Source of the DNA: Octopus vulgaris
Taxonomy: Eukaryota
Assembly: GCA_951406725.2 (NCBI GenBank)
Contig: OX597840.1
Span: 38,998,001-39,062,000 of the forward strand
Length of the DNA stretch: 64,000 bases
Reading direction: 5' to 3'
Shown here: positions 1 to 64,000 of the stretch, one piece after another
Numbering within the stretch: position 1 is the stretch's first letter
How the letters are laid out: every line of letters starts with the position of its first letter
The notes under the pieces: model-generated
Database searches by the model: none
Told to the model about the DNA's origin: nothing
Seen by the model: only the letters and a program-made list of their open reading frames with translations
Made by a program: the position numbers and the translations under genes

Positions 1-178
1 ATCAGGGTGTTATATCTGAGTGAATCTAGATCGAAGTTTTAGTAAGGTAGTAGCGTTAGTTCCTCAGGAAAGTAATGGGTTTAGTTTTATTGTGTGAGGT
101 GTTAGCTATCAATTGTATTAAGATAGATATGCGACATACACACATTTATCTATGACTGCAGGCTTGATGGCAAATGTG

Positions 179-257
<79 letters not shown>

Positions 258-649
258 GTATATATATATGTATATATATATATATATATATATGTGTATA
301 TGTATATGTAACTATGTGTATGTATTTATGTGTGTGTATGTGTGTGTGTGTGTGTCACTGTGTGCATAGGCAAGGATGTGGGCTGTGTCTGTATGGTTTC
401 AGGGAGCGTCAATTAAAACTGTACCGAAACACGTTAAACATATATGTGCTTAATGGATTAAAGAACAAAGAGAATACTAAGTAATTATCGTAAAATATTT
501 ACTGCGCTTGCTTGAATTTCAAGTGAGGAAGGTGTGAATTTATGGGACGGAATTCGTTTTTGCATATACATACATGCGTACATATATAGACGTGTGGTGT
601 ATTTATATATGTATACAGACGTATAATACATGTATATACAGATTATTAC

Positions 650-722
<73 letters not shown>

Positions 723-782
723 TATATATATATATACATATATACATACATAAATATATTATATATATATATTTGCATTTGT

Positions 783-816
<34 letters not shown>

Positions 817-1958
817 TATATACATATATATATATACATGCATAAATATATGCATTATATATATATATATATATATATATATGCGAGTATATATGTATAT
901 ATATTAAACAATATCGTTACGTATATATGCACACAGAATATTATATATTCATATATTCATATACCATGTGTGTATGTTTGTGTTGACGTACCATTATGTG
1001 GAAGTGAAAATATGTATACATACTTACTAACTTGCATGTGTAGTATGTTTGCGTATTTGCGTAAATCACCTACACTGGATATATATAAATTTTCGACTGA
1101 CACTCACAGGTAACCACACGCACACGTACATTTACATATATAGATATAAGCAGATACTATTTAAAGACACACATACACACACACACTTATACACACACAA
1201 GTGAGTTCGTATATGCATTATCTGTTCATCAGAAGCGATTCTAATTCGAAACAGATTTTTATTTACTTATTTTAATCATACTTGTTTTAATTCGTAACCA
1301 TTAGTATAAATTTGTGAACAATAAAGTAATTATTGCTAATCAGACATATATTTCAAATTAATTAGATAATATCCAATTATATCATAAACCTGTGTGATTA
1401 AAAAATAATCGGAAAAATGTCAAATCTAAAAACGTTACAGCGTAGATTCTTGCACGTTGATATGCATGTGTACAGGATAATGGTTGCTTTCGCAGAAACA
1501 GTGGAGCAGAAGATTAATCGTAGAAGATTATGAATTGTTAGGACATTTACATTCTGGTTTCATGCCCGATTGGTCTTCGAACATCTGTTGTACTTTAATT
1601 AACCATGGTTGAAAACAAAAACATGGCTACGGGTGACATAACTCGGAGTGAAATTCCTCAGTCGCTCCCCACATCACAAACGCGTGTATCAAGCGCCTGA
1701 TGGCTTCATTGATTTTCGTAAAAGACTTATCAAATATCGAAGGTCATTACGGATCTCTGAAAGCGGTGTTGCGAAAGAAAACCACCGACATATGGTTTGT
1801 TTTCAAGAACTTCTCTTCGTATGATTGCTTTTAAAATGTGAAGCATTATGAGAGATCTTGTTATTACATCAGTGAAAACATTAATTGTTCCACCAATAAA
1901 CGATTCCGAATCTCAAGACGACAGATATCTTAGAGTTACAGCCAAATTAATTAGTATG

Positions 1959-2536
<578 letters not shown>

Positions 2537-2782
2537 ATATGTATCTATCAGCCACATAGACATAGTGATGATAATAACCTGGTGTCGTAGACTCAATATA
2601 CAAATGCTTCGAAACGAAAGCGTCAGTTGATTACAGAGCGGAATAATAAAAAATGACAAAGGAACAAAACATTGTGTATGTCATGAACTTCATTAGCGTA
2701 CAACGATTCTTCTGTAAGATGCAACAACATCACATATATCTTTATTCCATTGTTATTCTAATCTCTTCTATATATATATATA

Positions 2783-2898
<116 letters not shown>

Positions 2899-3010
2899 CA
2901 CACACACACATATATATATATATATAAGTATATATACATACATATATATACATATATATATATACATATATATACGTATATATATATATGTATATAAATA
3001 TATATATACG

Positions 3011-3043
<33 letters not shown>

Positions 3044-3309
3044 TTATTTTATAGAAGGAGCTTCTACAGGACTAGAACTGTTTCATTCAAATGAAATCAT
3101 ATATATATATGTTTGTATATTTCTTCATTATGTATATATATATATGTGTGTCTGTCAATATATATATATATATATATACCTAATTTATATACATATATGT
3201 GAGCGTGTGTGTGTGTGCGTGTGTGTAATTGCATAGCTTTGACCCCTCTAACCTTGAAGGGGCTTCTGTGACATATGTCATATATTGATGTTTTGACCCT
3301 AGGAATATT

Positions 3310-3590
3310 TACAAGGAATGTGTAAAGTGAGGGGATTCCACAAAAAGAACCCCAATAGTTATTGGTATGAAAGGCAACGGCAGTAGCAGACTTAACGCTA
3401 CCTTGATTCAGGTTGGATGAACAAAGAGTGTCGCATTAATACAAGAATTTGCTCAACAGAGAACAGCAAGCATTGTAAGAAATCTCTTCGATTACTAAGG
3501 AAATTGGTTGCGACCCGGGATCAAGAATATTGATTCCGAATATAATACTTTCGAGCACAAGGGGAATAATAACAACAGCAACGAAAACAT
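3310..3590 (+). mobile_element. Degenerate 3' end of an R4/Dong-like element
   Basis: PIVIGMKG...LIQEFAQQRTASIVRNLFDY* resembles the RLE C-terminus (PVVIGALG...GTARIVR). It is followed by a short UTR and an (AAT/AAC)n tail. Confidence 0.55.
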
Positions 3591-3595
3591 CAACA

Positions 3596-3830
3596 CCTAT
3601 TTTTTTACTACCCACAAGGGGCTAAACACAGAGGGGACAAACAAGGACAGACAAACGGATTAAGTCGATTATATCGACAGCCGTGCGTCACTGGTACTTA
3701 ATTTATCGACCCCGAAAGGATAAAAGGCAAAGTCGATCTCGGTGGAATTTGAACTCAGAACGTAGCGGCAGACAAAAATACAGCGAAGCATTTCGCCCGG
3801 CGTGCTAACGTTTCTGCCAGCTCGCCGCCT
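3596..3830 (-). mobile_element. tRNA-derived SINE family A, monomer
   Basis: Head AGGCGGCGAGCTGGCAGAA, B-box GAGTTCAAATTCC, core GCCTTT-ATCCTTTCGGGGTCGATAAA, tail CCCCTTGTGGGTAGTAAA. Confidence 0.9.
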
Positions 3831-6800
3831 CGTCAGCACCATTAATATTGTTGATAATGAAGATGGTTATTATGATCATGATCATGATGGGGATGATGAT
3901 GATATCTTCCTTTTGCGGTGTTCGTCAGTAACAAGTGTCCACTGCCAACCGCGTTTTAACAAAACATGCTTTGTAACTGATATAGGAAAACCAACTTTAC
4001 AATCACTGATATTTCAGTCAGCCGGTTGATGAAAGAAAAACCAAAAACTTGTTATGTGCAACAAAATCAGTATTAACTCAAAACAGTAATAAGAGTATAA
4101 TTCTTGATGCAAATATGCCAGGGAAATCGACAGCGGTATTCAACCTCAACTAATATCCCCGATATATGGTCATCCATAAACACCGCATCTTTTTTTTTTT
4201 TACATAGTTACTGATATATTTTAGTGTTATTTATCACTGCACATGTACAATAGATAGATATTCACTGCTGACGAATACCACTGCGTGTGTGGCTTTCAAT
4301 GTGTATCTGCACTGAGTATCATACTCAGATTGCTGATTGAAACTGATACTGCTTCGCTTCAGTTGCAAATAACAATATACATAAATGCATGCATAAATAA
4401 ATACATACATGCATACATTCACATACACAAACACACACACGTATAAGTAATTATGATGTTTCGAGAGGAACTGAAATAATTCTATTTTGGAATAGTGAGG
4501 TTCGAAGCACACAAGGCTATATGTAATAGCATCAGGTGGCCTCCACCCATTTTTGTCCCAATAGGTTTTGTTTGTAATCCAATGTCTGCATACTATTAAG
4601 ACAGCGAGGTGAAGGAATCTTTAGCATAGCGTACAAAATGCTTAGCGGCATTTTGTCCGTTCTTAATCTGAGTTAAAATGACGCCGAGGGCGATTGTGAA
4701 TTTCGGAATCGATAAAATGTGAACCACTCATGTACTGGGGTCGATGTAACCGGACTCGTCCCATTTTCTTGCAGTTGCTAGACTTGGGCTACAATATTAA
4801 GCTAATATTTACATAGTATTGTTCACCGTTTTATGGGAATCTAGATCCACTGCACAAAAAAAAAATACTTAAATAAGTGTGTGCGTGTGTGTGTGTGTAT
4901 TCAGTTCTGTTTCTTTTCAGTTTCCAACAATATATAAAGTTTATATATTCCTTATTTTCTTTAATACATTCTACTATTCCGTCAAAGTGTAAAAGTACTT
5001 TTACTTGTGTATCGGCATAAAACGGTTAGACAAATTCACTTTATTGTACTTGTTTACGACTAGAATTTTGTGGCCTGCAGCAATGAGTAGCATGTGTGTA
5101 TTATATACAGAAGTGATATGAGCAGGAATGTGACTTGTCTATAGATACAGTAGGAATTATTGATCAAAATAACGTTTACTCCATACAATACATGGAAAAT
5201 AATCTGGCGCTGTCGCCTATATCTGTTAATCAAACCAGAAACTCTTTTTAAAAGAACATATGGAAGGAAGAATAATTTTATGATGGAATCAGTTTGCGCT
5301 GCAAACGGCCTTCATTCCAACGAAAAGCTTTATCGTTCGTTCATTCAGTCGTGTAGTTAACTAGTCATCCGGGCGTTTGTTATAATAAATATCAAGAGAA
5401 CCACACAGCGATGTTTTCTTTACTATGTAAACATGTGTTCCATAATACTTGCCAACATGGTTCCAACCAAACAAATTAAAAGAATAAGGAATAAAAAGCA
5501 AGCATTTTGGTATCATGAGCAGCTGATTAAAGAAACTTTTACAACTGCACGTCAGTTCATTTCGTTGTATTTGGATACATAATTCCACAGTCCGTTTTAA
5601 GTCTATTATTGTAGAATAACAGAGAGCAGATTGCCTCTATTAATCATACGACATCGATCTAAGGATCATTAGCTCGCTTTGAGCTAATGAAGGGGCCACT
5701 GGGAAAATACTCAATCACGCACACATACAAAATAAAGAAGAAATCAACACAGCAGCCAACCTTCTATCAAATCCCCCATGACCTTTCTACATAAAGATGT
5801 ATTCAATATCGTTCTCCCTTATCATAAAGGGAAATACGTGACAGTCGCTGCTGGAACACAATTGATCGCAGGTCTTCTAGGAATCGACCAGAGCTGACCT
5901 ATAAACTAAACCACGGCAGCAACAACAATAACAACGACACAATTTTCTGCTGCATTTTAAGTATATTCAATACACAGCAACGTTGTACACTTAATCTTCA
6001 TTGAAAAGCTCGGATCGTAGATTCTTTCACGTCCATTCGACTCACATCTTCGCCAGCCACTTTACTCATGTAAAAATATTGACACGTTTCGGAGAACTGA
6101 AATTAAATGTAGGAATATGGATGAGGGACAAACAACTAATGTCGTAGAATTATTTGACAATATATATTGTGTCGGAAAATGAGATTAGATGAACGACATA
6201 ATTAGACTTGTAAATGAACGGCCTTTTCCTCTTCTCCATCGATATATTTATGTATTTGGAGTAGAGTGTGAATTAAATGCGTTAGTTAGTTATGAAGTTA
6301 AGCCTCCCGGGGAACTCTACTACAGGACAATAATCTATGGTAGATTACAATGAGTTGGAAAAATGAAGAATACTAACTTGTCGCGTATATTTCTCTCCAT
6401 GTATATTTATATACATTTGCGCAGGAACACACACACAAACACAGCACATTGACATGCGCACTAACATCATGCATAAAGAAACACACTTTCGCCATTTTAT
6501 ATCAGAATTGTTCATGCTTGGCAATGAATTGATTTGAGAGTCTGTGTTAAATCGGAAGTAATTATGACGTAGAAAGATATTATACCGAAATGTATAAGTG
6601 CTTCTTTCATTATTTGGAAAGAATCTACGCCATAATTGTAAAAGTTTTTGTGCGTTTATGTCTAATAAAAGGCTCATCAAGAATTTTGTGATGTAAACGC
6701 AATATAAGTCTGACAAAGCGTGGAACCACTGGTTCCAAGAAAGGAAATAGGGAGGGGGGCATAGGTCCCTAACTGAAGTTACAGGGAAGATTGCGTAATA

Positions 6801-6852
6801 AATTTAGGTAAAGGGAAGAGACACGTGTCTTATTGTTGGTGCTATGAGAGTA

Positions 6853-7155
6853 AATTTGAACTCAGAACGTAACGGCAGACGAAATACCGCTAAGCATTTC
6901 TCCCGGCGTGCTAATATTTCTAATTTCTTTATTGCCCACAAAGGTGCTAAACATAGAGGAGGACAAACAAGGACAGACAAAGAGATTAAGTCGATTACAT
7001 CGACCCCAGTGCGTAACTGGTACTTAATTTATCGACCCCGAAAGGATGAAAGGCAAAGTCGACCTCGGCGGAATTTGAACTCAGAACGTAACGGCAGACG
7101 AAATACCGCTAAGCATTTCACCCGGCGTGCTACCGATTCTGCCAGCTCGCCGCCT
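6853..7155 (-). mobile_element. SINE family A, full copy plus partial second head
   Basis: Near-identical to the other A copies. Confidence 0.9.
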
Positions 7156-7159
7156 TATT

Positions 7160-8200
7160 TAATTCGTCATAGCTGTTTATTTTTTTCCTCTTCTTTCACA
7201 TTGATCCTGTTGACAACGGAAGAAAGAGTTCTTCTGCAATTCCGTATGACTGTAACTTCCACATTAACAGGAGGCAGGAAAGTGTTCTGCGGGTATTAAC
7301 AGAATTTGCTTTGATGCATCCTTCAGACACCAGACTGTTTCTCCTTATATCAACCAACCTGGAATTTCTTCTCCTCCATTGTTCAATGCATTAAATTGTT
7401 CTGCGATCAATTTATGGCAACTTCTGAACTTTTTTATCCAAAATCCCTGAACAGCATCAAATCCTTCTGCTTTCCAATTGCTTATATTTTTTACTCATAT
7501 TTCTGATACTGTCATCTGTGAAGGAGATACCCTTTTGCTGGGGAAAATAATCTGTTTGCTTCAGGCTGTGGAGCCATTCAGCTGTAATATTCTGTTGTTC
7601 TTGCATATTCTGTAACATAATCCTGAGAGGTCGATTTTCATCTGCATCAGAGATTAATCTTTCACGCTTTATATCATCATTAATCTTTTGACAAAATCAT
7701 TTTTGGTCGGTTCTAAACAATCTGTTTTGCCAGTATTGCTTAATCCGTTTCTTCAAACCTTCTTAGCTTAGCTTTGCTTTATTTTTTTCGCAACTACACG
7801 CTGCTTCAGTTCTTCAATTACAACATTCAGTCCTTTTGTATCTAATCCATACTTCCTCCTAACAATTTCGAATTTCCATTTATTCTTATAAATTTTCCAA
7901 TTCTTCTCCTGGCAAGTATTGACACTATTCTCATCAAGGTTATATCTTCTGAAATTCTCCGTTTCCACTAAGGTTGTATATTTCCTCATCAATCCGTAGC
8001 TCTTCTGTTCTCAGTAGTTCTCAATCCCATTTTCTACGACACAATCCTATCAGCAGCCTTCATATGATTATTTGTTTGTGTGCCATACTTTGCTCCGCTG
8101 TGTCGCAATTAAATTATTGATTCTTCTCGTCTCTTGATATAGTCTCCGATGGAATGCTTTGTGAGTGATTATATTTAGAGAGAAGTGGATTTATTTATAT
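7160..8200 (-). mobile_element. Degenerate R4/Dong-like (RLE-type) non-LTR retrotransposon fragment, pre-RT and start of RT
   Basis: Minus-strand translation gives EELKQRVVAK...RIKQYWQNRLF, NWKAEGFDAVQGFWIKKF and LSCLLLMWKL, resembling NWKAPGPDGxQGFWLK and PITCLPTMWKL. Contains stops and frameshifts. Confidence 0.75.
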
Positions 8201-8463
8201 CGTATTTTGTCGAGAAGTTGACAGCCATCTGGTGCTCTTTGGAGTGTCAGAAATGTAATAATTGAGAAGAGAATTTGTGCCGTGAAGGTCGTGGTTGTCT
8301 CTAGGAGAAAGATCTGGACGAAGATGCATGAAATGTCAATGTGAAAGCCGTGTGTTTTTGTGACAATGTATGTTTTAAAGACAGTACGACAGAGAGAAAG
8401 AGAGAGAGAGAAGGAGGGGGAGTAACAGAGGAGAGAGGACTTATATTTCCTGAAACATATCTC

Positions 8464-8534
<71 letters not shown>

Positions 8535-8540
8535 ACATAC

Positions 8541-8594
<54 letters not shown>

Positions 8595-8604
8595 GTGTAT
8601 ATAC

Positions 8605-8661
<57 letters not shown>

Positions 8662-8871
8662 TAGATAGATAGATAGATAGATATATAAATATGTATATAT
8701 ATATATGTAAATATATATAATATATATATATATATATACACAAATCTCTCTCTCGTTAACTCCCTCTCGTTATCTCTCACTAACTCACTCTCTCTCTAAA
8801 TCTCTCTCCAACGCACTCTCCTTCTCCCTCTCTTTCTAACTATTCTTCTCTCGTTCTCTCTCTCTCTCTCT

Positions 8872-8916
<45 letters not shown>

Positions 8917-9611
8917 GCATGCATACATACATAATATACGATTTGACGACAACAGCTGCCAACACAAACGGACAGGGTGACAGGAATATGAAAGACAAAA
9001 GACACAAGTATTATCACAAAATTCATTAAACAGAGAAGAATAATAAAGTTAGGCTGAGCCAATGATGCGACTTACTTCGATTTATAGACCACAGAGACGG
9101 CGACAACGTGGAAACAAATAAAAAAAAAGGAAGAATATGAGAATAAGAAAAACGCCGAAAGAAAAGTTGAACAATAGAAGTTGTGAGAGACAAAGAATAA
9201 GAAAAACAAAGGAAAGGAGATTTCTAATAAAACTAGCATCAGCTGGGTGCTTCATTTGAGTGTTTTCATTTTACTGTTCATCGTTTGACGCATATGGACA
9301 CTGCATATGTATACTACAGTTACACAGCTATACACAAAGAAATGCACGTATTTGTACAGGATCGCACAGAAAAAAGACAACCTCTTGCTTGCTTTAGTCA
9401 TTGGACTGCGGCCATACTGGAGCATTGGCTCGAAGCCTTCTTATTTAGTCAGATGGATACCGGTTGTTTATTGTTCATAGGTGTCGTAATTACTCGATCA
9501 GTCTCATTTACCGAACCGTTATGTTACAGTGACATAAGCATACCAAACGCAACATTACCAGTTGTCAAGTGTACGGAGAAATAACCAAATACATGAAAGC
9601 ACACACAAATG

Positions 9612-9699
<88 letters not shown>

Positions 9700-9710
9700 T
9701 ATATACACAC

Positions 9711-9814
<104 letters not shown>

Positions 9815-9837
9815 ATATATATGTATATATATGAGTG

Positions 9838-9883
<46 letters not shown>

Positions 9884-9884
9884 C

Positions 9885-10055
9885 AAATGAAATAGATGAA
9901 CAAGCAAATTAACAAAAACAAGCAAGAGGACGTGCACAGGAAACGCATTTGTTTGACGCTCAGGTAAAAGGTCAAGTATTTGACGTTTCGAGCATAGCTC
10001 ATCGTCCGTAAAGGAAAAAGGGAAACTCCACAGAAGGGAAAAATAACATCACCAA
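9885..10055 (-). mobile_element. Penelope-like terminal-repeat fragment with decayed hammerhead
   Basis: Minus strand CGGACGA-T-GAGC-TAT-GCTC-GAAACGTC-AAA. Same family as 43830-44030 (shared TGACGCTCAGG/GGACGCTCAGG). Abuts (TA)n. Confidence 0.6.
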
Positions 10056-10455
10056 TGTGTGTATAAAATTATGTGCGTATGCATCTGTGTATGTGTGTGT
10101 ATATGCATTACTTAAGCATTTGTAGGCTCGTATGCTTTTCGAGATGAAGTAACTGAAATTAAAACACAAATTTAGGATGTCTGCAAGATGATAAGGATTT
10201 ACTTGTCAAGGCAGAGCACATGTTATTGAGTTCTAAGCGCGATTGAATCAATTATTCCTTCGTCCACGTGACCGGAAATGTTGTTGATAGGAAGCGGTCG
10301 ACGCTCAGTCTCGAGGCAACAGTATTGTTTAATTAGCAACATCAATTAGTTGCTGAACACAGGGCGGAGCCGGATGTTGTCTCGGGTTACTCGAGGGCGA
10401 ACACTACAGCGGCGACTGATATTCTGCGCCAGTAACTAGATTCCTCAGCAGTATA

Positions 10456-10665
10456 CTTTTCTTTAACTTGTTTCAGTCATCTGTCTGCGGCCATGCCGGA
10501 GCACCGCTTTTAGTCGAGCAAATCGACCCCGGGACTTATTCTTTGTAAGCCCAGTACTTATTTTATCGGTCTCTTTTGCCGAACCGCTAAGTGACGGGGA
10601 CGTAAACACACCAGCATCGATTGTCAAGCAATGCTAGGGGGACAAAGACAGACACACAAACACAG

Positions 10666-10724
<59 letters not shown>

Positions 10725-10884
10725 TACGACAGGCTTCTTTCAGTTTCCGTCTACCAAATCCACTCACAAGGCATTGGTCGGCTCGGGGCTATAGCAGAAG
10801 ACACTTGCCCAAGGTGCCACTCAGTGGGACTGAACCCGGAACCATGTGGTCGGTAAACAAGCTACTTACCACACAGCCACTCCT
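10456..10884 (-). mobile_element. tRNA-derived SINE family B with internal (TA)/(TG) microsatellite
   Basis: Head GGAGTGGCTGTGTGGTAAG, B-box-like GGTTCAGTCCC, tail CAGCATGGCCGCAG...GACTGAAACAAG. Confidence 0.9.
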
Positions 10885-11314
10885 TCAGTGATATTTGATC
10901 ATAGTCCCGGATTAAAAAACAATAATGAAAACATGACAGTTTGTCCAAATGTTTTTTGTAATGATCGAATGTATTTTTCATAACTTTAAAACATCAGAAT
11001 TAATATGTCTTTAGAAGTTAAAATATATCAAAAAACGTATTTAAAGCCTGTTTATTCTTAATCACTGCCAATACTGCAGGTTTTATCTTGACATGGACAT
11101 CCACTAATTAGTCACCGATGTTGACTATTTATAGTTACAGTTACGTCTTCGAATATGCCCTGGGTCACCCCCTCTCTCTCTCTCTCTCTCTCCGGTTTTT
11201 CCCATTAAGGAAGGCTAAAGAACCAGAAATGGGCAATTGTGGCGTTTTATACCTTTTACCATGAAAGGACATTTTTCTCTACGGTCACTGCAGCGATTTT
11301 GCCTTTAGAAGTTA

Positions 11315-11475
11315 GGCGCAGGAGTGGCTGAGTAGTAAGTAGCTTGTTTACAAACCACATGGTTCGGGGTTCAGTCCCACTGAGTGGCACCTTGGGCAAG
11401 TGTCTTCTACTATAGGCTCGGGCCGACCAAACCTTGTGAGTGGATTTGGTAGACGGAAACTGAAAGAAGACTGTC

Positions 11476-11522
<47 letters not shown>

Positions 11523-11753
11523 AAAGTAAAAAAATACAAACTGGGACTAGAACGTGAAACATCTAGAAGACGACATTCTCGAGATTAATCGGCCGAAATT
11601 GCGAAGATGATCCGGATCTTGATTGAAGATTGAGGGCTTCGAATGTCCCGTCCGTGATTTTTGTGTCGTCTTCTAGATGTTTCACGTTCTTGTCCCAGTT
11701 TGTATTTTGTTACTTTTACATATGTACATAAGCGACGACGTACCCCTTTTTGA

Positions 11754-11819
<66 letters not shown>

Positions 11820-11901
11820 GAGTGTATTTTTACCTTGTTAACAATTAACACGGAAAAATAAATAAATAGTTACCAGGGCAGAAAAAACCTGCGTTAACTC
11901 C

Positions 11902-11951
<50 letters not shown>

Positions 11952-12185
11952 GTGTGTGTTTGTATGTCTTTGTTTGTCCCCCCTAGCATTGCTTGACAAC
12001 CGATGCTGGTGTGTTTATGTCTCCGTTACTTAGCTGTTCCTCAAAAGAGACCGATAGAATAAGTACTGGACTTACAAAAGAATAAGTCCCGGGGTCGAGT
12101 TGCTCGATTAAAAAAGGCGGTGCTCCAGCATGGCCGCAGTCAAATGACTGAAACAAGTAAAACAGAGAGTAAAGAGTAAAGAGTA
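11315..12185 (+). mobile_element. SINE family B split by insertions in its internal (TA)n
   Basis: 5' half at 11315-11478 and 3' half at ~11950-12185. Confidence 0.88.
11516..11723. repeat. Fold-back inverted repeat (~60-bp arms) nested in the internal (TA)n of a SINE
   Basis: 11516-11575 is reverse-complementary to 11664-11723. The spacer resembles the 21485-21545 segment. Confidence 0.85.
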
Positions 12186-12601
12186 TACGTCACAAGCATA
12201 ACTAACTTTTAAGTTTGTTTATTGCTCTTCAACGCTACAAAAAGTGTCATCGTTCGTTTGAGAGCAATATTCTAATATATGATAAAAATATTCAGAATAT
12301 GTTTAGACTCAACGCCAATTAGGTACTTCATTACCTACAGAGAGCATAATTTGTTATTTACTTATCGTGATGCAGTTAATACATGTACACCCACAAGAAA
12401 ATACACACACATATACAAACTAACAAAAATACACGCACACACACACACACATATATATACGCTGTTATGTATAAATTTATATATGCGCGTGTGTCTTTAT
12501 GCATCTGAAAGTCTGTGACTATGTAGCTGTATTCTTATGGATGTGCGTATATATGAATATATATACATTACATATAGATATGCATGTATTCATATATACG
12601 C

Positions 12602-12762
<161 letters not shown>

Positions 12763-12781
12763 CACATATATATAAATATAT

Positions 12782-12829
<48 letters not shown>

Positions 12830-13225
12830 ACTAACATACACACACATGTATATATATATGTGTGTGTATATATATCGATATATATATATAATATTGTGTA
12901 AATATATATATATATGTGTGTGTGAGTATGTGTGTGTGTGTGTGTGTGTGTATGTGTGTGTGTGTGTGTGTGTGTGTTTGTATGATGATAACCGGTCGTC
13001 GGCTTTAGCTATTATTGAGATTTGCTCAAGAAAATAATCCGTCAGCTATTTAACAAATCAAATTGTCGCATACCATAATAAATAAGGAAAGATTCGACGA
13101 AATCGTATGCAAATGTATAACTTATTTCAATGAGTCTCGTACATATCATTATAAAACTGAATAAATTGGCCAATGTTTGCTGCGCAGGTAGCTGTGCTGT
13201 GCACATGTGCATAAACACATACACA

Positions 13226-13260
<35 letters not shown>

Positions 13261-13350
13261 TACGCGCGCGCACAACCACACAACCGCACAACTTCACAAC
13301 CGCAAACCCGCGCACCTGCACGCATACACGGATACCAAGAAATACAGAAG

Positions 13351-13561
<211 letters not shown>

Positions 13562-13603
13562 TTAAGAATATATATATATATACGAAATAAATATATACAT
13601 ATA

Positions 13604-14030
13604 GGCGCAGGAGTGGCTGTGTGGTAAGTAGCTTGCTAACCAAACACATGGTTCCGGGTTCAGTCCCACTGCGTGGCATCTTGGTTGAGTGTCTTCTGCT
13701 ATAGCCTCGGGCCGACCAAAGCCTTGAGAATGGATTAGGTAGACGGAAACTGAAAGAAGTCTGTCGTATATACGTATATATATATATATATATATATGTT
13801 TGTGTGTGTATATGTTTGTGTGTCTGTGTTTGTCTCTCTAACATTGCTTGACAACCGATGCTGGTGTGTTTACGTCGCCGTCACTTAGCGGTTCGGCAAA
13901 AGAGACCGATAGAATAAGTACTGGGCTTACAAAGAATAAGTCCCGGGGTCGATATGCTCGACTAAAGGCGGTGCTCCAGCATGGCCGCAGTCAAATGACT
14001 GAAACAAGTAAAAGAGAAAAGAAAGAGAGA
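13604..14030 (+). mobile_element. SINE family B, full length
   Basis: GGCGCAGGAGTGGCTG ... GACTGAAACAAGTAAAAGAG. Confidence 0.92.
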
Positions 14031-14075
14031 GATAGCATATATACGTATGTATATGTGTGTGCATATATACGTATG

Positions 14076-14125
<50 letters not shown>

Positions 14126-14133
14126 ATACATAT

Positions 14134-14183
<50 letters not shown>

Positions 14184-15243
14184 GTAGAAATATTTCGTGA
14201 AAGGCTAGCCGATATGCATATACCTCTGACTAGGTATGTTGGAATTTGTACACATGCGTAGCTGAGTGAATGTGTGTACGTGTTTTGTGTGTGTGTGTGT
14301 ATGTATGTGTTTGTGTGTGTTTGCCTGTGTGTAAGGGGGCGGCATATTTATGTGCGTTTGTGTGTAACACATTAACTTTTGTACCATCCACATTAGCACA
14401 AGACAATTATTATATCCTACATGCCAAAACACACACACATGTATTTATGTATAATAGAACCACTTATATACATACATCCATAAATACATACATATATACA
14501 TACATACATACATACATACATACATACATAAACACATACATACATACATACATACATACATACATACATACATACATACATACATACATACGTACGTACG
14601 TACGTGCATATATATGTGGAACTGTGTATGTATAATGAGTTAGTCTTGCTTGATATGTTAAACATCATCAAATTCATAGAAGGAGACAGTAGCAGCTCTT
14701 ATTTGAATTAGAAACCATGCGGACATTTCTTAATAACCAAATATATACCAAAAATCAATAAAAACTCATTTTCTTTGACAATATACCAGACTCTTGGACT
14801 GTAATACAAAAGCAAATTTACCGAAATTTTCATTTGCATATTATGGTAAATATGTAACATGTTTCTTATTAAAACTTGCAACTCATTAGAATCATTAAAA
14901 TATTTTCTGTTTAACTTTAACAGCAAATGTTTGCAGGTAATTATTGGTGATTTGTCGGAGAGCAGAAATTACTTCCTCATATATTGTGCATCAATTTCTT
15001 TTTGGTTTTTGAGAGCAGCGACCTGGCGGAAACGTTATCAGGCCGGGCGAAATACTTAGCGGTACGTCGTCCGTACACATATTCTGGGTTCAAATTCCGC
15101 CGGGCTAGACATTTCCTTTCACCTTTTTGCGATCGATAAATTAAGTATCAGTGAAACATTGCCGCAGATGTAATCGACTAGTCCACTCTCTCCCATATTT
15201 CAGGCCTTGTGCCTCTAGTAGAAAAAATAGATTTCTCTCTCTC

Positions 15244-15480
15244 TTGATCGAGGTTACCATGGTCTTTTCTTTCCAGGGATAAACCTCATCTGGTTCCTCC
15301 TTTACACTTTACATCATTACATTTCTGTGATACACGATCCGTATTGATAGTTTTTTTTTTCTTTCCCTATTACGATCCCTTTTGATCGAAAACCTACCAC
15401 ACTTTTTTTTCCTCCCCAAAAAGAAAACCTCTACTTTGTAATCTGTCCTGCCTGTGTGCAGCCCTGCGTGGCTAATAAAG

Positions 15481-15484
<4 letters not shown>
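15244..15484 (+). mobile_element. 3' UTR fragment of the same Tx1-like LINE
   Basis: GAGGTTACCATGGTC...ACGATCCCTTTTGATCGAAAACC...GCAGCCCTGCGTGGCTAATAAAGAAAC, then (AC)n. Confidence 0.8.
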
Positions 15485-15555
<71 letters not shown>

Positions 15556-15558
15556 TAT

Positions 15559-15620
15559 GTTTCTTTATTAGCCACACAGGGCTGCCAACGGATAGGACAG
15601 ATTACAAAGTAGAGATCCGA
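15559..15620 (-). mobile_element. 3' terminus of a related Tx1-like LINE, tail-to-tail with the previous one
   Basis: GTTTCTTTATTAGCCACACAGGGCTGC...TTACAAAGTAGAG. Confidence 0.75.
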
Positions 15621-16414
15621 CCTTTTGTAGCATACGAGGAAGAATGGTGACGTCTCCCACCCAAAGGATTTTGCACACACGGCGTTATTTTGGCTGGAAA
15701 ACATAAAGTCGGATACTTTTTAAGCTCATGGAGCATATACAAGCAGTCGTGTCATATCGGAAAGGACAGCAAACGTTTCATAATTATGAAATACGTAGTT
15801 TTATATGAATGTTGTACGTGGTTAATAAATTTGCTAGAAATAGGAGTCATATCTCCTTGAAATCACACTGCTTCTCATTCAAAAAGTACTTTTAATAATG
15901 AGAACAGCGGAAGAGTTAGTGCTTGGGTGGTTCTCTCTACTCGATCGTGGCTTTCCTGATGTTCGAACTCAAAAACGACGTTGCTTTAAATTTGCAGAGT
16001 GTACACGACAGACGGTGGGTCACACAACATTTGATAAGCCAGACTACATTTTGGCAAAAGAATTTTTCTGTAGCAAAATCTAATATTTTGGAACATGATT
16101 CTGTCAATAGCGATATTTCTACAGACAAGGGTTACAGATTTTCAAAAGAGAGACGAACAGATATCCATTGTCATATTCGTCATCTCAAATATTGAGAACC
16201 AGTCATTGTCCGGCTGAGAATCTATAACTAACGACGCCATTGTTGCTACACACATACTCACGAGCGTACACACATGCACACAATATATTGTTTGTGTGTA
16301 TATGCGTGTATTTATATAATATATATATATATACACACACACATGCACATGGATATATACATATATATATATATATATATAAACATATGTTTATTTTTAT
16401 TCCTAGACTTACAC

Positions 16415-16473
<59 letters not shown>

Positions 16474-16629
16474 CATATATATATACATATATATATATAT
16501 GTATGTGTGTGCGTGTATGTATGTATGTGTGTATGTATATGTGTGCGTGTATGTATATGTGTGTGTGTGTGTCTGTATGAATATGGACGCGTAAGCAAAT
16601 ACCATGTTGGCATTCGTATGTATTTTTAC

Positions 16630-16667
<38 letters not shown>

Positions 16668-16733
16668 ATGTATGTAAGTATATGAATATATAAAAATATA
16701 TATGTTTACAAATATATATATGTATATACATAG

Positions 16734-16783
<50 letters not shown>

Positions 16784-17189
16784 GTATATATATATATGTA
16801 TATATATATGTATATATATATATGCATATATATTTATGTGTACGCGTGTGTATCTACGTGTGTGTGCGTGTATGTATGTATGTATGTGTGTGTGTGTGTG
16901 TGTGTATGAATAGGGACGCGTAAGCAAGTTCCATGTTGGCATTCGCATGGATATCTGTTGAGTAATATGGACACAATGGAAAATAATTATGCAGAGACAC
17001 AGATGCGAACATGTAGATATGGATGTGACGTCGGATAGATTTGTAGGACATGAGCGGTGGTGGTGGTGGTGGGGGTTGGAGTTTGAGGTCTGGGAAGAGG
17101 GAAGAGGTGTGAGGAGGTGACAAATGGACCAGGGAGAGCGGGAGACGAAGAGGGAGCAGAAGGAGAGAAGTAAGATGGAAAAGAATAGT

Positions 17190-17269
17190 CAATAAAAATA
17201 TAGAAAAGGAGAGGGAGAGAGACAGAGGAGAGGAAAAAAGTATAAGAAGCCGAAGAAGAAAGAGAAGAA

Positions 17270-17308
<39 letters not shown>

Positions 17309-17830
17309 TGAGAAGAAGAAATAGGAGAGGGAGTTAAATGAGAAGAAAAAGGAAAAGTAGAGAAGAAAGAAGAACAAGAAGAACAAGAAGAAGAAGAAGA
17401 AGAAAGATGAAGAAGAAGGAGAAGAGAGAAGAGAAAGAAGAAGAAGAAGAAGAAAGAGGAGAAGAAGAAAAAGAAGTAAAAGGAGAAGAAGAAGAAGAAG
17501 AAGAAGAAGGAGAAGAAGAAGAAGAAGAAGAAGAAGGAAGAAGGAACAAGAAGAAAAAGAAGAAGAAGAAGGAGATGGAAGAAGTAGAAGCGGAAGAAGA
17601 AGAAGAAGAAGAGAAGGAGAAAATGAGAAGTAAAACAAGAAGAAGAAGAAGAAGAAGAAGAAGAAGAAGAACAAGAAGAAGAAGAAGGAGTAGAAGGAGA
17701 AGAAGAAGAAGAAGAAGAAGAAGAAGAAGAAGAAGAAGGAGAAGGAGAAAGAAGAAGAACAAGATGAAGAAGAAAAAATTGAAGAAGGAGGAGTAGATGA
17801 AGAAATAGAAAAAGGAGAAGAAGAAGAAAT
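17190..17830 (+). repeat. (GAA)n polypurine tract
   Basis: About 640 bp of imperfect GAA/GGA repeats. Confidence 0.95.
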
Positions 17831-18363
17831 GGTGTAATGCAAGAGAGAGAGAGATAGAGATACAGAGAGAGATGCAGTGTGAATAGGTATGAAGATAGAT
17901 TGGTGAGAATAACCAAGTAAAAGAATTATAAATGTGTAGGAGATCTGCCACTGGTTCCATGTGGAGACATAAATGTCCCATCTCACTCGCTCTCACATCA
18001 GAACATATCTGCTTAGAAACACATATTAATACGGGCGTACAGTGCTCAATACATACTCATGTATATATACATACGTGCGCACCTTTCATACAATTGTGTA
18101 GAAATATGTAGGCTGATATCGGGATAAACGTACGTGGCGTATTATGTATTTGTATGTAGATACGCTCATGTCACGTGCGTGTACTATCACGTGATTATTT
18201 TATGGACATATATACGTAGGTTTGTATTATACACGCTTTTGTAACATGTAGGTTTGCAAGAGCTTTCATAATCAATGCGATGAATGCAAAGATGTTTGAA
18301 GATGTATATATACTAATATACAGAGACATATCGTAGATAGGGACATACAGGAAGAGAGTGATG

Positions 18364-18394
<31 letters not shown>

Positions 18395-18705
18395 TCGGAG
18401 TGAGTATGTGAGAGAGAAATCAGTTGGTAGGTATTTGAGCACTTATACATTCGTAGATGTGCATAGGCACTTACTTGCATTGTGTTATACACACATACAT
18501 ACATACATACATATATATATATATATATGTGTGTGTGTGTATGTGTGTACGTGTATGTAAGTATGTAATTATGTATGCATTTGTGTCTATGTGTGTTTGT
18601 AAATGTATATATATATATACATACATACAAACACACATATATACATATGCATGCATACACATGCACACACATATTTATATATCTTTCCCTATATCTATAT
18701 CTATC

Positions 18706-18771
<66 letters not shown>

Positions 18772-18782
18772 TATATATATAA

Positions 18783-18952
<170 letters not shown>

Positions 18953-20426
18953 CAGACAGACATATAGATAGGTAGACAGACACATAGATAATCAGGGTTG
19001 TGATATATAGACCAATCAGAAAGGCGACTAATATTTCTAATACATACATACATAGATACATACATACACAGAGTCCTCATAGTCACGTATATATACAGAC
19101 AAATACACTGACATCCGCATACGCAGACATTCATTTTAAGAACTGGAGACAGTGAATTGGTTCTATAACAATGAACGAAACACTAGGAATTGTGACTTTA
19201 TCATGCTCATACGTACAAGTATCAAAGATATATTTGTCTGTTTAGACACATTCATACATACATGCACAGGGATATATATATATCTAGAGTTTGGTACATG
19301 TTCGCTGATACTTAGAGGAATAAAGACGCATATATTGCATATTTCCGGGTTTTTATCACGTGCATATACATCACAATATACTTATGCGCACGTATATATA
19401 GTCTATACATATTCACAGGCATATCTATAGAGAAACATCAGTTGCGTACACATTCATATGAGTAAGAGATGAATCATATTTAATCTAACTATCTACACAC
19501 ATACGTAAATATTCCTGTTGTGCATAGCTAATACGATCTCACACACATGTACATATATAGGGAAATAATGTGAGAACGAGAGAGAAGAAGAGAGACAAAC
19601 GTGTTGATATCATTAGGGATAACTCGCAAGGAATGAGTGGTTAATCCTCTACTACTGCTATAATACGGGTATTTTTCTTCTACTCCTGCAGATAATACGG
19701 GTATTTCTTTACGACCATTCCAATTGCACGTAATCCCTATATCACTTTTCCATCTCAGCATGATAATATACGGGTATGTGAACATACAGAGCATCATTAA
19801 ATTATAACACGGCAATACACCCGTAATGTCTTTTTTCTCTGCAAAATATGGAAGCCATTGCGCTCACTACTGGGGTAGGAATCGGTATTATGCAATTTTA
19901 ATTAGAAATCCGTTTGTGAGACCAGAATTACCAAACAATGCGAATATTTTCAATGGCCGGGAATCGAATCGAGATTGGTCAAAAGTTAAAATAACATTTG
20001 ATGCATTTCCTCTCAGATCTTCGCCATTCTGGCTGATATCATTGTTGTTGTTGCTGCTGCTGTTCGTATTAATGTCATCCCTCTTAATGCTTTTCATATT
20101 GAATTTATTCTTGTTGATGTTGTTGTTATAATTACGGATTTTGCTTAATTCGAAATGTACTCCGAACGAGCATGGATGACAACACTGGCCAACAAAATTT
20201 TTGTTGCATTGATACCGACAACTCGTATTACCTAATTTCAATATACTAGATTCAAACATCCAGTTTGGCTTTCTCTGTAAAGTAGATCTTTTGTAATCAA
20301 GTTTGTTAATCATTTTATTTTTTATATAATTTCCAAATTTCGAACATTTTCCGTGATATGATGTAACACATTTGATGATGTTCTAGTTATACTATCTTCG
20401 AACATGGAGGAAAATAAATTTCTATG

Positions 20427-20473
<47 letters not shown>

Positions 20474-20478
<5 letters not shown>

Positions 20479-21660
20479 GGAACAAAGCGCAATAGAGGAC
20501 AATAAAACGTTCGGCCCGATAGACGATAGAAAGGCGGACAAGAGAAACAACAATTAGAAGGATAGGCAAAATTAGACGGGTCGTTCTTACATTTCGTTCA
20601 TCAGTCAAGTCCTAGAATTCACGCCCATTTCAGGCAGTTACGGCTGCCCCCTCAAAAGTCTAAGCTAAGAGCATTGCATCCCTTTTTCAAGAAAGCTAGC
20701 GAATGTGTGCGGCAACAAAAACAAAAGACAAACAAAAAAAACGAGAACATGGTACATAATTACGTTTACAAACAACAAGAAGTAACAACTGGCGTCTTTC
20801 GACTGAGAACGAATCAAATTGAGCTGGCGTGCATGAAATGGAAGCATAAACGCAGGCACATAGGAGATGGACACAAGGGGTGTTGGCGGTTGGCAGTCAG
20901 GCCAAGAAAGAAAGATCATTAGCTGGCCGGACACCGGTCATGTGGAAGAAAAGATGGGTAGGGGACAGCGGGATTGGAAAATCTGGTGAGAGATAAATAT
21001 GAAACTACTCGTAGCCGTTTAACACATGCATTGAGACCTTTAAATAATGATATATACATACATACTTATATACACACACATACACACACGCACACACACT
21101 GATAAGATTATCGTATGGCACCTACTGTTTGATAAGACAATGGAACAAAATACTTTGACATTTAAACATCTACTACTATACCCATACATATAAATATACG
21201 TGCATGCATACATACAATCATGCATGCTTACATACATATATACATATGCAATCTTACATACATAGATACATACATACATACAAATATGTATACATATATA
21301 TCTCAGTCGAAAGACGACTTTTTATATTTCTTGTTGATTGTATTCGTAGTTCTGTACTATGTTCTCCGTTTTTTTTTTTCGTTTCTTTATTATTTTTGTC
21401 TTTGTTGCCGTATACATTCGCTAGTATACTTACAAAGGGATCTAATGCTCTTAGCTAAGACTTTTGGGAGAGCAACCAGATGGAACCATCTCAAGATAAA
21501 CTGCCCGAAATGGTCGTAAATTCTAGGACTTGACTGATGAAAGAGAGCCAAGGATGACTCGACTTTTTTTACCTCTCCTTCTAATTGTTGTGTTTCTTGT
21601 CCGCCTCTCTATCGTCTATCTCTAAGAACGTTTTAATGCCTTCCATTTTGTTTTTACTTA
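20474..21660. repeat. Diverged inverted pair (~330-bp arms) of a Penelope-like terminal-repeat family
   Basis: 20474-20808 matches 21301-21660, e.g. TTCATCAGTCAAGTCCTAGAATT / AATTCTAGGACTTGACTGATGAA and CGTCTTTCGACTGAGA / TCTCAGTCGAAAGACG. Both outer ends run into (TA)n. Confidence 0.8.
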
Positions 21661-22133
21661 TATATATATATATATATATATATACATAAAATTACATAAT
21701 ATTTATATAAGCAAACCCGAAAGGCTCATAGTATAATAACTGTGTAATAAATGTAAAGAATATATATCATAATGATATTTATTCTTCGAAAACACACACT
21801 GATAGGCACACGTACAAACACACACACACATACACACACACACACAGGATTCTTGCGGCTTGCCAAACTTTTTCGCGTAATGCTAATTTCGCTATGGAAG
21901 AAATTATGCATTAATATGTCCGTTCGTCATTAAACTATACAATTGTATATTCACGAATTAATGCAACTAAAGATAGCTATGCCATCAGATCAGCGGAACA
22001 TCATTGTTACACCGACACATCAACTGTGTTTACGCAAATATGTGCGCACACACCACATAGGTACGCATGTATTGAACACCATTTCAGTAGTTCGTTCCAC
22101 CAAATATATCTTCCTCGCCTCTCTACCTCTTTG

Positions 22134-22214
<81 letters not shown>

Positions 22215-22275
22215 TTCTCTCTCTATCTATCTATCTATTTCTCTCTCTATCTATCTATCTATCTATTTCTCTCTC

Positions 22276-22320
<45 letters not shown>

Positions 22321-22345
22321 CTCTATCTATATATCTCTCTATCTA

Positions 22346-22402
<57 letters not shown>

Positions 22403-23407
22403 GTCTATCTATCCATCTCTCTACCTATCTATCTATTTATCTATCTGTCTATCTATCTGTCTATCTATTTATCTATCTATCTATCTAATATATATACATA
22501 TACACATAGACATTTACACATACATATGTATGAATATATGTACATATTTATGCACACATACACACAAACACACACAAACACACACAAACACACATATATT
22601 TTATTCACACACAAACACACACATCACATACGGACACCCAACGTGATATTGGAAGAGCTGCTTCAAATTTAGAGACGTAGAAAGTATGAAATAACCACAA
22701 ACCAAAACAATGTTATTCCTTCGTTCCTTCTCCAAATTCTCTCTCGAATCTTCTTCTTTATTATGCACACAATGCCCACTGTAATTACACAATTAGCCGA
22801 GTTGGAATCATTTTATTGAAATATCTTACGATCCGTCTATAAATTATTAATATCGTTCAGAACATCACCTACCCGACTCAACCTCAACTTCCACACTTTT
22901 CCAGCCGCCATGTTTACACAACATGAATCTAAACCCAGCTCTGCAACACATAAAAATATACGTTTCCTATTTAATGGTTGTAAATTACCGGAACATATTT
23001 CAAATTAAACCTTTATTTCTCACATTTGGTTTTATTGTCTACTCAACTAGATTTATCTTTGACGACAGCCATGGGTTAAGTATTTTAATTTCATTACAAA
23101 TTATTCGGAAATTCGCCTAACGTTAAATCGTCGTCTAATAAAATCCAAGGGAAGGGAATCTCGGCCTGGTCGATCGGAGTGCTAGAAACACCAGTGAAGT
23201 CGGTCTTCAGTCGTACACTAATTTCTCAGAGATTATGACAGAATGGATATTGCAGTCGTGGAAAGAGATTATTTAATATACAAACGAGGGCTGTTTATTG
23301 CTTGTATGGGGTTGTATACTGCTAGATCGGCTGGAGTGAGAAGGGATTCCTGGGTTTGGGCAACCGAATGCTTCCACAGTTCTCTTGCTCAGGATTGAGT
23401 AATTCTA

Positions 23408-23439
23408 TTCTTCTTCTTCTTCTTCTTCTTCTTTTTCTT

Positions 23440-23470
<31 letters not shown>

Positions 23471-23605
23471 TTATTATTATTCTTCTTCTTCTTCTTCTTC
23501 TTCTTCTTCTTCTTCTTCTCCTCTTCCTCTTCTTCTTCTTCGTCTTCTTCTTCTTCTTCTTCTTCTTCTTCTTCTTCTTCTTCTTCTTCTTCTTCTTCTT
23601 CTTCT

Positions 23606-23667
<62 letters not shown>

Positions 23668-24116
23668 TTCATTTTCATATTATTATTCTTCTTCATTTTC
23701 ATATTCTTCTTCTTCTTCTTCATTTTCATATTCTCTTCTTCTTCTTCTTCTTCTTCTTCTTCTTCTTCATTTTCTTCTTCTTCTTCTTCTTCTTCATCTT
23801 CATCTTCTTCTTCTTCTTCTTCTATTTCTACTTCGTCTTCTCCTTCTTCTCCTTCCTCTTCTTCTTCTTCTTCATTTTCATCATCTTCTACTTCTTCTTC
23901 ATTTTTATCTCTTCTTCTTCCACTTCTTCTTCTTCTTCTTCTTTTTCTTCCTCCCCTTCTTCTTCCTTTCCTTCCCCTTCTTCTTCTCCTTCCTCTTCTT
24001 CTTCTTATCCTTCCTCCTCTTCTTCTTCTTCTTCTTCCTCTTCCTCTTCCTCTTCTTCTTCTTCTTCTTCTTCTTCTTCTTCTTCTTCTTCTTCTTCCTC
24101 TTCCTCTTCTTCTTCT

Positions 24117-24163
<47 letters not shown>

Positions 24164-24175
24164 TTCTTCTTCTTC
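23408..24175 (+). repeat. (TTC)n polypyrimidine tract
   Basis: About 770 bp of imperfect TTC repeats. Confidence 0.95.
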
Positions 24176-25054
24176 CATGTCCAGAGGCGATGGGCGAGTG
24201 GTGCCGGTGGCAGGTCCAGGATGGCGCTGGGAGCTGCTAGTCACGGACCTGTACTCGGGAAAAATGTTTAGCGCCAATTCGTCCGTCTTTACGTTTCGAT
24301 TTCATATTCTAACGAAATACCTTAGCAATAAATGTACTTTTAAGAACAAAACGATCTCAGTGTCTTCTTCTTAACGCCGCTTGGTGATGTTGCCGTTTCT
24401 GTATTGCTACACAACCGCTGTAGTTGCCTTCCGGGCGGCGTCAATTCTTTTGTATCGTCTCAGCTGCCTTTAAGTATTTCCAGATAGAAATCAGTGAAAT
24501 ATGTCAAGAAAAGAAAAGAAGAAAAAAAAGGAAAGAAATAGTAGTTACGGGCGTCTTGACTTGTCTAGTCAACTTGTTTACTTTAAAGCTGACGTCATTC
24601 GAAGGATTGGTTTTTAATTTTCGCGACACTTAAAAACGTGTTTTTTTGTGGCTTGCATGAACGTGAGAAGCAATGCACGAGCGTACGTCAGGCTGAGTTC
24701 TGTGATTGGCAACGAGATTTATAAAGGCATTCTATTTGTGAGCATGTTATTTCTGTGCGTCATAACAACCGTTTCTTTGCCATAGTAACGATGTGTTGTT
24801 GTGATAAAACTTCCACGAAAATACCGTGTCACTTTGTTAATAACAAAGGAAGAAAACGTGAACGAATATCATTTTTAGACACAGCATACACACACACATA
24901 TTTATACACACATATCAACATATACATATATCGTATAAATGTCTGCAATAGAGATATAAGTAGATTATATGTTTTATGTTTGCGTTTTGTGTCAGTCTTT
25001 GGTCCAGGTTTTGGATAATCCGTAACGAAATGCTTAAGTCCCATGACAAAACAG

Positions 25055-25456
25055 TTCTTTTTCTACTCTAGGTACAAGGCCTGAAAATTTATGGGAGGGG
25101 CCAGTCGATTAGATCTACCCTAGTACGCAATTGGTACTTAATCTATCGTCTCCCGAAAGGATGAAAACAAAGTCGCCGACCTCGGCGTAATTTGAACTCA
25201 GAACATAACGGCAGACGAAATACCTATTTCTTTACTACCCACAAGGGGCTAAACACCGAAGGGACAAACAAGGACAGGCAAACGGATTAAGTCGATAATA
25301 ACGACCTCGGTACGTAACTGGTATTTATTTAATCGACCCTGAAAGAATGAAAGGCAAAGTCAACCTCGGCGAAATTTGAACTCAATACGTAAGGGCAGAC
25401 AAAACACCGCCAAGCATTTCGCTCCGCGTGCTAACGATTCTGCCAGCTCGCCGCCT
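25055..25456 (-). mobile_element. SINE family A dimer; the second unit has an alternative tail
   Basis: Two core units. The terminal tail on the minus strand is CAGGCCTTGTACCTAGAGTAGAAAAAGAA. Possible degenerate TSD CCATG(A/T)CA...GTTC. Confidence 0.85.
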
Positions 25457-26494
25457 TCCATGTCATAGAGGTTCGATAATATAGACGGCACATATATCAA
25501 ACATACAACATGTGCTAGGTTCTATTTGAGCAGCTAAGTGCTTCAGGGCGATATCCCAATATATTCGAAGTTCTATGAATGAAGGAGCTAAAAAAATTAA
25601 CTTGTAAATATATTTCGGTCGAGGCCTGCATCAATTGACTTCCTTTCTCATAACATATCCAACAATTTAACACCTATATCTCAGAGTATTTGTCTATCTG
25701 CTCAATTATCTGTATACTAATAACCGCATTCTTCACTTAAACTAATTGTAAAGGTATATCGGGGATATGAAGTTCTTCCAGCTACCCATGTATTAAGAAC
25801 TTTGTAATAAGGCGTGTGTCACGATTTATATTGGACACCATTTTTACCAGCTGTAAAAATATTGGCTGTTTCTTAAAGGACTTTCTGATGTGTTACGGCG
25901 AAAAATGATCAGAGAAAACGAGAATAGGAACTGAATCGTGGAAATCAGGGAATATAGGGATCAGAACTAGGGACAGGGTCTATAGAAGATATAACAATTA
26001 AGAATAAAGAAAGGGGGAACAGGACAGGCTAGAAGCCCTTAGTTATAAGATACAGATTTGAAATAGATGCGAGAAAAGACCGAGGAAAATGTCGTGTACC
26101 AAAACGGAGACCTGAAGTAAATAAGGATAGAATTAGAATCGCTAAACAAGATAGGATTGGTTGAAATATGGACATTGCAAATAATATTGAGAAACAGAGC
26201 CAGAAGAGAAAATGTGACCGAGGAGAATCAAAAAGATTGCCTAAGAATTGACCGGGAATTATGTATGAATGGACTGGCTGGTGTACATCAAACGTGTAGG
26301 AATGGACAGTCTACCGTACCTGAGATACGCCCCGGAATATCGACATTGTTTTTCGTCTTTGCTATTAATTCAAGCTACTTGATGATTGGCATTGCAAGAA
26401 AATTAAACTTGAGTTACATTTCTGATTCTGCAGATAAAAATTAACATGTATGTATATTTGCTCTTGTACAGAAACCTACAAACAATTATATAAC

Positions 26495-26617
<123 letters not shown>

Positions 26618-26636
26618 TAGATAGATAGATAGATAT

Positions 26637-26669
<33 letters not shown>

Positions 26670-26688
26670 GAGATAAATAAATATATAT

Positions 26689-26732
<44 letters not shown>

Positions 26733-26798
26733 TGTGTGTGTGTATGTATGTATATATATGTTACATAAATATATATGTATATATGTACGTACACACGC

Positions 26799-26841
<43 letters not shown>

Positions 26842-27440
26842 TATATATGTGTGTGTCTGGATATATATTTGTGTATGCATGCTTCTATGTATGTATGTAT
26901 GTATGTACGTATGGTTGTATTGCCGGCTTTCAGTTTTCGACAAGCCTATTCACTGAAAAAGACTAAACGATTCCATATACATGTGTGTGTGTGTGTGTGT
27001 GTATGTGCATTCTTATGCTTGCCGTGTGTGCGAGGGAGTGTGTATATGTTTTGTGTGTATGCGTGTCTGAAAATCAAGTTAGCAACGTTCTCTGCCTAAG
27101 TGATTGTCTGAATGTTAAAGTCGTTAATGCCATTTTGGAAAACCTCTGATGTTTTCTAATGCAATTGTTCAGTCGAAGCAACCTCGAAAAGCACCACAAA
27201 CTGGTAAACTTCGCTGATTAAGCTATAAACAAACACATAAATGTATAGACGAACATGTCTCTACATTCAACACGTCTCTCTCTGTCTCTCTGTCTGTCTG
27301 TCTGTCTGTCTCACTCTTTCTCTCATTCTCGCTCACTTTGTCACTCCTGATTTACACACACAAACACACATATATAGGTTAGTAAGTGTGTGTATATATG
27401 TCTATACACACATGGGTGTGGGTCTAGACCTATATGCGGA

Positions 27441-27498
<58 letters not shown>

Positions 27499-27568
27499 AA
27501 TATATATATTTAGATAGATAGATAGATAGATAGATATGTTTGTATATATATATATATATAAATACATC

Positions 27569-27615
<47 letters not shown>

Positions 27616-27657
27616 GTTTATTTAAAGCTGTCCATATATGTATTCTTACACATGCAA

Positions 27658-27690
<33 letters not shown>

Positions 27691-27791
27691 CTAAACGTGA
27701 TCGTAGTCATATCTTAGCAAAATTTGTTGGAAATTTTTTGCGTGGATATACATACACACACCCACATACGTAAATATGGACATATAAGCAA

Positions 27792-27878
<87 letters not shown>

Positions 27879-28484
27879 CAAAATAAAAAGTGTTTTTAAA
27901 ATATGGAATATATTTTCGCAATTTCGTTTCACAATCCTATGCTAACACACCGCACACACACAAACCAATACACTGATATACACACACGCATCAGACGGAC
28001 AGACACTCTCTCTCACACACAATCACATACAGGCACAGAGAGAAAAAGAGAGAAAGAGAGAAAGAAATTGAGTGTGAAAGAGAGAGAGAGTGTGAGAGAG
28101 AACCAGATACCCACAGTGATCACGTGCACTCACACACATGGACAACTTGTATATCTTCTTTGCAAAACAGCAAAATCACACATTGAAGCCACAATCCTAC
28201 ACATTATTTATATGTACATATATTTGAATAAATGTATGAATGTAAGTGTGTAGATGTCAAATATTTTGAAATATTATCACAAATATTGAGCAAATGTCAT
28301 CGATTGGAAGCGTGAGGTAATCTAGAGAATCTTCGTAATAAAATCAAGCAAATTTACCACGTTTCTTTGGCATAATGTCGCAGCTCAAATAGTATGGCGG
28401 CGGACCATAGGTTATCAAGTCAATTTCTTATCTCAGGAAGCAATAGCTTGACAACAGTTGTATTAAATATAAAGACATATATAT

Positions 28485-28594
<110 letters not shown>

Positions 28595-29052
28595 TTGAGT
28601 AGTTGAATGAATTATCTTATTATGGATAATTCGGTTAACCGATACCTGGGTAGCAAATTCACGTCAGAAAAACACGCTTGAAGCTACATGCCTAGGGCAG
28701 AGATCACGTGCTATCGTGTGGAAATTTGTGTTTTTTTAGATAAATATAAATGAAAGAATGGAGTTGAACGACTTTCATTTATTTGTATTTAAAAAAAACA
28801 CATATACATGTATATATAGAACCATATATGTGTGGTATTTATCTATATATCTATGTATTTATATATTTATGTTATACATAAGTTTGTGTGTTATATATTT
28901 ATATATATATTATGTTATTTATATTTGTGTATTTATATTGCTGTTATGTATAAAGTTATAAGTAAAAAGTTGTCAAAACCTTAATTGAAACATCTCGAAA
29001 TGTACTTGGGGTGGGGTCAACATTTGTTAAATTTTTTCCAAGGAGTTCGTTG

Positions 29053-29095
29053 AGTGTGACCCCGAAGTCTCGGATCAGCTGACCTCATCAGTATG
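29053..29095 (-). ncRNA. Decayed hammerhead motif
   Basis: Minus strand CTGATGA-GGTCAGCTGATCC-GAGAC-TTCGGG-GTC. GAAA is mutated to GAGA and stem I no longer pairs. Confidence 0.6.
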
Positions 29096-29182
29096 ATGGA
29101 CCCGGTTCTTCAAAGACACTGTACTATTTCAAATCTATATGCAAGGACATAATCGTACACTTACGTTTGAGGTTTTGTGTGC

Positions 29183-29262
<80 letters not shown>

Positions 29263-29474
29263 TCATATACATATACATATATATATATATAGATATATAT
29301 ATATATATACTGTTTTATAAATTTAACCCTTAAAGGTATTTTTTGATATGCTGGCCTTGATAGAAATTTTTACCAAATATTTTATCCTAAATAAGATGTC
29401 ATATATATATATATATATATATAAATATATCTATATCATATATATCCAGATATATATGTACAAGCACACACACA

Positions 29475-29531
<57 letters not shown>

Positions 29532-29734
29532 GTATACCTATACATCTATAAGTATTTATGTGTTTGTGTATATATATATATATGTGAGTGTGTGTGTCTG
29601 TGTGTAATAATAATTTGTTAAGTAATGAGAAGTAGGACTTGGTATTAATCTTTATGTTGTACAACGGTCGATTCCCTAATCAGACGGGAATAGAGCAAAC
29701 CTGTATGTATAGATGTACTTGACGAGACCCTGAC

Positions 29735-29791
<57 letters not shown>

Positions 29792-30063
29792 CATTTGTAG
29801 ACGTAGAATAGATGCCGAGAAACAAACACACGCACACGCATACGTTTATTGCTGTGCATTCATTTTTACATACACTTTGTTTTTTGACGTTAGGTTTCTC
29901 TCATATAAATTCTTTGCAATGTCTAGCTTTATTCCAGTTTTTGGGACTCTGCTTTCTACGAATAGCTGTTTCTACGAATGTGTGTATATGGTTGTAAGAG
30001 ATTCCTTATATTTCCATTCTGCGTATTTCTTGTATATTTGCATATTTGTTTGTCTGTATACGC

Positions 30064-30161
<98 letters not shown>

Positions 30162-30210
30162 TATGTATTTATATATATATATATATATATGTATATATGC
30201 ATACATATGC

Positions 30211-30265
<55 letters not shown>

Positions 30266-31082
30266 CTTCTACAAGTATTATGTTTCTATGTATTTTACAA
30301 ATATCTCTCCGTGTATGTATGTATGCATGTACGGATTTAGGAGTGTATATATTATGTTTGTAGTTATATTTGTGTATACAAGCTTCAGTATATGTATGAC
30401 AGTGTATATCGTTCTATACGTTCGTATTTGGGTAAGTACTGTGTGTGTATATATGTATATGCGTATACGTGGACTGATGTCTGTATGTGCGTAAGCCATT
30501 CAAGTGTATCTTTCTTAATCACAGGTGAATATTTTATCATGTTTCATCTCTTCGTACCGTCTCCAGACGTCAGACACTAACCCTGGAGATATTTAACACA
30601 AAAAAGAAACAGATTATAAAAAACAGACATTAACTAAAATCTACCAATGTGAGAAGAAAAGAAAGGAAATAAAACAGTATAATTGACATAAGTAACAAAT
30701 TTAAACAATCACCAACAAAGAAGAAGAAAATGATAAACAAAGAAACAAATCAAAACAATTGTTTAATGAAATTCGGTCGCAAAAGTATTTACGAAACGTT
30801 GTTTACGATTTAGCTGTTGTATGATTTCTTGATTGTAACTTTTAATTATTTAATGATCAATATCGACCGGCTGAGAATTTTCATTATTTAGTTTCCACTG
30901 GAGCTTATGAACAAAGGCCTTGTCTATTTGTTCCGAGCCTTTACCGTTTGAGTTCGATTCAAGCCCAGCGAAAGTTGGCCATTCATCTTTCCAAATTTAT
31001 TTTCAAGTTCTTGGACGAGGTCAGCAAAAGCACCGAACAGACAAGTCGATTAAATCTTTCTCAGTATTTATTTTATCGAGTT

Positions 31083-31497
31083 GGCGGCGAGTTGGCAGAA
31101 ACGCTAGCCCGCCGGGCGAAATGATTAGCGGTGTTTCGTCTGCCGTTTCGTTCTAAGTTCAAATTCCGTCGAGATCGACTTTGCCTTTCACTCTTTCGGG
31201 GTCGATAAATTAAGCACCAGTTACGCACTGGGGTCAATATAATCGACTTAATCCGTTTGCCTGTCCCTATTTGTCCCTTCTGTGTTTAGCACCTTGTGGG
31301 TAGTAAAAAAAATAGGCATTACATCTGCCGCTACATTCTGGGTTCAAATTCAGCCGAGGTCGACTTTGCCGTTCATACTTCCGGGTCGATAAATTAAGTA
31401 CCAGTTAGGCACTGGGGTCGATATAATCGACTTAATCCGTTTGTCTGTCCTTGTTTGTCCTCTCTGTGTTTAGCCCCTTGTGGGTAGTAAAGAAATA
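31083..31497 (+). mobile_element. SINE family A dimer with 19-bp TSD, nested in an older antisense A copy
   Basis: AGTATTTATTTTATCGAGT occurs at 31063-31081 and 31498-31516. The host copy continues over 31500-31625. Confidence 0.88.
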
Positions 31498-32007
31498 AGT
31501 ATTTATTTTATCGAGTCCGAAAGTGTGAAAAGTAAAGTCGACCTCAGCGTAATTTGAACTCAGAACATGGAGACTGACAAAAAGAGGCTAGGCATTTTGC
31601 CCGAGCTGCTAAACTATCAGAATACTGCCCTTCAGCCTTAATTACCACCTTTATTTCGCTTTAACTACAATAACCCTACTAGTCTACAGGCGCGTAATAA
31701 TTCGCGTGGTAAGACACATACATACATATCTGCATATAGGTCTATACACAAATCCGTGGCCGTATAGACCTATATACACATACTTACAAACTTATATATA
31801 TGTGTGTGTGTGTGTGTGAATCAGGAGTGACAGAGTGAGCAAGAGTGAGAGAAAGAGTGAGACAGACAGACAGACAGACGTTTGGAATGTAGAGACAAGT
31901 GCGTATATACATATACATATATATATACATACATATATATTTGCATATAGGTCTACACACACATCCATGTGTGTATAGACCTATATACACATACTTATTA
32001 AACTATA

Positions 32008-32040
<33 letters not shown>

Positions 32041-34074
32041 GAATCAGGAGGGAGAGTGAGCGAGAGTGAGAGAAAGAGGGAGACAGACAGACAGACGTGT
32101 AGAATGTAGACACGTGCGTATAAAACGCTATCAGAAGTCATTGGTTTCGATTCCGAGCTCGGGTGATGCCATGTGTTCCTGAACAAAACACTTCGTATCA
32201 CGTTGCTCCAGTTTACTAATTTGCAAATGTGAAACCCATAACGAACTGGCTTTCCGTTCATTAGGGGTTGTTGTGACCTGGTTCACTCATAAACATTAAG
32301 ACAGCAGGGTGTGAATGGAAAGAGGGTTTGTATTAACTGAATACGGGTGGTACGAATTAAAGACGAATTGTTTAAGCAAGACGATATACATAGATAACCA
32401 CACGTTTTCACATTGAGATTATTGTAGTCTGACACAGATGGACATGTCTCTTTTGAAATTTCTTTTCAAACAAATGTCTTTGAAAAACGTGAATGGCTGT
32501 TGATAAAGTGATATCTGATAGAGAATGTCTGACAATAACGAGAGGATGGTCAAGACTGCAAGATATTTGATTACAGCTTTCGTCTATTTGATCAAAGTTG
32601 AGAATCTACCTAAACAGGTAACCGCACCTGTACTTCGTTCTCGTTAAAATTGACGTGAAAGTAAGTTCAGAAGCAATTTACATAGTCATAAATAACCAAC
32701 TCAAAATGTTTTGGCTGTGTGGTAAATAGCTAGCTTACCAACCACATGGTTCCGGGTTTACTCCCACTGCGTGGCACATTGGGCAAGTGTCTTCTACTAG
32801 AGCCTCAGGCCGACCAAAGGCATCATTTGAACTCAGGACGTAACGGCAGACGAAATAACGCTTAGCATTTCGCCCGGCATGCTAACGTTTCTGCCAGATC
32901 GCCGCCTTAAGTATCTGAGATATTGTCTTCTATATTGTCATTATATAACTGTATGCCTAACCTATCGTTAAAATTAATGCGAAGGCGTTGGAGCTAACGA
33001 TGCACGATATTCACCGTTCAAAACCCGGCGATTATTATTCCGCGAAGATTAATAAACTTTCAACCAGAACAAATGAAACGTGTCTTGAATTTTTTCTCTT
33101 TTATTTTCTTTTACTTGTTTCAGGCATTTGATTGCGGCCATGCTAGAGCAACACCTTAAATGGGTTTAGTTGAAAAAAATCGACCCCAGGAATTATTCTT
33201 TGTAAGCCTAGTTCTTATTCTATCGTTCGTTCTGTCGAGCCGCTAAGTTACGGGCACATAGGCACATCAGCATCGGTTGTCAAATGATGGCGGGGGGTGG
33301 GGCAAGTACAGACACGCTCAAAAACGCGCGCGCGCACATACATACATTCATAATACATATCTTTCAGTTTCCGTCTATCAAATCCAATAACCAGGCTTTG
33401 GCTGGCTCGAGGCTATAGTAGAAGAACTTGCTGAAGGTGCCACGCAATCGGACTGAACCCAGAACAACGTGGTTGGGAAGTACGTTTCCTACCACACAGC
33501 CACGCCTTTATAATATTTTACCAAATTCTAAAGCATCGAAGTAGTGAAGGCAATATAATGATGATGACATTTTCAAAGAAATGAATACTGTAATGCGAAA
33601 AAAAAAACCTAGAGTATGGATTGGTGCTTCACTGGATCATATTCATAATTCAAGAAGACAGCCTGTACTTTATATGGAAACTGGATGCAAGCATTCGAAG
33701 ATGGTTCTTTTGGTTTTCCAGTGTTTCCGCCAAGTAAGACGCGGAAGGAGAGGTTTCAACGTAGCGGTTTCAATGGTGGCAGGTTGACAAGGCTGACTAC
33801 AAATCGACGCTTTTCTGGTGACGCCTTTCTTTCACTTAGCCTCTTCACGTGGTCATAGAGGGGGAAATATACTCACAGAGGGAAATGAGAGAAGAGAGAA
33901 ATCGTAATACCGGGCGAGAACGAAAGAAATGTTTGATATGTATTGCACTAAAATTACTCCCAACTCGTTCCTTATTCACAAATGCATAAAGACAAACAAA
34001 AAAAAAAATCAGAGAAACAGACAAAACAAGTAAGAGAGAATCAATCGGGGAACGTTTCATAATGTCTCTCACAT

Positions 34075-34470
34075 TTTCTTTCATTCTTTCTTTCCTCTCT
34101 TCCTTTCTTTCTTTCTTTCTTTCTTTCTTTCCTTCTTTCTTTCTTTCCTTCTTTCTTTCCTTCTTCCTTTCTTTCTTTCTTTCTTTCTTTCTTTCCTTCT
34201 TTCTTTCTTTCTTTCCTTCTTTCTTTCTTCCTTTCTTTCTTCCTTTCTTTCTTTCTTTCTTTCTTTCTTCATTTCTATCTTTCTTTCTTTCTTTCTTTCT
34301 TTCCTTCTTTCTTTCTTTCTTTCTTTCTTTCTTTTTTCCCTTCTTTCTTTCTTTCTTTCTTCCTTTCTTCCTTTCTTTCTTTCTTTCTTTCTTTCTTTCC
34401 TTCTTTCTTTCTTGCTTTCTTTCTTTCCTCTCTCCCTTTCCTCTCTTCCTTTCTTTCTTTCGTTCTTTCC
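34075..34470 (+). repeat. (TTTC)n tract
   Basis: Tetranucleotide repeat. Confidence 0.95.
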
Positions 34471-35334
34471 CTCCAGAATTTCTACTCATCGCATGAAAAT
34501 TTAAATTAACTGTCAGTTTTACTTTGTCAAAATTGTACAGAAATCCATTATGAGAAAATTTATCGTTTTCCCGCTACATGAACCTGTTCCGAACCGTCAT
34601 ATAAATAAAATGAAGAAGAAAGCCATACGTGATTTCGAAGTCGAGTTGACGAGTAGCTGTTATTAGAAGTTTGTTGTTAACTAGTAAGACAACCTAGATT
34701 TCAGGTCGCTAAATATATACCAAGGATAAAAAAAAAAAACGTCTGCTGTCAAACAAGTCAGCGTCGATGCACTGACGCGAATTATGTGGGGCGAACACGA
34801 GACAGGTAAAAAGGTTCATACCGACAAATGAATAATTTAGAATGTCCTGGGCTTTGGCTTGGCAGTGTGGTAAGAATATCGCTTCTTAACCATGTTGTTA
34901 CAGGTTCCGTACCACTGCGTGGCACGTTGGGTAAATATCTTCTACGGGATCCTAGGGCCGACAAAAGGTTTGTGAGTGGATTTGTTACACAGAAAGTGTT
35001 AGAAGCCCTGTGTATATTCATACATATATATATGTATGTATAAATGTAAACTAACATTTGTTGTTGTTGTGTATATCGATGAAAATAAGATGATCATTTA
35101 TTTTTGAACGCAGAAACCCGATCAGAACAGCAAAAAGGTTGCATAAATTACTCTTACAAAGCAGAAAAAAAAAATTGTCAACAACTAACTACGGGGATTC
35201 GAACTCATATTTCTTGATATGATTCCGGTTAATAGATTTAACATTTGGCTAATTAGCTCGCTGGCAAATCAACCCGCTTTTTAGACGATTTGAAAGCTAA
35301 ATGTGCGACAACGTGTATAATTACCAATATTTGT

Positions 35335-35546
35335 TTTCTACTCTAGGCAGAAGGCCCAAAATTATTGAGGAGGGAGCTAGTCGATTACATTAACTCCAGT
35401 AGGTAACTGGTACTTAATTTATTGACCCCCGAAAGGGTGAAAGGCAATGTCGACCTCGGCGCGATTTGTACACAAACGCTACAGACAGACGAAATACCTC
35501 TAAGAATTTCGCCCGCCTTACTAACGTTTCTGCCAGCACGCCGCCT
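35335..35546 (-). mobile_element. SINE family A, alternative-tail subfamily (other degenerate A copies at ~4604-4795, 15015-15230, 32825-32908, 41905-42040, 51255-51340)
   Basis: Same head and core. The tail is GGGCCTTCTGCCTAGAGTAGAAAA. Confidence 0.75.
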
Positions 35547-35628
35547 AAATACCAATGTTTCTGCTGATCTAACGGCGTCTCTGCGTGGGAAAATAAATTA
35601 TCTTATTTGTATATACGTAGGTATGTAC

Positions 35629-35705
<77 letters not shown>

Positions 35706-35731
35706 CATATATATATATACATATATATATA

Positions 35732-35862
<131 letters not shown>

Positions 35863-35874
35863 GTATATACATAT

Positions 35875-36036
<162 letters not shown>

Positions 36037-36041
36037 AATTA

Positions 36042-36526
36042 TAAATAAATGGCACAACAAATTATTAATAAGTACCGATATTTACTGGAAATAGCGAACG
36101 TAAAAATACGACGCTAATGTGTAGCTTCACCGCGTATGTATTAGCAAAAATGCGTGTGTGCAACAAATTAGAGAAAAAAAAAAAAAAAAGCAACATCTTC
36201 ACCGTTTCTCGTACTGTTAGCGTTAGTATTAATGTGGTAACATCGTAGATTTCGTCTTGGTATATTTTTGGCTGATGAAGGTAAAACAAAATATGGGTGA
36301 GAGACATATCTTGTAAAACCTGAAACCTGCAGGTACCACATTATCCTTTTCCGGGTGTTTCATCTTTCAGATGTTCTCCCTGGAGGTAAGACGGTTTTTT
36401 TTTTTTCTAATTTGTTGCAAACACGCATTTTTGCTAATACATACGCGGTGAAGCTACACATTAGCGTCGTATTTTTACGTTCGCTATTTCCAGTAAATAT
36501 CGGTACTTAGTTGTGCCATTTATTTA
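36042..36526. repeat. Fold-back inverted repeat (~135-bp arms) enclosing a hammerhead; probable Penelope-like inverted pLTR
   Basis: 36042-36189 is the near-perfect reverse complement of 36394-36526, apart from one ~10-nt indel. (TA)n lies directly upstream and ~70 bp downstream. Confidence 0.9.
36269..36338 (+). ncRNA. Type I hammerhead ribozyme, intact catalytic core
   Basis: CTGATGA (36272-36278); stem II AGGT/ACCT (36279-36282/36318-36321), extended by ACAAAATATG/CATATCTTGT; GAAA (36322-36325); stem III ACC-TGCA-GGT with a palindromic loop; cleavage triplet GTA ending at 36335; stem I TGG/CCA. Confidence 0.88.
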
Positions 36527-36555
36527 CTAATTTCTGTATTTTTCCCTCACGGGCT

Positions 36556-36591
36556 ACTTTTTACTGGAAGGCAATACTTTGTATTGCATTA

Positions 36592-36645
<54 letters not shown>

Positions 36646-36679
36646 TAATGCAATACAAAGTATTGCCTTAGTAAAAAGT
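36556..36679. repeat. Palindrome centred on a (TA)n tract
   Basis: AAGGCAATACTTTGTATTGCATTACT-(TA)n-AGTAATGCAATACAAAGTATTGCCTT. Confidence 0.9.
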
Positions 36680-36684
36680 CGTGA

Positions 36685-37236
<552 letters not shown>

Positions 37237-37507
37237 ATATATACGTGAGTCTTTGTGCCTGGGTCTGTCCCCTTACTATTGCCAGACAAGCGACCGAAGA
37301 GACCATTAGAACAAGTTCCAGGAATATGAATTAAGGGTTGACTCCTTCGACTAAAGTTTCCCAAGGTGGTGCCCCAGCATGGCCACTGTTAATTGACTGA
37401 AACAAGCTAAAGATAAAATATAAAAGATAAGAGAAGGCAGCATTGCGTGAACTGAATACGCAGCAACAAACGAATTTGTGTAAACATTTGCTGATGACGA
37501 GTAAGAA

Positions 37508-38017
37508 TCTCTATATCTATAAACGGCAAAATGTCTGTGTCTCTGTGTGTCCGTGTGTCCTTTATACAAATCCACTGTTTTTCACGTAAAAGACTTGTAT
37601 TTTCTGTAAGCTTTCAAAACTGACTGAGGGTCGTCATGAAGATCTTTTCATTTCCCCAGTCACCCCAGAAAGCCATTAAAAAGTCGATAAACTGAACCTT
37701 TCTGCCCATAAGTTATTTTGCGACCAAATTCGAGTTTTACTCGATTTTTTCTGCGTCCTGTTTAGTTCAACTAATGACATGTGCACAGTCCCGCTAATTT
37801 TCGATGATTATGCCGTTCCAGGTGTGAAAACCGAAGTCGAATGGATATTAATTACTCTCATAGAAAGCTCCAATTAGCTCATAAACAACAAAACTGGCCC
37901 GGGGCTGAAACGGGATAAGAAACATAGCTCTTGATTTAGTTAGAAATTTTTACTGCGACCCGGCAACGAGCAAAAAGCACTAAAATTAGACCCAGCAACG
38001 CCGGGTCATAATACTAG
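37508..38017 (+). mobile_element. Non-autonomous Helitron
   Basis: 5' TC(TC)TATATCTATAAA start. The 3' hairpin GACCCAGCAACGCCGGGTC is followed by CTAG at 38014-38017. Confidence 0.7.
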
Positions 38018-38348
38018 GCTTAATCTATACGCTTAAAATTCAGAGATTCATGAATGTTCTAGTGTTTGGAGATGATGCCCGAAAGAATGAATTTGTCTGT
38101 TGAATGGAAAAGTGTTGAGATAAAAAGAATCAACAGTGAAAGATTGTTGGAAAACAAACTACGTGTAAGATTTAAAGCCAAGTTTTAAATGTTTTGGGGA
38201 TTAACCTCGAGCGGAGTGAAAAGAAAATATTTTGACTTTGGAATCAATTTGACTTCTAAGTTAGCAATTAAAATGTAGAATGTGAATGGTTTATATGCCT
38301 TTCAGCTAGTGGTGACCAATGGAACTTTGATAAGCGAGTTTGAACCAA

Positions 38349-38467
38349 TGATGACGATGACGACGATGAAGACGACGACGATGATGATGATGAACATGAT
38401 GATGATTATGGTGGTGATGATGATGATGATGATGGGGATGATGATGATGAGGATGATGACGATGGTG

Positions 38468-38498
<31 letters not shown>

Positions 38499-38751
38499 AC
38501 ATGATGATGATTATGGTGATGATGATGATGATGATGGGGATGATGATGATGAGGATGATGAAGATGGTGATGATGATGATGGTGATGATTATGATGATGA
38601 TGATGATGATGACGATGATGATGATGATGATGATGATGTTGATGATGATGTTGATGATGATGACGATGACCACGATGATGATGACGATGATGATGATGAT
38701 GATGATGACGATGACCACGATGATGATGGTGATGATGATGACGATGACCAC

Positions 38752-38797
<46 letters not shown>

Positions 38798-38885
38798 GTG
38801 ATGATGATAATGATGATGATTATGAAGGTGATGATGATGATGATGATGATTATGATGATGGTGATGATGATGATGTGGATGAAGG

Positions 38886-38928
<43 letters not shown>

Positions 38929-38965
38929 GATGGTGATGATGATGATGATGAGGACGACGACGATG
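38349..38965 (+). repeat. Cryptic (GAT)n tract with higher-order duplication
   Basis: The variant pattern GAACAT...TATGGT...GGGGAT...GAGGAT recurs about 102 bp apart. Confidence 0.92.
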
Positions 38966-39186
38966 CGGGAGACGAAGGAGGACAAGTTGGACGTCAACGA
39001 GTACGACAACAACGATGACGTGGACTAAGATGAAAGCGTCGACGATGACGGAAGCGACGGCTGCGATTAAGAATAAGAAGAACGTTCTTAAATTATTACT
39101 GAATAGCATTATAGGAAAGAATTCTTAGCCCTTCTTTAGTCCTACATCTCTATGTTTTATGCCTTTATATATTTACCCACATGTGG

Positions 39187-39548
39187 AGGCGCAATGGCCC
39201 AGTGGTTAGGGCAGCGGACTCGCGGTTTCGATTCCCAGACCGGGCGTTGTGAGTGTTTATTGAGCGAAAACACCTAAAAGCTCCACGAGGCTCCGGCAGG
39301 GGATGGTGGTGATCCCTGCTGTACTCTTTCACCACAATTTTCTCTCACTCTTACTTCCTGTTTCTGTTGTACCTGTATTTCAAAGGGCCGGCCTTGTCAC
39401 TCTCTGTGTCACGCTGAATATCCCCGAGAACTACGTTAAGGGTACACGTGTCTGTGGAGTGCTCAGCCACTTACACATTAATTTCACGAGCAGGCTGTTC
39501 CGTTGATTCGGATCAACCGGAACCCTCGTCGTCGTAACCGACGGAGTG
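39187..39548 (+). mobile_element. SINE family C, tail type 2
   Basis: Same head as 36928. The 3' half matches 46335-46510. Confidence 0.82.
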
Positions 39549-39617
39549 CTTCCATCCATATTTACCCACAGTTATTTGAAGAACATCTGCCATTTCTTGA
39601 ACGCTACCGTATCAGTT

Positions 39618-40210
39618 GAGCTGGCAGAATCGTTAGCGCGCCGGGCGAAATGCTTTGCGGTATTTCGTCTGCCCTTACGTTCTGAGTTCAAATTCCGTCG
39701 AGGTCGACTTTGCCTTTCATCTTTTCGGGGTCGATAAATAAAGTACCAATTACGGACTGGGGTCGATATAATCGACTTAATCCGTTTGTCTGTCCTTGTT
39801 TGTCCCCTCTGTGTTTAGCCCCTTGTGGGTAGTAAATAAATAAGTATTTCGTCTGCCGCTACGTCCTGAGTTCAAATTCCGGCAAGGTCGACTTTGCCTT
39901 TCATCCTCTCGGGGTCGATAAATAAAGTACCAGTTACGCACTGGGGTCGATGTAATCGACTTCATCCGTTTGTCTGTCTTTGCTTGTCCTCTCTGTGTTT
40001 AGCTCCTTGTGGGTAGTAAAGAAATAGGTATTTCGTCTGCCGCTACGTCCTGAGTTCAAATTCCGCCGAGGTCGACTTTGCCTTTCATCCTTTCGGGGTC
40101 GATAAATAAAGTTCTAGTTACGCACTGGGGGTCGATATAATCGACTTAATACCTACGTCTGTCCTTGTGTGTCCTCTCTATGTTTAGCCCATCGTGGGCA
40201 ATAAAGAAAT
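39618..40210 (+). mobile_element. SINE family A trimer (one head, three ~183-bp units)
   Basis: Units join at ...AAATAAATAA|GTATTTCGTCTG and ...AAAGAAATAG|GTATTTCGTCTG. Confidence 0.9.
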
Positions 40211-40395
40211 ATATTTTTGGATGTGTGAGTGTTTGTTTCCGTTTGTATTATTTTCAGTGAGTAGCGTTCGCCAGACACTCATCTAAAGACCTTGGTTTAC
40301 TGAGGGAACTAACGCTAGGAATATCCTCTTCTATAAGAGAGAGAAAGAGAGAGAGACAGTAGCAGACGGAAACAAACACTCACAAACAAAAAATA

Positions 40396-41140
40396 TATTT
40401 CTTTATTGCACACAAGGGGCTAAACACAGATGGGACAAACGAGGACAGACAAAGGGATTAAGTCGATTACATCGACCCCAGTGCGAAGATGGTACATTAT
40501 TTATCGACCCCGAAAGGATGAAAGGCAAAGTCGACCTCGGCGGAATTTGAACTCAGAGCGTAACGGCAGACGAAATAACTATTCCCTATTTCTTTACTAC
40601 CCACAAGGGGCTAAACACAGAGAGGACAAACGAGGACAGACAAAGGGATTAAGTCGATTACATCGACCCCAGTGCGAAGATGGTACTTAATTTATCGACC
40701 CCGAAAGGATGAAAGGCAAAGTCGACCTCGGCGGAATTTGAACTCAGAACGTAACGGCAGACGAAATACCTATTCCCTATTTCTTTACTACCCACAAGGG
40801 GCTAAACACAGAGAGGACAAACAAGGACAGGCAAAGGGATTAAGTCGATTCCATCGACCCCAGTGCGAAAATGGTACACAATTTATCGACCCCGAAAGGA
40901 TGAAAGGCAAAGTCGACCTCGGCAGAATTTGAACTCAGAACGTAACGGCAGACGAAATACCTATTTCTTTACTACCCACAAGGGGCTAAACACAGAGAGG
41001 ACAAACAACGACAGACAAAGGGATTAAGTCGATTATATCGACCCCAGTGCGTAGATGGTACTTTATTTATCGACCACAAGGGGATGAAAGGCAAAGTCGA
41101 CCGTGGCGGAATTTGAACTCAGAACGTAAACGGCTGACGG
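40396..41140 (-). mobile_element. SINE family A tetramer, head-less, inverted relative to the trimer
   Basis: Four ~185-190-bp units. Confidence 0.9.
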
Positions 41141-42058
41141 AGATAGAAAGTCGGTGTGAGGGACAGAGTTGGAATAACAGAGAAGAAACGATTTCTTTTC
41201 TGTAAATGACTGAACCCTGAGACAGATTTTGCATTTATCAATTCCTTAAACAGGAAAAGAAACATTAAAAGAGATGCCGCCGGCCATTCTACGCGACAGT
41301 CAAACGACTCTGCCAGTTTGCAACAGGAATTAATTAATTAACACTGAAAAAGACTAACAGACAGACACACACTAAGTATGTCTTCTTTGTTCATTGGTAG
41401 ACAATTTCATCGGAGTAAATTAATGAGAATTATTGAGATATTTCTGTAACAAATTACATTGGCAGCTTTCGACCTGTGTACATACATTTGCTATACTTTC
41501 TAAAAGTACATATCATTCGCCGATATTTGAAATAATTGTCGTGTTTGTGACAAGTTGTTGTCGTTTCGCTTTGCAATCATATTATGTTCGGCTTTGAATT
41601 TCAACATAATGACAACCAAGATAAGTTTAATTCTAAATAATTTTCAGCGCAGAAAGATAAATCGTTGCCGCCATTGCAGGCGACCGTGATGTAGTCACCG
41701 ACGTTGTTGTTGTTGTTGTTGTTGTTGTTGATATGGCCGTCGTGTTTGTTGTTAATGTTCTTGTTGTTGTTTAATGTATGGTGTTGATATTAAGATATTA
41801 ATGTTGCTGTTATTAAACTTGCTGTCGGAAATGATCTTACCGCTATTGTTGTTCTGATTTATGTTGCTGTTGTTGTGTTAATACTGATGACAGATTTTGA
41901 TACAAGGCCACAGATTTCGGGGAGGCGGTAAATGAATTTCATCGACCGCAGTGAGCAAGTGGTACTTATTTTATCGATCCCGACGCGATCCGAACTCAGA
42001 ACGTGAAGCAATACCGCTAAGCATTTTGTCCAGCCGTGATAATGTTAACATTTTACAA

Positions 42059-42243
42059 GACGCAGGAGTGGCTGTGTGGTAAGTAGTTTGCTTACCAACC
42101 ACATGGCTCTGGGTTCAGTTCCACCGCGTGGCACCTTTGGCAAGTGTCTTCTATTGTAGCCTCGGGCCGACCAAAGCCTTGTCAGTGGATTTGATAGACG
42201 GAAACTGAAAGAAGCCCGTCGTATATATGTATAAATATATCTT

Positions 42244-42276
<33 letters not shown>

Positions 42277-42371
42277 TTGTATATCTGTGTCCCACAATAT
42301 CGCTACACAACCGATGCTAGTTTGTTTACGTCCCCGTAGAGGGAAACTGAAAGAAGCCTGTCGTATATATG

Positions 42372-42404
<33 letters not shown>

Positions 42405-42628
42405 ATATGTTTGTGTGTCTGTCTTTGTCCCTCTAGCATTGCTTGACAACCGATAATGGTGTGTTTACGTCGCCGTCACTTTGCGCTTCGGCGAAAGAGA
42501 CCGATAAAATAAGTACTAGACTTACAAAGAAGAGGTCCTGGGGTCGATTTGTTTCGACTAAATGCGCTGCTCCAGCATGGCCGCAGTCAAAATGGCTGAA
42601 ACAAAATAAAAGAACAAAAGAAAAGAAC
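42059..42628 (+). mobile_element. SINE family B with internal duplication
   Basis: The GGAAACTGAAAGAAGCC...CCGATGCT segment occurs twice. Confidence 0.85.
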
Positions 42629-43040
42629 AAAGTAATCGCTATGATTTTGTACATGTCTTTCGGTTCCTGGTAGGAATTTTTACATTCATATTCTCTCATT
42701 CATCCGCAAAGATATCACAGGATTTTCTCTTATATTTAGTGAGCGCAAATGTCGTGTGAACGACAGTAAACGCAGAGAGAATGAGAGAGAAAGAGAGAGG
42801 CAGAGAGAGAGAGAGAGAGAACAAAGAGCGAGTAAAAGATGTACTGAAAGACAAAGATACTGAAGTGTGTTGACGTACGTAACATGTGACAAGTATTCTG
42901 TCATAATGGCAAGGAAATATATAATTATTGAAATATAAACCTCTATGCTATGTCGACTATTAACGAAATCTATAGAAATATGTGTCTCTACATAACTGAA
43001 TATATGCCTATAGATATATTTGCGGTTGTGTATAGATTCA

Positions 43041-43080
<40 letters not shown>

Positions 43081-43174
43081 TCAATATAGGGTAGCAAAAA
43101 ATTCAATAGAAATTTATCGTCACCAGCGGTCCAGTGAGAAAGAGAAAATAGTCAAAGACTATATATATAAATTC

Positions 43175-43220
43175 AACAACAATTGAGGAATGGTCTATTA
43201 AGGCCATTCCTCAATTGTTG

Positions 43221-43222
<2 letters not shown>
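43175..43222. repeat. Short fold-back hairpin abutting (TA)n
   Basis: AACAACAATTGAGGAATGGTCT-ATTA-AGGCCATTCCTCAATTGTTGTT. Confidence 0.85.
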
Positions 43223-43271
<49 letters not shown>

Positions 43272-43304
43272 TATAAATAGAGAGAGAGAGACAGAGACAG
43301 AGAC

Positions 43305-43442
<138 letters not shown>

Positions 43443-43735
43443 GTAGGTAGGTAGATAGATATAGATAGGTAAATCCTACTTGGAAAAGGATGCATGGTCT
43501 CGACCATATAATAGTATAAATAATATATAAATATATGCATATATACATACATATATGTACATGCATACATCTGTATGTATATATACATGCTTATATGAGT
43601 ACAGAACATATAAAAAACGCTGAACACAATGAGAAACGAAAACATAAAAACAAAAACATGGAAACGAACTTTTTTTTTCAAACAACGAAAAAGACAGAGT
43701 ACAAGACATACAACACAAGAATTATTCCCCTTATA

Positions 43736-43780
<45 letters not shown>

Positions 43781-43922
43781 TGTGTTTTCATGTTTGGATT
43801 AAATTTATATATATATATAAATTTAATCCAATCATGAAAACACCAAGAGAAAGCACAACAACGTCAGAACGTGGAACAATTATAATATTATTGGACGCTC
43901 AGGAAGGAAGGGAAGAACGAGG

Positions 43923-43957
43923 GTTTAACGTTTCGAGCGGCGCTCTTCGCCAGAAAC
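43923..43957 (-). ncRNA. Minimal hammerhead motif with one core substitution, inside a Penelope-like terminal-repeat fragment (~43830-44030)
   Basis: Minus strand reads GTTT-CTGGCGA-A-GAGC-GCC-GCTC-GAAAC-GTT-AAAC. The core is CUGGCGA instead of CUGANGA, and stem I is GTTT/AAAC. Confidence 0.7.
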
Positions 43958-44028
43958 ATAGGAGAAGGAAAGATCCAGAGAAGGGAAGACAAAGGAAAAA
44001 GAATCGCCAACGGTACACACGCGGTCAC

Positions 44029-44143
<115 letters not shown>

Positions 44144-45186
44144 ATTTATATATATATGTATGTATGTATGTATGTAAGTATGTATGTACAAATATAATCA
44201 CACAAACAGGTATACACATACATGCTCACTCATATACACACAAAAACACCCACATGTACGTTTGTATATCGCTGTATCAAACAGACAACGATTAACTTGT
44301 GGTCAGAATACACTACATCACATTGTTGTCGCTCTCGAACGACATCCACGCTTCGGCCACTTGGAACGGCAAGGCAGAACTGCTCCACAACTAGGTTAGC
44401 AGACCGCCACATTGTTTACAATTTAAAAGGTCAGTGAATTTGAGCAACCTCAACAGTATGCATGTGCGTGTGTGCGTGTGTGTGGGAGATGTTTTGGGCT
44501 CTATTACAAAACCGTTGCTATATGAACAGAATTTCATCTTATCGATTATTCAGACATAAAAGCGAAATTCACTCAGGTCTCAAGAAATTTCAGCTGTTTA
44601 TAAAATAAAACCCTAACAATCACATCACCATCATACAAGTACACTTCCCCCATTGTAAACAAATAAACCTTATATATATATATGTGTGTATATATAGATA
44701 TATGCGAATATGTACAGGCATACGTAGATATATATATGCAATACGTATGCAAGCACACGCGCTAATGCATTTATGCATATTATATCAATGCGTTTGTGTT
44801 TCTATGTATTAATCTCTGGGCATTCAATAACTACCATTGCGTATAGATATGCAAATATCTATTATTATTTCTACGTTTTGTGTATTTTTATATTCCCATT
44901 CGTTATTTTTGCTTAAATGCGATAAAACATATCCATTTAATTTCATTATCTCACAAACTTATATTTTCATAAACTATTTTGTTTTTTTCGTATTGCGATA
45001 TTATTATTATTACTTTTATTATTATTATTATGATTATTATTGTTATTATTATTATTATTATCATCATCATCATTATTATGGTAAGGCTGTGTGTTTCATT
45101 ATCAGATGTATATCATTTATCATTTTAATCTCAGCATGTGCGCCTGTATTCCTTTTAATCGAATATGTATACACACACACACGCAC

Positions 45187-45271
<85 letters not shown>

Positions 45272-45304
45272 TATATATATATACATATATATACATATAT
45301 ATAC

Positions 45305-45350
<46 letters not shown>

Positions 45351-46196
45351 GAATATGTATACATATACGAAGGTATGTATATGTATATATACAGACATAT
45401 ATATATAAATTTATATATATATCAATATATACATATATCGATATATATATATATATATACGCATATATATATATATATTTATATCAATATACCTATGTAT
45501 ACATATATATGTTTGTGAGTGTAACCCTGTTTCGTATATAATATAGTACAATCTTAATATATAAAATGCTAAGTCACGTGTCAAGATAATTGTTGGAGCA
45601 TTTCCTTTTTTCTGCCATTCCAGAGAGAAAAAAAATCCGTAGCCATACTGAGAGATATTGGAAAGAGAAATAAACAGTAATATAAAGATTGGTAGATTAG
45701 CTAAATTGATCAAAGAGAAACGGGAAAGGGGGATTCGGTGGCAGCTGGCGAGACTGTTGCTCATGCTCACGCACATACACATGCACACATATATACAGAT
45801 ATACACGCATGCAGACACACGCATACATACATACATGCATACACAGCATACACACATAGGAGAGAATGTGACGGCAAGAGAAGTTTACTGGAAAGAACGA
45901 GGGTAAATGTGCAGAAATTAGAGTGGCAACGTGATAAAATAAACTGAGTGAGTGAGTGATAAATGAATGTTGAAGTATAGTGATGAAGTGAAAGAAGACG
46001 TTGAGAAAATTATGTGTTTGTGGGAATGCAGAGTTTAACGTGGAGAAAAATTAAAGATATATATACACATAGTCATAATTATATACACGCTTCTGCACTA
46101 ACACCCAGAAACACTCACATATGCATGCATGTGTGTACATATATATCTGTGTGTATGTGTGTGTCTGTGTATGTGCGTGTATATATATTCAAGTGA

Positions 46197-46512
46197 GGGC
46201 GCGTGGCTTAGTGGTTAGGGCATTCGGCTCATGATCGTAAGGTTGTGAGTTCGATTCCCGGCGACGCGTTGTGTCCTTGAGCAAGACACTTTATTTCACG
46301 TTGCTCCAGTCCACTCAGCTGGCAAAAATGAGTTGTACTTGTATTTCAAAGGGTCAGCCTTGCAACTCTCTGTGTCACGCTGATTATCCCCGAGAACTAC
46401 GTTAAGGGTACACGTGTCTCTGGAATGCTCAGCCATTTGCACGTTAATTTCACGAGCAAGCTGTTCCGTTGATCGTATCAGCTGGGACCCTCGTCGTCGT
46501 AACCGGCGGAAT
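46197..46512 (+). mobile_element. tRNA-derived SINE family D (V-SINE-like central domain)
   Basis: A-box TGGCTTAGTGG, B-box GAGTTCGATTC, central TGTGTCCTTGAGCAAGACACTT...TTGCTCCAGTCCACTCAGCTG. Confidence 0.82.
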
Positions 46513-46514
46513 CT

Positions 46515-46725
46515 TTTAATATATATTCACCATGATAGATCGCTAGCCACTAAACTTTTTCTATTTTCTCCCTCTTTTTATGTCTGTATTCCTTTTTGTA
46601 GAAGAGCGTAGGCTCGAAATATAAAACGCTTTCTCACTTCCCGAGCGTTAAACTAATATATATGTTTTGTTGTTTACACACCCGTCTACGTTTCTTGTAA
46701 CTTTTTGTAAATTCTCACTATATAT
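46515..46725 (+). mobile_element. Penelope-like terminal-repeat fragment with decayed hammerhead
   Basis: TTGTAGAAGAGCGTAGGCTCGAAAT followed by CCCGAGCGTTAAACTAA. A related copy at ~48190-48345 has CCCGAGCGTCAAACTAA but lacks the ribozyme part. Confidence 0.55.
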
Positions 46726-46939
46726 AGATACACATACATACATTTGTATATATATATTATCCTTTCTTGCACACGATCATTTTCTCCCTATGGTTGTCTG
46801 ACTGAGGAAATTTTTAAGGTTAACATCCAGTGGCATTTATATCAATATTGTGGATGACTTTATACATCCATAAACAGTAAAATGCTTTAATCGGCAATTG
46901 AGCCGTTGTCCTGCCAAGGTTTAATAACCTGCTAATATA

Positions 46940-47049
<110 letters not shown>

Positions 47050-47123
47050 TGATCAAATAGAACTAATGTTGAGTCTAAGACATAGACAAATATATAGAAT
47101 ATTGATAGAAATAACTCATAAAT

Positions 47124-47153
47124 CGCGTCACTTTTGACGGGTACTAGGTTAGT
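47124..47153 (+). mobile_element. Possible Helitron 3'-end remnant
   Basis: Hairpin CGTCACTTTTGACG followed by ...GTTAGT. Confidence 0.3.
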
Positions 47154-47824
47154 ACTATCTCATACTTCTAAAAGTTAATATTTTCTACATTTCAAACACC
47201 TAAATGTGTCTAGTATATTCAGCATGAATAAGGTATGTGTATCCATTATAAATATACATTAAAGTAATGTGACTTGTTGTAAATTCTTGAACAAAACTAG
47301 AGACATATAATAAATGTGCTTCCTCTATTTCTGTATTTCATCAAAATTGTCTTTAAATATGGATATTTGTCCGGAAATATCGACAAGACAGATTCTTCTT
47401 CTATAGATTTAAAGACGGACGAGATTATTTGGTTTTGACGCTGATATTGCAGATTCTTAATATCCATATTAAAATAGTTGCGAATTCAGGATTAAATACA
47501 TATGTGTATGTACATGTGTGTGCTTCTGTGTAAATATGTGCGTGTTAATGTTTTGTGTGTGTACGTTTTTGTTCGCACACATATAGATCTAAGTGCTTGT
47601 TTGTGTGTGTGTGTGCGTGTGTGTGTGACTATTATGTGTGCCTGCTTCAGTACTTGCGAACTAGAGCTTTCGATGTGTAAGCATACCATACGTGAATATT
47701 TCTATGGTCATAAACATACATACACGCACATGCACGCACACACACACACACGCGCGCGCATATATATATATATATATGCACATATATTTGTGTGTGCGAG
47801 TGTGCGTCCGTGTATATATATGCG

Positions 47825-47869
<45 letters not shown>

Positions 47870-47876
47870 TGTATGT

Positions 47877-47919
<43 letters not shown>

Positions 47920-47954
47920 CATATATATATGCATATATATATATATACATATAC

Positions 47955-48046
<92 letters not shown>

Positions 48047-48059
48047 GTATATATATATA

Positions 48060-48091
<32 letters not shown>

Positions 48092-48093
48092 GC

Positions 48094-48158
<65 letters not shown>

Positions 48159-48443
48159 TATATATGTATATATATATATATATTTGTATATTCACCATGC
48201 TGGAGCGCTGAAATGTACACATTTTATTTCCATTTTATCTCTGTTTTTATTTTTCACTTCTCATTTTGCCCGAGCGTCAAACTAAAACACCTGTTTGTGG
48301 GTCCCACACCTGTCTTCATTTTTTATTTTGCTATAAATTTCAACGATATATATTTTTATATATGTGTGCGTGTGTGTGTGTGTATAGGGATAGATAGATA
48401 GGTAGGTAGATAAATAAATAAAAAGATATATAGATAGATAGAT

Positions 48444-48488
<45 letters not shown>

Positions 48489-48536
48489 TGTAGATAGATA
48501 GATAGAAAGATAGATAGATCGATAGATAGATAGATC

Positions 48537-48622
<86 letters not shown>

Positions 48623-48624
48623 AT

Positions 48625-49735
48625 GTGTCCCACATAATGTTGGCAGTCATTGTATTATAAAATTCATAAAGTTCACCGTTCGTGTTTATTAAAACATATT
48701 TCTTTTTCTAGAATAGCTTAAATGTCGTCTACGAACAGAATATAACCCATTTTGTATAGGACGCCTCCTTTCGTGATATTATACAATGGCTTTTACAAAT
48801 ATCCCGAGATATATCTTTCTGTATGTACATGTATTCTCGTCCAATATCTTTCCTTAACTTTCAACGTCCAGTGGTGTGAATTCCGTTAAACGTGGCAGTA
48901 TTATACTAAGCCTCTGAACCGAATCCACCATTAAAATATCACACAGTAAGCCCTTCCATGAATGCGTTTCTATGGAAATGCTTCCATCTTGCTAGATATG
49001 AAGTTCCATAACCATATCTCGAATGCTTGGCATAACAGATTATTCCGCTATTAAATGTTGTCAGTTACAATATCGTCAAAATGGCATGGTGCAGTAAACC
49101 CTTTTCATATTAAGCTGTACCCTACTTTAAATACTGCCGCATTAACATTTCTTTCTGTAGTAAGCAGATTCGAAGAACTCCAGGAGGTAAAAATAATTTA
49201 AATTAGGCCTCAGCAATTCAAACAATCGTTACGTGACCGTGTTCATCTTCTCTTAATTTTTGCTAACACCAATTGCAAAACACTCTCTCCTCGAAACCCG
49301 ATCATCTTCATTGAGAACATGTTTTCTTGAAATACATTTCCAATGTTAGCGCTTCAAAATTGACGGATATTTGAATTTCTAATTACTGTCTCTCGATTTG
49401 TTTGCCGCACAGGCTGTCGTGGAATACTTTGCGAAGCCCTTTGATGCCTCTCATGTTCTGAATCATTTCTTGGGAGCGGTGTGAACGTTCCAATCTATTT
49501 CTCCAAACTTTTCTCTCATTCGAATGATAAATCACGTACAAGGATATGCTTGCGACTCCTCACTAAAGTGGCGTTGGAATTCGGGCGCATTTTCAAACTT
49601 CCAGGAACAATTTAGGACAAATTTCTTTCATCCAGTGATTAGTTCGACTCCCGTCATATCTATTCTATGAAAACTAAAAAGAGACGAAAAATCTTGCTGC
49701 TACCATCAGTTAAAAATATGTATTCATATCTTTGA
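48625..49735 (-). mobile_element. Highly degenerate Tc1/mariner-superfamily transposon (DUF4817-like N-terminus)
   Basis: Minus strand gives KFVLNCSWKFENAPEFQRHF near 49570-49625 and a QDG remnant of the QQDGA motif near 48985. Many stops; ends uncertain. Confidence 0.55.
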
Positions 49736-49994
49736 TACCCTTTGTATACATAAATAGATCATACATACATACATACATACATACATACATACATACATAC
49801 ACACATACATACATACATACATACATACATACATACATACATACATACATACATACATACATACATGCATATATATATGCACACACATGCAAAGACACAG
49901 AAACACAGAAACACACACACACACATATGCATGAAGGATATACACATTTACTTAAAATGTATATAGAGAGTTAGAAAAACAGATAGCTTGATAG

Positions 49995-50050
<56 letters not shown>

Positions 50051-50073
50051 GTATGTATATATATATATATTTA

Positions 50074-50113
<40 letters not shown>

Positions 50114-51482
50114 GAGAGGGAGAGGGAGAAAGAAAGAAAGGAAGAAAGAAAGAAAGAAAGATACGCATATATATTAACGGTCTTAAAATATCAATCCTTA
50201 AATAATCTATTTTTCTCCTCTCCTTTTTCTCTGCTCTTTCCGTATATCACTGTGACACGGATGTCTTGCCCCTTATTGTTATTCGCAAACTTGATTACAT
50301 ATCTACTGGAATGTGTCTTATCGATTTACTACCATTTCTGTGTGTGAAGATGTATGTATATTTTCATGTATGTATATATATATATATATATATATATGCA
50401 CGTATTTATGTATGTATGTAGAATATATCTAAGGCCCATCTTTTCACTTTCCGTTATATGAATGATATTAGCATTTTTATTACGGTATCGTTCTCTCCTT
50501 TATCTTTTCGCTGCCGATGTTTCAGCCCGAGGTATTTCCAAGCTATAATGCTTCAGGCACCATACGTAACCTTATAAATGTATTTTTTTTATATTCCTTC
50601 GCATTATTACTCTTTCAGCTTCTTTTTTTATCGCTAGATAACTTTAAATGCTAACAGGTCACACATCAACAAGAATACATATTCAACAGCTTTCTAGCCC
50701 ATAATTTCCTTGTATATTTCAGCGCTAAAATATTTGCATTCCCAATTTAATCGTCTTATTTAAATATAAAGTACCTATTAAACAATCACTAAAGTTTGGC
50801 GATGCTTTTTAAGGATCGAATCAATGTATGCCTTTATTATACAACAAAATGGATGACGTTTACATTATTTGATATTATAAGATGCATTATATTAAAAATA
50901 GCGAAAACTAAAATGAATGTCATTTTTATTTAAGGTTTAACGTAAACTGTCAAGAAATACGTATGAATGATAGAAGCCAAAATTGAGGCGTTATTGTATA
51001 CTTTAAAATTTACCATCCCTTAATGTGCTCCTTAAGTTTTAAAGATCATTATATTGATGGGATTTTTATTAATAGCATTTCTGCCTTTCTCCCATAATTC
51101 CGTTTAGGGTACCGCAGTGATTCTATATGGTGGATTTTTTTTAGAGCCACTTAAGAATGCGATGAAATTTTGAAATCAATCTTTAGTTAATTTCTGAAAT
51201 TGTTCCATCAAGAATGATCATAATTTTTGGACAGCAGATCTGGTGGAAATGCCAAGTCGATTACTGTTACCCAAGTGCAAAGCTGGTATATATATCTCAT
51301 CGACCGCGAAAGGATACATGACAAAGTCGACTTCGGCATATAAACTGTCCACTTTTAGTGGTCAGTCCTCTAAATTTTGTATGTAAAAAATATTTATCTT
51401 CGGATTTTTTTTAAATATGCTAAGCCACTGGTTTTAATTGATTAATATCAATTTCTACCCTTTTTAAATTTTATATATATAC

Positions 51483-51555
<73 letters not shown>

Positions 51556-51651
51556 TTCAGCAAAAATTTAGATTCAAATGAATATGGTACTTAATTTAGA
51601 TGCACCAGAATTCTGTATGGTGTTATCCATGAAAATCCGTGGGGTGATTAT

Positions 51652-51772
51652 AATCAAAATAAGCAACAAGAATGACTCCGGTAATTTGGTACGATCGTTT
51701 CGTACATAAGATGATGTAGTACAAAACGATCGTACCAAATTACCGGAGTCATTCTTGTTGCTTATTTTGATT
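51652..51772. repeat. Fold-back hairpin (54-bp arms, 13-nt loop) containing the 3' half of a hammerhead
   Basis: Arms 51652-51705 and 51719-51772 differ by one mismatch. Minus strand reads GTAC-loop-GTAC-GAAAC-GATC-GTA. Confidence 0.9.
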
Positions 51773-51895
51773 TTATATATATATATATATGTATATGTAT
51801 GTATGTATGTATATATATATATGTGTATATGTATGTATGTATGTATATATATATATATAAATACATACGATATATATATATATACGATATATGTA

Positions 51896-52788
51896 CGAGG
51901 TTAATCCCAAAAGTAAGATCTCCAAAACGCTGGGGACCCAAGGAAACTGTGCGTGCGGCCACTGGCAGAACTGTTGTGTTTGTTGCGCATGCGTCTGCGC
52001 CTGCACCTGTGCGCTCCTTACTGCCACATTCAATCTTGGTTTCGCAGTCGTATCTGATGGACCTCCCGACTAACGCTAACACCAGATGTGAAGTTCGCGC
52101 AGTTATTCGGTTTTTTAACGCAAAATGCATTAAACCGATTGAAATTCATCACCAATTAACGGAGATGTATGGTGAATCTTGCATGGGTGTCAAAAACATC
52201 CCCGCGAGGTGTAGAGAGTTTGCAGTTTGTCGTACTAAAGCCGGCGATCATTAATTTCTGACGAAACAGTCGCGAACGTTGAGCAAATCATGCGCGAAAA
52301 TTGACGGATCACTCTGGATGATCTCCGCATGTTGGTTCCTGAGGTTTCACGAAGCACCATTCATAGGGTTTTGAGTGAAAAGTTGCAATATCGGTAGGTG
52401 TGCGCAAGTTGGATTCCACGAATGCTCACAGAAGAGCATTAATGGCAACTTGGACTTGTCAACAAGTGACTACCACCTCTTCCCTAAGTTAGGCCGGAAC
52501 GCTCTTTAAACGCCGACGAGGTGAAAGGTGAGGTTCAACGTTTTCTCAATGTCATGGTGGTGGGGTGGAATGACATGTGCATACAAAAACTACCCCATCG
52601 CCTACAAAAACTACCCCATCGCCTACAAAAACTACCCCATCGCCTACAAAAACGCATCGACCGAAAAGGCGATTATCTAGAAATATAGATAAATATTCAA
52701 ACTTTAAAATGATATAAACATCATTGACAATAAACGTTTCGGTGATATCTAAATATTGCTGGAGGCCTTACTTTTGAGATTACCTTCG
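51896..52788 (+). mobile_element. Internally deleted mariner transposon (pseudogenised transposase)
   Basis: TIRs CGAGGTTAATCCCAAAAGTAAGATCTCC / GGAGGCCTTACTTTTGAGATTACCTTCG with TA at both ends. Peptides EVRAVIRFFNAK...IEIHHQLTEMYGE, VCASWIPRMLTE, DYHLFPKL and KGDYLE. Confidence 0.9.
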
Positions 52789-53314
52789 TATTTATCTTAT
52801 TAGAAATTATATTCAACATATTTACATATATTTTCATATAAATATAAATTACTTTATAAAACACCAAGAAAGAATTCTAAATGTTTAATCTTTATTTATT
52901 TTATTAAACATTTATCAAAATTTTTCATACACAGAAATATTTTCACCCTTAATTTATTGTTCCACTAAAGAGATTATATCAAAACTTAAGAATTCACTTG
53001 AAAATATGAAGATTTAGTCCGTTTTATCATACATATAATTAATGAATTATAAATTAGATTGTTTACACAGATTTGTATCTATTATTCTGCGAAGATTGTC
53101 AAAACAATTTTATATGAAATTTTTAGTTATTTTTTCTGTTCATCGTATGTTTATGTGTGTGTTGTGTAGACGCCCCCAGACGATGAAGTAGACTAGCCCA
53201 ATAGGTAGATATAGAGGGAGAAGTGTTAGACTTCACCAGAGCAGTAGCAGGGTAGAGTAGCAGTCGGAGATAGAGAGTCGAGTTGAGTAGAAGGCATCCG
53301 AAAGTGCGCCATAA

Positions 53315-53351
<37 letters not shown>

Positions 53352-53461
53352 TATACAGTGTTGGACTGGGTCTAATAATATTTGTTGCCAGTAGACTAAG
53401 AGTGCCCACCCGCAACAACAAGTGGGTTCATCTTCAACTACAGTGCTATACTATTTTTACT

Positions 53462-53659
53462 ATTTCACTTGTTTCAGTCATTTGACTGCGGCCATGCTGG
53501 AGCATCGACCCCGGGACTTATTCTTTGTAAGCCCAGTACTTATTCTATCGGTCTCTTTTGCCGAACCGCTAAGTGACGGGGACGTAAACACACCAGCATC
53601 GGTTGTCAAGCAATGCTAGGGGGACAAACACAGACACACAAACACACAAACACACACAT

Positions 53660-53718
<59 letters not shown>

Positions 53719-53882
53719 CATATAAACGACAGGATTCTATCAGTTTCCGTCTACCAAATCCACTCACAAGGCATTGGTCGGCCCGGGGCTATAGCAGAAG
53801 ACACTTGCCCAAGATACCAACGCAGTGGGACTGAACCCGCAACCATGTGGTTGGTTAGCAAGCTACTTATTACACAGCCACT
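53462..53882 (-). mobile_element. SINE family B
   Basis: Near-identical to 63026-63434, with a short deletion. Confidence 0.9.
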
Positions 53883-54121
53883 ATAATTTAATTTCTTTTT
53901 TTTTTAAGTATTCTTTCCAACTGTCTACAAACACAGCCAAGCTGAAATAATTCATGAATTTTTCAAGGAATGAATAAAAAAAAATCGAAAATTTGAGAGA
54001 ATGGGCCCCTTAGATAATAACATGGCCCCGCATATATGGACTCTAATGGCGCGGGTCCGCACTTGACATCGGGCAAGCTGGCAACCCGGCCAGTCCGCCA
54101 CTATGTATATATATATATATA

Positions 54122-54494
54122 CTAGCAGTATCGCCCGGCGTTGCTCGGGTTTGTAAGGGAAATAACTACAAAGCATTTTTAGAGAGTTATAGCCAAAAAA
54201 TAGCAAAAATTGCATTAAAAATGGAAAAAAAATTATGGTAATTTTTTTTTTAAATCGTTGACTCATCGTAGACATTTTTAGAGAGTTACTTCCCTTAGCG
54301 AAAAAAATGCATTAAAATGGAAAAAATAATGGTAAATTATTTTTTAAATCGTAGACTCATCGTAGACGCGCGTTAATACCTAGAAGAGCTCGATATGAAT
54401 CATGACTATAAGATACCCGGTTTTGGTTAAACTGCACCGCAAAATGTGGGAGTAGTTAGGAATCTAAATCGTAGGAGACAGACACACAACCTTA

Positions 54495-54500
<6 letters not shown>
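54122..54500 (-). mobile_element. Non-autonomous Helitron with ~95-bp internal tandem duplication
   Basis: Minus-strand 3' end CCCGAGCAACGCCGGG...CTAG|T. Duplicated block 54173-54272 / 54273-54367. Inserted in (TA)n. Confidence 0.75.
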
Positions 54501-54566
<66 letters not shown>

Positions 54567-55343
54567 TGTGTGTGTGTATGTGTGTGTGTGCGTGTATGTG
54601 TGTATGTATACACTATTTTTATCCGAGGGGAGGCAATGCGAGCAACAACTAAAGAAACATTACAAAATCCACAGAAAAACCAAACAATTACATATATTCA
54701 TATATTCATTTATATCTATAAAGCCCGAGGTTTAAACACTTTTAAATGTGTATGTATATATATGCATGTTTGGATGTATGTGTCTTTCTTTGAATGTGTT
54801 AATGTATGTGTGTTATAGATATTCTTTTCAGAATTTCTTTCTTTCTACCAAATTCTAAATCTACAAGAAAATATCCATTAAAACCTAGTTGTAAAGAATA
54901 ATTATCAATTTATTAACTCCTTCTGTATATATTTATATCTCTATGGCTATCCTCATATATACACGTGTCACGTTATCACTTGATTGACCAGCCAATCAGA
55001 TGCAGTTTTACATCGCTGGTTACCAAATGCACATTGTATTATTGCTTGACCTTCCGAACAACACCACCCCGCTGGGTTGGCGAGCAGGCAAGACACACAC
55101 ACTCACACACACACACTATAGGTACACATATATGTGTACCTATATGCACACATGTGTATATATTACATACATATACATACTGCTACTGATTTTTCTGTAG
55201 CATTTACTTGAAGACATACGTGGAAAGGCAGAGGAGGCTAAGCGACTTTCATTCATACTTTGAATCTGGCGGTACTTACATTAGCGGCCGTTACATTGAA
55301 GGCATCATTCTAATGTTTTAGTACCTTCGGATTATTACAGAAA

Positions 55344-55433
55344 ATTCATACTGAAGAGGAATGTGGTTAGTAAAGTTTATATTTTTGGATATTCTTTATT
55401 TAAAACCTGATTCCGAAACGCGCGTCTATGGAT
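55344..55433 (+). ncRNA. Type I hammerhead ribozyme, intact catalytic core
   Basis: CTGAAGA (55351-55357); stem II GGAAT/ATTCC plus GGTT/AACC; GAAA (55415-55418); stem III AC-GCGC-GT; cleavage triplet GTC ending at 55426; 7-bp stem I ATTCATA/TATGGAT with one G-U pair. Confidence 0.9.
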
Positions 55434-55625
55434 AATCGGATATTGATTTATTTTCGTTACGTTACCCTCTGCCTGGATGAATAAGGTTCAAGTATTATGG
55501 TTTCTCCAGTAGATCTTTTTTAAGTAGAAGATATGGCTTAGATTTTGGCTGCTATTTCTCAACTTCGGTATGTGGTGATGCATTCGTTTGCTGATCCCTT
55601 AATATTAGTATATATATTTATATAT

Positions 55626-55813
55626 ATTGTTATCGCCATATTAATATGGCATTCTTATAGATATAAGAATAATCGCTGCCGCTGGTCAGCTCCATGAGGC
55701 CACCGCCATCAAGATAGCTATTGATATACGATCTGTATCCATCAAGGAGCTGACCAGCGGCAGCGATTATTCTTATATCTATAAGAATGCCATATTAATA
55801 TGGCGATAACAAT
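55626..55813. repeat. Fold-back hairpin (~70-bp near-perfect arms) with nested palindromes
   Basis: 55626-55697 matches 55742-55813. Contains GCCATATTAATATGGC and TTCTTATAGATATAAGAA. Confidence 0.9.
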
Positions 55814-55867
55814 TAATTTCCAGTAAACGCTGCCGTAATCTCTTTTATAGAGACTTAGTAATTTTAA

Positions 55868-55948
<81 letters not shown>

Positions 55949-56416
55949 GTATATATACATATATTATATATAGATGCAGAGATGAATATGTGTGTGTGTG
56001 TTTAATTTATAATGAATCATTGATACGTTACCCGATCATCAAAAGCTGTTTTTCGTGGTTATTCCCACCCGTTCGAACTTTTCTCATTTCTAAATATACC
56101 TCCCTTCCAATCCAAGTTTCCATGTATGTTTATAAACATGTTCTTGCATTTCAGAAACCTTAAATTTAGCTTTGTAAAAGACGTGAATTGTCACGGATGG
56201 CACACTCCATGGCACTCAGCGTCAATCCATATTTTGAGAGGTACCCTTCTCGATTACCTGTGACGGCTATTGGTCACTTTCATGTTCAGTGATGCGATGC
56301 GAGATTTTACCGAATCTGTTTTCACTCCAAATCGATTTCGAGAGCTTCTTATAAATTTATACACATGCGTGTATGTGTGTGTGACTTTTTATAGATACAA
56401 ACATAAAGACCTGGTG

Positions 56417-56496
<80 letters not shown>

Positions 56497-56629
56497 ATAT
56501 ATATGTATATATATGTATGTATATATATATATATGTATATATATACGTGCATATTGATCATAAATGTCCGGCGAACGGAACCGTGCAACTGAGTAGCGGT
56601 TTTGTGATAATTTTGCAGCTTTAACAAAA

Positions 56630-56679
<50 letters not shown>

Positions 56680-57437
56680 GTGTGTATGTGTGTGTGTATG
56701 TGTGTATATTCATATGTGTATATAGGGAAAGAGAAATGCATATTATATACTACTGCATAGAACTTGAAAGACGTATACACTTACAAGCACGTATATATAT
56801 ATGTATGTGTGTGTGTTTGTGTATGTATGTATGCATATATGTATAAATATAGCGAGAGTGAGATAGAGATAGAGATAGATATATATACACATGTCTTCAC
56901 GTGCGTAAGTTTGCATATCAGAGAATAGTGGCTGCATCTTTCTCCATCTCAATTACTTCTCAACTACACAAGGTGTTTGTGTGGCACAATCTCGTACACA
57001 TGAAGCAAAAATAAGTGTGAATGCGGTGGCATTGTACACAAATCTTATTGAAATATTGGATTTGAATTCACTTGGCTTCAGATCCATTCAATCGTGTGGC
57101 GCCTTCGAAATTGTTTTGAGGTGTTTTCTAATATGCCTATTTGAACCATACAAGATACGTGTCGCAATTTCTTCTATAATTAGAAATAAATATACGCAGG
57201 ACAATCAAATACGATATTCAATGAAGCTTTAGAAATAAAATTATTGTCGAAGAAAATATGGAGTGTGTGTATGTGTATTCGGATATATATACATACGCAT
57301 ACATGTGTATGTATGCATATGTATAAATATATCTATCCATTCACACACACACACACACACACATAGACACACATACACACGCACAGAGATATACATATGT
57401 ATAAATGGATATAATTGTATATATATGCATACATACA

Positions 57438-57510
<73 letters not shown>

Positions 57511-57733
57511 CAGATGTATATATGCATACATTTATATATATGAATATATATATATATACACAAATACATACATAGAGATTTATATTTATACACATGAGTA
57601 TATATACATATATATTCATATAAATACATATAAACATCTATATATATATATATACATATATACACATAGATACCTATCAGGAAATGTGTAAACAAACTTT
57701 TTGTACATATACTCACATTCACACACACTCACG

Positions 57734-57782
<49 letters not shown>

Positions 57783-58319
57783 GTGTGTGTCTGTCCGTAT
57801 ATGTGTATAGGAACACATATACATGAATACAGAGGTTCTTATGCTTGTGCTGCAGGCCCTCCTTTCAAAATAATATAATTTCAATATAGATTCATATTAA
57901 TAATAACGTGTCAAACCTATTGTCATTACAAGTACGGAATATTACAAAATATATTAAATAGCAAATTTTAAATTGTAGCACCAACAAACACATTAATGCT
58001 AGTAAAGGAATTATTTGTTAGACAAATATGAAAGAACGTTTGATGAAATTAAACGTAAACTCTAAAATATAAACCAGTTTATAATACAATGGTTAGTAGT
58101 TATTTTTATAGCTTTGTATTCCGTATTTTTCTTGTAAATTCTTGCTTATGAAGCAGTTAATTATGAGGAAATCATGAGAAGTTATAATGGATGGTTCTCA
58201 ATAGATATGTGGGTTTTGAGTTCAAATTGAAATATATATTTGTGAATTCATGGAGATGGGATCTAATCTGAGAAGAGCCGCGAAACGTACGAGTGTTTAC
58301 AATAAAATTTATACCGCTA

Positions 58320-58371
<52 letters not shown>

Positions 58372-58582
58372 TATACACATGTTTATGTATGTATATTGAT
58401 ATATACGTAGATAGGTTGATAGATAGATAGATAGAGAGAGAGATAGCTAGATAGCTAGATAGATAGATACAGAGAGAGATAGCTAGATAGATAGATACAT
58501 AGATGGATAGATGGATGGGTGGATGGATGGATGGATGGATAGATAGATAGATAGATAGATAGATATATAGATAGACAGATAT

Positions 58583-59616
58583 GTTTCTTTATTAGCCACA
58601 CAGGGCTGCACACAGATAGAACAAATTACAAGGTAGAGCTTTTCTTTTGAAGGTTTAAAAAAAAAAAAAAGGAAGGGGGAGTTTCGATCAAAAGGGATCG
58701 TAAAAGGAGAGAAAGAGGACAAAAAAAGGGTGAGAGGAGAAAAAAAAATTGATCAATAGGGATCGTTATCACAGAAATGTCAATATGAAGTGTAAAGGGG
58801 AGGACAGGTGAGGTTTACCCGTGCAAAGAAAAGCCTACGGAAAAGACCACGGTAACCTCGGTCAATGGAGTCACATGTTATATTTCTTTTTTTTTTTTTT
58901 TTTGCGAATAAGCAACTCTCTGTTTTCAATTTCTGGGTTCATAGGATCATGCTCAAGGTGGCTTCGTCATTCATACGTGCCATTCTTGCTACATTCACCC
59001 ATCTTTTTTTAAAACATTCGCTAGACAAAACTTGCCTCTCTACTCTCACTTTCCTTTTCAAGTGGTACTTGAAGAAGTTGATGAGAGATTGACCAGAGAG
59101 GAAAGTGTTTGTCTCCAATCCTTTCAGACGCGTCCACCAGATACATTCTTTCGCCATAGCCACAAGGATGATGAAAATAGCTCTTCCTTCCCGTTTGAAG
59201 GAAGGAGGCGTGAGAATATTGACGATAGACTCAGCTGATAAACCGACTCGTCCCACACGTGACAGCAGTTGTTCGACATAAGCCCACAGGTCGGAAATTG
59301 TTGGACACTGCACGAGTGCGTGCAGAACGGTTTCGTCGCTCTGACCGCATCTCGGGCAGGTCGGCCCCGTGTTTCTCGAGCCGTGTCTGTAGAGCTTATC
59401 CCGAACGGGTAGCGCTTCTCGGTAGCACTGCCAGGCCAGGGATCTCTGGAAGTTGTCCTTGGGCCCTGGCCCGAAAGTCGTCCTGAACAGGCGGGTCAGG
59501 TACTCCTCGTCGACGTCCAGTAAACCCCTATATAATGCTTTGGTTGTGTTGAAGTCACTCAAGGTCGACCCAGGACGGCAGAGTTGCTTGAGGGCAACGC
59601 GACACTCGCGATGCCA
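58583..59616 (-). mobile_element. 5'-truncated L1/Tx1-like non-LTR retrotransposon, copy 1 (ORF2 C-terminus with zf-RVT-type zinc finger plus 3' UTR)
   Basis: Encodes ...AWQCYREALPVRDKL...CPRCGQSDETVLHALVQCP...W (CCHC). The 3' end is GGCTAATAAAGAAAC. Flanked by (GATA)n. Confidence 0.88.
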
Positions 59617-59654
59617 GATAGATAGATAGATAGGTAGGTAGGTAGGTAGGTAGG

Positions 59655-59741
<87 letters not shown>

Positions 59742-60650
59742 GTTTCTTTATTGGCCATACAGGGCTGCACACAGATGGGACAAGTTACAAGGTAGAGCTT
59801 TTCTTTTGGGGGATGAAAAAAACAAAAAACAAAAGAAACAAAAAAAAGGTGGCGTAGGTTTTCGATCAAAAGGGATCGTAAAAGGGAAAAAATGAACAAA
59901 AATTAAAAAATAAAATAAAAGGAAAAGGAACAAAAGAAAAGAGAAATGAAAAAAAAAGGAAGAAAAAAAGGGGGGAAAAAGAGGAAGTGGAAAAAAAAAC
60001 GATCAATAGGGATCGTGTATCACAGTGTTATGATGTATGGTGTAAAGGGGAAAGCAAGTAAGGTTTATCCGTGGGAAGAAAAGCCTACGAAAACGACCAC
60101 GGTAACCTTGGTCAATATTGTTATATGTTACCACATTTGTTTGCAAGTGGGTAACCCTCTGTTTTCAATTTCTGGGTCCTAGGATTATGCTCAAGGTGGC
60201 TTCGTCATTCATACGTACCATCCTTGCTACATTCACCCATCATTTTTTAAAACATTCGCTAGACAAAACTTGCCTCTCTACTTTCGCTTTCCTTTTCAAG
60301 TGGTACTTGAAGATGTTGATGAGAGGTTGACCAGAGAGGAAAGTGTTTGTCTCCAATCCTTTCAGACGCGTCCACCAGATACATTCTTTCGCCATAGCCA
60401 CAAGGATGATGAAAATAGCTCTTTCTTCCCGTTTGAAGGAAGGAGGCGTGACAATATTGACGATAGACTCAGCTGTTAAACCGACTCGTCCCACACGTGA
60501 CAGCAGTTGTTTGACATAAGCCCACAGGTCGGAAATTGCTGGACACTGCACGAGTGCGTGCAGAACGGTTTCGTCGCTCTGCCCGCATCTCGGGCAGGTC
60601 GGCCCCTTGTTTCTCGAGCCGTGTCTGTAGAGCTTATCCCGAACGGGTAG
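59742..60650 (-). mobile_element. 5'-truncated L1/Tx1-like LINE, copy 2 (variant 3' UTR)
   Basis: Same zinc-finger coding region with a diverged UTR. The 3' end is GGCCAATAAAGAAAC. Flanked by (GATA)n. Confidence 0.88.
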
Positions 60651-60673
60651 ATGATAGATAGATAGATAGATAT

Positions 60674-61977
60674 GTTTCTTTATTAGCCACACAGGGCTGC
60701 ACACAGATAGAACAAATTACAAGGTAGAGCTTTTCTTTTGAAGGTAAAAAAAAAAAAAAAAAAGGAAGGGGAGTTTCGATCAAAAGGGATCGTAAAAGGA
60801 GAGAAAGAGGACAAAAAAGGGGGTAAAAAAAAAAGGGGGAGAGGAAAAAAAAATTGATCAATAGGGATCGTTATCACAGAAATGTCAATATGAAGTGTAA
60901 AATGGAGGACAGGTGAGGTTTACCCGTGGAAAGAAAAGCCTACGGAAAAGACCACGGTAACCTCGGTCAATGGAGTCACATGTTATATTTCTTTTTTTTT
61001 TTTGCAAATAAGCAACTCTCTGTTTTCAATTTCTGGGTTCATAGAATCATGCTCAAGGTGGCTTCGTCATTCATACGTGCCATTCTTGCTACATTCACCC
61101 ATCTTTTTTTAAAACATTCGCTAGACAAAACTTGCCTCTCTACTCTCACTTTCCTTTTCAAGTGGTACTTGAAGAAGTTGATGAGAGATTGACCAGAGAG
61201 GAAAGTGTTTGTCTCCAATCCTTTCAGACGCGTCCACCAGATACATTCTTTCGCCATAGCCACAAGGATGATGAAAATAGCTCTTCTTCCCGTTTGAAGG
61301 AAGGAGGCTTGACAATATTAACGATAGACTCAGCTGATAAACCGACTCGTCCCACACGTGACAGCAGTTGTTCGACACAAGCCCACAGGTCGGAAATTGT
61401 TGGACACTGCACGAGTGCGTGCAGAACGGTTTCGTCGCTCTGACCGCATCTCGGGCAGGTCGGCCCCGTGTTTCTCGAGCCGTGTCTGTAGAGCTTATCC
61501 CGAACGGGTAGCGCTTCTCGGTAGCACTGCCAGGCCAGGGATCTCTGGAAGTTGTCCATCGGCCCTGGCCCGAAAGTCGTCCTGAACAGGCGGGTCAGGT
61601 ACTCCTCGTCGACGTCCAGGTTCGCCCCGAGCTCGTCGTCGTACCTCCTCCACTAAACCCCTATAGAATGCTTTGGTTGTGTTGAAGTCACTTAAGGTCG
61701 ACTCCGGGACGGCAGAGTTGCTTGAGAGCAACGCGACACTCGCGGTGCCATTCGCCCTTCTTCGGCCTCTTTTTGATCCACGACTGCAGTTCGGTCATGG
61801 AGACGAGCTGCGGGAAAGCGTGCCTCACAAACGGCGACCACACCTGTTCACCGTCGTCTACATAGAGCCAGAGATGTCGCAGTCTCAGCGCGTGTCAGCG
61901 CATCATCAACCACGGCATGCCCAGCCCTCCTTTTAACGGGTGTTGACATCAAATGGATCGCCTGACCATCGGGACGC
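60674..61977 (-). mobile_element. 5'-truncated L1/Tx1-like LINE, copy 3 (longest, frameshifted)
   Basis: Extends upstream to a PLKGGLGMP motif typical of the post-RT region of L1/Tx1 ORF2. The 3' UTR is nearly identical to copy 1. Confidence 0.88.
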
Positions 61978-62059
<82 letters not shown>

Positions 62060-62068
62060 GGATGGATG

Positions 62069-62144
<76 letters not shown>

Positions 62145-62235
62145 TATATGGATGGATGGATGGATGGATGGATGGATGGATAGATAGATAGATAGACAGG
62201 TAGATAGACAGATAGATAGATAGATAGATAGATAT

Positions 62236-62284
<49 letters not shown>

Positions 62285-62628
62285 CATGTATATGTGTATG
62301 TATGTGTGTATGTATGTATGTCTTTATGTATGTAGAATCTGATATGGTAAGATAATTTCTGGATGCACTATGTTGAATTAAAGAGCTGGCTAGTCTAGGC
62401 AGCAGCACCTTTCATTGTAAGTATATTAAACCAAGCCCAGCAACCTCGCGCTAATAGCAAAATCGCCATCAGCGTATACAAGATTCATCCAACTTCGTTT
62501 AAGCGTTTCACTTATTACCAGACGTGTTGCACCCTCCCCCCAAAAGACTGTTTCTTAAATATTCTGATACCGTGGAAAATGTAAATACGCTTTTCAGAGA
62601 ATTAGTTGTAATATTATACTATTTTCGT

Positions 62629-62962
62629 AGTATACTAGCCATCTTAATATGGCTAACCACTAGGGGAGTGTTACTGTAGCTTTTTAGCCACAGGAGATCA
62701 TCGTCTCCAGTTGGCTTTAGACACAACCTTGTGCTCTTTAATGATATTCGCAAAGGGAGGTCATCCACTCTCGAAAACCTAAGTGATACGCATGGACTGC
62801 AGGTTTTCGAGAGGGGATGACCTCCCTTTGCGAATATCATTAAAGGGCTGCAGGATTGTGTCTCAAAGCCAGCTGGAGACGATGATCTCCTGGGACTAAA
62901 AAGCTACAGTAACACCCCCTCCACCCCTAGTGGTTAGCCATATTAAGATGGCTGAGTATACT
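62629..62962. repeat. Long fold-back hairpin (~150-bp arms, ~19-nt loop); MITE-like or inverted pLTR
   Basis: 62629-62780 is reverse-complementary to 62800-62962, with scattered mismatches and one ~9-nt indel. Confidence 0.9.
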
Positions 62963-63025
62963 TTACGTTGTCGAACGCTTACTCTTTACATCTCGCTCAG
63001 AGATTTATTGTTGCTTTATACTATA

Positions 63026-63434
63026 CTCTTTACTCTTTTACTCTTTACTTTTATTTGTTTCAGTCATTTGACTGCGGCCATGCTGGAGCACCGCCTTTAG
63101 TCGAGCAAATCGACCCCGGGACTTATTCTTTGTAAGCCCAGTACTTATTCTATCGGTCTCTTTTGCCGAACCGCTAAGTGACGGGGACGTAAACACACCA
63201 GCATCGGTTGTCAAGCAATGCTAGAGGGACAAACACAGACACACACATACATATATATGTATACATATATACGACAGGCTTATTTCAGTTTCCGTCTACC
63301 AAATCCACTCACAAGGCATTGGTCGGCCCGAGGCTATAGCAGAAGACATTTGCCCAAGATGCCACGCAGTGGGACTGAACCCAGAACCATGTGGTTGGTA
63401 GGCAAGCTACTTACCACACAGCCACTCCTGCGCC
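63026..63434 (-). mobile_element. SINE family B, full length (older or partial copies at ~9383-9610, 32712-32820, 33110-33507, 34855-35012)
   Basis: Complete head, core and (AGAGTAA)n-like tail. Confidence 0.92.
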
Positions 63435-63854
63435 TATTTTCATTTTTATTTTAATTTTCCTAGGACATATTCTTCAAGATTGAAACTAATAAGATATTTC
63501 TCTAAAAGAGATTCAAGTCTTCAGATACGCCATGTTCATTATGAGAATATTTTCTAAAAAAACATATAAAGAAGGCTGAATGAATTACTTCAAAAAATAA
63601 ATGTAATAAATATATATAACAATATGAGATATCCCTTAATCTCCTGAAAAAAAAATTAGAGAAGACGAACGGTACAGGATGAAGCCAAACAAAACCAAAT
63701 ATCCTAATGATAAAAAAACTGGAAAAAAAGTAGAAAAGCTTTTATATTGTGTCGACGTATGTTAAATATAACACACACGAATCGCTGTATGTGTTTGTGC
63801 GGGTGTATGTGTGAGACTGTGTAGGTCTGTAAGTATTATATACATTGGTATATA

Positions 63855-63916
<62 letters not shown>

Positions 63917-63952
63917 GATGGATAGATAGATAAATATATAGATATATATATA

Positions 63953-64000
<48 letters not shown>

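Follow-up and report, generated by a model that had tools for sequence, protein, structure and literature searches.

Inverted ends of a Penelope-like retrotransposon in Octopus vulgaris: junctions across the family favour two primed cDNAs and gather beside a predicted hammerhead cut

Insertions of EN+ Penelope-like elements (PLEs), as described in excerpts of PMC8557442 and PMC3846280, share with the octopus family analyzed here a head-to-head, 5'-truncated inverted copy and a tail at one end only. The relevant passages of PMC3846280 describe an inverted pLTR with an optional tail, as well as palindromes at the junction, which also occur in octopus and were interpreted there as self-priming. 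How PLEs build their tandem and inverted ends is called undefined in a passage of PMC8557442, and the role of the PLE hammerhead is presented as open in an excerpt of PMC11167929. Pairs of PLE hammerhead motifs on opposite strands, 100-700 bp apart, are noted in a section of PMC4209133. According to parts of PMC11167929, a Penelope-like protein cuts and extends both strands in vitro, with two reverse transcription starts that bracket the tail, while a portion of PMC11371274 reports for R2 that the cDNA snaps back before the junction forms.

The hairpin under study lies in a 64-kb stretch of Octopus vulgaris DNA (the window) and consists of two 5'-truncated copies of one Penelope-like element end, placed head to head in a TA repeat (Table 1). 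Its arms, 51652-51705 and 51719-51772, are complementary at 53 of 54 positions around a 13-nt loop, with a single C/A mismatch at 51701/51723, and an equally good DNA fold (z = -16.4) was reached by none of 200 shuffles. Positions on the element are given on the ruler of one copy, L007 (window position = 52258 minus reference position), where the hammerhead core occupies 491-497, stem II 498-556 and the predicted cut 568/569, which in the window copy falls between 51690 and 51689. The tailed arm is truncated at the 3' GTAC of stem II and differs once from the family majority; the short arm has two private substitutions. Each arm holds bases missing in the other (13 in the short arm, about 96 in the tailed arm), so neither was wholly copied from the other. 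In full-length copies, the tail continues into the ORF.

Table 1. Coordinates of the window hairpin, its parts and its flanks
Feature	Position	Strand	Remarks
(TA)n target microsatellite, left flank	51472..51552	.	
Tailed arm	51554..51705	-	final 152 nt of element end, reference 553-704
Tail, ~96 nt	51554..51648	-	on one arm only
CCGG palindrome	51678..51681	-	reference 577-580; not used as turning point in window copy
Hammerhead 3' half	51685..51705	-	stem II 3' strand 51705-51702; GAAA 51701-51698; palindromic stem III; GUA 51692-51690; stem I 3' strand
Head-to-head junction	51705..51706	.	microhomology 0; inserted bases 0
Hairpin loop, 13 nt	51706..51718	+	reference 540-552 in sense orientation; belongs to short arm rather than loop II
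Short inverted arm	51706..51772	+	reference 540-606; stops at family's second fixed end
TA/TATG microsatellite, right flank	51774..51895	.	

A preliminary description of this DNA had reported the fold-back and spelled out its minus strand, and both hold: 51722-51685 reads GTAC-13 nt-GTAC-GAAAC-GATC-GTA-CCAAA. The GAAA, the GUA triplet, the short palindromic stem III and the stem I 3' strand are all genuine hammerhead parts. The apex had been taken for stem II, yet the true strands of stem II lie about 49 nt apart in intact copies, and the upstream GTAC (51722-51719) is an inverted copy that mirrors the downstream one because GTAC is self-complementary. Since the 13-nt loop is a sense copy of the bases preceding the family's 3' GTAC, it is part of the inverted arm, which thus starts at 51706 and not, as had been supposed, at the place of CUGANGA. 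The window copy retains only the 3' half of the hammerhead, its CUGANGA and true stem II being absent and its apparent stem a mirror, and is consequently predicted to be inactive. Its junction has neither microhomology nor insert, so that it shows no fold-back itself; with the loop in the short arm, the earlier reading of this copy as a stem II snap-back is not supported. Parsing the junction as a 2-bp fold-back plus a 3-nt slip is possible but weak. An Rfam search of the 64-kb window returned no match reaching the gathering score. Taken by itself, the window copy is a dead fragment of an ordinary kind.

Several other features were seen in the window. About 900 bp at 51896-52791 lie between imperfect inverted ends (~28 bp) with TA outside and hold a decayed transposase-like sequence, which we take to be mariner-like; inside this interval a 21-bp unit is repeated three times (52579-52653). 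A loose hammerhead-like pattern match at 52258 is probably due to chance, and two more such matches fall at 3836 and 63524 on the minus strand.

A search of the window's genome (2.8 Gb) gave 951 candidates; the 40 of these that were scored are 98-99% identical, and in nearly all of them the match begins at the second GTAC. By walking upstream through real copies we reconstructed an element in which an RT frame and an Asn-rich insert are accompanied by a C-terminal GIY-YIG domain and a long 3' region. The RT frame is of the YRDD type and matched Atlas RT clusters at 0.94-0.97; Pfam and PDB did not identify it as an RT, the best PDB row being a maturase RT at E 0.15. The GIY-YIG domain was found by Pfam at E 2e-4, below the curated cut-off, and was also matched in Atlas. 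The closest named proteins are octopod (68-77% identity). In 10 copies the element end continues into the ORF start, a partial tandem that forms a pLTR with the hammerhead.

Judged by its motifs against the published description, the element appears to be a Hydra-clade EN+ Penelope-like retrotransposon. With that clade, as set out in excerpts of PMC8557442, it shares a C-terminal GIY-YIG without CCHH, a CxCX5C linker, a DKT motif, CxxC and CxH around conserved E and N, a hammerhead and (TA)n targets. Unlike the clade in those same excerpts, it shows RWI at the likely place of RWK, and it exceeds the usual length of <3 kb because of a 3' region of ~1.7 kb and the Asn-rich insert. The Neptune, Nematis and Penelope/Poseidon clades were rejected as assignments, since they have CCHH with two Cys between GIY and YIG and there is one Cys here. 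The Asn-rich insert is long, in frame and of (AAT)n type, and lies between the RT and the endonuclease (L153, L156, L159-L166, L170); N-rich inserts are described for rotifer Penelope families in a passage of PMC3846280. At 29.57-29.69 Mb of G000:C29 (L341, L343-L347), an element-bearing segment recurs about every 9 kb in a tandem segmental array.

Intact copies contain stem I, CTGATGA, stem II, GAAA, a palindromic stem III and GUA; the type I hammerhead of the family appears complete, and its stems covary. The CTGANGA and the upstream stem I partner that the preliminary description had anticipated in full copies are both present in the family. The CUGANGA core upstream of stem II is 96-99.5% conserved per position over 189-191 alignments, in which overlapping loci are counted repeatedly. 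In seven copies picked by hand from three subfamilies, 5 of 12 pairs in helices I, II and III change on both sides and 92.9% of cells are paired. Stem II is a long two-part hairpin whose 5' strand, GT(A/G)CT, directly follows CTGATGA, and an extended stem I is predicted by folding. Stem I and the core, the latter being CTGATGA or CTGAAGA, set apart at least three subfamilies (L017, L142, L185-L187, L247), and a second subfamily has its own palindrome past the cut, likewise a turning point.

The family has two fixed 3' ends adjoining TA, a short end with 229 exact matches and a tail end with 298. Our sample comprises the first 100 listed short ends and the first 100 listed tail ends (98 parsed), chosen by element end and not by junction, with segments of at least 15 nt kept. 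Among these matches, 83 junction loci were found, of which 16 were dropped (eight of another subfamily; eight complex, beyond the reference or spurious). One tailed and one short arm make up 63 of the 67 pairs scored among the matches listed, and 4 are arranged otherwise. It is exceedingly improbable that such a fold-back is an artefact of sequencing or assembly: the window arms differ in sequence, their flanks are not inverted, the inversion goes no further than the fixed short end of the family, the same plan is common to hundreds of loci, and contigs of other runs contain fold-back joints of the same family. Among the matches listed from four public runs no contig bridges the exact junction, which proves nothing.

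The two arms of a pair tend to end together. Among the 63 pairs from the matches listed, the ends lie within 15 nt of each other in 27, against 9.2 expected (permutation, p 5e-5), and within 30 nt in 32, against 14.3; five further pairs left the result unchanged (27 of 68 within 15 nt, 9.5 expected). In the 32 near pairs, again among the matches listed, the loop sits in the short arm 20 times, in the tailed arm 8 times and in neither 4 times. Microhomology in the 34 insert-free joins among the matches listed averages 2.65 versus 0.83, and is alike in near (2.5, n=22) and far joins (2.9, n=12; versus 0.8). Inserts of at least 4 nt contain a reverse copy of 9-20 nt of the arm end in about 9 of 22 cases (62-pair set, in which L091 and L213, separate loci with the same junction, count once), and these reverse copies are aborted fold-backs followed by a jump. 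Specifically, L034 has a fold-back at both arm ends, joined via a 4-nt palindrome; a short-arm fold-back or jump runs on into tail-bearing sequence in L015, L073, L115 and L235; and the clearest visible fold-backs (L025, L076, L084, L095, L113, L250) belong to the class with the longer tailed arm. As separate observations, a fold-back unit recurs about seven times in tandem at 2004-2767 of L120, and at L059/L060 the L059 short arm is present four times, which suggests repeated re-priming or slippage.

These pairs bear on a scenario that we consider very unlikely, in which a single cDNA begun at the tail end bends back and primes synthesis of the entire second arm on itself, the fold in the window copy being stem II. 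It would account for the coupling of arm ends and for the 11 copies known to be joined on stem II pairings (L003, L006, L028, L091, L201, L202, L204, L213, L266, L268, L313), and self-priming has been proposed from palindromes at inverted junctions in an excerpt of PMC3846280. However, the short arm is the longer one in 38 of the 63 pairs among the matches listed (shorter in 21, equal in 4), and in those 38 it reaches beyond the tailed arm, so that neither arm can have copied the other. Moreover, 40 of 100 short-type ends among the matches listed run straight into flanking DNA; lacking an inverted partner, these solo ends suggest that the short end is primed on its own. In 4 of the 11 stem II joins the loop belongs to the tailed arm and in 6 to the short arm; 1 is unclear. 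An exact-pattern search found four loci on the middle and four on the apical stem II register, L003, L028 and L313 being additional to these. Among the 63 pairs from the matches listed, 2 are joined on a stem II register and in 6 both arms end within stem II, and a test for enrichment of stem II over unpaired copies found none (Fisher p 0.32 and 0.79). For the window copy, whose junction is off the stem II register, a single self-primed cDNA is contradicted unless a later deletion is added. Of the earlier proposal, then, snap-back itself persists in the aborted fold-backs and the copies joined exactly on stem II pairings, and self-priming of the whole second arm does not; its expectation that breakpoints cluster at hairpins holds insofar as they are non-random, with no preference for stem II and a peak downstream of the cut.

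Palindromes that are long and perfect are unstable and pick up deletions at the centre. The main rival to two separately primed cDNAs is a perfect or stem II fold-back from which an asymmetric deletion of the centre later left the blunt junction; to arrive at the window sequence from an apical stem II join, one deletion on the tailed side would suffice. We nevertheless regard this history as improbable, because copy divergence is unrelated to arm offset (Spearman 0.10, p 0.44, n=62), in 11 of the 16 youngest copies of the 62-pair set the short arm is already the longer one, 15 CCGG palindromes survive with no loop at all, and the solo short arms are left unexplained.

The turning points themselves are concentrated near the hammerhead. 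The commonest single one is the CCGG palindrome 8 nt past the cut, on which 15 loci turn, although its search pattern differs in length from that for stem II and the counts are only roughly comparable. Tailed-arm ends among the matches listed fall at 569-582 in 15 of 63 pairs, versus 3, 1, 2 and 3 in neighbouring 14-nt bins; three of them end exactly at 569. A fine map of the window's subfamily was drawn from the first 100 of 193 matches, with 16 intact or duplicated rows dropped and a few ends moved by hand, and both arms of one locus may count in it. Among these matches, 35 of 84 ends lie at 575-584 (p 5e-6; 6e-4 without seven CCGG joins), whereas 569-574 holds 7 of 84, a background rate, with no step at the cut. 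The second subfamily was inspected by eye in the first 100 of its 216 matches, unfiltered for intact copies; here 10 of the 18 arms ending in 540-572 do so at 566-572 (p 0.0015). That bin was set once L206 and L220 had been seen, and these two loci account for 4 of the 10 ends. The centre of L206 (G000:C2:176796789-176796862) is a perfect palindrome exactly on that subfamily's predicted cut.

Such clustering would also be expected if both cDNAs from one RNA stop together, either by running off a 5' end that is ribozyme-cut or broken or by stalling at the folded ribozyme, with fold-back incidental; we hold this to be possible, if rather unlikely. Besides the end counts in both subfamilies and the L206 palindrome, it is favoured by subfamily alleles common to both arms at 66 of 72 sites in 13 loci, where 40 were expected from family frequencies and the sites are linked. 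Against it, the window's subfamily peaks past the cut without a step there, and cleavage is dispensable in vitro according to an excerpt of PMC11167929. Both window arms end upstream of the cut, which means that the template of this copy was uncut. A start of full-length copies at the ribozyme cut was likewise rejected, as none of 10 pLTR-ORF junction copies begins there. Cleavage, stalling at the extended stem I of the predicted fold and a GC-rich palindrome may each underlie the pile-up, and the data, which all three fit, do not separate them. A shared stop on the RNA is compatible with, and not exclusive of, two primed cDNAs.

We hypothesize that the hairpin probably arose from two cDNAs, one begun on each target strand at its own fixed start site, that were then joined. 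From the structure, the two fixed ends, the asymmetry, the microhomology and the aborted fold-backs seen in the copies, we infer an order of events and the enzymes involved. The alleles common to both arms, the solo short ends, the cutting and extension of both strands in vitro and the R2 snap-back also speak for this model. The element enzyme would nick both target strands, and the nicks would prime two cDNAs from the same source, whose fixed starting points on the element RNA lie about 96 nt from each other. The free cDNA 3' ends would be joined by microhomology-type repair, and one or both would often fold back, copy themselves, and anneal to or jump onto the other cDNA. Fold-back before joining would explain why arms often end nearly together and why the loop may lie on either arm. 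In the window copy, the short-arm cDNA would have gone 13 nt further than the tailed cDNA before a blunt join. Some observations weigh against two primed cDNAs: the 21 pairs with a longer tailed arm are explicable by a single cDNA folding back, gene conversion between arms could produce shared alleles, and later deletions at the palindrome centre could mimic either loop sign. Target-site duplications are unreadable in TA repeats. More tentatively, Penelope inverted ends in general might come from a single source RNA on which two cDNAs are primed at fixed sites, with the hammerhead setting the commonest turning point in vivo, the cut in one subfamily and the folded stem I in the other. If true, genomic junctions would be a record of the action in transposition of a ribozyme dispensable in vitro. 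More generally, the many junctions of this family, which speak for two primed cDNAs rather than a single self-primed one and whose ends pile up beside the ribozyme cut, make the inverted-end question testable, and the junction map is a modest addition.

Earlier publications already cover inverted ends, a tail on one side and self-priming, and the window unit is of a known kind. The arms of twin-primed L1 insertions do not overlap; unlike them, the octopus arms both copy the same sequence from two fixed starts, which results in palindromes. What the two have in common, going by an excerpt of PMC10760644, is a pair of priming events joined by microhomology, and in the snap-back of R2 described in a section of PMC11371274, cDNA 3' ends likewise use their own cDNA for priming before they are joined. 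The EN+ PLE tail of 30-40 bp given in a passage of PMC8557442 contrasts with about 96 nt in the octopus family. Priming on an antisense template is proposed in part of PMC3846280, whereas the octopus data point to two sense-templated cDNAs, and the passages of PMC8557442 and PMC3846280 concerned with these insertions are without junction statistics, unlike the octopus family map. With the minimal type I PLE-pLTR hammerheads in excerpts of PMC4209133, the octopus ribozyme shares the conserved core, a helix I of 4-5 bp and a short palindromic helix III suited to dimers. Those hammerheads are minimal, as that source presents them, whereas helix II in octopus is a long two-part hairpin, of which the window copy keeps the 3' half only.
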